A DNA stretch of 64,000 bases, from positions 47,616,001 to 47,680,000 of the forward strand of contig OZ076420.1 in NCBI GenBank assembly GCA_964187785.1. Reading direction: 5' to 3'. This document shows, piece after piece, positions 1 through 64,000 of this stretch. The notes under the pieces were generated by a model. The model made no database searches and was not told the origin of the DNA. It saw only the letters and a program-made list of their open reading frames with translations. Origin of the DNA: Amphiscolops sp. MND2022. Its lineage: Eukaryota. The position numbers and the translations under genes were made by a program. Each line of letters opens with the position of its first letter. Positions within the stretch are counted from its first letter, which is position 1.

Positions 1-70
1 CATTGAACCAAGACACTTAATTAGTTCGTGAGACGAAATCAAGGCAATTAAATCCTGAGACGCATTCAAT

Positions 71-275
71 TGGGGCGCTTTTGACTGGGGCGCTTTTGAC
101 TGTGTCTTTTGGGGGCTTTTGACTGGGGCGCTTTTGACTGGGGCGCTTTTGACTGGCGCGCTTTTGACTGGGGCGCTTTTGACTGGGGCGCTTTTGACTG
201 GGGCGCTTTTGACTGGGGCGCTTTTGACTGGGGCGCTTTTGACTGGGGCGCTTTTGTCTAGGGCGCTTTTGTCTG
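71..275. repeat. 15-bp G-rich minisatellite (TGGGGCGCTTTTGAC)n, about 13 units with a few variants
   Basis: Directly visible tandem units from 71 to about 275; the last units degrade to GGGCGCTTTTGTCT. Confidence 0.97.
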
Positions 276-361
276 GTAACCTATGATTTGCATGTTTTTT
301 GTACGGGTTTCGACACGAATAGGGATTCGTTCTCATTTTAAAATCATACAAAACAGCCAAC

Positions 362-519
362 CTCAATTTAGGTTCAATGCAACTACCGTCATCACACTGA
401 AACATGTTTTTTGGGCAAGTTCCACAGACTTCGGAGCTCTCATCGTTGTCGCAGTTGACAAATCCGTTGCATAAATCGAGCAGCCTAATACATGCTTCGT
501 TCCGGCATTTGAATTGATT
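362..519 (-). CDS. Internal exon encoding LDL-receptor class A (LDLa) repeats, probably of the adjacent DEG/ENaC gene
   Basis: Manual translation: NQFKCRNEACIRLLDLCNGFVNCDNDESSEVCGTCPKNMFQCDDGSCIEPKL(R). Acceptor TTCCTATTTTTAG at 520-532; donor AG|GTTGGC at 361. Phase 0 start, phase 2 end. The FxC..xCI..xxCxG..xC..E pattern is the LDLa consensus. Confidence 0.85.
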
Positions 520-814
520 CTAAAAATAGGAATTCTAGTGATAATGAATCACACAAAAATTCAGTTTCTTTCAATGAATCCCAAAATCTCAAAGATTTTA
601 TTTTTCTCTTCATTCGCATAAAAAAGTTGTAATCCATGATGTTTCGTTCCATGGTCCAATTTTTAAGTTTCAGCTGTTTATCCGAGTTTGGGCTGTGCAA
701 GTAAATTATCTAATCGCTTTGAAATACAATTTAAAGATCAAAAACAGTATGTTTTTTTATTGAAAATCCGAAAGTTGCAAGCTTAAGTTCTCAAAACTTT
801 CACTCAAAACTTAC

Positions 815-1423
815 ATAGAACAACCGTCGTGCTATTGAGTAATCGCTCTTCCAAGTCACAACATAGGACATTTTACATCTATCGTTCGTTGGGGTTTTCG
901 CAATACTCGTGGTATTGTTACGACTTCCTTGTGAATCGAACCCAACACCTGAAATTTGCGCACGTAGAGTTTCCTGGATTTCTGTCATTCCGACCGAGTT
1001 GAGGGCTTCGAACTCAATCATTTTGTACAGATGAGACGTTTTATTGTATTGTAACAGCATGGACTCCTTTAGTTTGTTGGAATTGCAAATCGTCACTGTA
1101 GGCAGTTGCATTTTGTGAGGGTACTTGATTTGAACACTGACAGTTACGGGGTATTTGTAAACATCTCTGAACATGTCGGTGATCTGGTACACGAAACAAA
1201 CTGTGCTGACCATCACGGCAAGAAGCCAAAAGACTTTGCGATGAAAATTTGCGGAAGAAACAACTTTCGGGACCCCATGGGCTGTACAGTCCAGTAACCA
1301 TGACCTGATCATCCAGAGAAACGAGAGCATCTCTTTTTGGTCATTGTCCAGGGGCGATGAGTCACCAGCACTACCTTGAAAGTACAAAGACGTAAAATCA
1401 CGTCTCCTGTGATTCTTATTCAT
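815..1423 (-). CDS. DEG/ENaC (amiloride-sensitive sodium channel family) first coding exon
   Basis: ORF 800-1423 has the pre-TM1 HG motif (DCTAHGVPKV), TM1 (RKVFWLLAVMVSTVCFVYQI), YPVTVSV and the LPTVTICNSN signature. Canonical donor TAT|GTAAGT at 809-814, phase 0. Confidence 0.93.
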
Positions 1424-1848
1424 AGAAGGTTTTTCAAACTTTTACAGGTTTCCACATGTTTCGATTGATGGAGAACAATTCCCTTCTCGTGCGATAAACT
1501 TCGTTAAAGTGCATTTTCATAAAGTGGTTAACTCCATTGTTTCAGAAATTCGAAATTCACTCACATGAAAAAAACCAAAGCATGCGGTCCAGAATTTCTT
1601 GAAAAGCTGAGTTTGTATCAGGTTCTAACAAATTTTTTTAAAATTATTCTTTCAAAACAGTATTTTCTGAAAAATTCTAGAGTCTTTAGTTAGCATTCAA
1701 CAAATGTTTTGAAAGGTCTCGTGAATGAAAGAAGTTTCCATGTTCGATACACATTTCCTCAAATTCTGTGTTTAAATTCTCAAAAATGGAACTTTGGTCA
1801 TAATCATGGCAAAGCGTTGTAGTTCGCTACGCTTCAGAACATTATACC

Positions 1849-2109
1849 TGTTCTATTTCTTGGTTTGATAAGGAAAAAGTGTGGAATTTTGTTAAAAGTA
1901 TCTTTAAACACAAAAGCAAAGTCAAAGCGATCTTCTTTCTACCCTGATTGGTAACACAAATGATATATCTTCAGTACGAAATATTTAGCACTATGTTTAC
2001 AAATATGTATAAACATAAATCTCATTTGAACTATAAAAGTCTATAGAAAGATCTGAGTTTGATTGACGTTGTCACCGAAAAGATCGGTTCGGCGTTACAC
2101 CGTATAACA
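1849..2109 (-). repeat. 3' LTR of the gypsy element
   Basis: Direct repeat of 7382-7641 with about 21 differences counted by eye (about 92% identity). Minus strand reads TGTTATACGG...AGAACA. Confidence 0.93.
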
Positions 2110-2122
2110 TTTCCTCCCTTCT
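2110..2122 (-). promoter_or_regulatory. Polypurine tract
   Basis: AGAAGGGAGGAAA on the minus strand abuts the 3' LTR. Confidence 0.85.
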
Positions 2123-2849
2123 AGGCTTTCTTCGTTCATTGGTTCGATGCTCCTGGAGTCGGTGTTTTCTCCCGGGTGAAATCTGCCGGTTTCGTCAATG
2201 GTTTCGGGGGCTCTTTTCGGATGTTCCATCTTCCACCTGTAACAGTTTTGTTTTAAAATCACACCCAGAAGTTTTTTGTATAAATAACCCCCCGTATCTA
2301 TTGGGTTGTCTACTTTCACGGTTTGACCGTCTTGTTCCTTCATTTTAGGGTGTATTGTTTTAAAGTTTTTTCTCACCGGTATTTGTTTCACGGTCGGTAT
2401 GTAGATTGAGTTCATCCTCGGGGGATGTTGTCACTGGTCGGTAGCAGCCGTCTTTCTCGGAGGTATCGTGATTTTCGAAATCACTCTCATCGTCCTCTAT
2501 CTCGCCTTCCTCGCTTTCCGAGTCTGATTAGGTTGTTTGATTTGGAGCGATTTTAACTTTTCCATTGAGTACGTCTCGTAGTACTTCGTTCTATTGTATA
2601 TATTTACCATCGACTCCTCTGAGCCAATGGGGATTTTTAGGGGTGATGTTGTTTCCGATTTTCGGTGCTGCTTTCCTTTCTTTCAGAAATACAATTGGAC
2701 CCGAAATAAATTTTCGGTGATTTATATTTCCGGTGTCGGTGGTTACGGTATGTTCCGTACCATTTACCGCGGTTTGTAAATTTTTCTTGAAACTACCTTC
2801 CAAGTTTTTTGTTATGGTTCTTTTCAAAGAATTGAAAAGTATATAGACC

Positions 2850-5800
2850 AACCGAATTTTTTTCTCCGGAGATTTTTCGGCTAGTCCTTTTTCTTCACTC
2901 TTGGTCCGGCCATAACGATATGATTTGACAATTCTCCATTACCATTTCTGGTTAAATAGATGGGGATCGTCGGTCTATCATTTGCTAAAACAGGTAGTTC
3001 CGACCAGTTAGAAAGGAATGTTCTTCCATTTTTGATCACGTTCGTTAGTTCGGTTCTTGGTTTCCGGCCGTGATGTAGTTCAAATGGCGTGATTTTTTTC
3101 CCGTATGTATTGTTAAACGCATCACATTCAGTGCTCTATTTACACATTCGGTTAGACATATGTTTTCTTCTAGGTTAGTAATGATCAAATTCTTCAGTGC
3201 CTGTATTGCGCGTTCTACTGCTCCCGTTTTGGTATCAATTCTCGGTGTACTCTATTCAGTTTCTATGTTTTTTTGACTCGCAAAATGCTTTGTATTCTTT
3301 CGAAATGAACGCTCCGCCTTTATCCGTTTTTATTTTCTCCGGTAGTCCGTTCAAGTTAAAATTTTGTTTTAGAAAGTTTAAAAGTTCTTTCGTTTCCGTT
3401 GATTTACAGATTTTTGCCGCCGGCCCTTTGCTAAATCTGTCTACCGCAATTAGAATGAATTTAGTATTCACCGTTTAATTTTTCATTATTTAATTTTCCG
3501 GAAAAATCAATTTGAATTTCTTGTCCCGACTCCGCTAATGTTTTTACTTTTCCGAATTAGCGTTTCGGTGTTTGGTAATTTGAATTTTTACCGGATGCCA
3601 TGCATGCCACACACTTTTTTGTATTCTCTTCGATCTCCTTTTGCAGGTTTGGCCACCAAAAAATTTTGGCTTCCGCTGCCATTTTGTGGATCCGGCGTGT
3701 CCAAAGTGTAGCGTTTCCAGTAACTTCTTTCTCAATTCGTTTTGCACTATTATTCGGTTATCATTGAAGTTTAGTCCTCTCCTTGTTACCAAATTTTTCA
3801 AATGTTGTTCGGTGTGCTTCCGAAACCGTGTTTTCCTCGTTTCGTCTCATTGCGTTCCTGACTCTATTCAGTTTCGCGTCGGTAGCTGATTTGGCTATCA
3901 GCGTTTTCAGGTCGAGCATGAAGTTGATTTCGGTCTTTTTGATTGTTTCTTCGTTATCTTTTTGTTCCCGGTAATTTTGTCGATCACTTGGTTGATCTGT
4001 ATAAATTGGGCTTCTTTTCCTTCTGTGTTGAATGCCTTCAGATCAACGATTGGAAAGTTGTCGCCCCGGATTATCTGGCTTTCGCCCTCACTTTCTGTTT
4101 CGGCTTCTTCAATTATCTCCGGTTGTTGCGGTTCATGCTCGTCCTCTTCTACTCGTTCTTCTAATGGTTGGTACCCTCCTCCGAATCTATTGGCCCGTGT
4201 TAGTAGCTCGCCGTCTATTTCCGCAATCTCCTCCTTGTTTCTTTTGTTTGGTCTTGAGGGGACCCATATTTGTCTTTGGGCACTCATGTCGAACTTTCTT
4301 CGCATCGTTCCGGGTCGGGAGATTTCTAGACGTCTCTCTACCAGTCTGAGTGTCTCCGGGCTTTTTCTCTTTCTTTTCTGATAAATTCCATTAGTTCGGC
4401 AGTTGCGCCCAGTGAAAGTAATCCCGGTCCATTTGGTCTTAAATAGTGGTAAATTTTGTAATGACATTTGATTTGAATTTGAGTTTTGATTCGAATATCG
4501 GATTGGACTTTCCGTTTTAGCTTTTCGTCGTCGAATATTTATTGTGAGTTTCGTTTGCTCGCGTTTTTTGTTCACGTCTCGGTTCTTCTCGAATGCTCTA
4601 TTCCGCTGTGATTGATCGTTAAATTTTGTTTAGGTTGTTTTTGTTCTTTCCGTCGGGTTTTGTGATTGATCGGCGAATATTAGTCCGTATTTTCTATTTA
4701 ACTTGGCTATTCTGAGAGGATGTTAATTACGTATTGCTCATCGTATACGTCTTTGGTCGTTCCGTTTTCTACCGGATTTCTACTTAGAAAGGCGGTAAAT
4801 TTTAAATTACCTCCTGCGATATGTTGAATAGCTATGTCAATGTGTGCAAGGCGGTCTAACCATCTAGTTAATCTCGCGGTATACTGTTTAATACATCGGT
4901 TCCTTTTTTTTCAAAGGTTCAAGCGCTCGGTGATCTGTGTAAAGAAAAACTTTCTTCCCGTATAGATAAAATCGGAATTCTTCTAAACCCCAGACGACTG
5001 CCAGTAAATCTAGTTCTCCGATTGAATAAGTTTTTCGCTGTCAGTTAAATATATGCTACCGAAGGCTATCGGTTTAATTTCCCCGTCCGATTGTTTTTGC
5101 CATAATGTAATTCCGAGGCCGGTTTTGCTTGCGTTGGTTGTCATTATGTTTTCTCTATCTTTTGCGTAGTGTGCCAAGCAAGGTTCTTCGGTCAACAATT
5201 TCTTTATAATATTGAAATCTTCATCTTGTTGCTTTCCCCAAATCCATGTGGAATATTTCTTCAGAAGTCTTCGGAGTCTTTCCGTCCTTTCCGATATTCT
5301 CGGTAAAAATTTTGCCAGTTATAGAACTGCACCGAGAAATGATTTCAGTTGTTTTTGGTTTTTCGGGTGTTTAAAATCCAGTGTTGCTTTTACTTTTTCT
5401 TTATTTGGTTTGATTCCCGTTCCGTCAATTTCGTTCCCCATCCATTTGGTTCTGTTCAGAAGGAATTCGGATTTTTTTCGCTTGCGCGGTATCCTGCATT
5501 CTCCAATTTTCCCAATATATCGAATAGTTTCTTTTCGTGTTCTTGTCAGTCACCCCGTGTTACCACTATAAAATCATCCAGCCATGCCGGTGTGGAGTAC
5601 TCTCATGTTCGGTCGATTTTTTCTTGGAATATTGTGGAGATATCGGCGAGACCGTAGAATCCTTTTTTGAATCTGTAATAACCACTAAAGTTCCCTCGCG
5701 TTTTGGCAAATACGCATTGTCGGCATGTCTCTTTTGTCTGTAGGATTTTTATACAGCTGTCATTTAGTTTTCTTGAGTCGAATGCTATTTTTACCGACTT

Positions 5801-7330
5801 GTCGCTTTTTACTGTAATTACTACCGGTGAAACAAAACAATCTTCATCTACATGTTTCACTGTTTCCAAGTGTCCGGTTTTTATCAATTTTCCTAGTTCT
5901 TTCCCGACTTCTTCTTGTAGATGTAATGGAATCGGTCGCTGCTTTTTGTTTCACCGGATAAAGTCCCGGTTTTAGTTGGATATTTATTTCGGTATCTTAT
6001 ATCGTGGTGTTGTTCTTGAATAAGTCCGGAAACTTCTCGATTACTCGTCTCTTTTCTGATTAACTGGTATCTTCCAATCGGATATTTCCAATTGTCTAAT
6101 TAAGTTTCTTCTCCCAGTCCATTCCGAGTAATGGTGTAAAATCGTTTCTTTCGGTAAATAGACTTTGCATTTTCTACTTATTGTTCTCGTATTCAATGTT
6201 TGCCGGCATTTTCCCCCGAAATTTCACTGCGTTTTTGTTTACATTTTGGTACCGTTGTTTCAATTTTTGTATCTCGGTTTGTTTCATTATTTTTCACCTA
6301 CGGGCATTATTGAAATCGGTGATCCGGTATTCACTAAAAACTCCTTTTCGATACCCTTTATTTTTATCAGGGCTGTCAGCCAATTGTTTCTGTCGGTAAT
6401 TCTGTTTATTTTTTCAATTCTGTTTATGCTTTTTTCTGATTTGTCGGATTCTCCTCCAATTGCCTCTGATTCGTCCTCAGTTACATTGCGTACTTTGTGT
6501 TTGTAGTTTTTTTTGTCTGCATACCCGTGCGAGGTGTCCTTTATTTCCGCAGTTGTTGCAAAGTTTTTCCAATGATGGGTTTTTGTGAGAGGGATTCCAG
6601 TTCGGTGCATTACAGAATTTACATAGTTTTTCATTTCTAAATTTATTTTTCAGTCTTGTCTCGGATCTTTCCAGTCTTTGTATCGGCTCTTTTTTTTCTT
6701 TTTTTTCGGTATGAAATCAGAGCTTCCGGTATGGTGTTTTTTGTTCTTTCTCTTGTATGTGTTTTATTCGATCATTTCAATTGTTTTTTTCAGTTCCAGC
6801 TTCTTCTCTTTCATTAATTTGTCCCGAAGTTTCGTATCCGTAATTGCGCTCATAAATTTTGAGATCAATAAATCTTCGGCTGTTATTCGTTCAAATGCAC
6901 ATTCTTTTTCTATTTCTATGAGTCTCCGCCAGAAGTCTCCCTGTGTTTCGGATTCAGTTTGTCTTGTCCAGAAGAATTCTCCGCGGTAATGGTAAGTGTT
7001 TCGTTTCGGTAAGAAATTTTCGTTAAAAAGTCGGATAAGGTCTTTTACCGCTATTTTGTTTGGGTTCTGTTTTGTACGCCGCTCGTGTCACTTGATATAG
7101 TGCATCGGGGCCGATCCCCTAAGTGAAGTCTTCTTGAATTTCAGTTTCTTTTTCAGACCGACCAGTTTGTGTTATTTCGGCTCCCCGTATTAATTCGGTG
7201 GTGACCATTTTGTGTTTTCGCTTGGTATATTGCCGAAATCTTTCAAGCCATTGTTTCGGAGTGAAAATTCTTTTACCGTCTGATGTGGCTTCGAAAATCG
7301 GTACTTCGATTCTGCTTTCTTCTGTCATTT
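2850..7330 (-). pseudogene. Frameshifted gag-pol of the gypsy element
   Basis: Gag (7119-7328, FTPKQWLERFRQY); protease (FLVNTGSPISIMP, D to N); RT (SPVVITVKSDKSVKIAFDSRKLN; YRFKKGFYGL); RNase H (TTNASKTGLGITLWQ..IKPIAFGS); integrase (LLETLHFGHAG; LIAVDRFSK; PEKIKTDKGGAFIS). Boundaries approximate. Confidence 0.92.
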
Positions 7331-7367
7331 TCTTTGTCGTAAATGGAACTTCTTGGGTAGCTTAGAT

Positions 7368-7381
7368 TGCTGACTGCGCCA
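7368..7381 (-). promoter_or_regulatory. Primer-binding site, tRNA-Ser type
   Basis: TGGCGCAGTCAGCA directly follows the 5' LTR. It resembles the complement of metazoan tRNA-Ser 3' ends (...CCGACUGCGCCA, from recall). Confidence 0.75.
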
Positions 7382-7641
7382 TGTTCTGTTTCTTGGTTTC
7401 ATACGAAAACAGTGTGCAATATTGTTAAAAGTATCTCTAAACACAGAAGCAAAGTCAAAGCGATCTTCTTTCTATCCTGATTGGTAACACAAATGATATA
7501 TCTTTAGTACGAAAGATTTAGCACTATGTTTACAAATATGTATAAACATGAATCTCATTTGGCCTATAAAATCTGAAGAAAGATCTGAGTTTGATTGACG
7601 TTGTCACCGAAGAGATCGGTTCGGTATTACACCGTATAACA
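7382..7641 (-). repeat. 5' LTR of the gypsy element
   Basis: Direct repeat of 1849-2109. Confidence 0.93.
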
Positions 7642-10365
7642 ATCCCAAGGTAAGGAGACGATGATGGCGCATTTTTAGAGCGCGTTCAAATTTAAATAAC
7701 TCATTATGATTGATCAAACGTTAAGTTTTCTCAAAAGCCAAATCGAAGATGCCAAGTTTAATTTCCTTTACAATTGAAGTATATTCTCTAATCTCCAACA
7801 CGCGACGACCCCAGATAAGAATCGAAAACGAACTTCAACTGTAATAATCGTCTTCTGTGATGATGACTGTCTAATGTCTCATTTACAACTCCCAGAAGAG
7901 TTCATGGTTGTCTTAGTTCATTCATTTCTGACGGCTGGAAGTGATTAACCTGACTTTTATCTTTATCAATTTCAGTATTCGATCCGTGTTTTCCCCTGAG
8001 AAGTTTGTTTTCTGAGGTAGTATGACCAAGTCTGTTGTTCTCGGCATCCTCTACATCAGTTATTAAATTATGTATCTATTTGCTCTGATCTCTTGAAGTA
8101 TTTCCTCAAATTTGCTATTTAGTTGTTCTTCAATCTTTGACATTTTGGTGTTCTGCTAATCTTTGAGAAATAACTTCTATCTCGTTACCGGTTTCTGAGG
8201 GTTCCGTTGGTTCACTACATGAGTTCCTGTCAAAAATGTTGTGAACAATCTCAGAAACATCAACTAATGTCGCAATATCTTGTGTCAAGGTTGTTTCTGG
8301 GGTGTTTTCGTCTCTGTCTGAAGACTGAGATTCTTCTCTCCTTGAGCGTCTCTTTCTTTTTTCCCCATGGTGAAAGCAATGATTGGCGCAAAAATCTTTT
8401 ATTGTCTGGCGAGATATTTTATTGAATATTGTTCGGCAATTTGGGGTGACTGTCTTGTGCAAGTGTTTTTTGTTGAATGACTGTGGAAAAGACTGACTTT
8501 AAAGGTCCCTTCTCAAACGAGTTGAAAATAAACATCACATCCCTAGGAAGTCTAAATATAGCGCCGTGATAGTAGCGGACTAATGCGGAACAATATGCAA
8601 AATGTACTGTTTGTCATTATAACTCCGCATAAACTGCTTTGTTAAAATCATATAGTTGAGTACAATTCACAAGCACGGCTTCGCTGGTGTGCATTAAGCT
8701 GTTTTTTGATACATTCCGCCCACATAAATGGGGGAGGAAAATCATGACCTGTGATGCGTTTTTTTACAAATTCTGCCAAAACTCCACTTTATCTCCACTC
8801 CATGGAGTGATTTTCTAGCGATAGTTACAACTGAGTTGTTTCAACTATGGTGGCTCAGTCATGTTGTAGGTCCTGGGCTCGAACCCTGGCTGGTGCTTGC
8901 ATTTTTTTGTTTCTCAGCCATTAGGTCGTGACTTCGATCCTCTCCTTCGCCATACTTTTTTTGCAATAAGCGTGTCGCGGAAATTATCCCGTTGCTTAGC
9001 GGGCGTCGTGTTTCCGAATATGCTGTTTTATACAAGCAGCATCGTACGGTATTGATTACAAACAGAAATACGTATGAATTCATGTTGCTACTTTCTAGCT
9101 GACTCATCATGCTGTTTTCAAACAATTTCTGCATAATTATGCTCTAAACGTCATGGTATTCCATAGAAGTTATAAGTATGAACGCAAAAAAGCCGTTTTA
9201 CTTCGTGAATTTTGGCGATAAAAGAAGGGGTTGGTTTGAGTCAAGTAACGATTTTGTTACTTCACCAATTGATGTAATCAACGCGTTTTTTTAGTTCAAC
9301 ATCAAGTTATCATGAAAGTAGAAACGAACAAAACATCAACATTTTCAGATCAACGTTAACGAAGTCTTTAACCAAATAAAGACAAAAGGAAAAATCAATC
9401 TTCAGATTAAATATGTAACTTCTAAGTTGATGAAGGAGTTCAATTGTCTGTGATGTTCAAATATGGGTGTCATTAGAGACACCTCTTCGAGGGCTCTGCA
9501 ATTAAGTGGAGTATGTTGATCTGTTCACCTATGCTGCACGTCGGACATCTCGCAAGAGTAGCCTGGCGACATCAACAAAAAAAGAGACCTAGTATTTCTT
9601 TTTTGGCAACAAGTGCCACAAAAAGATTTGGATAGGCGGCTCCGCAATCAGAGTAAGAGTTTCAAGTCCTTTTTTTCGAACAAAACCCTATCTTCCTAAT
9701 ACTTTAAGTACTTTTTTTGAAACCTGATATTTTGCCATCAAACACAATTCTCCCTTTTATCTGAACCCAACACAAGGCAATCTTTAATTCATAACATTAG
9801 TTTTCTCGAAATGTGAGATAATAAAACGTTGTCCAAAACTCACTCATCGTACATTTGAACTAACTAAGGTGGTGAAAAAAAGACTTTCAACAGCCAAAGT
9901 TGAAACAACACAACAAAGATAAATTTTGATGGAAAAGTACCATCCAACAAATAAATACAACACTCATGAAACGGGAGATTTTAAAAGATATTTTTTGAGA
10001 GCCATATCTTATTAGAAATTGATCGATACTAACATTAACTTCCTGGTAACGCCAACATTAATTCAGAAATTCAATTACCTGAAGATAACTCTGGGAAGGG
10101 AACCATCAATACTATTCGCACACTTGGAAGTGACAGCAGCAAAATACAACTCAGCATTGGAGGTCTTTTTGAGGACATATAGGATGACAAACTTCGCACA
10201 CTACAGAAGATGACCTGCTATTACTAGCTTCATCAGGCAATTTGTTAGGTAGCATTTCCTACTCTGGAGAAAACATCAGACCGACGTCTCTATAGCCTTT
10301 GTTTTTGTCGACTGATTCTTTTTTCCGAGTTTCTCAGCTTTCTAGTCTGGCCAACAATTTCTTTT

Positions 10366-10629
10366 TTAACTGTTTTTTTTACAGCTGGTTTCGCAGCTTG
10401 TTTGAAAGACTTTTTTGGAGGCAACATCCATTAAATCAGGTAGACTTTGAACGAACAACTGTTTACCGATTGATTTCACAGCCAGTAAAAGAACTGTTTT
10501 GGCAAATAAAAGAGCAACACGACACACTCCGAGAGCAAGAAATCCGATACCGCTATCTTTTTTGTGAGCATGCCCTGAAAAATGAGGCAAAGTTGCTTGT
10601 CGAGAGTAATAAATCTGCATTTTAGTCAA
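10366..10629 (-). pseudogene. Small basic amphipathic Maverick/adintovirus ORF downstream of penton (copy 2 at about 17890-18150)
   Basis: YYSRQATLPHFSGHAHKKDSGIGFLALGVCRVALLFAKTVLL..KSIGKQL resembles the recalled QRGxGxG..L.R.A.P ORF that follows penton in Mavericks. Confidence 0.55.
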
Positions 10630-10936
10630 ACTTTCGAAACTTCAAAGTGAGGACCACTCTGCCGGTACCAAGGAATTGAACGTAAGAACCAGTTGTGGTA
10701 ACAAGTTCGATGAATACTTTTTGGATGGAGCTCAGAAGTGGGGACTTAAAATGCAATTCACGGAAACTTCTGTCAGTAGTGGTTGAAACAATGGAAAGGT
10801 CACGGTCTTTCAGCCTTTGTTTTGTGTCAATGACAGGTAAAACTGGGGCCTTGGTTCCAGCAATTTTTTGCTGCTCGAATATATTACAGTAAGCAAAAAA
10901 ACTCGGTTCCTTTAATAAAATCCTAACGAAACTCAC
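10622..10936 (-). pseudogene. Maverick/Polinton minor capsid (penton) C-terminal fragment (copy 2 at about 18145-18460, frameshifted)
   Basis: FAYCNIFEQQKIAGTKAPVL...F..L..SSIQKVFIELVTTTGSYVQFLGTGRVVLTLKFRK matches the recalled penton C-terminus IY.DII..Q.VG...APLL...I.I.L....G..I.F..G...L.L.FR. Confidence 0.7.
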
Positions 10937-11078
10937 TTCTGAGTGATTGAAGTTGTTCTTGCACTAGTTTATTTGAGCCAATAAAAAACAACCGCGATTA
11001 GTGGCAAAAATTTTACTGAAACCAAGAACATTCTGTCGAAAAAATTGAGTCCATACCCTTTGTTGAACTTCAATTCAA

Positions 11079-11366
11079 CATGGGTTGAACTCGTAGTTTT
11101 CTCTATAAAACATCGACAGCTACTAACAGTGGTTTCACACCGTGATTAAACTTGGCTCGCTTGTCAACATAAGCCACGTCAATAGACCAATTTTCGTTGA
11201 TATCAAACGCAATAACTTTCAGGCGAGGGAAACGCCGATATTTTGTATGGGCATTTTTTCCCTGAAGAAAATTGGTTACTTTTCTCCAACTCAAACCAGT
11301 AGCTTTCTTGAGGTTTGCAACACTATCATAAGCAGCAGGTCCTTTTCGATAAAATGCTTCAAGTTT
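11079..11366 (-). pseudogene. Maverick/Polinton retroviral-type integrase, N-terminal fragment, copy 1
   Basis: KLEAFYRKGPAAYDSVANLKKATGLSWRKVTNFLQGKNAHTKYRRFPRLKVIAFDINENWSIDVAYVDKRAKFNHGVKPLLVAVDVL*RKLRVQPM. This is the typical Maverick integrase N-terminus up to the first catalytic Asp, with an in-frame stop and then truncation. Confidence 0.85.
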
Positions 11367-11391
11367 CCAAAAATCTGTTTCAAGGACGGTC

Positions 11392-12075
11392 TCAGCGTCG
11401 CGGAGCGCTCTTTTTTTCTAGAGCTTCGATAGATGACTCATCTCCGGGAAGAACTTTCTTGAAAAGATGTTTCTTCGGGGTTTTGTTTTTAGAACCACTG
11501 GTTGTATCCTTCTTTACAACTGAGGGTAGTAGAATCGTCTTGGCGTCAGAATTATGAACGAATTGAAATATCATTTTTGACAAAATGGTTCCATAGTCCG
11601 TATCATGAAGACCTGTCTTGGGTTGTTGCAAGCTTTAGAGGAAACTGGTGGCTTTCATCGAAATTGGTTGAACATCAAGTGTCAAAAAAACACTCTTCAA
11701 TGAAAGAGACATCAGAGGAGTCGTAAAGTTTAGAAGAGTTGGCTTAGATTTCTCCAGCTGCCATGGTTTCATCTTTGAGAGCGACTTCGAAACATGTTTT
11801 CCAATGTCTTCCCGGTTGCCTGCTGGTGATGATGACGTAGCTTCGTTCTTTTTCTCATTAGTGTTTTCCGATGGTTGATGTCTCTGTAACAGGGTCAATA
11901 ATTTGGCCTTCTCGTTGTTGTTGCATCTTCTCAATTTTCCGAGCTTTTTGCTTGTTGTTTTATGTAATTCTCTTTCGGGATCGATGAAAATGAATTCCCG
12001 TGAAGTCTTTCTGTTAGGTAAGAATTTATTGAGCGATTGATTTGCTGTAATAATTTTATCCCTTTGACTGAGCAC
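11392..12075 (-). pseudogene. Uncharacterised Maverick-associated ORF upstream of integrase, split by frameshift (copy 2 at 18911-19594)
   Basis: ORFs 11635-12075 and 11392-11631 are co-oriented and abut the integrase. The SFL..LQQPK...Y..IL......NSDAK motif is recalled from Maverick ORFs in this position. Confidence 0.45.
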
Positions 12076-13985
12076 AACGTTTTTTGACGTCTCGAGTGCG
12101 GAGTTGTACTATCACATACAATTCTCAGTTGCTTCTCGAAAGATAACAACTTATCAACGTCGAAAAGAACATTGCCAGTGATTATTTTCAGAGCGCACTC
12201 ACAAAAGAAGTTGATTTCTCGTAAATGATTTCACTTTGACGAAGGAATTTTTTGTATTCTTTTTTGGTTTTTCTGGACCATCAGCATTTCAGTAAACGCA
12301 CGTTTTTCTCGTTCTTTTCAGCAATTCAATTCTCTAGAGACTTCAGACAGATAATGGAAAATACTGGAACCTGGCGGCGTTATATAGACAAAAGCTGTGA
12401 AAACAGAATTTCCAAGACAAACTTTCAGTATTCTTTTCTTCGAAGACTAAATATTCAACGCCAATAGCGTCTGGGATGTCAATTGATTTCCCCTCTAGAA
12501 AAAAATGACGAAGAAACCAGAACTAAATTGAAATTAGACAAAAATATCACATTGGTAGAAAAATCAAACATAAAATTGACAAACAATGAAGTTTTCACAA
12601 AGCGGGAAGAAGACAATCTCATACAATGTCGTGTCGTGAAGAAAGCTCATCCGCCATCTGTTTGGTCAGCATTGGGTTGTCAATTCCAATGTTGCATTCT
12701 TTCATTAACTGCTGCAATCGTCGATTTGATATTTTGACTTTAGATGAAATCTAGAAAAAAAATCAACAGAACTTATGCTAGATTTCAAGTTGTGATACTC
12801 AGTTTGCGTTAAAGTGATAACTGCTTTCCTCTATTGTTTGTGTTCTCCAACTTTCTTGTACTCCTCTTTAACAAGTTCTAAGTTGCAATCATCTTGATCA
12901 TGTGAAAGTGGTGTTCCCCTCAGCTTCAGATTCGGAGACAGGGTGAGTTGAAGGTTGTCTTTCAGCATTTGCAGATGAACAATTAACACAGAACTGATTT
13001 CCACGAGAGAGCCAGTAGTAGAATAAATTGGCTTTTACCCTGGCACAACGAATTCGCAAATTTTTGTTGTAATGACTGTGACAATTCAGACTGGCGAACT
13101 GAATCAACTGATTGGCACTGGTACTGTTCAAAGTTTCTAAGTCAACTACGTGTGAAAAGAAACAACGGAGGTATGAACACTTCTCAAACCAACCCTTTAG
13201 CGTACACAATAAGGTTAGGAAAGCGTATTTTAAGCAGACGAAACAGCAGAACAAAAATGAAAAATAGTGGATACCAGATTCCCAAGTTAGACCATGCGGG
13301 TTTTTGTTACTCAAGCATAAACCTTTTGAGTCTTACACGGAAGGACATTTGATGTGTAAGATAGTTTGAGAAGGATAGTGTCATGAAAATCAAAAGCACG
13401 AACAGAGAGTTCCTTGATAACAAACGGTTGGTTGGAAATTCGAAAGCCCTCAAAATCAAAAACGACTGATTGATAGCTTAACATTGCAGACTTGTGAAGC
13501 CGTTTTGATGCGGTGTTCTCAAAACTAGCACAGACTGAAACAAACTGACTAGGTTTTGAGTTTTGAATGCAATACCAAGAAACTGACTATTATTGACTAA
13601 CAATCAAGATAAAGCTCCGAGCAGATATGTTCATCGATGCAGTTCGAAAATTCTAATTAAACATTCAGACATAGCTGCCATAAAATAGTAAGGTTTCAGG
13701 CTTGAAAGACTTGCATCATACCTCAATAGTCGCGCAAATAGAGAAGCGCTGAAACCACCAACTCGTTTAGGATTAGTGCAGCAATCAGTTATAAAAGACT
13801 GGAAGTATCGAAGGTGAGACATAAAACCATTTTGAACCAGTTTTAGTAGAATTTGAAGGAAGTTGCACTAGGGTTGTATGTAACAGCAATGGGATTCCAA
13901 AAGCGATCCACAATCAGAAGAGACATTTCAAAAACAGCAACTGATGAACGCAAGTTTTTGTGTGGGAATGAATCGCTTATCAATG

Positions 13986-14282
13986 CTACCACAAAAATTT
14001 CTCACATCGCTTGCCGCCATAATCGTTTTGACATAAACAAGCTAGTACACCTACATCTATTGGAATGTAACACGTACCACCATTCAAACAGTAGGTTACA
14101 CTCTCTGACGGACATCTCAAATTAAGTGATGTGGTCAATGGACTTGCAGTAGTTATACTAGTTGCGTTAGGAACAGCTGGCTCGGAAGGACCTTGAAACA
14201 GCAACCATAATACATCTCCTATTAGCGAAAGTAAGAAACTCGTCCATAGAACAACAGTGAAAAATACTCGTAGGAAACGCAT
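13986..14282 (-). CDS. EGF-like growth-factor ORF, copy 1 (C-terminally truncated by a 1-nt deletion)
   Basis: ATG at 14282; hydrophobic N-terminus; S/T-rich stalk; CPSESVTYCLNGGTCYIPIDVGVLACLCQNDYGGKRC = CX7CX5CX10CXCX8C with GxRC. Confidence 0.75.
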   Translation of the reverse strand: MRFLRVFFTVVLWTSFLLSLIGDVLWLLFQGPSEPAVPNATSITTASPLTTSLNLRCPSESVTYCLNGGTCYIPIDVGVLACLCQNDYGGKRCEKFLW

Positions 14283-14859
14283 CCTTCTCCGATAGTCCTG
14301 GGTGTTTTTCGCTTGTAAAATGAAGCAAAAAAACATAAAATTAATATGTGAAAATGTTTGCGGGGGTTGATTTATGGGTCACGAAATCAAATGAAGTGTC
14401 CACGATACAGTACGACACTTGGTGAAATAGGTCGAAATTAATGACAGTTATGGGATTCCAAGCAGTCTCTGATTACACTATGTAAATAAAATTTTCCAAT
14501 GCAAATTCAACATTGGTTTGCTTTCTGGGTCGCGGCACAGTCTGCACAGACACTATGTAAACAAAAACTTGCGATGCGCACCGCATAGCTGAAGCTATGT
14601 TGTGAGATTTTCTCACCCTTATAAAATCGTGAATTTTTTATGGGAGTCGTAAAACTGGGGGAAAATTGAGGATTAGTATCAAAGATTCTTCGATGAATCC
14701 TGACACCCGTTGTATACCTAACAAATTCCTATACTAATTTTGTATCTAGCGAGCTGAAATTTTCCTTAAAATTACAGCATAAGGACTCGGTAACTAATTT
14801 GTGAACTTTGTGAACCGGAAGTTGCTATGTCTGACATTTCGATTTTCAATCTAGAATTC

Positions 14860-15100
14860 GTTGTTCCTCTATGATCATGCTATGATAACATGCTATGATT
14901 ATGCTATGATAATGATATGATAACCCATACTACGATCATGCTTTGTTCCTACTATGAAACACGATGAGCATAATATGATCATACTATGAAACTTGGTCGC
15001 CATGGTACGGTCTTGGAATGGTCGCCATGGAATGACCATGATCATAGTATGATCATACTATGGTCATAGCATGGTGAGTATGTTTGGTCAACCTGGGCTA
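14860..15100. repeat. ATGATC/CTATG-rich low-complexity, partly palindromic repeat block (copy 2 at about 22360-22595)
   Basis: Many CTATGAT and ATCATG motifs, a 30-bp near-perfect palindrome at 15038-15067, ending in CAACCTGGG. Confidence 0.7.
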
Positions 15101-18100
15101 GGTGGTATAAAAAGTCAAGTAGCTGCTTCGCCAAAACCAGAAAATTCATCGCACTTACGTTAACGCCCAAAGCAGTGGGTGTGTCTCAACTTGTAACAGA
15201 ATAATTGTTAAACGTCTTCTGCAAGGTTTCATAATCGTTTCCTTATCGTAGCGTGATGGCAATACTTTCCTGAATTCGATTCTGAATCTCATATTGGTAA
15301 AACAATAATATGTAACCTTTCGCTAAGTTTTCCACATTGGGGATATGCCAGCTCGCTCCAAAACTGTTGCTTCGATGTAAACTCTGTGGATGTTGTGTGA
15401 ACATGTTCCACTGTGTGTGGATTTTGTTGTCCACATGCGTTCATTCATTTCTGACGGCTGGAAGTGATTAACCTGACTTTTATCTTTATCAATTTCAGTA
15501 TTCGATCCGTGTTTTCCCCTGAGAAGTTTGTTTTCTGAGGTAGTATGATCAAGTCTGTTGTTCTCGGCATCCTCTACATCAGTTATTAAATTATGTATCT
15601 ATTTGCTCTGATCTCTTGAAGTATTTCCTCAAATTTGCTATTTAGTTGTTCTTCAATCTTTGACATTTTGGTGTTCTGCTAATCTTTGAGAAATAACTTC
15701 TATCTCGTTACCGGTTTCTGAGGGTTCCGTTGGTTCACTACATGAGTTCCTGTCAAAAATGTTGTGAACAATCTCAGAAACATCAACTAATGTCGCAATA
15801 TCTTGTGTCAAGCTTTTTTCTGGGGTGTTTTCGTCTCTGTCTGAAGACTGAGATTCTTCTCTTCTTGAGCGTCTCTTTCTTTTTCCCCCATGGTGAAAGC
15901 AATGATTGGCGCAAAAATCTTTTATTGTCTGGCGAGATATTTTACTGATTATTGTTCGGCAAACTTGGGGTGACTGTCTTGTGCAAGTGTTTTTTGTTGA
16001 ATGACTGTGGAAAAGATTGACTTCAAAGGTCCCTTCTCAAACGAGTTGAAAATAAACATCACATCCCTAGGAAGTCTAAATATAGCGCCGTGGTAGTAGC
16101 GGACTAATGCGGAACAATATGCAAAATGTACTGTTTGTCATTATAACTTCGCATAAACTGCTTTGTTAAAATCATATAGTTGAGTACAATTCCCAAGCAC
16201 GGCTTCGCTGGTGTGCATTAAGCTGTTTTTTGTTATATTCCGCCCACATAAATGGGGGAGGAAAATCATGACCTGTGATGCGTTTTTTTTACAAATTCTG
16301 CCAAAACTCCACTTTATCTCCACTCCATGGAGTGATTTTCTAGCGATAGTTACAACTGAGTTGTTTCAACTATGGTGGCTCAGTCATGTTGTAGGTCCTG
16401 GGCTCGAACCCGGGCTGGTGCTTGCTTTTTTTTGTTTCTCAGCCATTAGGTCGTGGCTTCGATCCTCTCCTTCGCCATACTTTTTTTGCAATAGGCGTGT
16501 CGCGGAAATTATCTCGGTGCTTAGCGGGCGTCGTGTTTCCGAATATGCTGTTTTATACAAGCAGCATCGTACGGTATTGATTACAAACAGAAATACGTAT
16601 GAATTCATGTTGCTACTTTCTAGCTGACTCATCATGCTGTTTTCAAACATTTTCTGCATAATTATGCTCTAAACGTCATGGTATTCCATAGAAGTTATAA
16701 GTATGAACGCAAAAAAAGCCGTTTTACTTCGTGAATTTTGGCGATAAAAGAGGGGGTTGGTTTGAGTCAAGTAACGATTTTGTTACTTCACCAATTGATG
16801 TAATCAACGAGTTTTTTTTAGTTCAACATCAAATTATCATGAAAGTGGAAACGGACAAAACATCAACATTTTCAGATCAACGTTACCGAAGTCTTTAACC
16901 AATTAAAGACAAAAGGAAAAATCAATCTTTAGAACAAATATTTAACTTCTAAGCTGATGAAGGAGTTCAATTGTCTGTGATGTTCAAATATGGGTGTCAT
17001 TAAAGACACCTCTTCGAGGGCTCTAGAATTAAGTGGAGTATGTTGATCTGTTCACCTAAGCTGCACGTCGGACATCTCGCAAGAGTAGCCTGGCGACATC
17101 AACAAAAAAAGAGACCTAGTATTTTTTTGGCAACAAATGCCACAAAAAGATTTGGATAGGCGGCTCCGCAATCAGAGTAAGAGTTTCAAGTCCTTTTTTT
17201 GAACAAAACCCTATCTTCTTAATATTATAAGTACCTTTTTTGAAACCTGATAATTTGCCATCAAACACAATTCTCCCTTTTATCTGAACCCAACACAAGG
17301 CAATCTTTAATTCATAACATTAGTTTTCTCGACAAGTGAGATAATAAAATGTTGTCCAAAACTCACTCATTGTACATTTGAACTAGCTAAGGTGGTGAAA
17401 AAAAGACTTTCAACAGCCAAAGTTGGAACAACACAACAAAAATAAATTTTGATGGAAAAGTACCATCCAACAAATAAATACAACACTCAGGAAACGGGAG
17501 ATTTTAAAAGATATTTTTTGAGAGCCATATTTTATTAGAAAATGATCGATACTAACATTAACTTCCTGGTAACGCCAACATTAATTCAGAAGTTCAATTA
17601 ACTGAAGATAACTCTGGGAAGGGAACCATCAATACTATTCGCACACTTGGAAGTGACAGCAGCAAAATACAACTCAGCATTGGAGGTCTTTTTGAGGACA
17701 TATAGGATGACAATTTTCGCACACTACAGAAGATGACCTGCTATTACTAGCTTCATCAGGCAATTTGTTAGGTAGCATTTCTTACTCTGGAGAAAACATC
17801 AGACCGACGTCTCTATAGCTTTTGTTTTTGTCGACTGACTCTTTTTCCCGAGTTTCTCAGCTTTCTAGTCTGGCCAACAATTTGTTTTTTTACTGTTTTT
17901 TCACAGCTGGTTTCGCAGCTTGTTTGAAAGATTTTTTTGGAGGCAACATCCATTAAGTCAGGTAAACTTTGAACGAACAACTATTTACCGATTGATTTCA
18001 CAGCCAGAAAAAGTACTGTTTTGGCAAAGGAAAGAGCAACACGAAACACTCCGAGAGCAAGAAATCCGATACCGCTATCTTTTTTGCGAGCATGCCCTGA

Positions 18101-18598
18101 AAAATGAGGCAAAGTTGCTTGTCGAGAGTAATAAACCTGCATTTCAGTCAAACTTTCGAAACTTCAAAGTGAGGACCACTCTGCCGGTACCAAGGAATTG
18201 AACCTAAGAACCAGTTGTGGTAACAAGTTCGATGAATACTTTTTGGATGGAGTTCAGAAGTAGGGCTTAAATTGCAATTCACGGAAACTTCTGTCACTAA
18301 AAGTTGAAACAATGGAAAGGTCACGGTCTTTCAGCCTTCGTTTTGTGTCAATGACAGGTAAAACTGGGCCTTGGTTCCAGCAACTTTTTGCTGCTCGAAT
18401 ACATTACAGTAAGCAAAAAAAATCGGTTCCTATAATAATATCCGAACGAAACTCACTTCTGAGTGATTGAAGTTGTTCTTGCACTAATTTATTTGAGCCG
18501 ATAAAAAACAACCGCGATTAGTGGCAAAAATTTTACTGAAACCAAGAACATTCTGTCGAAAAAATTGAGTCCATACCTTTTGTTGAACTTCAATTCAA

Positions 18599-18885
18599 CA
18601 TGGGTTGAACTCGTAGTTTTCTCTATAAAACATCGACAGCTACTAACAGAGGTTTCACACCGTGATTAAACTTGGCTCGCTTGTCAACATAAGCCACGTC
18701 AATAGAACAATTTTCATTGATATCAAACGCAATAACTTTCAGGCGAGGGAAACGCCGATATTTTTTTGGGCATTTTTTCCCTGAAGAAAATTGGCTACTT
18801 TTCTCCAACTCAAACCAGTTGCTTTCTTGAGGTTTGCAACACTATCATAAGCAGCAGGTCCTTTTCGATACAATGCTTCAAGTTT
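18599..18885 (-). pseudogene. Maverick/Polinton integrase N-terminal fragment, copy 2
   Basis: Same motifs as copy 1 (KYRRFPRLKVIAFDINENCSIDVAYVD...VAVDVL*), with an extra frameshift. Confidence 0.85.
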
Positions 18886-21352
18886 CCAAAAATCTGTTTC
18901 AAGGACGGTCTCAGCGTCGCGGAGCGCTCTTTTTTTCTAGAGCTTCGATAGATGACTCATCTCCGGGAAGAACTTTCTTGAAAAGATGTTTCTTCGGGGT
19001 TTTGTTTTTAGAACCACTGGTTGTTTCCTTCTTTACAACTGAGGGTAGTAGAGTCTTCTTGGCGTCAGAATTATGAACGAATTGAAATATCATTTTTGAC
19101 AAAATGCTTCCATAGTCCGTATCAAGAAGACTTGTCTTGGGTTGTTGCAAGCTTTAGAGGAAACTGGTGGCTTTCATCGAAATTGGTTGAACATCAAGTG
19201 TCAAAAAGACCCTCTTCAATGAAAGAGACATCAGAGGAGTCGTAAAGTTTAGAAGAGTAGGCTTGGATTTCTCCAGCTGCCATGGTTTCATCTTTGAGAG
19301 CGACTTCGAAACATGTTTTCCAATGTCTTCCCGGTTGCCTGCTGGTGATGATGACGTAGCTTCGTTCTTTTTCTCATTAGTGTTTTCCGATGGTTGATGT
19401 CTCTGTAACAGGGTCAATAATTTGGCCTTCTCGTTGTTGTTGCATCTTCTCAATTTTCCGAGCTTTTTGCTTGTTGTTTTATGTAATTCTCTTTCGGGAT
19501 CGATGAAAATGAATTCCCGTGAAGTCTTTCTGTTAGGTAAGAATTTATTGAGCGATTGATTTGCTGTAATAATTTTATCCCTTTGACTGAGCACAACGTT
19601 TTTTGACGTCTCGAGTGCGGAGTTGTACTATCACATACAATTCTCAGTTGCTTCTTGAAAGATAACAACTTATCAACGTCGAAAAGAACATTGCCAGTAG
19701 TTATTTTCAGAGCGCACTCACAAAAGAAGTTGATTTCTCGTAAATCACATTGACGTAGGAATTTTTTGTATTCTTTTTTGGTTTTTCTGGACCATCAGCG
19801 CTTCAGTAAACGCACGTTTTTCTCGTTATTTTCAGCAATTCATTTCTCTAGAGACTTCAGACAGATAATGAAAAATACTGAAACCTGGCGGCGTTATATA
19901 GACAAAAACCGTGAAAACAGAATTTCCAAGACAAACGTTCAGTATTGTTTTCTTCGAAGACTAAATATTCAACGCCAATAGCGTCTGGGATGTCAACTGA
20001 TTTCCCATCTAGAAAAAATTGACTGAGAAACCAGAACTAAATTGAAATTAGACAAAAATATCACAATGGTAGAAAAATCAAACATAAAACTGACAAACAA
20101 TGAAGTTTTCACAAAGCGGGAAGAAGACAATCTCATACAATGTCGTGTCGTGAATAAAGCTCATCCGCCATCTGTTTGGGCAGCATTGAGTCGTCAATTC
20201 CAATGTTGCATTCTTTCATTAACTGCTGCAATCGTCGATTTGATATTTTAACTTCAGATGAAATCTAGAAAAAAAGTTAACAGAACTTAAGCTAGATTTT
20301 AAGTTGTGATACTCAGTTTGCGTTAAAGTGATAACTGCTTTCCTCTATTGTTTGTGTTCTCCAACTTTCTTGTACTCCTCTTTAACAAGTTCTAAGCTGC
20401 AATCATCTTGATCATGTGAAAGTGGTGTTCCCGTCAGCTTCAGATTCGGAGACAGGGTGAGTTGAAGGTTGTCTTTCAGCATTTGCAGATGAACAATGAA
20501 CACAGAACTGATTTCCACGAGAGAGCCAGTAGTAGAATAAATTGGCTTTTACCCTGGCACAACGAATTCGCAAATATTTGTTGTAATGATTGCGACAATT
20601 CAGACTGGCGAACTGAATCAACTGATTGGCACTGGTACAGTTCAAAGTTTCGAAGTCAACTACGTGTGAAAAAAAACAACGGAGGTATGAACACTTTTCA
20701 AACCCTTCAGCGTACACAATAAGGTTAGGAAAGCGTATTTTAAGCAGACGAAACAGCAGAACAAAAATGAAAAATCGTGGATGCCAGATTCCTAAGTTAG
20801 ACCATGCGGGTTTTTGTTAACTAAGCATAAACGTTTTGAGTCTTACACGGAAGGACATTTGATGTGTAAGGTGGTTTGAGAAGCATAGTGTCGTGAGAAT
20901 CAAAAGCACGAACAGAGAGTTCCTTGATAACAAACGGTTGGTTGGAAATTTGAAACCCCTCAAAATCAACAACGACTGGTTGATAGCTCAACATTGCAGA
21001 CTTGTGAAGCCGTTTTGATGCGGTGTTCTCAAAACTAGCACAGACTGAAACAAACTGACTAGGTTTTGAGTTTTGAATGCAATACCAAGAAACAGACTAC
21101 TATTGGCTAACAATCAAGATAAAGCTCCGAGCAGATATGTTCATCGATGCAGTTCGAAAATTCTAATTAAACATTCAGACATAGCCGCAATAAAATAGTA
21201 AAGTTTTAGGCTTGAAAGAATCGCATCATACCTCAATAGTCGCGCAAATGGAAAAGCGCTGAAACCACCAACTCATTTAGGATTAGTGCAGCAATCAGTT
21301 ATAAAAGACTGGAAGTATCGAAGGTGAGACATAAAACCATTTTGAACCAGTT

Positions 21353-21793
21353 TTAGTAGAATTTGAAGGAAGTTGCACTAGGGTTGTATGTAACAGCAAT
21401 GGGATTCCAAAAGCGATCCACAATCAGATGAGACATTTCAAAAATAGCAACTGCTAAACGCAAGTTTTTGGGTGGGAATGAATCGCTTATCAATGGTACC
21501 ACGATAAATTTCTCACATCGCTTGCCGCCATAATCGTTTTGACATAAACAAGCTAGTACACCTACATCTATTGGAATGTAACACGTACCACCATTCAAGC
21601 AGTAGGTTACACTCTCTGACGGACATCTCAAATTAAGTGATGTGGTCAATGGACTTCCAGTAGTTACACTAGTTGCGTTAGAAACAGCTGGCTCGGAAGG
21701 ACCTTGAAACAGCAACCATAATACATCTCCTATTAACGAAAGTAAGAAACTCGTCCATAGAACAACAGTGAAAAATACTCGTAGGAAACGCAT
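21353..21793 (-). CDS. EGF-like growth-factor ORF, copy 2 (146 aa, open)
   Basis: Same EGF motif, N-terminal hydrophobic segment, NAT sequon, and 55 further residues after the sixth Cys. No intron needed. Confidence 0.8.
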   Translation of the reverse strand: MRFLRVFFTVVLWTSFLLSLIGDVLWLLFQGPSEPAVSNATSVTTGSPLTTSLNLRCPSESVTYCLNGGTCYIPIDVGVLACLCQNDYGGKRCEKFIVVPLISDSFPPKNLRLAVAIFEMSHLIVDRFWNPIAVTYNPSATSFKFY

Positions 21794-24700
21794 CCTTCTC
21801 TGATAGTCCTGGGTGTTTTTGTCTTGTAAAATGAAGCAAAAAAAACATAAATTTAATATGTGAATATGTTTGCAGGGGTTGATTTATGGGTCACGAAATC
21901 AAATGAAGTGTCCACGATACAGTTCGACACTTGGTAAAATAGGTCGAAACTAATGACAGTTATGGGATTCCAAGCAGTCTGTGTTTACACTATGTAAAAA
22001 AAATCTTCCAATGCAAATTCAACATTGGTTTGCTTTCTGGGTCGCGGCACAGTCTGCACAGACACAATGTAAACAAAAGCATAGCTGAAGCTGTGTTGTG
22101 AGATTTTCTCACCCTTATAAAATTGTGAAATTTTTATCGGAGTCGTAAAACTGGGGGAAAATTGAGGATTCGTATCAAGGATTCTTCGATGAATCCTGAC
22201 ACCCGTTGTATACCTAACAAATTCCTATACTACTTTTGTATCTCACGAGCTGAAATCTTCCTTAAAATTACAGCATAAGGACTCGGTAACTAATTTGTGA
22301 ACTTTGTGAACCGGAAGTTGCTATGTCTGACATTTCGATTTTCAATCTAGAATTCATTGTTCCTCTATGATCATGCTATGATAACATGCTATGATTATGC
22401 TATGATAATGCTATGATAACCCATACTACGATCATGCTTTGTTCCTACTATGAAACACGATGAGCATAATATGATCATACTATGAAACTTGGTCGCCATG
22501 GAACGATCTTGGAATGGTCGCCATGGAATGACCATGATCATAGTATGATCATACTATGGTCATAGCATGGTGAGTATGTTTGGTCAACCTGGGCTAGGTG
22601 GTATAAAAAGTCAAGTAGCTGCTTCGCCAAAACCAGAAAATTCATCGCACTTACGTTAACGCCCAAAGCAGTGGGTGCGTCTCAACTTGTAACAGAATAA
22701 TTGTTAAACCTCTTCTGCAAGGTTTCATAATCGTTCCATTATCGTAGCGTGATGGCAATATTTTCCTGAATTCGATTCTGAATCTCATATTGGTAAAACA
22801 ATAATATGTAACCTTTCGCTAAGTTTTCCACATTGGGGATATGCCAGCTCGCTCCAAAACTGTTGCTTCGATGTAAACTCTGTGGATGTTGTGTGAACAT
22901 GTTTAATTGATTGGAAGAACTCGATGAATTGGAGATTTCCAGGGTTTACTTTTTAAAGTGATATTGTGATTCACCAGGAAAAATCTGAAAAACAGCTCGA
23001 ACATTTGAATTCAATTCAATAATAATTTTGTTTGATGTGTATTATCTATAGAAATTTTTCAATAACAATGAACATCATGCCTGGGCAAGTTAACACCTAG
23101 AAAATCCAGAAAACGCCGAAATTATGGTGAAAGAATACTGTATTTGCATGTTGTCAAACAGTTGCTTCCAAAGTGGATGAAAAGCAACATTTTCATGGGT
23201 TATCAAGTATGAAACTTCATTGTGAAATATTTCATGGATGTAAAACACATGAATCCAACCATGAATTGTGGAAAAAAGCAGAAATTCTGTAGAGCTAAAT
23301 TTGAAAAACTCTAAAACCAAACTAGAACTAAATTTCTAAAAGTAAAACTTAAAACTCTACGAAACTCTCAAAAATATATCTCTATAAAACTCTTGAGAGA
23401 AAACTTTTGAAAAAGAGATTGTGACTTTCTTGCAAACACTTTTAGAAATGAACTTGAGAAGTTCTCAATGACAAAACTGTTATATATAAAGTTGAAACAC
23501 AACTTACATCCCAAAAGTTGAGGAAGCGATTGATTTCAGTATTCGCAAGAATAACTTATCATAATTTTGTGAAGAAAACATTCTGCATAACTTACAACGA
23601 TTGCTGGTGAAACAGAGAAAGGAGTTTGAAGTTTTTTAAACAAATCACTTTCGTGTACAGACCTTTGTCCCTAGACTTTGAATAGCATCTTGAGTACAGC
23701 AATTAATGAAGTGTAAAACAGCAGGGCAAAATAAAGAAGAAGTGCTTCTGAAGTACAGTACGATATGAATTGAATAAAAGTGCTGGTTGAATTATTTAGC
23801 ATGCATCTGTTTTCTAATTTGATCAACTTTTCTCTCGATTTTGTGTTGCCCAGTTTAAACTAAAATTAGCTGTTCGACTGAGCAATTTAAAAATGTTGCA
23901 AATAACCTTCGAAAAGCATTTGTGTTCAGTCCAAATCAGCATCTCATAAAAGTTTCGTTCAAATCAGGAAACCTCCATGTTCGGCGCATAAGCCGATAAA
24001 TTCTCAAGATAGGTTCCTTGACAGAAAGATAGTAATTTGCTTCGACATTTCAGTCAGCAAAAGCAAAACACAAAGCTCTAAAAATGCTGAGTTCTAGAAA
24101 ATTTCTAAAATTAATGTTGTGATGTAGGTGCAATTTCTTAGAATCGGTTTTTTCTTTTGTTCTATTTAAGGGAGTGTAAAAAGCCAATGCAAAAATATTA
24201 CCGATATGAATTCAAAAGCCGTCCCGTGCCGTGCCGTTTCTGGTTAACCAGTCTTGATGGAACTGGTCCAGGCCAATGGAACCTATCTGGATAATACATC
24301 GGCGTATGCCGGAGATGCACCAATGAAAAGTGAGACAGGGAGGCAAAACAAAAATTTGAGGATATTTCGATAGTTTTCCATGATCCACAGTATCTTCACT
24401 GAACGTTTTTGAGAATACATTATAGCAGTTCTTTTTGGGAATGAATGAGATTTGAAATGTGGTCTTCACAAATCTTTTGAAAATTGTTCAAAATTATTAA
24501 TAATTGAAAACACGTTATGGCAGTTGGTTCTGGGAATGAATAAGATATGAAATGTGATTTTCACCAATCATCTCTAAATTTTCCAAAGTTATGAATAATT
24601 CAATTCTGAAATTCCGTTCCTAAAGATAACCATCTTTTCACTTAGTTTCAACATCTGAATATTTTATAGTTTTCTGAGAGTACACACAATGGTCAACTGA

Positions 24701-26489
24701 GGAAGGACCTTCAATGGGGGTGAAACAATGGGGTGATGAAGTTCTTCACTAAAACTTTTAAGGGAGCCTAATTATTATATTCCGGGGTTATTTCTGATGG
24801 GAAATGAAAATGAAAATCTCACCCCCGGTTTTCACTCGGTTTGCCGTGCTCCGGTGTTTCACTCAATGATAAGATTGAGGTTCTTCGATAGAAGTAAATT
24901 ACAAATAATACGGTTCTAACGATTGCATTTGTGGCGATATTCAAACTTTTTTGGAAAATGTGCTGTAAAAGAAAGGTGCCGAATTGGTTTGAAAACGCTG
25001 TTTTTTTTTCATCGCGAAAACGGTAGTTTTAATTTAAATTTCAGACCGATTGTTGCACTTTCTATCAATATTTTGAATGTTTTTGGTCGATTTAGATATC
25101 TACAGAGTTCAGCGATAAATAATTAAATGCATACTTTTTTGATCCAACATTTGAAAATTATCGTGAATTTGAATACCCGCTGAGTTCAATGACAAAACAG
25201 TTGGCTACTAAACATGCTTGTTTTCGTTACCGAATTTATAAACAAGAGAAACTGAACTTTTAAGAGAAAACTGGTTGCAGAAAGGTTCTGAAAGTAACCA
25301 AAAAATCAAAAAACTTTTTCCTGTTTTAAATTTTTCAAGTTCAGCATTGTATTAGGAACGTTCATTATAGGCCACGTTCAAGCTTCATTGAAACAATTAC
25401 AGTGCACGAAAATTGTCAGGACAGAAACAATTAATGAGGAAGCTTTCATCAGTTCCTAATGACCGAAAAATAACCAAAAGGGTTCACACAGCAAACAGAG
25501 ATCCTCGAAAAAAAATTCGTGGGAAAAATCTATCGGTAAATCGCACAAGGCCAAAAAGTACTAAGGGGCCCTCTTTACTCACAAAAAACATTGTTTCTGC
25601 TAAAATTCATTCTGAAAATAATCAGAAAACTTTTCAAACTGCAGAAAAAAACACAAAAGCGGTAATGGTAACTTTAGGTCTTTTCTTTACTGGAACACGT
25701 ATTCTTTCTTCTCAGACTTCGTCACCTGGCCTGGAAATCTTCCTTAACCTCTGAAAATTGCATGAAAGTTGAAGATAACTCAGAGAAATTGTTTAGGTTA
25801 TTGCGGAAACAGAAGACGGAATAGAAACTTAAACAATCCGCTTATGAAATTAAGACTTTCCATACCTTAGAAAAACCGAAACCAACAAGAGGCGCAGTGG
25901 AACTGTGATATTTTTTGTATATTTATAAAACAGAACATTTTCAACGGGGACCTCTGAAGATTGAAAACGAAACTTTTCCCAACTCAGAATTTCAGAAAAA
26001 CCCAAATTTGGGTTCTTTTCGAGAAAAGTTCATCAAAGATGGTAACAAAACTCCCAAACTAGCCAAGGGTGTGAACTTTTAGGCCCTGATAACATTTTTT
26101 TTAAACTGAAAACATCAAAACCCCGAAGCAGCGAACCTCTTGTAACAAATTACATATTTTGAGAAAATAACTGCCTGAGTCCCACAGCATAAAAAACACC
26201 TAAATAGGTCATCCTTGAGACTCAGAAAACTATTTTTGTAACAAAAAACCTCAAAAAAAGTCAACAATTAGGTTCATATTAAATTTTTTGAAAAAAAAGT
26301 AATTCAAAAAATGGTTTCCGTTTTTTTTTCAGTAAGTCTCACAGTGCTCCTCTAAAAACGTATTGTTCCTGTTTAAAAAATATGGCTTCTGTTAAAAATT
26401 TCAGAATAAAAGTCTGATGGTGACCCGAAAAACACCAAGGGAGGGAAACTTTGGTGTCTTCAACTCAAATATAAGTCTTTGAAAAAGTT

Positions 26490-26580
26490 GGTTGTGAGCG
26501 GGACTAGAACTCACGTACACACATAGGGACGAACACATTCACCTTGTAACGAAAAACAGTTGTTCCTTAGGCCACGTGGC
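26490..26580 (-). mobile_element. Degenerate tRNA-derived head, probably a SINE-like repeat
   Basis: Minus strand has an A-box-like GTGGCCTAAGG and a B-box-like GAGTTCTAGTCCCG with tRNA-like spacing, but no intact cloverleaf. Confidence 0.4.
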
Positions 26581-28723
26581 GTATGAATTGAGCGGAAGTA
26601 AAGTTATAGAAAGTTATGGCAGAAACTTGTAGAAAAGAAAAATAGGAAAAAGCCCGGCTGAAATTAAAATGTGTTTGTATTATAGGAAAATTTTAAGCCA
26701 AGTTTATCCCATAGACTAGTTTATTTTCGAATGTGGAAACCGGAAACCAAGCAGTCAATTACAAGGGGTTTGCTTCGGGGAACAAATTTTAACGAATGTG
26801 GCATCAGAAGCATTCATTATGGCTGGAGCCTAAAACAGGTTCTTGTAAGTCACAGTATGAAGTCTTGCGCCCACATGTTTCCGGCCTCAGCTGCAGTAAA
26901 AGCAAAAGCAATAAAACAGAAAACTCATGAGTAAACGAAAACGAGCAAATGATGCGCTGTACAATGCTTCAAAAACTTCGAAAGAAGCTTTGAACATTAT
27001 CTACTCGAAGCATTAAACTGCAGAGTTGGTTTTGATCATTCGACTGAGAATAGTTGACTTGAAACTGTGGTTATTGAGTCTTTTTTTTCGAATGGACCGT
27101 GTTAACAAATGGAAATGACCCAAGAATAAACGCTATAGAAAACTTTTTTTGAAACATATCGAATTGTTCGTTTCCTGTTTTAAAGAAGCACCAATACTGA
27201 ATACATTCAATTCTGGGAACGATATTGGTGAGTGTTGTGCATGTTTAGGCAAGATAAAAATCCATTGTACAGTTTAGTTCCCGTATGTATTTGCTAAAAC
27301 TTCCATCCTAGGTTTTATAGGATTCGAATTTTGGAAGCTTTCAAAACAAAACAAAATTCAAACTCGTCGAGTGGGTAGCGCAAAAAGCTTGTGTATAATC
27401 CCTTACTTTTTCGGCAAAAAACCCTACTTTTTAACTCTTGTGGCGTGATTGACAAAACTGGAGTGTTTTTGTCAGGAAGCAATTACGGCCGACGTCGTTG
27501 CAACAAAAAAGTTGAAATTGCTTATGAAAGAAGATTGGAAACAGTTATTGAATGCATAATTCGGACAGAAGACCCCTTGGAAAAGCGACAAACTTGGAAG
27601 AGCAGTATCGCAACAAAAACCTCCGTCCAAAAAATCAGAAAAGAGAAAAGGTTGCCAAGAGGTTACAAAAATTCCGCAATACCGGGTCGACGTTAGTGAA
27701 GGCTAGCTACAACAGGAGGCAAATGAAGCTCTTTAAGCTTCGAAACACATGAAGAAAGAAGGTGAAGTTTTGCTGGGACAACTGAAAAAAACGCTTGAGG
27801 TAACTGAGGACGAAGAGAAGGTAAATACAGGCTCAAAATTTCAACCGAGTAGATCACTCAGTGCGAATTATCTTTAAACTCTTGCCAAGATCTTGCATAT
27901 TCCCAATTACACTTTGTAACGGCAACTGCTGATATCAACAATTTTAATTGATTTTCAACAAAGTACCAAAATTTTGTTCAAATCTGACGTGGCAGCCTGA
28001 GCATGTTTGCGGTCAAAGACTTGCCAGAAAAACAGCCTCAAAAGTGACGAGACGCCGCCCGCGAGAACGAAAACAGCAATACCAGCAGCTAGTGCAGCCA
28101 TTCTGACTTTTTTTCACGGAATTGTGCTCATCTCCGACAAGATTTCTCTACTTTTGTAGCAGAAACCAGTGAATCCAGATGTCTGCCTGAAGATCCCTGT
28201 GGTGTTCTGTTGTGTTACCAGCTCGAGCGCCTTTTGTGCTCACCTTTTTCCACGAAGAACGGACTCAAACTGTTATATTTGATGTATTTGTTGCAGTTTA
28301 GATTGATATGCTCGAGAGCTGTCTGAATACCATCTGTGCTACTGTTCATTATTGGCGATTTGTCAGATTTCCCTAATCTATGGTTTAACTCTAATTCAGT
28401 CTTTCGGCCCCCTTTTTAGAGGCTAAATAAGCAGTGGTCTTTAGCCCAAGGAAGCTGCCTGTTATTCTTAGCAGTTACAGACTGGGATCAGGCCAGAGAG
28501 CATCATATAAGACGGTTCCCCCACCCTGGAACTGGGTCCCTTGGAGGAAAAATGAGCTAGGGCCGTGAAGATCTAAGTCCCGGATCATATTCACAGTTCT
28601 AGTTCCTCCAGTTCTAAGTCTCGGTTAAGCGCCAGCGCTTGTCGTTACACTTGAAAGCCTTGATAAACTGATTTATTTATTCTTCCTATGCATAAACATA
28701 TTGAACTTCTTGAAAGAAATATT

Positions 28724-29518
28724 TGTAACAGTCTTATCAAGGGGTCCAAGAAAAGAAATAATTCGCTAAACCAACAACATTTTTGTCTAGAATTACTTTG
28801 CACTACCAGCTATACTATCATTCTTTGAAGTATTGGTTATAGGACAGCACAAAGTATGGAAATTCAGGACACGATAGCTTGATTGGTAGCGTGAACTGCT
28901 ACGGTATAACAGGCCATAACCCTGATCAGCCCGCAGTTGGTGTCGTTTTTGTTCATTTTAATTCACATTGGTTAGTTTTTCTTTTTTCTTTTGGAACCCT
29001 TGGTCCTTCTGGAAGTCTTGTTACATATTCATGGCGCTTTCAAGAAGAATGTTGTCAAGATTCTAACCGAAAGTTTCCAAAAATGCAAGATTCTTATGAA
29101 GAGTTACAAGACTTCTCTTTGTGGGAACAGAAAACATGTGTCTCAAGATTTTAGATAGTAGCAATCTAAAGATTCAGATGCTACAGAGCTTGAACCAGTT
29201 CACCGAAATTTGTATTTTTCTCGAAAGGTTTTTGATAGAACAATTTATTTGAGAACGCACTGTAAAAATTTTGTTGACTTTGAAGAACTGGATGGTTTTC
29301 TTTTTGTGCAGAGAAAAGGGAAACCCGAAGAAATGGAAGAGCTCTGGTCAATTTAGAAAACGTAACGGGCGATGTTCGGAGGCGTTAATTCTTAAATAAT
29401 TGTATGTTCTGAGTTTCAACAACAGTTGGCCTTTCTCAACTCATCCAGGGTGTTTGTGTTGAGATCTTGCTTACGTGTGCCAAGTTTCATGTATCTGTGA
29501 ATAAAAATCGCTGTTACA
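28724..29518 (+). mobile_element. Possible solo LTR
   Basis: 8-bp inverted termini TGTAACAG...CTGTTACA with AATAAA just before the 3' end. No TSD found (ATATT versus ACTCA). Confidence 0.3.
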
Positions 29519-30624
29519 ACTCAAGATTGGTTCCAGTTTAGTGACGCTTGAATTCAATGAAATTCTAATAAATTTTCGAAACGCTCCGAGTTATAATTAT
29601 TATTCAGCACGCTCGATAATTAGTTTCTCGTCTTGCACACAACTTGCAAAAACCATTTTCATCGAAGAGATGTGCGAATTTTAATGTCTCCTTTCCGCCT
29701 GCCATTCAAGGTCGTTATCTTTTTAAGAGCGCCAATTCCATTTAATCTCAGTCATTTGTTTGTTCTGTTGCTTCTCTGCTACATATACTTTACTCCAAAT
29801 CTTTCAGTCTGCTGATCATATGGTTGTTTTCCACATTTCCACATTACCTTGAGAAACTTTTTGCAAAAAGTATTAGCTCGTTTGACGGTTTTCTTTCGCC
29901 AAATATCACAAATGATGATTTCTTCATCATCAACATTCGAAATTCTCCGAATTCAATCATTTGGTCCTGCTTGAGCTTTTGATAAACACAACACAAAAGT
30001 TATTCAATTCAATTAGGTAAGCTCCAGTAAATCTTTTTCCCCACAGGGTACATTTCTGTAGAAATTGATATTTTCTAGATCCAATCGCTCAAGATCAGCT
30101 CAGCTATACTTTTCATCATCGGAGTTGGCTGACCGCGAGTGCGAGTTGTCGAACAACGTTCGTTTTTTTTCGATTCGTAATCATTTGTTTGATTTGGCCT
30201 TTGTGTGAAGTCGTTATATCAACCACCGTCATATTCAGTATAAAAAGAGATTTTTCAAGATTGCGAGAAGTTCTCACTCTTTTTTATAAGACTTCTCTGT
30301 GAGTTCAATCAGAAGTGATTTGTTTTTGAACTCATTCGGTGTTCTAGATTTTGTTTCTTGCTTTTGCACTCCTTTGAGAGGTAGTTTTCTTTGGAACCAT
30401 GTAAGTTTTCTTCCAATAACTGCAGTGCATTTGGTTTTTGCATTTGCTACTGTTTGACAATTGTCGGTGAGCTTCTCGTACGAAAATACTTAGACTCCCT
30501 ATCATCTGGGTTTCTATCAGTCTCTAAGATGTCATCTGAAACTTCTATTTTAACGAAAGAATTTCTGGATATGTTTTTTCCGACTAATTTTGACTCTTTC
30601 AAGCTTGTTTGGTAAAACGATGTG

Positions 30625-30720
30625 ACATTTGCTAATCAAAATGTTGGCATTAGGGTTAGCTTGTGCCAAAGCATCCATCCCTGAGTTCCCCATACCAGAA
30701 CAATTGACGCAAAGGTTAAT
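30625..30720 (-). pseudogene. Possible decayed retrotransposon Gag zinc-knuckle region
   Basis: NLCVNCSGMGNSGMDA...SKCHIVL resembles the BEL/Pao LCFNC...GH...DC...HH.LL pattern. It lies in about 1.5 kb of stop-ridden coding-like sequence. Confidence 0.3.
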
Positions 30721-32469
30721 ATTTATCAGATTCGTTTCGTCAACGAGGTGTTCCGTTCAATTGAATTCATGTGTCTGTTCAAAACGTTCCATCTTGGCTT
30801 TTGTTTTAATTTTTGCACTTCACGATCGCACGTGTTTGTCAGGCGTCACTACACCGTCGCAGAGCTTTCGATACATGTCTCTTGGTCTCAAACGTTCATG
30901 CAGGACAATCGTCCGTCGTTCACGAAATCCGACAATTTTGTCCGTTTCAGAACCCTTGGGTTTTTCTTCAAGGTGTACAGTGACAATATAAAACGTCAAC
31001 AGTTGATATAGAAGCTCTTCTTGTATCTACTTTCGTACAATGGTAGCTTCTGAAATCCGTTTGAACTGTTCAAATCGTATATTTAATTCTTTCGAAGTTT
31101 CGCTGCAAATGCTTCTATTTTCTCTCCACCGTTTGTCATTGAGTACTCCTCAAGATCACTTCTCTTTGCCTATCGAATAATGTCACAGGTAGGTGATTGT
31201 TTTTTCCAAACTAGTAGGACTTTCACAACGAGGCGTTCTGTATGTTTGTGGCAATTTCTGCATACATTCGGCAGCGAGAAGTTTCGTGGTTCATTTGCTT
31301 GCCTTAATTCTATGTTTGCTTTTTCTGACCTTCAAATGAGGCTCGATTATTCATAATGCGTCGCGAGTTTTCACAATTTAAAGATTTGTACTGACAATTA
31401 CTTTGCTAAGAATTTCGCTCATTCATCGTACACATCCTCATGCAGTCAGGTTGAATCCTACAGGCCAAGACATTTCTCCTTGTTCTTACCCTCGACTGGC
31501 ATCAATATTTTGTTTCTCACCTCGACTGGTTGAATCATCCTCGATTGAGGTTTTGCGTCATTTGAGTTTGTTTAACCTGAGAGCTCTTCTGAATTTTGAT
31601 CCCATTCCACTGCGTCAACAATTGTTTTTTACCAGTTGCTACCTCGGAGCATTTACTTTTAGTTGAATTGAAACTACGTTGTGAAAGGGCATCTCATATC
31701 TGCGTTTGTGATAGTATCACTTGGCAGCCATTTTAGGGGATTTTTTTGGACGTTCGAACGTTTGCTCCATATCAGCGAACCAGCAACTCGATTCTAATGT
31801 CGCACTGAGTTCTCCTGATCAGTCACACTTTAACAGAGTCGGCTTGCCGTTTCGTCATTCGGAAGATTCAACATGAAACCTACGTTTAGCACCAATGCTT
31901 ATTTGCTCCCGCTGTTTTTGTATAACGGTATTGTTTGGATAGAACAGCTTGCTGCTCCAAAAGATTTGACCCGAGTTCCATCCGTTTCTTACTCTGTCCG
32001 GTGTGTCTAATGTGAATTACGTTTGCTATTCAAAGATGCTGTGCCGCGAGCTTTTCTATCCTTCTGGCAATCATATGTTCAAATTACTTCGTTTTTTTTT
32101 TCACCGAGGGCTCTCGATCTTAAAAGTCGTTTTTGGTAAATTTTGATCACATCTCGAAGTCAGTGTTTTGTGAGATACCCAATGTTCAATTCGTGTAAAC
32201 TGCGCAATACAGTAATCAGTTGCCAACATACTAAGAAACAACTCATTACCTCTTGCAGACTTTATGTGTGTCCCTTGAGGAATATACTTGTTTCTGTGGA
32301 TCTTAACTCTCTGAGTGGTTCCATTTGCTTTATTTGGGTGGATAGACTTGCAGTGACGGCAAAATGCAAGTTTTTGTTTTCAGAGAGAATTCAGTTTTCA
32401 AAGAGTATCAGTCTTGAAAAAAAATTGGAATTGAAGCACATTTACCTCTAGAATGCTGCTGAATCCCAG

Positions 32470-32975
32470 CGGTAAATGGTAACTTGACCTCAAATCACTC
32501 GGCTTTAGGTCATTTGGCTTATTACATTTGGTCACTTGGCCTAAGGCGAAACGTCTCGGGTAAATGGTCACTTGGCTTAGTACCTTCCGGCTGAAAATCA
32601 CTAATTTGAAAACGTCAGATTTCGTCAGCAATATTATTAAAACGCAGTCAGTGAAGTTCACCTACCCCTTGTGCCCTAAATGCGAAGCGTAGCGACGTGC
32701 CATCTGGTCGTGTTTCAATGTTGCTACTTGGCGAAGGAAGCAAAACGTCGCAGCCATACAACTAAAATGCTGAACATTTCGTAACTCTGTTCGTTTCTTG
32801 TACAATTCGTTGAAAATTGAATTCAGTTTCAGTCTTTGATAGCTCTTTTTTGGCCAAGGTGTGAGGTAGAATGGACTTGACCTAAATTTGTGGTCATTTG
32901 GCTCAGAAATATCAAATCAAATGACTGGTGGAAAACCTCAGGCCAAATTACTTGGACATTAAGTCAAGTGACTTG
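32470..32975. repeat. Cluster of GGTCAYTTGGC motifs, direct and inverted
   Basis: Copies at 32508, 32530, 32566 and 32892; variants at 32478 and near 32873; inverted variants near 32917-32972. Confidence 0.6.
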
Positions 32976-34771
32976 TAACCATCCCAACCACTATGAATCT
33001 CAACAGATCCAGTTGCAAGCCTTCCAATACAACAAATATAAGGCCTCAATTTGGACTTTCATTTAGGCTCAATTCACGACTGCAAACACAATCTTCTCAA
33101 GTCTTGATGCTTTTGAAGAGCTGCTTTCTTCCAAGTAATTGTCGCGACCCCGTCTGAATACGAAAACCTTTGCAGTTTTTTCTGTTTGTTGTGCGAACAG
33201 AAACATTTTGCATCACTTCAAAGTTTGAAAAGTCCCTACAGGTAGGTTTGAACTCCCAACATTCTGGGTTGTCACAAAAGCCAGCAATGAACAAGAACTC
33301 TTTTGCAGCTCTTGCCGGAAAATATAGATAATGAGTCACACTCTTGATGAAAAAACTCCTCACAAAATTATATGAAAGATATCTAGTCACTCACTAGAAA
33401 CACGTCACACTTTTAGTGTCGTGTCCCCATAGGATTTGTCTGCCCAATTAATGATGTCCGCACAAATTGATGACGTCCGTGTCAGCTGAATGAATATAAC
33501 AGCTGCATGATCACTTCAATCGACAAACTTTATGCAACCTTGACTTCTGTGGTCGACATCTTCGAGGCTTTTACTGATGCAGTAAAGTTTGTCCAGTGTA
33601 ACAATTTTTGCTTCAAGTGCCTGTGTTCTGATGCAGGAAAAATGAACGAGGTCCATCGCTTTTTCCGAGAATTTGAATGTTGAGCCTATATTCCCACTTT
33701 CCTACACATGGTACTATTATCTCCAACAGGTTCGAAGTACTAGCATGAAGGGTTGTTACTTTGTGGTGGGTAACTCCTGGGGCCTTCTCGAACTATTTTC
33801 TTGACAGAGAAGCGAACTAGGTGATCGGGGCAATAACTCTTCTAAAAGTTAGCGGGCGACAGGCAGGGCAGGGTGCTGTATGTCCTCATCTATGACGAAG
33901 AAAGAACGTATGGAAATGGGGGGGTATAAATGTTTAAACAATTGCTATTCATCAATCGAATTGGATGAAATTTTGCATTACCCTTAAAAACGGATGCTGA
34001 GAAAAAGTTAGGGAGCAATTTTTGGGACTTTTTAAGTCACGTTTTACCATTTTGGTGTTATTTTATTGCGTTTCTCAGGTCATTGTTGTTACGCTTACGT
34101 TGTGTTGCGCTATCTGAAAATATGTTTGATGGAAAATTTTGATTGCATTCGGATCACCCTTTTCGAGCTAGAGTGGTCACCAGTCCAATTTTACCCCCAA
34201 ATTTGAAGAAAAACCAATTTTGAGAATGGAGCAGCAAACTGAACGTGCCCGCAATCTGCTCTGGTTTCGTCTGTCGGGTGTAATGAGACAGATCAGATGA
34301 CATGTGTGGTTTTCGCCCTGGGTCCGAAAATAGTCTTTTCAACGTTTTTTGGACTAGAAGCCGTCATTTTCATTGGTAAGGGGTTGTTTTAAGGGCGCCC
34401 TACAGGGTATCAAAGTTGAAGTACGACCTAGCAACAACACGGTCACCAAGACGTTGTTTGACATTGTTATTCGACTTCAGACAACATTTACGCCGAGTAA
34501 GCCCATAATCAGGGATGCGGAATTTGCTGGATCCAGCACGCTTTGTCAGAGGCCGATCCAGCAGAGACTTTGCGGGATCCTGCAGCTGAATCCAGTTGTA
34601 CTGAACTGGGAACAGAAGAGTTTTTACAACAAAACTCCATTATCAAATCATATCATCAGGATTATGAACTTTTTGAGCATCAGAATTAGAATTTAGATGC
34701 GTACAAGAGTCCGTTTCACGTTCCAACTCAATTTCAAGAGCAATATTCTCTGCTATCTTCGTAACAGGCTC

Positions 34772-35339
34772 AAAATTGTACTCGATATTCAACTGTTTGT
34801 CCAGTTTTTTAGAAGAAAGGTTCGCCCCTAAACGATTGTGAACAATTTGGTGACATGAAAAAGCCGCCCAACGGCCGCTTCACTAACAGGAAAGCTACTC
34901 AGCAGATTTTTTAACGTTTGATGAACGTTTTTGGTAGAAATATTAGGTGGTTGTCCCAATCTTCCGGAATCCCGAATTTCTTCCATTTCCGCTTCAAATT
35001 CTGAAAAACAAGATGTTAAGGTAAGACATTTTTAGCCCATTTTATAGCAGCAGCTGAGTTTTGTGACCATTCACAGTAATAAATTCAGGAGTGAATTGCG
35101 ACATGCCCAGAAAGTGACAAGAATAGAATGCCGAAGAACCCAATTATTTCTCTCTGAACAATTTCCGTCTTTTCATTAATACAGCCTTGAGCGACGCCAC
35201 TGGGCTCTACAGCACCAATATCGTTGAGCTCCTCTAAGATTAAGTCAGTTTGTCCTTGTATACAGTTTGCTGTTTTCTTGTTGGCCACAAAACTAGTCCA
35301 GTAAAATATTTCTTTTGCAGAGTTTATAACGTAGCACAA
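34772..35339 (-). pseudogene. hAT transposase remnant including the C-terminal dimerisation domain
   Basis: LKNLLSSFPVSEAAVGRLF/SCHQIVHNRLGANLSSKKLDKQLNIEYNF (1-nt frameshift) fits P.S.A..ER.FS......R..L.......N. ORF 35085-35339 resembles a degraded central region. Confidence 0.7.
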
Positions 35340-35344
35340 GTGAT

Positions 35345-38300
35345 GTTACCATTGATAGAATGCGAGGAGAAAGTGTTACTAATGAAGAAACTCCTGTGAC
35401 CAAAAAAATTTATAACTCAACTACACCGCCGATGAATGAGCTGGCAAACGGAACGTACCAGATATTCAATCTGATACCCAAAACAAGAGCAACATTGTTC
35501 AGGCAGAACAAACTGATACCCAAAGCAAGAGCAACTTTGCTCAGGCAGAACAAACTGAAATTTTTTTAAATTCAAATCTTTATGAGTAGAGAGAACCAAG
35601 AGAGCAAAGTTTATCCACCAAAATGTACCGTTTCTCATGTGTTTGAACATTCAATCGTTACGATGCCATCGCGACGAACTAAAAATTGAATTAGAAACAT
35701 ACAAAAATAAACCTACAATAATAGCCTTAACCGAAACATGGCTAACTAAAAATGACGACCTAGATGATGAATATAACTTGAAACACTATCAACCGATTGA
35801 ATCAAAACCACGCATTAGAGACACACGTGGTGGTGTTGCCTTTTACATCAGAGAACGTTTACAGTACCGAATTATTGATTACCATTGTGACTTAGAATGC
35901 CTAATTCGGAGTGTTAATTTCGGTATTAATAAAACAAAAAACTTTTGCGTCGTATACAGGCCTCACAGCATCAAAACGAGATTTTTCTTGAACGAAATGG
36001 AAAAACTAATAGAATTTTAACGAAGTTTGAGTAATGATACCATTATTTGCGGAGATTTCAACATTGATACTATCGCAAACTCCAAGGATAAATACGATTA
36101 GGAAACATTGCTACTAGCTTTTGATTTCAAATGTCAAAATTTCGAACCAACCAGAGTAACCGCGACATCTTCAACATGCCTTGATCATGTGATTACAAGT
36201 TATCAACTTAAGACAGAAACTATCCAAACAACAATGAGTGATCATTTCACAGTTTTGGAAACAATACCTGGTGTGTTTTTTAACGAACCCGTAATTTCTG
36301 AAGAAAAAATCTACAGACGTGACTTGCGCAGTATCAAAGGTGACAAAGCACTAAATTTCTTGTTTTTACTGAACCAAAAACTTAAAAAACTTGACCAATT
36401 GGATAAACTTGATATTCAAAAAATCACGGAAACTATCATGTTCTGCGTGGACAAATTTGCACTTGAAAAAGAAACCACCAAAACTGAAAAATGCAATGAA
36501 TGGATCACCAATAAAATAAAAAATGAAATTACTAAGAGAAACGAATTATTTCGTGAATGGACTGTTTCATCAAAAAATCAGAGAAACAAGGTTACTGCAA
36601 TGATCGAGAAAGCTAAACGAGAATGTAATTTACAAAAATTGGGAAATAATCCAAACGCAAAGACACTGTACCGAAATCTGAAGAGCCATAAAAGAAAAGA
36701 TCAAAACGCTGAGGTTACTCCAGATTTAAAAACTCTCAACGAATTTTTTACAACAATTGGATCGAAGTTAGCAGACGCGGTTCCTCCTTCTAATAAAGAA
36801 TATTTTGTTCCCAAGTTCGAGAAAACTATGGTCCCAAATTATACAAACCAACATGAAACTTCAAAAATTCTAGCAAAAATGAAAAATAAAAAAAACAGCG
36901 GTCACGATGGCATCAGTAACGAAATCCCTAAATGTTGTTCGCCGGTAATTGAAATTTATCTGACAAATTGCTTCAATAACTGCATTGAAAAACAGTTCTT
37001 CCCGAATAGTTTGAAAATAGCCAAAGTTATACCCCTCTATAAAAAAGGTAATGCCAATGATCCAGGCAACTATCGACCCATCTGTTTACTAAGCTCTCTG
37101 AGCAAGGTGTTCGAAAAATTATTATATAATCGAATGGTTAGTTTTTTCAATAAGAAGGGTCTATTCACTGCAAAACAATATGGTTTTAGATCAAGAAAAT
37201 CCTGTGCACAAGCCATTACTAAAATTACTGATTATATGCGTAGAGAATTGGACCAAAAATCTTCCGGCCAAGTATGTTTCATTGATTTACAAAAAGCATT
37301 TGACTCGCTGAATCATGAAATACTCTTGGAAAAGCTGAAGAACTATGGTTATAGAGGACCAATCCACAACATATTAGCTGATTATCTATCTCAGAGGTTT
37401 CAATATGTGTCAATTAGAAAAACAAATAGTGCTTCGAGAGAAATTCGAACTGGGGTTCCCCAGGGTTCTATTCTGGGTCCCTTTCTATTTCTTGTATTTA
37501 TAAATGATCTGCCAGATGTGTGCCAAAAAAGCGAAATAGCAATTTTTGCTGATGATACGTCGATTGTTGAAGCTGGAAAAACTGATGACGGAAACACTTA
37601 CGGATTGGTTCAGTTACAACAAATTGTCGATAAACACATCCAAATGTGAAAGTATATCTTTTGGTCGTATGTATCAAAGACAAATAACTATCATGGAAAA
37701 AAAGATTTCTCAAAAAAACTGCTGTAAATACTTGGGATTGTACATTGACCCAGTGTTAACTTTTCGGGACCATATTAACCATGTAGTGAATAACCTCAAA
37801 AAACTTTGTGGATTAATTTACAGAGTTAGAGACTTGTATCCAATAAAGGCTTTGCTATCGTTTTACAATTCATATGCGAAATCTGTAATTTCTTACGGTC
37901 TGATAGTTTATGGAAGAGCGGCAAAAACAAACATGCAAAATATTGAAATGGCACAAAGAAGAATTATTAGAGCTATTTTCTTTAAAAAGAAAAGAGATAG
38001 CATCAGGGATATACTTCGTGACACTGAAGTTAATACCGTTTTTGAGTTATTCATTGTGGATGTTTTTCGTGATATTTTTAGTCAACTACGCTCAGATGAA
38101 AAAACGAATCTTATTACAAAGTTAGGACAGTCAAAAAGCACTCCCAGATATGAAACTCGTCGATCAAAAAAAACTTTTCTACCAGTATCTATGAACCGAA
38201 CAAGAACCAAATATAAATCGGTGGAAAATGCATTAATCAAAGGCTATAATTGGTTAATTGAAATGGATTTGATGCCGGCTGGTGTCGGAGAAATGACGCA

Positions 38301-38590
38301 TCGTCAACTTACATCATATCTGAAGATTCTAACACGGTTGTATATAAATGAAAGTACAGATATCGTATCGCATTTTTTCCAATAGGAAGACGTCTTCAAA
38401 TGTTCATCGGAACACAATTAACGAAAGCGATAAACTTGCCTATCTTGGTCCTGTACTTAAGGGCAGAAACTTGAAGAGCTGATTAGGCTCATTTTCTGTC
38501 CTTCTTGAACATTTTCATTTCTTAGCGTTAAAATACTATTAATACTTTGATTGTAATTTCTTATGTTCAAGTTAGTTATGTTCAAGAAAA
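35345..38590 (+). mobile_element. CR1/L2-group non-LTR retrotransposon, 5'-truncated in ORF1
   Basis: ORF1 tail, then APE endonuclease and RT, then a 3' UTR ending in tandem TTATGTTCAAG. End coordinates approximate. Confidence 0.9.
35637..38385 (+). pseudogene. LINE ORF2 (AP endonuclease plus RT), two in-frame stops and one frameshift
   Basis: NIQSL, ALTETWL, GGVAFY, VVYRPH, GDFN, CLDHV, SDH; NYRPICLL, QYGFR, FIDLQKAFD, GVPQGSILGP, FADDT. Stops at 36018-36020 and about 36100; frameshift near 37580. Confidence 0.93.
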
Positions 38591-39619
38591 TTCAACTTTC
38601 GACTTTCGAACAGCCATCAAACATAATTGATGTAAGTTTTCCAGTGAACTAATTAATTCGCTGGAATTTGTTGGATGTGCTGGAATTCTAGCTTAACTAT
38701 GCTGAATAAGATCCAGCATAATTTTGGATCCAGTTTGCTGGAGGCATCCGTGCTCATATTCCAGTTTTGGGATGACGTGCTAGTTAACTGAGGAGTCGTA
38801 AGTGTCACTTTCCTAAAAAAAGTAACCCCTGTGACCCAAAGTTGACCGCCCTGACCGGAAATGCTTCGAAAATTAGTTCAAAACTTGCTTTTTAGAGCCA
38901 ATTCTCTGCACCTTTTCTGAAACCCAATACAAGCTCAGTAACTTGTTTTGCCGATTTTCCGAAAACGGATCATCTTTAGCATCCCCAATCGCCTTCCACG
39001 TTGATCTAGTGTCAATCTTGAAGGCAATCAATTCTGAAAATGAAAAACAAAACATGGGCACAAACTGCAATTTAAGGAATAAGATCGAAACGCAATTCTA
39101 TGACTAAGATCTGAAGAACTAAGATATAAATGTCATTTTTCGTAACTAAGATCTGAAAACGTCCAGCTACGGAATCGTAACTAAGGTCTAAAGTTTAGAT
39201 GTTATTCCCGTTTTTTAGATGTATTCTTAGTTTGGAAAGGATTTAAAGTGTAAAACGTGCCTCGGATATGTCCCCATTTCCTTTAGTGCTTCGGGGCCAC
39301 TTGGGGCCTCTTATTTTCCCATCTTGCGAGGTGGAACCGTAACAAAGACTCTACAGGAACGAAGATCGCGAAGCGATTGTAGTGGTTAATGGTCTTTGCG
39401 ACTGTGACGGAGAGCGTGCATACACCGTTTATGACCCCACACTATTCCTCATACGCTATTGCTGTTTTTAGACATTAGTTACGGTGCATGATTTTAAGAT
39501 CTCAGTTCTTTAGATCTTAGTTAGGATTTCTTTTCGATCTTGTTCATTGGATTTTAGTTATGGTCACCGGATGAAACAGTTTAGTGTTATCGATCTTTAT
39601 GTTTTTTCTTTCGTTTCAT

Positions 39620-40090
39620 CCTTTGGATGCGATACAATTTTCGATCTTCACGTTTTTGAACTATTGACGTTCGCTGTGCATACAAGTCTAAGAAGCCAAC
39701 TGTCCATTATGAAGGCTCTGTATATCCATAAAAGTTCACGCGTTTTTACTCGGAGTGTTTGTTCCGATATGTTCCATGTACCTGAAGTAAGAACAGAATC
39801 CAGTTGCCAATCAATAAGATATCGCGGAACGCGATTATTGACTCATCTACTAAAATCGAAGATGTTACCTCGCCATTATGAATCTATTGGTGAAAATGAG
39901 ACGAAAAGTTTATTTCGAAAGTTTAATATCGAAAAAAAAATCAACTGCGAACGTCTGGGATACGTAGTCTTTTGCTGATGCCCCCTGTGTTTGGAGGGCC
40001 ATCCTCCATTTAGGAATACCTCAAGAGGGTATGTACTGTACACTTCCCCTCTGGTGCTGTGTGTTTATTCAGTGATTTGAATGTTCTTTT
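39620..40090 (+). mobile_element. 3' fragment of a second CR1/L2-group LINE (copy at 53683-54124)
   Basis: TIFDLHVFELL...TRS..MFHVP..RT....SIRYRG..LL, the typical ORF2 C-terminus, followed by a structured 3' UTR. Confidence 0.65.
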
Positions 40091-40119
40091 GTTTGCGTTC
40101 ATTCATATACATACGTATC

Positions 40120-40320
40120 AGAGTACAGGCTTCTTTAGTCGAGAGCAGTGAAATTTCCATCACGCGTCTCTGCGAAAGCTCTCCTTCACACCGCGATCAA
40201 AGAACTGGAAGTTTTTTAGAGCAACGGATCTCATTGGCTCTTCAGATTGGCAATGCGGCCTGTGATCTAGGAACTGTGAGCGACAGAAATGCGTTTGAAG
40301 AAGTTTATTACATACGTCAT
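40120..40320 (+). mobile_element. C-terminal fragment of an RLE-type (CRE-like) non-LTR element (copy at about 54154-54354)
   Basis: DQRTGSFLEQRISLALQIGNAACDLGT matches the recalled L.QRISIAIQRGNA..ILGT motif. Confidence 0.7.
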
Positions 40321-40489
40321 TTTCTTGCTGTTTATTATTGCAGCGTTTTTGAAACTTGTTTTCACTTGTCGACTGGGAAGCTGGAATGAGTAGTTCGTTG
40401 GTTGTTTTCTGTTGTTATTGGTCTACTGGGATAGTGGCTGCTATGGGGTTTCCTCCTTTCGTTGCAGGCCACGGGTGTGTCTTCTCGAC

Positions 40490-42900
40490 CCCCCCCCAAC
40501 AAGATGACTTACATGGAATTTGAATAATGAAGATCCATGATATCTGATAGCAGAATAAACTCAAATTCTTCTACTTCCAAGAACAATGTTTCCTATCTGT
40601 AAACAAGATAATATTTTGCTCCCGGAATCTGAAAATGATGCAAACCAGATTTTGTAGAAGGTCAGCCCCAGTTAGTAGTTTTCATTACAGGAACTACCTC
40701 TTTATCTGGCAGCAGCTGCAGTGCTACCTAGGCTTTGAAGACTACCAGGCATCCGTGATGTTGAATTTTACTTTTTTTCGACAACTCTATCAATAATAAT
40801 CGCAAACTTCATTAGTGCTGTAATAACTTCCGATACTCTTCTGTAGCACTCACAAAGATGGTAATACTTTTGATAATATACATTTCAGCAATGATTTCAG
40901 CGAATGTATCCAGCTTTGTAGTTGATCAAATCTTTTTATTGAACAACCATTTCCTGATGACATTCCAGATTCGTATTCCTGCCTCTTGGGCTGTGTCTCG
41001 AGACTGTCTAACTCCACGTTATTCTTTCCACAATTTGAGAAATAATGTGTCTTTCATGAACTGCTGGTATAATTTAACCTCCTTTGACTATCCCTCTCAG
41101 AATTGTACCAACATCTTTAATGACTCCTTCTGGACTGCAATTGGAATGAATTTCCGAATATTTCGCAAAATTTGCCTTTAATATCCCTGACATTATTCAT
41201 CGCAAACGATGCATCTCATCGACAGAAAAGAAACAATTCGTAAGAAATGCTCTCGTAATCCTACAAGACCGAATCTTACTTTACTCGATAACGTCTCACG
41301 AGACTTGGATCAATCGATTAAGTTGTAAAAAGTTTGCTTTTCAATCAGTCATCCCGTGAATTCGATATCAGACTCGTTGAAACAACTAAATTCTCTGAAT
41401 AGTACAGTATTTCCGCATACGATGTCCTACAAGTCGGAACATCTAACTCGGAAAGAGGATATCAGCAGTGCTTTCAATTCTTGCTTTGCTGAAACCTTTC
41501 AATGATGTACTCTATTTAGTTTCGAAAGAGGTGTCCGCCAAGACAGTAACATTTGACGCAGTTCTTCAGTTTCTCAACGAATCACTAATACTGAACGCCA
41601 TTCAGAGAACTAAATGCTCGTCCGCTGTAACTTCGGACAGTTTCCCAAGTAAAATTCTTCATCTTTGCCTACAAATTTTCGCCAGTATTTTCTTTCCACT
41701 ATTCTCATCAATCATTTTATTATGCTCATTTTCTCCTATGTTGAAGATTTCATATATACATTCGCTGTTCAAGTCTGGAGTCAAAAATGATGAAACCAAC
41801 AATAGGCCTATAAGCTTGTTACCAAAAGTTTCGTGATTAATTGAAAGACTTCTCTAACTTTCCTTATGAGAAAATCAGACAATAAATCATTCCAAGTCAA
41901 TTTGGTTTCAGTCACGTAAGAGTGCAGTATTCCAGCTGCTTGATTTCATTGAAACTATCAAGTTTGAAAAGTTCGAACAACGGTACATTCTAGATCTTTT
42001 ACCACAGCATTCGATGAAGTTCCTCTGAACGTTCTGATATAGAAGCTTTCCAGGTTTGGACTTGATGATGAATTCCTGAATATTCTCAATTCCTATGTCA
42101 ATGACCGACAGCAGCTTGAAAATTTCTGTGACTACTTGTCAAACACCATTCGTGTTATAAGTAGTGGCCCTCAAGGGTCAGTATTGGCTCCGCTGCTATT
42201 TTTATTTTTTGTCAACGATTTGCCAGCCATATTCCTTGACTCTTTACCCTGGCTTTTTCCAGACGATTTGAAGCTGCTCTTTCGTTCTCTCGACGTTAAT
42301 AATGACATCGCTAGACTCGCTTTCTGGAACCTCTTAAACGGTTTGATTGTAAGTGTAGAAACATGTAGTTACATTTAATCTCAAATGGACCAATTTTATC
42401 AACTATGAAAAAAACAAAGCAAGAAGAGCCTTCTTCCTTCTGAAATCAACTATTCCGTAGCCCATCGAATGTCAAATACAACCTTTACCTAAGAACAGTC
42501 CTTTCCGTCATCATTTATGGTTCGCAAATTTGGCCTGCAGATGCGCAGATGCTGAGAATATTGGAGAACTTTCAGAAGTTTTGTTTCCATTGGGTTCTTG
42601 GCTGTAGGTTGACCTATTCCGGAACTCTAAACAATTTCCTCTGACATTCCATATCCAGCTGAGACTATTTTGCATGTTTTTAGACACTCTTTCGAACAAA
42701 TACATCTTCAATCAAAGTGAATATGTCCAGATTAAACTTCCACCCAGGGAAAATAAGAGATGGAAATGTATCAAACCAATAAAGTCTCTGCGTAGCTCAA
42801 CAGCAGACGACTCGTTCTTCTCAAGATCTGCTAATATGTACAATTGATTATCTACATCGACACTCGATAATTGAGCACAATGATACTAAAATTAGGTAAA
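40490..42900 (+). pseudogene. Heavily decayed L2/CR1-group LINE ORF2 (copy at about 54530-56930)
   Basis: LFKSGVKNDETNNRPISLLPK, QFGFQSRKSAVFQLLDF, PQGSVLAPLLFLFFVNDLP, FPDDLKL. Many stops. Ends approximate. Confidence 0.8.
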
Positions 42901-43236
42901 AATGCCAGAAATTTTTGAAAACTAAACCGTTCGATATCCACATTATGTGCACTTTCATCTGTTGTTCATGTAATAAATGTAAATGTACTCTCAATATTAT
43001 CTGACTTTGCTCTCCATAATGTCAGCAGACAAGTCTATCCATTTTGTATCCAAGTCTATCCATTTGATAGTATCACGTGTCGTGCGCGATGTCTCAATCC
43101 ACTGACAAGAACGCATTATTTCATTTGTTGTTAATGTAGCAAACGTACATTCAGCATTATCTGACTTAGCTTTCTATCGTTTGTTTTGTTGAGTATTAAT
43201 TGAATTGGATTTTCTAGTGAGAAATGAGTCTTCTCC

Positions 43237-43258
43237 CTCTCTCTCTCTCTCTCTCTCT
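43237..43258. repeat. (CT)11 microsatellite
   Basis: Counted directly. Confidence 0.95.
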
Positions 43259-43495
43259 TTGTTATAGACTTAAAAAACCAGCGAAAGAACGCTTTTCTTT
43301 AGATTTTATGACGCTGAACCAAAAATTGTTTACGCTTGCAAAAGTTCAAACGTCATTTCGTCTTTTCAAAACACTTCGCTTTTAACCCTGAGCTTGTTCA
43401 TTACATCGTTGCCAAGCACGTCAGCCGTCATGACCAGTTTCATTCAGCGTTTCATGAATTAAATCTTCTTCGTCAAAGTATATTTATATACTGAT

Positions 43496-44476
43496 TGTCA
43501 CAGCCTCAGCTAAGCTGGGAGTACTGCCACGCGCTAAGCTCAGTCTATGGAGAGAAAAATGGGAGTAGAAGAAGAAATGAGAGTAGAAGAAGTAAGTGGA
43601 AGCAACCGAAGAAACAATACCTAAAACAATCAACATACAACTGTTTTGTGCTATATGTTATTATTAATCTACAATAACGGCGCTGAAACAATATAATAAT
43701 CAAATGGAAATACATACCAAAATTTATATAACTAATTACAATTATATGCAAACATACATATAGTGTTTCAACCAGTATGAAGGTTTTGCGCAGTTCTTAG
43801 TATCTAATACAGTGCTATATATCTAATAACAATTGAATGATGGGGCCTAGCAAGCGGCCTGAGGAATAGAATGGCAGAACCGCGGCCTGGCAACCGGCTT
43901 CGAATGTGAGAAGCGAAGCGCCGGCCTGGCGGGTGGCCTGAGATTGAAATGTGCTGTGCGCTATTCTCTGAGAATAAACACGTTACTGTTAAGTACATGT
44001 AAACCTGTTAATGTGTTAGATGGATAAATGAAAGAATGCTATCCATGTAATTGTGCGAAATAACTCAACATTCGTGATGATTGTACAAATGTTATGTACT
44101 GCGGCCCAGGACGCGGCGTGGGATGAAAGTTAAAGTCCATTGTAGAAACGGAAATTACTCATGATTCCGAATGATGGTTGTTGATTGCATGTAATATATA
44201 ACACTATCTTTCATGTAAACTATGTTTGAAATAATGAATGCTACTACTAGTTATCTACTATATAAGGAGGGTTGTTCAGTCTCCCAGCTGAACAATTCAA
44301 AACTCAGCACAAATAGCGTGAGCAGATTTTACAAATCAGTCGTACTGCAAATTGACTGACATTCAGATCGCTACTAATATACAATGAAAAATACAACCTT
44401 GAACGAACAAACAAATGAAGGTATCTTTATTCTTGACCACAATCAACTAGACCAATCGAGCTAAAGGCCCAGTACA
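43496..44476 (+). mobile_element. Probable LTR with a downstream partial second copy at 44850-44999 (duplicate at 57533-58513)
   Basis: Starts TGTCA and ends AGTACA, with TATATAAGG near 44260. 43496-43533 repeats at 44850-44887 and 44161-44241 repeats at 44919-44999. No PBS or TSD seen. Confidence 0.45.
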
Positions 44477-45618
44477 CCGCCGCCAAAACACCTATTAATC
44501 AATCCACCGCCAACAGTCATTATTTACGTGTTTGTGAAGACGGCAAACCAACACGTGGTCCTAGTCCACGAACGGCAACCTATTAACGCCATCAATGTGG
44601 AAGACGATCAAGGCACAATAGGACGCTTCACGCAAGATAATCCAGTCATCCCCGACGATGTTTTTCTAGGCCCTATTAGCAACTGCAGCAGTTCAGAAGG
44701 ATACTGTTCGGGCAGTGACTGGGACACCGATTCAACTTGGTGGTCCTACAACTCGATGCGGGATGACCTGCCGACCCTATTTGTCACACCCATTCGATCT
44801 ATCTCCCAATTCGTTCTCACAGATGAGACTGAGCACAGAAGCCAAGGACTGTCACAGCCCCAGCTAAGCTGTGAGTACTGCCACGCGTTTTCCCTAATGA
44901 ATCTAAGGGTAAATATCCATGATTACGAATGATGGCTGTCGATTGCATGTAATTTATAACTCTATCTTTCATGTATATTATGTTTGAAATATTGAATGCC
45001 CTTGATCGCCGCTTGAGGCCAGGATTTTGACCACCCGGCACTTTTTGACGTTTTTTACTCTAAAATTCCGGTGTTTCGAACAAATCATAATTTTGCACAG
45101 TATTTTGAAGATTGCTAGATTGAATCGACAGACATTTTGTCCTCTGTAAATTTTGTTTGTCATCATTTTATTGCTTATTGTTCTTTCATCAGCTGTAATG
45201 TGATGATTCATCTCTTCACTTTCATTGCCAAGTTCAGCTTAAAGGCAGGAATTGGAGGTGAAGGGAAGCGGAGCCGCAACTCAGACAGGAAGCGGAAGCT
45301 TGCTCTCCTTGGAAAGCATGAACAAATTGAGGGTGTGAGTTCAACAAAGCGGAACCTAACTTCCGGTTTCCCCGCTTTAGAAGGATGCGGCGCTGAACGA
45401 GGCGTGAAGGTTGTGTGCAATTTCCCCCGCTCTTGTGAGTGGAAAGTATAAAAAGTTGAGATTTTGAGATTGATTTCAGTTAATAATTTTGCAAAATTTT
45501 AACCTTTTGATCCGTTATTGATAATATAAAAAACCTTACAAACTTCAAGTTTTCTTCACTACATTGTAGAAATTTCCAAGCTAAATTTTCCTGCCTAAGA
45601 CAGTTCTGTAAAACTAAA

Positions 45619-48600
45619 ATGCCTGAAAAATCATCCAAGAGGAAAGCCAGGAGATATTCTCCAACTAATTTGCTAGATGAACCTGAGGCTGCAAGTTTGA
45701 GGACCGAGAACGTTCCGAGCGTTTCTGACAAAGATTTTTCCGAGATCTCTGAAAAAGTTGAGAAATCTGTCAGCAGGAGAAAACAAGAAATTGAAACCAA
45801 TCGAAGCGATTCTAAAATTGATAAAAAAACTTATCTTCCAAAATCGACACACTATCTGGTAAAACACCTTGGACTACTGTTTCGGAAACGAACGAAACCA
45901 TTCCTGAAAACATGGTTTTAACCTCTAGATCGATAGAATAAAATGAAATGACCGAAGCTGGAGGTCACTACATAGTGACAGGAGTAACTGAACCCCACAA
46001 CACACCTACAGTATCGTCAAGTTTGCCACCTCCCAACCAGAAGTACCCAGAGACATAGTGGAGAAACTACTGGAGTACCTCAAAAATGTCACCCAACAAA
46101 ATCTAGGACCTCCTAGATTACCAAAAGCCTTGTCGCCAACAATGCCATCTTTCGATGGACGCAATGATAAAATTGAGCACTTCGAAGACATCTTCACAAC
46201 GAATTTTAAGGTGTATTCAAATATCTCGGAAGAAGATCAGATACACTACTTCCATTCCTTTCTCAGAGGCGATACCTTGCAAACGTACCGAAAAATGACG
46301 GACACAAACCGTGCCAGTCTCGAAGATATCATCACTACATTTCACCGCAGATACGTCCGCCCCAACCTGTGGCAACAGCTCGATGTAATTGGGAACAACT
46401 TCATTTCGACCCTTCCCACCAAAAATACCAAAATTTTATGGAACAACGTCAAAAACATGCCCAAGAGGGGTATAGGGACGATGCACCAAAATACGTCGAA
46501 GCCTCATTTTATGCCACAACGCCGCCACACCTCCAGAGAGCCTAAATCAGCTCGGCTGGAAACTGAGTCCTATGAAACCATGGTCCAGCACCTGGAACGT
46601 GGAATGGATCTGAACGGCCTGTCAGCTTCCATCGACAGCAGCTTTACCGGGGTACACCAAGTCAAGGTACTGGGCCCACAACAAACACAAAATGCACCCA
46701 AGCCGGCGGGACTATGTTACGGATGTGGACATCCTGGTCACGTCATCAAAACTTACACGAAAAGGGCCTGAGAAGCAAATCAAGGAAAGGGGGCCCAAAT
46801 GGGCTACCAATCACCAGTTCCCACGGCAGTACAACCTCAAATCCAAACTCTCAAGATCAAACCCAGCAAAAAAACTAGTTCCGCCACATCTTCAGTTTGG
46901 GGAGATTGTTGGAACCCGACAAGGTACAACATCGGAACCCCCAAATACATACGACCAAGAACTACTTGACGAGTGCCATGATCAACCATCTCTCGACTGG
47001 CAGCGAAGATGGCAGATCCATGATCTCCCCGACATAATCGACAAACAACTACTAAACCAAATTTTCTGCAATGGTACATCGAAAACCCAACCTACTACAA
47101 TACTACCAAACAACGCCTACCAGTAAGTACCTTCCCTGAAAGCTACATACATGATCCGGACTATAACTGCGACCTATACTACACCGCCAAAATCTACGAC
47201 AGAAAACTCCTTACCTCTAAACAACAGAATATTACGCCATTCGAGGAGTACATTAGGAAAACAGGCATGAATATTTCAACAAAACCCCGGCATCAACCAA
47301 AACACATCCAACCAGTCCCTGAATACGATCAAGATGACGAAGGTGTTACTGAAATTTTAGCGGACCACACAAACCAAACAAAATCAATCCTAAAAATCAA
47401 AGGATCAACTCCTATCATTACACTCTCGCCAACCAAATACCAAATACCAAACACTATCAGGTCGGTAACCTCAGATCATCAGCAACGGAAATCGAACCCG
47501 ACTTTCACTCAATCGAAAACGAAACCAGCGGGCCCACGACTGAAGCCGTGGACCCGGCCCACATGCAAAGGACCACGGAAACAACCATCTCCAAACCGCC
47601 AACAAGGAGACTCGAAAAATCTCTGCTTTTGCAACCCCTCTCCTCCGAAGAGACGCTAGTCTCCACCTCCTCTCACGATAGTCAGTCAGGAATTGAAGTC
47701 AAGGACCCTCGACCGATAACGATTGACGCACCCAACATGCAATCTGAACCCCCCTCAGGTGATGTAAACAACACACCAACCCAGGACGAACCCCAGTCCT
47801 ATCTCATAGACAAGATTGCAGAATACCTCACCCGAGACCTTATAACCAAAGAAACGTGCATTCCAATTTTCTCAGCATTTACCCTCAAGAAAAAGAAGAA
47901 AATGCTTTTTGCCGCCACGGATTTCCACGAACTCACCCTAGATGCACTCATCAATTCAGGCGCCTTCGTCAACTGCCTGTCAGAAACAGACTACGCCACA
48001 ATACAGCAGATGTCACTCCAAAAAAATGGAGCCATCCCGTTCAAACTTCAAGTCGCAAATGGCGACATTGAAACACCGACCAAAACAATATCGATCCAGT
48101 TTGAAATAGGAGACTGGAACTTCAAAGAAACGTTCATTGTCGCTAAGAGAATCACTGGACCCATACTGGGCATCACTTTTCTCAAAAACAACAGCGCCAT
48201 TCTCGATGTGAGTCAGGGGTTAGTAAACTTTCCTCGCTTCAAATACTTTATCGAAACCGACGAGAATACCCGAAACAAAAAGCTATAGAAGGTCCAAACC
48301 AAAACCCTTACCGCCCAAGACAACCCAAGCATATACTGTTCATGCTGATGTTTCATCGACCATCGACACAACCGGTGGCATCAGCCCAGCTACAAACCAC
48401 TGCAGCGGTGACCCCCTAGTTGTTGCAAGTTCATTTTCTCCAGCATCGAGATGAAAAATTGAAGTCAGGGTGACCAATACCACACCAACACCCTACATCA
48501 TCAAAGAGAACACGACAGTTGCAGAAATCAAAATGATGTCCCCCGAAAAAGCAAAAGAGCTCAGGCCGCAAAACACGGCGGCTCCAAAAGTACTGTCAAA

Positions 48601-51600
48601 AGACGACACGAAAGATGCCATTGCATACGTCATCGAGCTCCTAAAGACGGAAGACAGCCCATCCAACAACTAAAACTTCTGGTTTCTAACACCAGAAAAC
48701 CCAGGAGATCCAAAAACACATACACCAATCCAAAGCAGGATACTTCGAGAAATCCAAGAACTCGAAAATATACAAAAGTAAAGCCCCACAAGCAGTCCCG
48801 AAAAACGGGAATCCTTCCTCAAAAATTTCAAACATATGACTCCCAATTAAACGACGAAGTCAAGAAAGACATAGAAGAAATCCTAATTGAATATAACGAC
48901 ATATTCGCATGGCACAAAGTGGACATTGGGATCAATCACCATTTCAAAATAAAGCTAACACCCAAAAACGACGAACTTGCTTATTCACAAACCCTACCGT
49001 TGCCCAATCAACTTAAAAGGAGCTCTCACTGTAAAACTGGCAGTAATGCACTACTTCGGCAGTATAACCACTCTCCCCTTTAGTAAACATGCCACTCCTA
49101 AATGTGACCAACGAAAACCGAACAGAAGCCTATTAGTTGAGCTCAGAAAGATCAACAATCTGATCTCGGATGATTATATCAATAACAATCATCCAGTCAG
49201 CACATTGACGACGCGGCGCAACACCTATCTGGCAAGAAGGTATTTTGTAAGCTTGATTGCTCTCAAGCTTACCACGTACTGCAGATGGCAGATCAGAAGT
49301 CAGTCCAACTTCTCGCGTTCAACTTCGCCAGCAGGGCATTTGCGTAACTCAGGCTGGCCCAGGGCCTCAGTCGTTCACTCTCATCCTTCTCGAGCTTTAT
49401 GAGAGAGAATGCGCCCAGTATGTGGATGACATTGGTATAGCCACCAACACCCCCAAAGAGCTAAAACAAATAACTTGAGAGAAATGTTCCAATGCATCAG
49501 CACAGCAGTATTCCGGCTCTCAATGGCTAAATGTCAATTTGGAGCGAACGAAGTGAAATTCATAGGACGCACAATCACTCCCCTAGGCGTGGCACCACAA
49601 GACCACAAGATACAGAATTACCTGAAAACACTCAAATTTACGAGAACGAAAAATGGACTACAGCGTTACATATTGGGTTCGTACAGTATTACAGAAACTA
49701 CATACCCCGACTTTCCAAAAAAATCGCCCCGTTCCACCAGATCATCAAATTGGACGATCCGGCCAAGATCCGGCTCCAAAAGTACTGTCAAAAAACGACA
49801 AGAAAAATGCCATTGCATACGTCACCGAGCTCCTAAAGACGGAAGACAGTCCACCCAACAACTAAAACTTCTGGTTTCCAACACCAGAAAACCCAGGAGA
49901 TCCAAAAACACACACCAATCCAAAGCAGGATACTTCGAGAAATCCAAGAACTCGAAAAGATACAAAAGTAAAGCCCCACAAGCAGTCCCGAAAAACGGGA
50001 AACCTTCCTCAAAAATTTCAAATAGGTTGACTCCCAATTAAACGACGAAGTCAAGAAAGACATAGAAGAAATCCTAACTGAAAATAGCGACATTTTCGCA
50101 TGGCACAAAGTGGACATTGGGATCAATCACCATTTCAAAATAAAGCTAACACCCAAAAACGACGAACTTGCTTATTCACAAACCCTACCGTTGCCCAATC
50201 AGTTTGAAAGAAGCTCTCACTGTAGAACTGACAGTAATGCACTACTTCGGCATTATAACCACTCTCCCCTTTAGTAAATATGCCACTCCTAAATGTGACC
50301 AACGAAAACCGAACAGAAGCCTCTTAGTTGAGCTCAGAAAGATCAACAATCTGATCTCGGATGATTATAAGAATAACAATCATCCAGTCAGCACATTGAC
50401 GACGCGGCGCAACACCTATCTGGCAAGAAGGTATTTTGTAAGCTTGATTGCTCTCAAGCCTACCACGTACTGCAGATGGCAGATCAGAAGTCAGTCCAAC
50501 TTCTCGCGTTCAACTTCGCCAGCAGGGCATTTGCGTAACTCAGGCTGGCCCAGGGCCTCAGTCGTTCACTCTCATCCTTCTCGAGCTTTATGAGAGAGAA
50601 TGCGCCCAGTATGTGGATGACATTGGTATAGCCACCAACACCCCCAAAGAGCTAAAACAAATAACTTGAGAGAAATGTTCCAATGCATCAGCACAGCAGT
50701 ATTCCGGCTCTCAATGGCTAAATGTCAATTTGGAGCGAACGAAGTGAAATTCATAGGACGCACAATCACTCCCCTAGGCGTGGCACCACAAGACCACAAG
50801 ATACAGAATTACCTGAAAACACTCAAATTTACGAGAACGAAAAATGGACTACAGCGTTACATATTGGGTTCGTACAGTATTACAGAAACTACATACCCCG
50901 TCTTTCCGAAAAAATCGCCCCGTTCCACCAGATCATCAAGTTGGACGATCCGGCCAAGATCCGGCTGCAAAAGTACTGTCAAAAAACGACAAGAAAAATG
51001 CCATTGCATACGTCACCGAGCTCCTAAAGACGGAAGACAGTCCACCCAACAACTAAAACTTCTGGTTTCCAACACCAGAAAACCCAGGAGATCCAAAAAC
51101 ACATACACCAATCCAAAGCAGGATACTTCGAGAAATCCAAGAACTCGAAAAGATACAAAAGTAAAGCCCCACAAGCAGTCCCGAAAAACGGGAAACCTTC
51201 CTCAAAAATGTCAAATAGGTTGACTCCCAATTAAACGACGAAGTCAAGAAAGACATAGAAGAAATCCTAACTGAATATAGCGACATTTTCGCATGGCACA
51301 AAGTGGACATTGGGATCAATCACCATTTCAAAATAAAGCTAATACCCAAAAACGACGAACTTGCTTATTCACAAACCCTACCGTTGCACAATCAACTTAA
51401 AAGAAGCTCTCACTGTAGAACTGACAGTAATGCACTACTTCGGCATTATAACCACTCTCCCCTTTAGTAAATATGCCACTCCTAAATGTGACCAACGAAA
51501 ACCGAACAGAAGCCTCTTAGTTGAGCTCAGAAAGATCAACAATCTGATCTCGGATGATTATATGAATAACAATCATCCAGTCAGCACATTGACGACGCGG

Positions 51601-53685
51601 CGCAACACCTATCTGGCAAGAAGGTATTTTGTAAGCTTGATTGCTCTCAAGCCTACCACGTACTGCAGATGGCAGATCAGAAGTCAGTCCAACTTCTCGC
51701 GTTCAACTTCGCCAGCAGGGCATTTGCGTAACTCAGGCTGGCCCAGGGCCTCAGTCGTTCACTGTCATCCTTCTCGAGCTTTATGAGAGAGAATGCGCCC
51801 AGTATGTGGATGACATTGGTATAGCCACCAACACCCCCAAATAGCGAAAACAAATAACTTGAGAGAAATGTTCCAATGCATCGGTACAGCAGTATTCCGG
51901 CTCTCAATGGCTAAATGTCAATTTGGAGCGAACGAAGTGAAATTCATAGGACGCACAATCACTCCCCTAGGCGTGGCACCACAAGACCACAAGATACAGA
52001 ATTACCTGAAAACACTCAAATTTACGAGAACGAAAAATGGACTACAGCGTTACATATTGGGTTCGTACAGTATTACAGAAACTACATACCCCGTCTTTCC
52101 GAAAAAATCGCCCCGTTCCACCAGATCATCAAGTTGGACGATCCGGCCAAGATCCGGCTGCAAAAGTACTGTCAAAAAACGACAAGAAAAATGCCATTGC
52201 ATACGTCACCGAGCTCCTAAAGACGGAAGACAGTCCACCCAACAACTAAAACTTCTGGTTTCCAACACCAGAAAACCCAGGAGATCCAAAAACACATACA
52301 CCAATCCAAAGCAGGATACTTCGAGAAATCCAAGAACTCGAAAAGATACAAAAGTAAAGCCCCACAAGCAGTCCCGAAAAACGGGAAACCTTCCTCAAAA
52401 ATTTCAAATAGGTTGACTCCCAATTAAACGACGAAGTCAAGAAAGACATAGAAGAAATCCTAACTGAATATAGCGACATTTTCGCATGGCACAAAGTGGA
52501 CATTGGGATCAATCACCATTTCAAAATAAAGCTAATACCCAAAAACGACGAACTTGCTTATTCACAAACCCTACCGTTGCACAATCAACTTAAAAGAAGC
52601 TCTCACTGTAGAACTGACAGTAATGCACTACTTCGGCATTATAACCACTCTCCCCTTTAGTAAATATGCCACTCCTAAATGTGACCAACGAAAACCGAAC
52701 AGAAGCCTCTTAGTTGAGCTCAGAAAGATCAACAATCTGATCTCGGATGATTATATGAATAACAATCATCCAGTCAGCACATTGACGACGCGGCGCAACA
52801 CCTATCTGGCAAGAAGGTATTTTGTAAGCTTGATTGCTCTCAAGCCTACCACGTACTGCAGATGGCAGATCAGAAGTCAGTCCAACTTCTCGCGTTCAAC
52901 TTCGCCAGCAGGGCATTTGCGTAACTCAGGCTGGCCCAGGGCCTCAGTCGTTCACTCTCATCCTTCTCGAGCTTTATGAGAGAGAATGCGCCCAGTATGT
53001 GGATGACATTGGTATAGCCACCAACACCCCCAAAGAGCTAAAACAAATAACTTGAGAGAAATGTTCCAATGCATCAGCACAGCAGTATTCCGGCTCTCAA
53101 TGGCTAAATGTCAATTTGGAGCGAACGAAGTGAAATTCATAGGACGCACAATCACTCCCCTAGGCGTGGCACCACAAGACCACAAGATACAGAATTACCT
53201 GAAAACACTCAAATTTACGAGAACGAAAAATGGACTACAGCGTTACATATTGGGTTCGTACAGTATTACAGAAACTACATACCCCGTCTTTCCGAAAAAA
53301 TCGCCCCGTTCCACCAGATCATCAAGTTGGACGATCCGGCCAAGATCCGGCTCCAAAAGTACTGTCAAAAAACGACAAGAAAAATGCCATTGCATACGTC
53401 ACCGAGCTCCTAAAGACGGAAGACAGTCCACCCAACAACTAAAACTTCTGGTTTCCAACACCAGAAAACCCAGGAGATCCAAAAACACATACACCAATCC
53501 AAAGCAGAATACTTCGAGAAATCCAAGAACTCGAAAAGATACAAAAGTAAAGCCCCACAAGCAGTCCCGAAAAACGGGAAATCTTCCTCAAAAATTTCAA
53601 ATAGGTTGACTCCCAATTAAACGACGAAGTCAAGAAAGACATAGAAGAAATCCTAACTGAATAAAGCGACATTTTCGCATGGCAC
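45619..53685 (+). mobile_element. Decayed Ty3/gypsy-type gag-PR-RT with a tandemly amplified RT segment; no RNase H, integrase or 3' LTR
   Basis: Gag with a degraded knuckle (CYGCGHPGHVIKTY); protease (DALINSGAFVNCL); RT (QRKPNRSL..VELRKIN, KLDCSQAYH, LAQGL, QYVDDIGI, KCQFG..EVKFIG). Confidence 0.9.
48579..53685 (+). repeat. Tandem array of 1.19-kb RT-derived units (4 full plus 1 partial)
   Basis: Unit starts at 48579, 49771, 50962, 52155 and 53348 (periods 1192, 1191, 1193, 1193). Confidence 0.97.
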
Positions 53686-56600
53686 GTTTTTGAACTATTG
53701 ACGTTCGCTGTGCATACAAGTCTAAGAAGTCAACTGTCCATTATGAAGGCTCTGTATATCCATAAAAGTTCACGCGTTTTTACTCGGAGTGTTTGTTCCG
53801 ATATGTTCCATGTACCTGAAGTAAGAACAGAATCCAGTTGCCAATCAATAAAATATCGCGGAACGCGATTATTGACTCATCTACTAAAATCGAAGATGTT
53901 ACCTCGCCATTATGAATCTATTGGTGAAAATGAGACGAAAAGTTTATTTCGAAAGTTTAATATCGAAAAAAAAATCAACTGCGAACGTCTGGGATACGTA
54001 GTCTTTTGCTGATGCCCCCTGTGTTTGGAGGGCCATCCTCCATTTAGGAATACCTCAAGAGGGTATGTACTGTACACTTCCCCTCTGGTGCTGTGTGTTT
54101 ATTCAGTGATTTGAATGTTCTTTTGTTTGCGTTCATTCATATACATACGTATCAGAGTACAGGCTTCTTTAGTCGAGAGCAGTGAAATTTCCATCACGCG
54201 TCTCTGCGAAAGCTCTCCTTCACACCGCGATCAAAGAACTGGAAGTTTTTTAGAGCAACGGATCTCATTGGCTCTTCAGATTGGCAATGCGGCCTGTGGT
54301 CTAGGAACTGTGAGCGACAGAAATGCGTTTGAAGAAGTTTATTACATACGTCATTTTCTTGCTGTTTATTATTGCAGCGTTTTTGAAACTTGTTTTCACT
54401 TGTCGACTGGGAAGCTGGAATGAGTAGTTCGTTGGTTGTTTTCTGTTGTTATTGGTCTACTGGGATAGTGGCTGCTATGGGGTTTCCTCCTTTCGTTGCA
54501 GGCCACGGGTGTGTCTTCTCGACCCCCCCCCCCCAACAAGATGACTTACATGGAATTTGAATAATGAAGATCCATGATATCTGATAGCAGAATAGACTCA
54601 AATTCTTCTACTTCCAAGAACAATGTTTCCTATCTGTAAACAAGATAATATTTTGCTCCCGGAATCTGAAAATGATGCAAACCAGATTTTGTAGAAGGTC
54701 AGCCCCAGTTAGTAGTTTTCATTACAGGAACTACCTCTTTATCTGGCAGCAGCTGCAGTGCTACCTAGGCTTTGAAGACTACCAGGCATCCGTGATGTTG
54801 AATTTTACTTTTTTTCGACAACTCTATCAATAATAATCGCAAACTTCATTAGTGCTGTAATAACTTCCGATACTCTTCTGTAGCACTCACAAAGATGGTA
54901 ATACTGTTGATAATATACATTTCAGCAATGATTTCAGCGAATGTATCCAGCTTTGTAGTTGATCAAATCTTTTTATTGAACAACCATTTCCTGATGACAT
55001 TCCAGATTCGTATTCCTGCCTCTTGGGCTGTGTCTCGAGACTGTCTAACTCCACGTTATTCTTTCCACAATTTGAGAAATAATGTGTCTTTCATGAACTG
55101 CTGGTATAATTTAACCTCCTTTGACTATCCCTCTCAAAATTGTACCAACATCTTTAATGACTCCTTCTGGACTGCAATTGGAATGAATTTCCGAATATTT
55201 CGCAAAATTTGCCTTTAATATCCCTGACATTATTCATCGCAAACGATGCATCTCATCGACAGAAAGGAAACAATTCGTAAGAAATGCTCTCGTAATCCTA
55301 CAAGACCGAATCTTACTTTACTCGATAACGTCTCACGAGACTTGGATCAATCGATTAAGTTGTAAAAAGTTTGCTTTTCAATCAGTCATCCCGTGAATTC
55401 GATATCAGACTCGTTGAAACTACTAAATTCTCTGAATAGTACAGTATTTCCGCATACGATGTCCTACAAGTCGGAACATCTAACTCGGAAAGAGGATATC
55501 AGCAGTGCTTTCAATTCTTGCTTTGCTGAAACCTTTCAGTGATGTACTCTATTTAGTTTCGAAAGAGGTGTCCGCCAAGACAGTAACACTTGACGCAGTT
55601 CTTCAGTTTCTCAACGAATCACTAATACTGAACGCCATTCAGAGAACTAAATGCTCGTCCGCTGTAACTTCGGACAGTTTCCCAAGTAAAATTCTTCATC
55701 TTTGCCTACAAATTTTCGCCAGTATTTTCTTTCCACTATTCTCATCAATCATTTTATTATGCTCATTTTCTCCTATGTTGAAGATTTCATATATACATCC
55801 GCTGTTCAAGTCTGGAGTCAAAAATGATGAAACCAACAATAGGCCTATAAGCTTGTTACCAAAAGTTTCGTGATTAATTGAAAGACTTCTCTAACTTTCC
55901 TTATGAGAAAATCAGACAATAAATCATTCCAAGTCAATTTGGTTTCAGTCACGTAAGAGTGCAGTATTCCAGCTGCTTGATTTCATTGAAACTATCAAGT
56001 TTGAAAAGTTCGAACAACGGTACATTCTAGATCTTTTACCACAGCATTCGATGAAGTTCCTCTGAACGTTCTGATATAGAAGCTTTCCAGGTTTGGACTT
56101 GATGATGAATTCCTGAATATTCTCAGTTCCTATGTCAATGACCGACAGCAGCTTGAAAATTTCTGTGACTACTTGTCAAACACCATTCGTGTTATAAGTA
56201 GTGGTCAGTATTGGCTCCGCTGCTATTTTTATTTTTTGTCAACGATTTGCCAGCCATATTCCTTGACTCTTTACCCTGGCTTTTTCCAGACGATTTGAAG
56301 CTGCTCTTTTGTTCTCTCGACGTTAATAATGACATCGCTGGACTCGCTTTCTGGAACCTCTTAAACGGTTTGATTGTAAGTGTAGAAACATGTAGTTACA
56401 TTTAATCTCAAATGGACCAATTTTAGCAACTATGAAAAAAACAAAGCAAGAAGAGCCTTCTTCCTTCTGAAATCAACTATTCCGTAGCCCATCGGATGTC
56501 AAATACAACCTTTACCTAAGAACAGTCCTTTCCGTCATCATTTATGGTTCGCAAATTTGGCCTGCAGATGCGCAGATGCTGAGAATATTGGAGAACTTTC

Positions 56601-57258
56601 AGAAGTTTTGTTTCCATTGGGTTCTTGGCTGTAGGTTGACTTATTCCGGAACTCTAAACAATTTTCTCTGACATTCCATATCCAGCTGAGACTATTTTGC
56701 ATGTTTTTAGACACTCTTTCGAACAAATACATCTTCAATCAAAGTGAATATGTCCAGATTAAACTTCCACCCAGGGAAAATAAGAGATGGAAATGTATCA
56801 AACCAATAAAGTCTCTGCGTAGCTCAACAGCAGACGACTCGTTCTTCTCAAGATCTGCTAATATGTACAATTGATTATCTACATCGACACTCGATAATTG
56901 AGCACAATGATACTAAAATTAGGTAAAAATGCCAGAAATTTTTGAAAACTAAACCGTTCGATATCCACATTATGTGCACTTTCATCTGTTGTTCATGTAA
57001 TAAATGTAAATGTACTCTCATTATTATCTGACTTTGCTCTCCATAATGTCAGCAGACAAGTCTATCCATTTTGTATCCAAGTCTATCCATCTCATAGTAT
57101 CACGTGTCGTGCGCGATGTCTCAATCCACTGACAAGAACGCATTATTTCATTTGTTGTTAATGTAGCAAACGTACATTCAGCATTATCTGACTTAGCTTT
57201 CTATCGTTTGTTTTGTTGAGTATTAATTTAATTGGATTTTCTAGTGAGAAATGAGTCT

Positions 57259-57263
<5 letters not shown>

Positions 57264-57295
<32 letters not shown>
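57264..57295. repeat. (CT)16 microsatellite
   Basis: Counted directly; paralog of (CT)11 in copy A. Confidence 0.95.
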
Positions 57296-57298
<3 letters not shown>

Positions 57299-59655
57299 TT
57301 ATAGACTTAAAAAACCAGCGAAAGAACGCTTTTCTTTAGATTTTATGACGCTGAACCAAAAATTGTTTACGCTTGCAAAAGTTCAAACGTCATTTCGTCT
57401 TTTCAAAACACTTCGCTTTTAACCCTGAGCTTGTTCATTACATCGTTGCCAAGCACGTCAGCCGTCATGACCAGTTTCATTCAGCGTTTCATGAATTAAA
57501 TCTTCTTCGTCAAAGTATATTTATATACTGATTGTCACAGCCTCAGCTAAGCTGGGAGTACTGCCACGCGCTAAGCTCAGTCTATGGAGAGAAAAATGGG
57601 AGTAGAAGAAGAAATGAGAGTAGAAGAAGTAAGTGGAAGCAACCGAAGAAACAATACCTAAAACAATCAACATACAACTGTTTTGTGCTATATGTTATTA
57701 TTAATCTAAAATAACGGCGCTGAAACAATATAATAATCAAATGGAAATACATACCACAATTTATATAACTAATTACAATTATATGCAAACATACATATAG
57801 TGTTTCAACCAGTATGAAGGTTTTGCGCAGTTCTTAGTATCTAATACAGTGCTATATATCTAATAACAATTGAATGATGGGGCCTAGCAAGCGGCCTGGG
57901 GAATAGAATGGCAGAACCGCGGCCTGGCAACCGGCTTCGAATGTGAGAAGCGAAGCGCCGGCCTGGCGGGTGGCCTGAGATTGAAATGTGCTGTGCGCTA
58001 TTCTCTGAGAATAAACACGTTACTGTTAAGTACATGTAAACCTGTTAATGTGTTAGATGGATAAATGAAAGAATGCTATCCATGTAATTGTGCGAAATAA
58101 CTCAACATTCGTGATGATTGTACAAATGTTATGTACTGCGGCCCAGGACGCGGCGTGGGATGAAAGTTAAAGTCCATTGTAGAAACGGAAATTACTCATG
58201 ATTCCGAATGATGGTTGTTGATTGCATGTAATATATAACACTATCTTTCATGTAAACTATGTTTGAAATAATGAATGCTACTACTAGTTATCTACTATAT
58301 AAGGAGGGTTGTTCAGTCTCCCAGCTGAACAATTCAAAACTCAGCACAAATAGCGTGAGCAGATTTCACAAATCAGTCGTACTGCAAATTGACTGACATT
58401 CAGATCGCTACTAATATACAATGAAAAATACAACCTTGAACGAACAAACGAATGAAGGTATCTTTATTCTTGACCACAATCAACCAGACCAATCGAGCTA
58501 AAGGCCCAGTACACCTCCGCCAAAACACCTATTAATCAATCCACCGCCAACAGTCATTATTTACGTGTTTGTGAAGACGGCAAACCAACACGTGGTCCTA
58601 GTCCACGAACGGCAACCTATTAACGCCATCAATGTGGAAGACGATCAAGGCACAATAGGACGCTTCACGCAAGATAATCCAGTCATCCCCGACGATGTTT
58701 TTCTAGGCCCTATTAGCAACTGCAGCAGTTCAGAAGGATACTGTTCGGGCAGTGACTGGGACACCGATTCAACTTGGTGGTCCTACAACTCGATGCGGGA
58801 TGACCTGCCGACCCTATTTGTCACACCCATTCGATCTATCTCCCAATTCGTTCTCACAGATGAGACTGAGCACAGAAGCCAAGGACTGTCACAGCCCCAG
58901 CTAAGCTGTGAGTACTGCCACGCGTTTTTCCTAATGAATCTAAGGGTAAATATCCATGATTACGAATGATGGCTGTCGATTGCATGTAATTTATAACTCT
59001 ATCTTTCATGTATATTATGTTTGAAATATTGAATGCCCTTGATCGCCGCTTGAGGCCAGGATTTTGACCACCCAGCACTTTTTGACGTTTTTTACTCTGA
59101 AATTCCGGTGTTTCGAACAAATCATAATTTTGCACAGTATTTTGAAGATTGCTAGATTGAATCGACAGACATTTTGTCCTCTGTAAATTTTGTTTGTCAT
59201 CATTTTATTGCTTATTGTTCTTTCATCAGCTGTAATGTGATGATTCATCTCTTCACTTTCATTGCCAAGTTCAGCTTAAAGGCAGGAATTGGAGGTGAAG
59301 GGAAGCGGAGCCGCAACTCAGACAGGAAGCGGAAGCTTGCTCTCCTTGGAAAGCATGAACAAATTGAGGGTGTGAGTTCAACAAAGCGGAACCTAACTTC
59401 CGGTTTCCCCGCTTTAGAAGGACGCGGCGCTGAACGAGGCGTGAAGGTTGTGTGCAATTTACCCCGCTCTTGTGAGTGGAAAGTATAAAAAGTTGAGGTT
59501 TTGGGATTGATTTCAGTTAATAATTTTGCAAATTTTTAACCTTTTGATCCGTTATTGATAATATAAAAAACCTTACAAACTTCAAGTTTTCTTCACTACA
59601 TTGTAGAAATTTCCAAGCCAAATTTTCCTGCCTAAGACAGTTCTGTAAAACTAAA

Positions 59656-62600
59656 ATGCCTGAAAAATCATCCAAGAGGAAAGCCAGGAGATATTCTCCA
59701 ACTAATTTGCTAGATGAACCTGAGGCTGCAAGTTTGAGGACCGAGAACGTTCCGAGCGTTTCTGACAAAGATTTTTCCGAGATCTCTGAAAAAGTTGAGA
59801 AATCTGTCAGCAGGAGAAAACAAGAAATTGAAACCAATCGAAGAGCGATTCTTAAATTGATAAAAAAAACTTATCTTCCAAAATCGACACACTATCTGGT
59901 AAAACACCTGGGACTACTGTTTCGGAAACGAACGAAACCATTCCTGAAAACATGGTTTTAACCTCTAGATCGATAGAATAAAATGAAATGACCGAAGCTG
60001 GAGGTCACTACATAGTGACAGGAGTAACTGAACCCCACAACACACCTACAGTATCGTCAAGTTTGCCACCTCCCAACCAGAAGTACCCAGAGACATAGTG
60101 GAGAAACTACTGGAGTACCTCAAAAATGTCACCCAACAAAATCTAGGACCTCCTAGATTACCAAAAGCCTTGTCGCCAACAATGCCATCTTTCGATGGAC
60201 GCAATGATAAAATTGAGCACTTCGAAGACATCTTCACAACGAATTTTAAGGTGTATTCAAATATCTCGGAAGAAGATCAGATACACTACTTCCATTCCTT
60301 TCTCAGAGGCGATACCTTGCAAACGTACCGAAAAATGACGGACACAAACCGTGCCAGTCTCGAAGATATCATCACTACATTTCACCGCAGATACGTCCGC
60401 CCCAACCTGTGGCAACAGCTCGATGTAATTGGGAACAACTTCATTTCGACCCTTCCCACCAAAAATACCAAAATTTTATGGAACAACGTCAAAAACATGC
60501 CCAAGAGGGGTATAGGGACGATGCACCAAAATACGTCGAAGCCTCATTTTATGCCACAACGCCGCCACACCTCCAGAGAGCCTAAATCAGCTCGGCTGGA
60601 AACTGAGTCCTATGAAACCATGGTCCAGCACCTGGAACGTGGAATGGATCTGAACGGCCTGTCAGCTTCCATCGACAGCAGCTTTACCGGGGTACACCAA
60701 GTCAAGGTACTGGGCCCACAACAAACACAAAATGCACCCAAGCCGGCGGGACTATGTTACGGATGTGGACATCCTGGTCACGTCATCAAAACTTACACGA
60801 AAAGGGCCTGAGAAGCAAATCAAGGAAAGGGGGCCCAAATGGGCTACCAATCACCAGTTCCCACGGCAGTACAACCTCAAATCCAAACTCTCAAGATCAA
60901 ACCCAGCAAAAAAACTAGTTCCGCCACATCTTCAGTTTGGGGAGATTGTTGGAACCCGACAATGTACAACATCGGAACCCCCAAATACATACGACCAAGA
61001 ACTACTTGACGAGTGCCATGATCAACCATCTCTCGACTGGCAGCGAAGATGGCAGATCCATGATCTCCCCGACATAATCGACAAACAACTACTAAACCAA
61101 ATTTTCTGCAATGGTACATCTAAAACCCAACCTACTACAATACTACCAAACAACGCCTACCAGTAAGTACCTTCCCTGAAAGCTACATACATGATCCGGA
61201 CTATAACTGCGACCTATACTACACCGCCAAAATCTACGACAGAAAACTCCTTACCTCTAAACAACAGAATATTACGCCATTCGAGGAGTACATTAGGAAA
61301 ACAGGCATGAATATTTCAACAAAACCCCGGCATCAACCAAAACACATCCAACCAGTCCCTGAATACGATCAAGATGACGAAGGTGTTACTGAAATTTTAG
61401 CGGACCACACAAACCAAACAAAATCAATCCTAAAAATCAAAGGATCAACTCCTATCATTACACTCTCGCCAACCAAATACCAAATACCAAACACTATCAG
61501 GCCGGTAACCTCAGATCATCAGCAACGGAAATCGCACCCGACTTTCACTCAATCGAAAACGAAACCAGCGGGCCCACGACTGAAGCCGTGGACCCGGCCC
61601 ACATGCAAAGGACCACGGAAACAACCATCTCCAAACCGCCAACAAGGAGACTCGAAAAATCTCTGCTTTTGCAACCCCTCTCCTCCGAAGAGACGCTAGT
61701 CTCCACCTCCTCTCACGATAGTCAGTCAGGAATTGAAGTCAAGGACCCTCGACCGATAACGATTGACGCACCCAACATGCAATCTGAACCCCCCTCAGGT
61801 GATGTAAACAACACACCAACCCAGGACGAACCCCAGTCCTATCTCATAGACAAGATTGCAGAATACCTCACCCGAGACCTTATAACCAAAGAAACGTGCA
61901 TTCCAATTTTCTCAGCATTTACCCTCAAGAAAAAGAAGAAAATGCTTTTTGCCGCCACGGATTTCCACGAACTCACCCTAGATGCACTCATCAATTCAGG
62001 CGCCTTCGTCAACTGCCTGTCAGAAACAGACTACGCCACAATACAGCAGATGTCACTCCAAAAAAATGGAGCCACCCCGTTCAAACTTCAAGTCGCAAAT
62101 GGCGACATTGAAACACCGACCAAAACAATATCGATCCAGTTTGAAATAGGAGACTGGAACTTCAAACAAACGTTCATTGTCGCTAAGAGAATCACTGGAC
62201 CCATACTGGGCATCACTTTTCTCAAAAACAACAGCGCCATTCTCGATGTGAGTCAGGGGTTAGTAAACTTTCCTCGCTTCAAATACTTTATCGAAACCGA
62301 CGAGAATACCCGAAACAAAAAGCTATAGAAGGTCCAAACCAAAACCCTTACCGCCCAAGACAACCCAAGCATATACTGTTCATGCTGATGTTTCATCGAC
62401 CATCGACACAACCGGTGGCATCAGCCCAGCTACAAACCACTGCAGCGGTGACCCCCTAGTTGTTGCAAGTTCATTTTCTCCAGCATCGAGATGAAAAATT
62501 GAAGTCAGGGTGACCAATACCACACCAACACCCTACATCATCAAAGAGAACACGACAGTTGCGGAATTCAAAATGATGTCCCCCGAAAAAGCAAAAGAGC

Positions 62601-64000
62601 TCAGGCCGCAAAACACGGCGGCTCCAAAAGTACTGTCAAAAAACGACAAGAAAGATGCCATTGCATACGTCATCGAGCTCCTAAAGACGGAAGACAGCCC
62701 ATCCAACAACTAAAACTTCTGGTTTCTAACACCAGAAAACCCAGGAGATCCAAAAACACATACACCAATCCAAAGCAGGATACTTCGAGAAATCCAAGAA
62801 CTCGAAAATATACAAAAGTAAAGCCCCACAAGCAGTCCCGAAAAACGGGAATCCTTCCTCAAAAAATTCAAACATATGACTCCCAATTAAACGACGAAGT
62901 CAAGAAAGACATAGAAGAAATCCTAATTGAATATAACGACATATTCGCATGGCACAAAGTGGACATTGGGATCAATCACCATTTCAAAATAAAGCTAACA
63001 CCCAAAAACGACGAACTTGCCTATTCACAAACCCTACCGTTGCCCAATCAACTTAAAAGAAGCTCTCACTGTAAAACTGGCAGTAATGCACTACTTCGGC
63101 AGTATAACCACTCTCCCCTTTAGTAAACATGCCACTCCTAAATGTGACCAACGAAAACCGAACAGAAGCCTCTTAGTTGAGCTCAGAAAGATCAACAATC
63201 TGATCTCGGATGATTATATCAATAACAATCATCCAGTCAGCACATTGACGACGCGGCGCAACACCTATCTGGCAAGAAGGTATTTTGTAAGCTTGATTGC
63301 TCTCAAGCTTACCACGTACTGCAGATGGCAGATCAGAAGTCAGTCCAACTTCTCGCGTTCAACTTCGCCAGCAGGGCATTTGCGTAACTCAGGCTGGCCC
63401 AGGGCCTCAGTCGTTCACTGTCATCCTTCTCGAGCTTTATGAGAGAGAATGCGCCCAGTATGTGGATGACATTGGTATAGCCACCAACACCCCCAAATAG
63501 CGAAAACAAATAACTTGAGAGAAATGTTCCAATGCATCGGTACAGCAGTATTCCGGCTCTCAATGGCTAAATGTCAATTTGGAGCGAACGAAGTGAAATT
63601 CATAGGACGCACAATCACTCCCCTAGGCGTGGCACCACAAGACCACAAGATACAGAATTACCTGAAAACACTCAAATTTACGAGAACGAAAAATGGACTA
63701 CAGCGTTACATATTGGGTTCGTACAGTATTACAGAAACTACATACCCCGTCTTTCCGAAAAAATTGCCCCGTTCCACCAGATCATCAAGTTGGACGATCC
63801 GGCCAAGATCCGGCTCCAAAAGTACTGTCAAAAAACGACAAGAAAGATGCCATTGCATACGTCACCGAGCTCCTAAAGACGGAAGACAGTCCACCCAACA
63901 ACTAAAACTTCTGGTTTCCAACACCAGAAAACCCAGGAGATCCAAAAACACATACACCAACCCAAAGCAGGATACTTCGAGAAATCCAAGAACTCGAAAA
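59656..64000 (+). mobile_element. Second copy of the decayed gypsy gag-PR-RT, with RT-array units starting at 62619 and 63811
   Basis: Same motifs and disablements as 45619-49770. Confidence 0.9.

What the first reader, a model, noticed from the sequence alone, without database searches (positions are those of the whole stretch)
362..1423. DEG/ENaC channel apparently carrying LDL-receptor class A repeats in its ectodomain
Seen: a clear DEG/ENaC first exon ends at a GTAAGT donor in phase 0. 295 bp downstream on the same strand, a strong acceptor opens a phase-0 exon encoding most of one LDLa repeat and the first half of a second. The ORF track misses this exon because it has no start codon. 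Known: characterised ENaC, ASIC, FaNaC and degenerin subunits have no LDLa modules, and the insertion point, after the PxVTxCN strand, is the variable finger region. LDLa repeats are Ca2+-dependent protein-binding modules. Inference: a channel subunit with a ligand-binding or protease-regulated extension. Caveats: the first Cys of repeat 1 is not in this exon (an alternative donor after DRCKMSY or an extra exon could supply it), and I cannot tell whether this architecture is already catalogued.
Basis: partly seen in the sequence, partly recalled or inferred. Interest (0 to 1): 0.75.

Follow-up and report, generated by a model that had tools for sequence, protein, structure and literature searches.

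The report
Sodium channel gene with LDL-receptor modules
The window holds the first two exons of a roughly 34-kb gene for a DEG/ENaC-type sodium-channel subunit with three LDL-receptor-type modules in its outer "finger"; the design is real, but untested predicted proteins of the same design already exist for acoel worms, acorn worms and echinoderms.

Summary
On the minus strand, exon 1 (1423..815, Pfam ASC E 2.4e-21) ends at TAT|GTAAGT. After a 295-nt intron, tttttag|AAT opens exon 2 (519..362, Pfam LDLa E 5.8e-8) in phase 0.

The window is cut from a 409-kb public contig, so I followed the gene past the left edge. Exon 3 completes LDLa repeat 2 and adds a third repeat. Five further exons supply the rest of the channel, including the thumb cysteines and TM2 with a GFS filter. 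The model is 747-759 aa, has no internal stop, and runs colinear at 45% identity with RefSeq proteins of two acoels.

Relatives carry the exon 1/exon 2 junction inside a single ORF (RRHFLYNEFEC against our RRLFY|NQFKC). A same-contig paralogue keeps the LDLa exons under purifying selection (dN/dS 0.33).

I found no RNA evidence; the sequencing runs on offer were genomic. One 3' junction (exon 7/8) lacks a canonical donor in the conserved frame.

The architecture is not new. Dozens of predicted ASC+LDLa proteins exist in hemichordates and echinoderms, and this scan already reported a paralogue in this genome (s1-175690). I found no paper that describes or tests it. Function is inferred only.

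The parts
815..1423 (-). Exon 1 (609 nt, 203 codons). It encodes the N-terminus, the HG motif (TAHG), TM1, the LPTVTICN strand, the start of the finger, and the conserved 'DRC' cysteine. It ends TAT|GTAAGT in phase 0. A possible internal acceptor (tttcaag|G near 1384) means an undetected upstream coding exon cannot be excluded.
   Evidence: sequence and translation. (Pfam ASC 76.8 bits). (aligns to ASIC5, FaNaC, ENaC and ASIC1 N-terminal parts). (no homologue of the acoel N-terminal exon found upstream).
520..814 (-). Intron 1, 295 nt, GTAAGT...tttttag. It is specific to this lineage: absent in the Symsagittifera and Convolutriloba-like relatives, present at the same position in the close paralogues.
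   Evidence: (S. roscoffensis exon B spans aa 80-329 without an intron). (paralogue ORFs read through the same donor as V-S or V-R).
362..519 (-). Exon 2 (158 nt). It encodes LDLa repeat 1 (NQFKC...SSEVC, with a degenerate acidic motif) and the first half of repeat 2 (CPKNMFQCDDGSCIEPKL). It ends AG|gttggc in phase 2.
   Evidence: Pfam LDLa 33.3 bits. (homologues). (same intron position and phase in three lineages). (dN/dS 0.28 against the paralogue).
1..361 (-). First 361 nt of intron 2, which is 1,625 nt in all and runs off the left edge. Exon 3 lies 1,264-1,491 nt beyond window position 1, at L001:12688-12915.
71..276 (.). 15-nt tandem repeat, 14.2 copies, inside intron 2. It is not coding. 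The long open frame the window shows after exon 2 is read-through of this repeat.
   Evidence: TRF.. (word depth up to about 44,000 against about 77 for single-copy flanks).

Best explanation
Window 1423..362 (minus strand) is the 5' end of an eight-exon, roughly 34-kb gene. On ENA ERZ25074608 contig ctg185109_96x_l it spans about 157,097-191,183. It encodes a 747-759-aa DEG/ENaC subunit.

Shown: the protein keeps all the sequence hallmarks of the channel. These are the HG motif, TM1, the PTVTICN strand, the Cys-rich thumb, and TM2 with a GFS filter. Between the first finger helices and the rest of the ectodomain it carries three LDLa modules. Repeat 1 is degenerate, repeat 2 is canonical and split by intron 2, and repeat 3 has an atypical CC. 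It belongs to a well-supported clade with acoel RefSeq proteins XP_063713819.1 (Symsagittifera roscoffensis) and 'degenerin mec-10-like isoform X2' (Convolutriloba macropyga). The genome is therefore probably an acoel or a close relative.

Inferred mechanism: the subunit forms a trimeric cation channel. The LDLa modules sit on the finger, the part of the family where ENaC is regulated by proteases, FaNaC binds its peptide, and ASIC forms its acidic pocket. There they act as Ca2+-dependent docking sites for a basic extracellular protein, peptide or matrix tether, whose binding or pull modulates gating.
For: Exons and domains: Pfam ASC in exon 1 and LDLa in exon 2. LDLa in exon 3, and ASC profile positions 240-455 in exons 6-8.

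Sequence source: contig L001 is identical to the window over 11,423 nt.

Splice sites: exon 3 has tgtttag|A TGC GAC GGC and CG|gtgagt, completing repeat 2. Exons 4-8 lie on the same strand in the same order. All junctions are GT-AG and frame-consistent, and the model has no internal stop.

Orthologs: 45% identity over the full length to P0157 and P0164. The L006 gene record shows ASC, LDLa, ASC.

Junction support: ASC-N and LDLa sit in one ORF in relatives. The intron 2 position and phase are conserved in three lineages.

Selection: a same-contig paralogue (L008) has the same exon order. dN/dS is 0.22 for exon 1 and 0.33 for exons 2+3. Synonymous changes exceed non-synonymous ones per site, Fisher p 0.002. 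All LDLa cysteines are kept.

Phylogeny: the clade is supported at 100 in two trees.

Finger position: alignment to solved ASIC1, ASIC5 and FaNaC structures.
Against: - There is no transcript evidence. The four runs found are genomic: contigs run straight through intron 1 and there are no joints in the gene.
- At the exon 7/8 junction the conserved frame (…ASVYTALN) runs into TAA 11 codons on, with no GT before it. The only canonical pairing (TCC|GTTTAT … ACAG|TTT) drops 12 residues that are conserved in the S. roscoffensis ortholog, which has no intron there.
- Repeat 1 has lost two acidic positions and two residues of the D-x-S-D-E motif. Repeat 2 has Leu where ligand-binding LDLa modules usually have Trp. 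Canonical ligand binding is therefore uncertain.
- Intron 3 is 21 kb and full of retroelements.
- The contig is probably the same assembly as the window, so it is not independent of it.
- The gating mechanism is pure inference.
Confidence: 0.72

Rival explanations
1. The architecture is real for the family, but this copy is a decaying or hypomorphic paralogue. A splice-donor loss or an insertion in the last ancestral exon, plus a degenerate first LDLa repeat, mean it no longer makes a full channel.
For: - No canonical donor exists in the conserved frame at exon 7/8. The 5.8-kb interval is flanked by AACAG on both sides and holds degraded LTR-like repeats (224 nt, 72%) and integrase- and gag-like ORF remnants.
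- The S. roscoffensis ortholog has one continuous exon there.
- Repeat 1 reads CNGFVNC where the paralogue keeps CDGTANC.
- Several near-identical paralogues exist, so redundancy is plausible.
Against: - No stop or frameshift occurs in any of the eight exons.
- A fully canonical GT-AG alternative keeps the frame (model A).
- dN/dS against the paralogue is 0.22-0.35 in exons 1-3.
- The shortened 'CDNDES.EVC' motif is shared with the paralogue, so it is an older stable feature and not recent decay.
Confidence: 0.2
2. The LDLa exon is not spliced to the channel's first exon. It belongs to another gene, or it is an exon-shuffling relic lying in the channel's first intron.
For: The only support is the lack of RNA data and the weak donor (gttggc) at the end of exon 2.
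Against: - Relatives have the same junction inside a single ORF, RRHFLYNEFEC against RRLFY|NQFKC.
- Phases match at all three junctions around it.
- The weak donor's position and phase are conserved in three lineages.
- No other first exon or LDLa-bearing gene lies in the 64-kb window or the 36 kb beyond it.
- The paralogue has the same exon order.
Confidence: 0.03
3. The gene is intact, but the LDLa modules are not gating-ligand receptors. They serve folding, trafficking or quality control (the RAP- or Boca-type chaperone route used by LDL-receptor proteins), or they are a rigid Ca2+-stabilised spacer.
For: - The Trp of the usual Lys-binding pocket is missing in repeat 2, and repeat 1 is degenerate.
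- The relatives' inserts are very varied (CUB, Kringle, PAN, SRCR, TSP1, F5/8C). That fits generic adhesion or scaffold modules better than one specific ligand.
- The C. elegans EGAS channels (EGF plus ASC) gave no currents when expressed alone (PMC10424705).
Against: The acidic D-x-S-D-E cages of repeats 2 and 3 are strictly kept between paralogues and orthologs. The finger is the family's usual regulatory site (established knowledge of ENaC, FaNaC and ASIC).
Confidence: 0.3

Closest known systems
Acoel RefSeq predictions: XP_063713819.1 (Symsagittifera roscoffensis, 874 aa) and 'degenerin mec-10-like isoform X2' (Convolutriloba macropyga, 972 aa)
   Same: They share the ASC-N, three LDLa, ASC-C layout and align colinearly at 45% identity over the whole model. 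The phase-2 intron inside LDLa repeat 2 is the same. They form one clade with our model, supported at 100.
   Different: Both have an upstream exon encoding an 80-125-aa N-terminal extension (MDLS...) that I did not find here. They have no intron between ASC-N and LDLa1, and none at our exon 5/6 and 7/8 junctions. Their repeat 1 keeps the Trp and the full acidic motif. They are computer predictions with no functional data.
Ambulacrarian mosaic DEG/ENaC predictions (e.g. Saccoglossus kowalevskii XP_077866593.1 with 9 LDLa repeats; Ptychodera, Glandiceps, Acanthaster, Patiria, Asterias, Anneissia, Antedon, Amphiura)
   Same: LDLa arrays are inserted at the same place, between ASC profile positions of about 100 and 128.
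   Different: They have 4-11 repeats, often with Kringle, PAN, CUB, TSP1, SRCR, F5/8C or FN3 domains. They are only about 25% identical to our model. In the trees the acoel clade does not nest within them, though a single clade is not rejected (AU p 0.12). One origin or two therefore stays open. Some are misnamed 'LRP2-like'.
Characterised DEG/ENaC channels (ASIC1, ENaC alpha/beta/gamma, FaNaC, MEC-4)
   Same: HG motif, two TM helices, PxVTxCN strand, thumb cysteines, GxS filter. Sequence matches to solved structures.
   Different: As far as I know, none has LDLa or any other autonomous module in the finger. In our protein the stretch equivalent to chicken ASIC1 residues of about 107-160 is replaced by about 270 residues that include the three modules.
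[quoted passage not shown]
   Same: The only named precedent I could cite for a DEG/ENaC subunit fused to an extracellular cysteine-rich module. Its function is also unresolved: it gave no currents when expressed alone.
   Different: The module is EGF, not LDLa. It belongs to a different, nematode lineage. I did not compare where the module sits in the protein.

Membership tests
DEG/ENaC (Pfam ASC, PF00858) | Profile match above the curated cut-off at both ends of the protein | tested here: met
   Exon 1 scores 76.8 bits, profile positions 5-103. Exon 7 scores 29.6 bits, positions 310-389. Exon 8 scores 59 bits, positions 398-455. The cut-off is 23.6.
DEG/ENaC (Pfam ASC, PF00858) | His-Gly motif before TM1 and the PxVTxCN strand after TM1 | tested here: met
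   LLDCTAHGVPKV and LPTVTICNSN in the exon 1 translation. They align to ASIC5 and FaNaC.
DEG/ENaC (Pfam ASC, PF00858) | Second TM helix with a G/S-x-S selectivity filter and a conserved Glu | tested here: met
   SNFGGLLGLYLGFSVLTILELVDF in exon 8, off-window at L005:16057-16404.
DEG/ENaC (Pfam ASC, PF00858) | Cys-rich thumb | tested here: met
   CQAECQLELMGNVCGCVDN...CGTEDVLATKC...DCYCPNTC in exons 6-7, colinear with P0157.
DEG/ENaC (Pfam ASC, PF00858) | Trimeric, amiloride-sensitive cation current | not testable with these tools
   Needs expression and electrophysiology.
LDL-receptor class A module (PF00057) | Profile match above the curated cut-off | tested here: met
   Exon 2 scores 33.3 bits and exon 3 scores 26.7 bits, against a cut-off of 24.1.
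LDL-receptor class A module (PF00057) | Six cysteines in about 40 residues | tested here: inconclusive
   Repeat 2 has all six, split across exons 2 and 3. Repeat 1 has five, plus a conserved Cys 24 residues upstream in exon 1. Repeat 3 has five, with a CC pair, plus one Cys 10 residues after it. The total from DRC to LKC is 18, an even number. Disulfide pairing was not tested.
LDL-receptor class A module (PF00057) | Ca2+-cage motif C-D-G-x-x-D-C-x-D-x-S-D-E | tested here: inconclusive
   Repeat 2 reads CDGNIDCRDGSDE: met. Repeat 3 reads CDDFDDCPRDKSDE: met, with one extra residue. Repeat 1 reads CNGFVNCDNDESSE: not met (two Asp changed to Asn, two residues shorter).
Acoel three-LDLa DEG/ENaC clade (RefSeq 'degenerin mec-10-like' of C. 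macropyga) | Full-length colinearity, shared intron inside repeat 2, monophyly | tested here: met
   45% identity over 733-773 aligned positions. The intron ...AG|gt...ag|A TGC is present in all three. The clade is supported at 100 in two trees.

The most novel reading that the evidence does not exclude
Mosaic-finger DEG/ENaC channels are a functionally distinct, unstudied class. Their built-in binding modules (here three LDLa) would make the channel a direct receptor for an extracellular protein, peptide or matrix tether, gated in a Ca2+-dependent way. LDLa-in-the-finger, shared by acoels, hemichordates and echinoderms, would go back to one insertion event, making it a rare architectural character that bears on the Xenambulacraria question. 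My data do not exclude a single origin (AU p 0.12), and they do not show one either.
Probability: 0.1. Interest if true: 0.7.

Novelty: new member of a known kind. Interest (0 to 1): 0.35.

Why it matters
The finger is where DEG/ENaC channels receive their gating inputs: protease cleavage in ENaC, peptide binding in FaNaC, the acidic pocket and toxin sites in ASIC. A lineage that put autonomous binding modules there could show how new gating inputs evolve in this family. It would also give an experimentally tractable channel with a built-in receptor.

The predicted protein sets of acoels, hemichordates, echinoderms and amphioxus hold many such mosaic channels. In seven full-text searches I found no paper that describes or tests one. 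Some are misnamed as LRP2-like.

This locus adds one more member and a curated exon model. It adds no new principle. The scan had already met the same design elsewhere in this genome.

Tried and rejected
- RNA evidence. Laid on window 1-2600 they are genomic contigs with no joints in the gene. Nothing can be said about splicing or expression.
- Transcript-derived proteins in the big protein collections. The searches with exon 1 and with P0157 returned only genomic ORF fragments and RefSeq models.
- An upstream N-terminal exon like the MDLS... exon of the acoel orthologs. tblastn and motif searches of the window found none.
- Reading the 5.8-kb exon 7/8 interval as a simple transposon insertion. 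The AACAG flanks fit, but the LTR-like repeats lie 110 nt and 720 nt inside the boundaries and the ends are not TG..CA. This is left open.
- Following the paralogue (L008, L009) to see how it handles that junction. Its exons 6-8 lie beyond the 10 kb fetched, and I stopped there.
- A whole-protein tree of 83 sequences. MAFFT timed out on the repeat-rich proteins, so I used the last 400 residues instead.
- Structure prediction of the spliced product.
- Literature. Seven searches on ENaC, degenerin or ASIC combined with LDLa, LDL receptor class A, Saccoglossus or acoel found nothing on this architecture.

Full report
**1. What is in the window**

The gene lies on the minus strand. An ATG at 1423, with an in-frame TAA seven codons upstream, opens 203 codons that end ...RRLFY (TAT at 817-815). 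GTAAGT follows directly.

The translation holds the family's HG motif (TAHG), a hydrophobic TM1 and LPTVTICN. It scores 76.8 bits on Pfam ASC, E 2.4e-21, profile positions 5-103.

After a 295-nt intron (814..520) ending tttttag, an open frame starts at 519 in phase 0: NQFKCRNEACIRLLDLCNGFVNCDNDESSEVCGTCPKNMFQCDDGSCIEPKL. It scores 33.3 bits on Pfam Ldl_recept_a, E 5.8e-8. The frame leaves the exon at AG|gttggc (362/361).

The long "open frame" that continues towards position 1 is read-through of a 15-nt tandem repeat at 71-276.

**2. Following the gene off the window**

The exon 1 ORF is on record on ENA ERZ25074608 contig ctg185109_96x_l, which is 408,891 bp long. The fetched locus L001 is identical to the window over all 11,423 shared bases. 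It is very likely the same assembly and is not independent evidence, but it allowed me to read on. The conversions are L001 position = 11,424 minus window position, and record position = 158,520 minus window position.

- Exon 3 lies 1.26 kb beyond the window edge, at L001:12688-12915. It opens tgtttag|A TGC GAC GGC AAC ATT GAC TGC and ends CG|gtgagt. It encodes (R)CDGNIDCRDGSDEYEKFC, exactly the missing half of LDLa repeat 2 in the required phase, followed by a third repeat with an atypical CC (Pfam LDLa 26.7 bits).
- I walked the contig with three more look-ups.
- A 21-kb intron follows, holding a Ty3/gypsy element on the other strand.
- Five more exons then follow on the same strand and in the right order. 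They encode the GHKYE/DMVLQC palm strands, the GMCYSF motif, the thumb cysteines and TM2 (SNFGGLLGLYLGFSVLTILELVDF), with a stop 28 codons later.
- No second first exon lies in between.

The spliced model is 747 or 759 aa and has no internal stop.

**3. Support from relatives**

A profile-free search of 1.8 billion representatives with exon 1 gave fragments at 42-57% identity in which the ASC N-terminus runs straight into LDLa repeats within one ORF: P0002, P0003, P0011, P0008, P0009.

- P0003 clusters with RefSeq XP_063713819.1 of the acoel Symsagittifera roscoffensis.
- A further search found 'degenerin mec-10-like isoform X2' of Convolutriloba macropyga.
- Both align colinearly with our eight exons at 45% identity. 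The S. roscoffensis gene record lists ASC, LDLa, ASC.
- P0292, an uninterrupted ORF, reads ...RRHFLYNEFECEDANC... where our splice prediction gives ...RRLFY|NQFKCRNEAC.... I take this as the strongest available evidence for the 815-to-519 junction.
- The intron inside repeat 2 has the same position and phase (...AG|gt...ag|A TGC) in the window, in L002 and in S. roscoffensis.
- Intron 1 is absent in those two, but the closest paralogues share its donor.

In all relatives repeat 1 begins N(E/Q)F.C. The only earlier cysteine is a conserved 'RC..Y' Cys that sits in our exon 1 (DRCKMSY), with a loop of 15-48 residues in between. Whether it is the disulfide partner is inference.

**4. Is this copy alive?**

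For:
- All eight exons are open.
- Seven junctions are canonical GT-AG in matching phases.
- A paralogue 136 kb away on the same strand of the same contig (L008) has the same exon order. It differs with dN/dS of 0.22 in exon 1, 0.28 in exon 2 and 0.35 in exon 3. For exons 2+3, synonymous changes exceed non-synonymous ones per site (Fisher p 0.002). Every LDLa cysteine is kept, while the introns barely align.

Against:
- At the exon 7/8 junction the conserved frame (...QFTASVYTALN) meets TAA eleven codons later, with no GT before it.
- The only canonical pair (TCC|GTTTAT ... ACAG|TTT) removes twelve residues.
- S. roscoffensis has one continuous exon there, and reading our two flanks straight through (…ALN-SNKSR-QFLL…) matches it well.
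- The 5.8-kb interval is flanked by AACAG and contains degraded retroelement remains.

I cannot tell whether this is a usable cryptic junction, a non-canonical one, an assembly error or a disabling lesion. I put about 20% on a decaying copy.

The only sequencing runs offered were genomic, so there is no expression or splicing evidence at all.

**5. Where the modules sit**

Exon 1 residues 39-125 align to chicken ASIC1 (6ave_A) residues 19-106. The ortholog P0157 resumes alignment at ASIC1 residue 161. From my own knowledge of the published ASIC1 structure, what lies between is the finger (helices alpha1-alpha3).

Repeat 2 has a canonical Ca2+ cage (CDGNIDCRDGSDE) but Leu in place of the usual Trp. 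Repeat 3 has CDDFDDCPRDKSDE. Repeat 1 is degenerate (CNGFVNCDNDESSE). Its shortened form is shared with the paralogue, so it is not recent decay.

**6. How it probably works**

Shown: the protein has the sequence hallmarks of a DEG/ENaC pore-forming subunit plus three LDLa modules in the finger.

Inferred: it forms a trimeric cation channel whose finger-borne modules dock a basic extracellular partner or tether in a Ca2+-dependent way and so bias gating.

The main functional rival is that the modules serve folding, trafficking or adhesion and do not gate the channel. Supporting that rival, the only named precedent of a module-bearing family member, C. elegans EGAS ('EGF plus ASC'), gave no currents alone (PMC10424705).

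**7. Novelty**

A search with the channel part of a Saccoglossus protein listed dozens of RefSeq and UniRef predictions carrying PF00057 plus PF00858.
- They come from three hemichordates and six echinoderms, often with Kringle, PAN, CUB, TSP1, SRCR, F5/8C or FN3 domains.
- Amphioxus has F5/8C plus Kringle versions.
- Acoels also have CUB (with or without LDLa) versions.

In two trees our model and the two acoel proteins form a clade supported at 100, on a long branch outside the ambulacrarian LDLa clade. Holding all LDLa-bearing channels together is not rejected (AU p 0.12). One origin or two is unresolved.

Seven literature searches found no description of the architecture.

This scan had already reported an intact paralogue 15.3 Mb away in the same genome, with the same conclusion (s1-175690). 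I re-derived its claim about acorn worms, echinoderms and acoels independently.

**Verdict.** The finding is real and correctly read. The locus is a new member of a catalogued but functionally unstudied kind.

Noticed in passing
window 71-276: A 15-nt tandem repeat (TGGGGCGCTTTTGAC, 14 copies) inside intron 2. Its word depth in the genomic runs reaches about 44,000, against about 77 for single-copy flanks. The unit is therefore extremely abundant elsewhere in the genome (satellite or dispersed repeat).
   Followed up: partly
window 930-1392: The 5' three quarters of exon 1 break into short contigs with 3-4 times the depth and fixed variants in the reads, while 382-929 and 1392-1915 are single-copy unitigs. 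Near-identical paralogues exist. Three ORFs at 85-86% protein identity are on record (P0286, P0287, P0288).
   Followed up: partly
L008:9911-17596 (same contig, about 136 kb from exon 1, same strand): A paralogue with the same exon order (exons 1-5 seen). It has a Tc1/mariner-like ORF in its intron 1 and only 2.3 kb where our gene has the 21-kb intron 3. Its exons 6-8 lie beyond another retroelement and were not reached.
   Followed up: partly
L005:10244-16056 (off-window, between exons 7 and 8): There is no canonical splice donor in the conserved frame. The 5.8-kb interval is flanked by AACAG on both sides and holds a 224-nt direct repeat pair (72%) plus integrase- and gag-like ORF remnants. 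The S. roscoffensis ortholog has no intron here.
   Followed up: partly
L003:14333-18258 (off-window, intron 3): An apparently complete Ty3/gypsy element on the opposite strand, with ORFs of 696, 235, 184 and 145 aa covering RT, RNase H and integrase. It lies next to a 354-aa ORF with no family match.
   Followed up: no
window 3256-3801: Retroelement integrase fragments (an rve-like 71-aa ORF and an H2C2-like ORF) on the minus strand, about 2 kb upstream of exon 1.
   Followed up: no
public protein sets: Several echinoderm DEG/ENaC proteins with LDLa and SRCR domains are named 'low-density lipoprotein receptor-related protein 2-like' or 'very low-density lipoprotein receptor-like' (Acanthaster, Patiria, Anneissia), although they carry the ASC channel domain. 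Amphioxus has ASC with F5/8C, Kringle and Xlink domains. Mosaic fingers are widespread in invertebrate deuterostomes and acoels.
   Followed up: partly
window 1384 region: tactttcaag|GTAGTGCTGG inside exon 1 looks like a splice acceptor, about 14 codons before the conserved EMLSF. That is where the acoel orthologs join an upstream N-terminal exon. The annotated ATG at 1423 may therefore not be the only start.
   Followed up: partly

Follow-up and report, generated by a model that had tools for sequence, protein, structure and literature searches.

The window analysed here, a stretch of 64,000 nucleotides, contains a 146-codon open reading frame (ORF) on its minus strand (21353-21793) that had been described from the letters alone as an EGFR-ligand-like gene. 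Its translation has the hydrophobic N-terminus, the serine/threonine stalk and the EGFR-ligand cysteine spacing claimed for it (CX7CX5CX10CXCX8C, ending GKRC), together with a sequon at N39. The description holds in part. The first ~96 codons (21503-21793, minus strand; hydrophobic N-terminus at about residues 3-30, stalk, and EGF domain from Cys57) are homologous to the family protein, while the last ~50 residues (21353-21502, minus strand) are a read-through tail in a frame that belongs to the next small ORF, entered through a one-base deletion just past Cys6. The length of this copy, hereafter copy 2, is thus a product of frameshift read-through in a family whose protein has about 100 residues. 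Copy 1 (13986-14282, minus strand) encodes 98 residues and has a premature stop two codons before the family end. With copy 2 frameshifted and copy 1 stopped early, both window copies are damaged, and they are decaying relics.

The two copies lie in a 7.5-kb tandem duplication, the first unit of which (7916-15407) comprises host flank and a Maverick/Polinton remnant and the second of which (15439-22903) is 96.4% identical to it. As the preliminary description stated, the ORF shares its duplicated unit with Maverick fragments and is co-oriented with those of the integrase (18563-18918) and of a penton-like gene (18147-18644), 2.4 kb away. Its placement of the ORF beside the remnant has to be revised, since the ORF sits within the Maverick as its first gene, about 440 nt inside the left terminal repeat. 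In copy 2 this inverted repeat occupies 22012-22234 (minus strand), with an AGTAGT start at 22234, 441 nt upstream of the EGF start; in copy 1 it occupies 14500-14738 (minus strand). The truncated copy 2 element (17738-22234, minus strand) runs from the left end to the core-protein gene and has two internal deletions of about 730 and 980 nt; its PW-like, ATPase, integrase and penton-like genes are broken, and its capsid, protease and pPolB genes and right end are missing. The copy 1 element (10215-14738, minus strand) has the same extent and deletions. Both are left-end remnants of 4.5 kb, and capsid, pPolB and right end were found neither in the window nor in the 20 kb before it.

Elsewhere in the window, a minus-strand ORF with an amiloride-sensitive sodium channel domain (800-1423; PF00858, E 2e-21) apparently lies between two 260-nt repeats in a retroelement-like neighbourhood. 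A LINE-like element with a reverse transcriptase ORF (PF00078) occupies 35637-38385 (plus strand), and a second large tandem duplication (39649-64000; 99% identical over 10.3 kb aligned) holds a Gypsy-like gag-protease region and a 1.19-kb internal tandem repeat.

Searched at the DNA level with the window ORF, the host's own genome gave 35 matches, 30 of which were examined. In 23 of these the frame is open, with six cysteines, a length of 99-100 residues and an end 7 residues after Cys6; the remaining seven are damaged, both window copies included. All 30 have a common sharp terminal sequence about 430-500 nt upstream of the start, which begins with AGTAGT in 27. Extension of such loci led to full-length carriers of the ORF, with terminal repeats, target duplications and core genes. 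In family A, both ends with inverted repeats were found in 4/5 extended loci, giving elements of 18.3-19.4 kb, and the 6-bp target duplications of these four are exact in three and match at 5/6 bases in one. Among other lineage-I families both ends were found in 4/9 extended loci, plus one neighbouring element (6-bp duplications in 5/5), and in a further sample of eight EGF loci both ends were found in three (6-bp duplications in 3/3).

Full-length EGF-bearing Mavericks are 16-20 kb long and encode pPolB (DNA_pol_B_2, PF03175, E 2.6e-13), an rve integrase (PF00665, E 5.3e-11), a packaging ATPase (Pox_A32, PF04665, E 1.9e-6) and a cysteine protease (Peptidase_C5, PF00770, E 9.4e-5), as identified by Pfam in a full-length element. 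Their terminal inverted repeats have AG...CT ends, of which the window copies retain the left. From the left end, the order is EGF, small ORFs, ATPase, integrase, penton-like, core-like, capsid-like and protease genes, followed by two reverse ORFs, pPolB, a tandem array and a reverse uS5-like ORF. The 439- and 284-residue ORFs, conserved at the expected place in all three Maverick lineages described below, have no Pfam or PDB sequence match; we take them to be capsid-like and penton-like, respectively, by place and size only. In these features the carriers resemble the Mavericks/Polintons known as adintoviruses, which likewise have AGTAGT terminal inverted repeats, 6-bp duplications, pPolB, an rve integrase, an A32-like ATPase and an adenain-like protease.

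Several other features of these elements were observed. Many lineage-I Mavericks have near their right end a captured-looking 117-residue gene (L034:7562-7915, minus strand) with a ribosomal protein S5 C-terminal domain (PF03719, E 1e-13; 150 matches scored among 313 genome candidates), in which nonsynonymous change is far above that of core genes. The family-A pPolB is split by a 97-nt GT-AG intron-like gap (L034:3780-3876), with a similar gap in family B, while the pPolB of families C, D and E reads straight through; the family-A gap looks like an intron gained within a Maverick gene. A 2.2-kb tandem array of ~108-nt units lies between pPolB and the uS5-like ORF (L034:5084-7318), and other families also have tandem arrays at this position.

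The EGF ORF recurs at a fixed position in divergent Maverick families. Protein searches of the same genome each gave 610-623 first-look candidates, of which 150 were scored, and these figures are not copy numbers. In 17 of 20 sampled divergent EGF loci several Maverick genes lie downstream in conserved order, with only two in L064, a deletion derivative; one further locus (L060) has a single small element ORF and starts with the terminal motif, and the last two carry terminal-repeat sequence. A host locus free of Maverick sequence is not among the 20. The EGF gene is retained in deletion derivatives of several forms, namely a 1.2-kb mini-element with two terminal repeats (L054:6680-7904), an EGF gene abutting the capsid-like gene (L156:1248-2753) and an inverted pair (L160:4133-6683).

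At least five EGF-bearing families, with capsid-like genes 57-100% identical, make up lineage I. In lineage II the capsid-like gene is 31% identical to that of lineage I, pPolB has the opposite orientation, and the EGF gene lies mid-element, about 3 kb upstream of the ATPase block; the further sample of eight EGF loci comprised seven of lineage II (L148 by DNA similarity) and one lineage-I deletion derivative. As a control, ten pPolB loci were picked from a Pfam search regardless of EGF, and none of them had an EGF hit within about 20 kb on either side. Nine of the ten form a third Maverick lineage without the EGF gene, and since this lineage spreads in the same genome, the gene is not essential. 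Capsid and integrase trees separate the three lineages; being unrooted, they do not distinguish one ancient gain with loss from transfer between lineages.

The domain belongs with the ErbB ligands. The Pfam EGF score of the window ORF (17.3 bits) is below the 21.5-bit cut-off, which one family member passes (24 bits). A profile of the family matched 28 PDB chains, all of them ErbB ligands, Spitz or an ant EGF-like peptide, with Notch or clotting-factor modules absent from these 28; given these matches and the 23 open frames among 30 close copies, the window motif is not a chance one. The arginine before Cys6, a tyrosine and a glycine are invariant in 12/12 aligned element copies. A model of the EGF domain reached a pLDDT of 86.7, and its top structural matches were neuregulin-1, epiregulin, Spitz, betacellulin and EGF at a TM of about 0.8, with other EGF modules appearing from rank 20, in a comparison whose underlying alignment included ligands of known type and so favours likeness to them; Atlas leads for the domain were epigen and EGF, both under 0.9. 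In an AlphaFold prediction of the whole protein, based on 12 sequences, the EGF domain came out poorly (mean pLDDT 63.8), and only the predicted N-terminal helix, over residues 2-30, was used. The uncharged N-terminal stretch spans 17-43 residues in 11 copies; a usual signal peptide is often shorter.

Marks of ErbB ligands are a splice site between Cys4 and Cys5 and an EGF module adjoining a C-terminal transmembrane helix (PMC1618406, in part). The element gene has the six-cysteine module with ligand spacing and the arginine before Cys6, whereas the splice site and the adjoining helix are absent from it and present in a host relative. This relative was reached through P0175, a protein returned by a wide profile search, which is of type I with signal peptide, stalk, EGF domain, transmembrane helix and tail, and is nearest to gurken-like and neuregulin-4-like clusters (0.96 and 0.94). 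Its counterpart in the host's own genome lies on contig C5 at 29.807-29.819 Mb, in six exons of 55-85% identity, with a GT-AG intron between Cys4 and Cys5; no Maverick core genes occur at this locus beyond a weak 24% integrase match in an intron. The intron-bearing host gene is thus a locus separate from that of the window ORF. Two host EGFR L1 exons were also found in this genome.

Host exon 3 is identical to the element tails at 11-15 of 17 positions (11/15 for the window copy) and to outsiders at 4-8 (20 ligand-like and five poxvirus or giant-virus-type proteins). The Cys1-Cys4 half is far less diagnostic, elements matching the host at 9-15 of 26 positions and other ligands at 7-11. Over the whole domain, family E is identical to the host at 30/43 positions and P0175 at 26/43. 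The element gene ends four codons short of the end of host exon 3 and lacks the Cys4-Cys5 intron, transmembrane helix and cytoplasmic tail of the host ligand, the missing intron being as expected for processed capture. On sequence comparison, the six-exon transmembrane EGFR ligand on C5 is the likely donor, and from its ancient layout we infer a direction from host to element. Most synonymous sites have reached saturation in comparisons of host exons with elements; the capture is therefore old, and a different host paralogue could be the true donor. A tree of 46 EGF columns (L060 and three short relatives, in which the motif was not matched, left out) groups all element rows and 15 short relatives with the host-type ligand, at a support of 87/98 only and with three long-branch outsiders inside the group. 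Compared with host ligands of the TGF-alpha/Spitz/Gurken type, the Maverick gene has in common the EGF spacing, the arginine before Cys6 and the host-ligand tail, and differs in its hundreds of candidate loci instead of one. Full-length elements, fixed position, purifying selection and a separate multi-exon host gene together support the proposal of the preliminary description that a Maverick captured a host EGF ligand.

That selection is seen between element subfamilies, where the EGF domain and tail have dN/dS values of 0.05, 0.07, 0.105 and 0.117 in four independent pairs; the pooled value is 0.084 (31 synonymous against 14 nonsynonymous changes, Fisher p 1e-14), close to the 0.015-0.05 of the capsid-position gene. 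The N-terminal half of the protein is looser (0.27-1.2). The strong constraint between subfamilies does not extend to the window pair, at 0.79 from few changes (two synonymous, five nonsynonymous), nor to the 1.2-kb solo derivative, at 1.06 against its family. The window pair gives no sign of post-insertion selection, and the earlier suggestion that copy 2 might have stayed open through selection is not supported. As subfamilies are constrained and resident copies look neutral, selection acted during element replication and not in the host chromosome. Such purifying selection shows that the gene has a function, without saying which. A pattern for an E2F-like site upstream of the EGF start had no match in 12/12 copies, two of them with shortened windows.

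Beyond this genome, the family profile found 532 short proteins, 120 of them listed. For families such as P0108, P0039 and P0312 there is no close counterpart in the host's own genome, where the best match reaches about 50-57% or nothing passes the cut-off. Read-through forms of some share element neighbour ORFs, P0162 with lineage II and P0180, P0192 and P0256 with lineage I, and EGF-bearing Mavericks therefore probably exist in other assemblies. A single-sequence homologue search gave only six near-identical proteins, and a search among longer proteins yielded three read-through forms but not the host ligand. Viral contigs contained five EGF loci, none Maverick-sized; one belongs to a giant-virus bin, and the other four are presumably poxvirus-like, by size. 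Maverick genes were found in none of 20 loci checked among 25 EGF loci in metagenome contigs. The protein of the giant-virus bin (GVMAG, L165:3663-4076) is laid out like that of the Maverick gene, an EGFR-ligand-like domain at the C-terminus coming after a hydrophobic segment, but its sequence is not close.

Poxviruses are known to carry an EGF gene, and nematode Mavericks to carry cargo of host origin; the literature searched has nothing on an EGFR-ligand gene that is fixed and under selection in Mavericks. The growth factors of vaccinia (VGF), myxoma and Shope fibroma viruses are likewise intronless, virus-borne ErbB-ligand EGF genes near a genome end, but their carriers are poxviruses of 130-300 kb, against an integrating element of 16-20 kb here. 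VGF has a C-terminal transmembrane helix that the Maverick gene lacks, and the short leporipoxvirus growth factor form is closer to it in layout. The Maverick EGF groups with the host's ligand type and is not a member of the poxvirus growth factor family by descent. Four poxvirus-like proteins have 5 of 16-17 tail residues in common with the host ligand and fall outside the element group in the tree, which makes the Maverick capture an independent one. By analogy, the Maverick EGF may nevertheless work like a poxvirus growth factor.

Accessory genes of adintoviruses include PLA2X, GasderminX, cupiennin-like genes, Rb-binding Oncoids, Bcl2 and IAP (PMC8502044, in part); compared with the Oncoids, an extracellular ligand would be another route to the same end. 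Nematode Mavericks likewise carry host-derived cargo (WASP proteases, KRMA kinases and the MFUS-1 fusogen) between left terminal repeat and integrase, which is variable and keeps its introns (10.1101/2022.07.12.499685, in part), unlike the EGF gene here, which is intronless, fixed in position across families and constrained like core genes. The literature searched, which did not extend to supplements, Repbase-type annotations and subscription journals, yielded no report of a Maverick-borne EGF, and 'growth factor' does not occur in the main text of PMC8502044; in the passages covered of other papers on Mavericks or small DNA viruses, neither 'growth factor' nor 'EGF' appears.

Full-length elements and subfamily comparisons establish that the EGF gene is element-borne and conserved in two distant lineages. 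We consider it reasonably probable that the ORF is a Maverick accessory gene, an intronless and shortened relative of a host ligand under purifying selection, which likely acts as a viral growth factor activating host EGFR. Capture would have proceeded through spliced mRNA, after which a stop 7 residues past Cys6 would have been set near the end point of a shed ligand. In an active element, the protein would enter the secretory path through its N-terminal hydrophobic helix. Its EGF domain would then face outwards, whether the protein is presented at the surface in type II topology or set free; the long helix means that the protein may stay tethered and not be secreted. EGFR-MAPK signalling would be stimulated by the domain, both in the cell that makes the protein and in those around it, and all of these would be induced to enter the cell cycle, to survive or to gather. 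Such an effect would benefit a small DNA element, which depends on host nucleotides and has to reach stem or germ-line cells that are dividing. VGF is an activator of EGFR that favours survival, motility and spread (PMC13705586 and PMC10741569, each in part), and neuregulin-EGFR signalling gathers stem cells in an acoel (PMC13046036, in part), the latter being an analogy only.

A membrane-anchored EGF domain might instead serve attachment, docking an enveloped particle or producing cell to EGFR-positive cells for entry or cell-to-cell spread, and not act as a mitogen. An uncharged N-terminal stretch often above signal-peptide length would suit this, as would the gain of a fusogen by nematode Mavericks, for which enveloped particles have been proposed (10.1101/2022.07.12.499685, in part). 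But no fusogen-sized membrane ORF occurs among 25 ORFs scanned, and the EGF gene stands apart from the virion module in both lineages (first in lineage I, upstream of the ATPase block in lineage II), so that we regard this role as unlikely. An antagonist or decoy that binds EGFR without full activation, damping wound, immune or differentiation signalling, seems to us improbable. In its Cys1-Cys4 half, family A has drifted until only 9/26 residues are shared with the host, whereas it has kept the tail, and viral ligands can signal unlike host ones (PMC13705586, in part); against this, family E has kept most of the host domain, and both regions by which agonists contact the receptor look intact. 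These regions we take to be the invariant arginine, tyrosine and glycine and the hydrophobic tail.

That the gene is a passenger, riding along or serving the host as an extra ligand with no benefit to element spread, would agree with the third lineage doing without it and with solo copies in deletion derivatives, but the contrast between constrained subfamilies (0.05-0.12) and neutral-looking resident copies (0.79 and 1.06) largely refutes it, and we give it very little credence. The remaining reading, that a Maverick remnant happens to have a multi-exon host gene or a fortuitous EGF-like motif next to it, could cite the low Pfam score of the window ORF in its favour but is ruled out for practical purposes by the fixed in-element position in many dispersed insertions and by the intron-bearing host gene elsewhere.

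A more far-reaching form of the growth-factor reading, which we offer tentatively and rate at somewhat under even, is that of a long-domesticated virokine, passed between diverged Maverick lineages and captured independently of poxviruses, that summons or expands dividing stem or germ-line cells. If a growth factor is indeed at work, it would be one in a small integrating DNA virus, and elements released from repression, with their hundreds of copies, may supply EGFR ligand on a scale comparable to that of the single host gene. As a case of gene capture this one is clean, since the donor gene, its intron and the point of truncation can all be seen. Element copies can also inflate the number of EGF ligands counted in such genomes. 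For the question of whether animal Mavericks still live as host-manipulating viruses, an extracellular signalling ligand under selection would be indirect evidence of a virus-like life cycle, as it is of use mainly to an element that acts on further cells besides, or instead of, its own.
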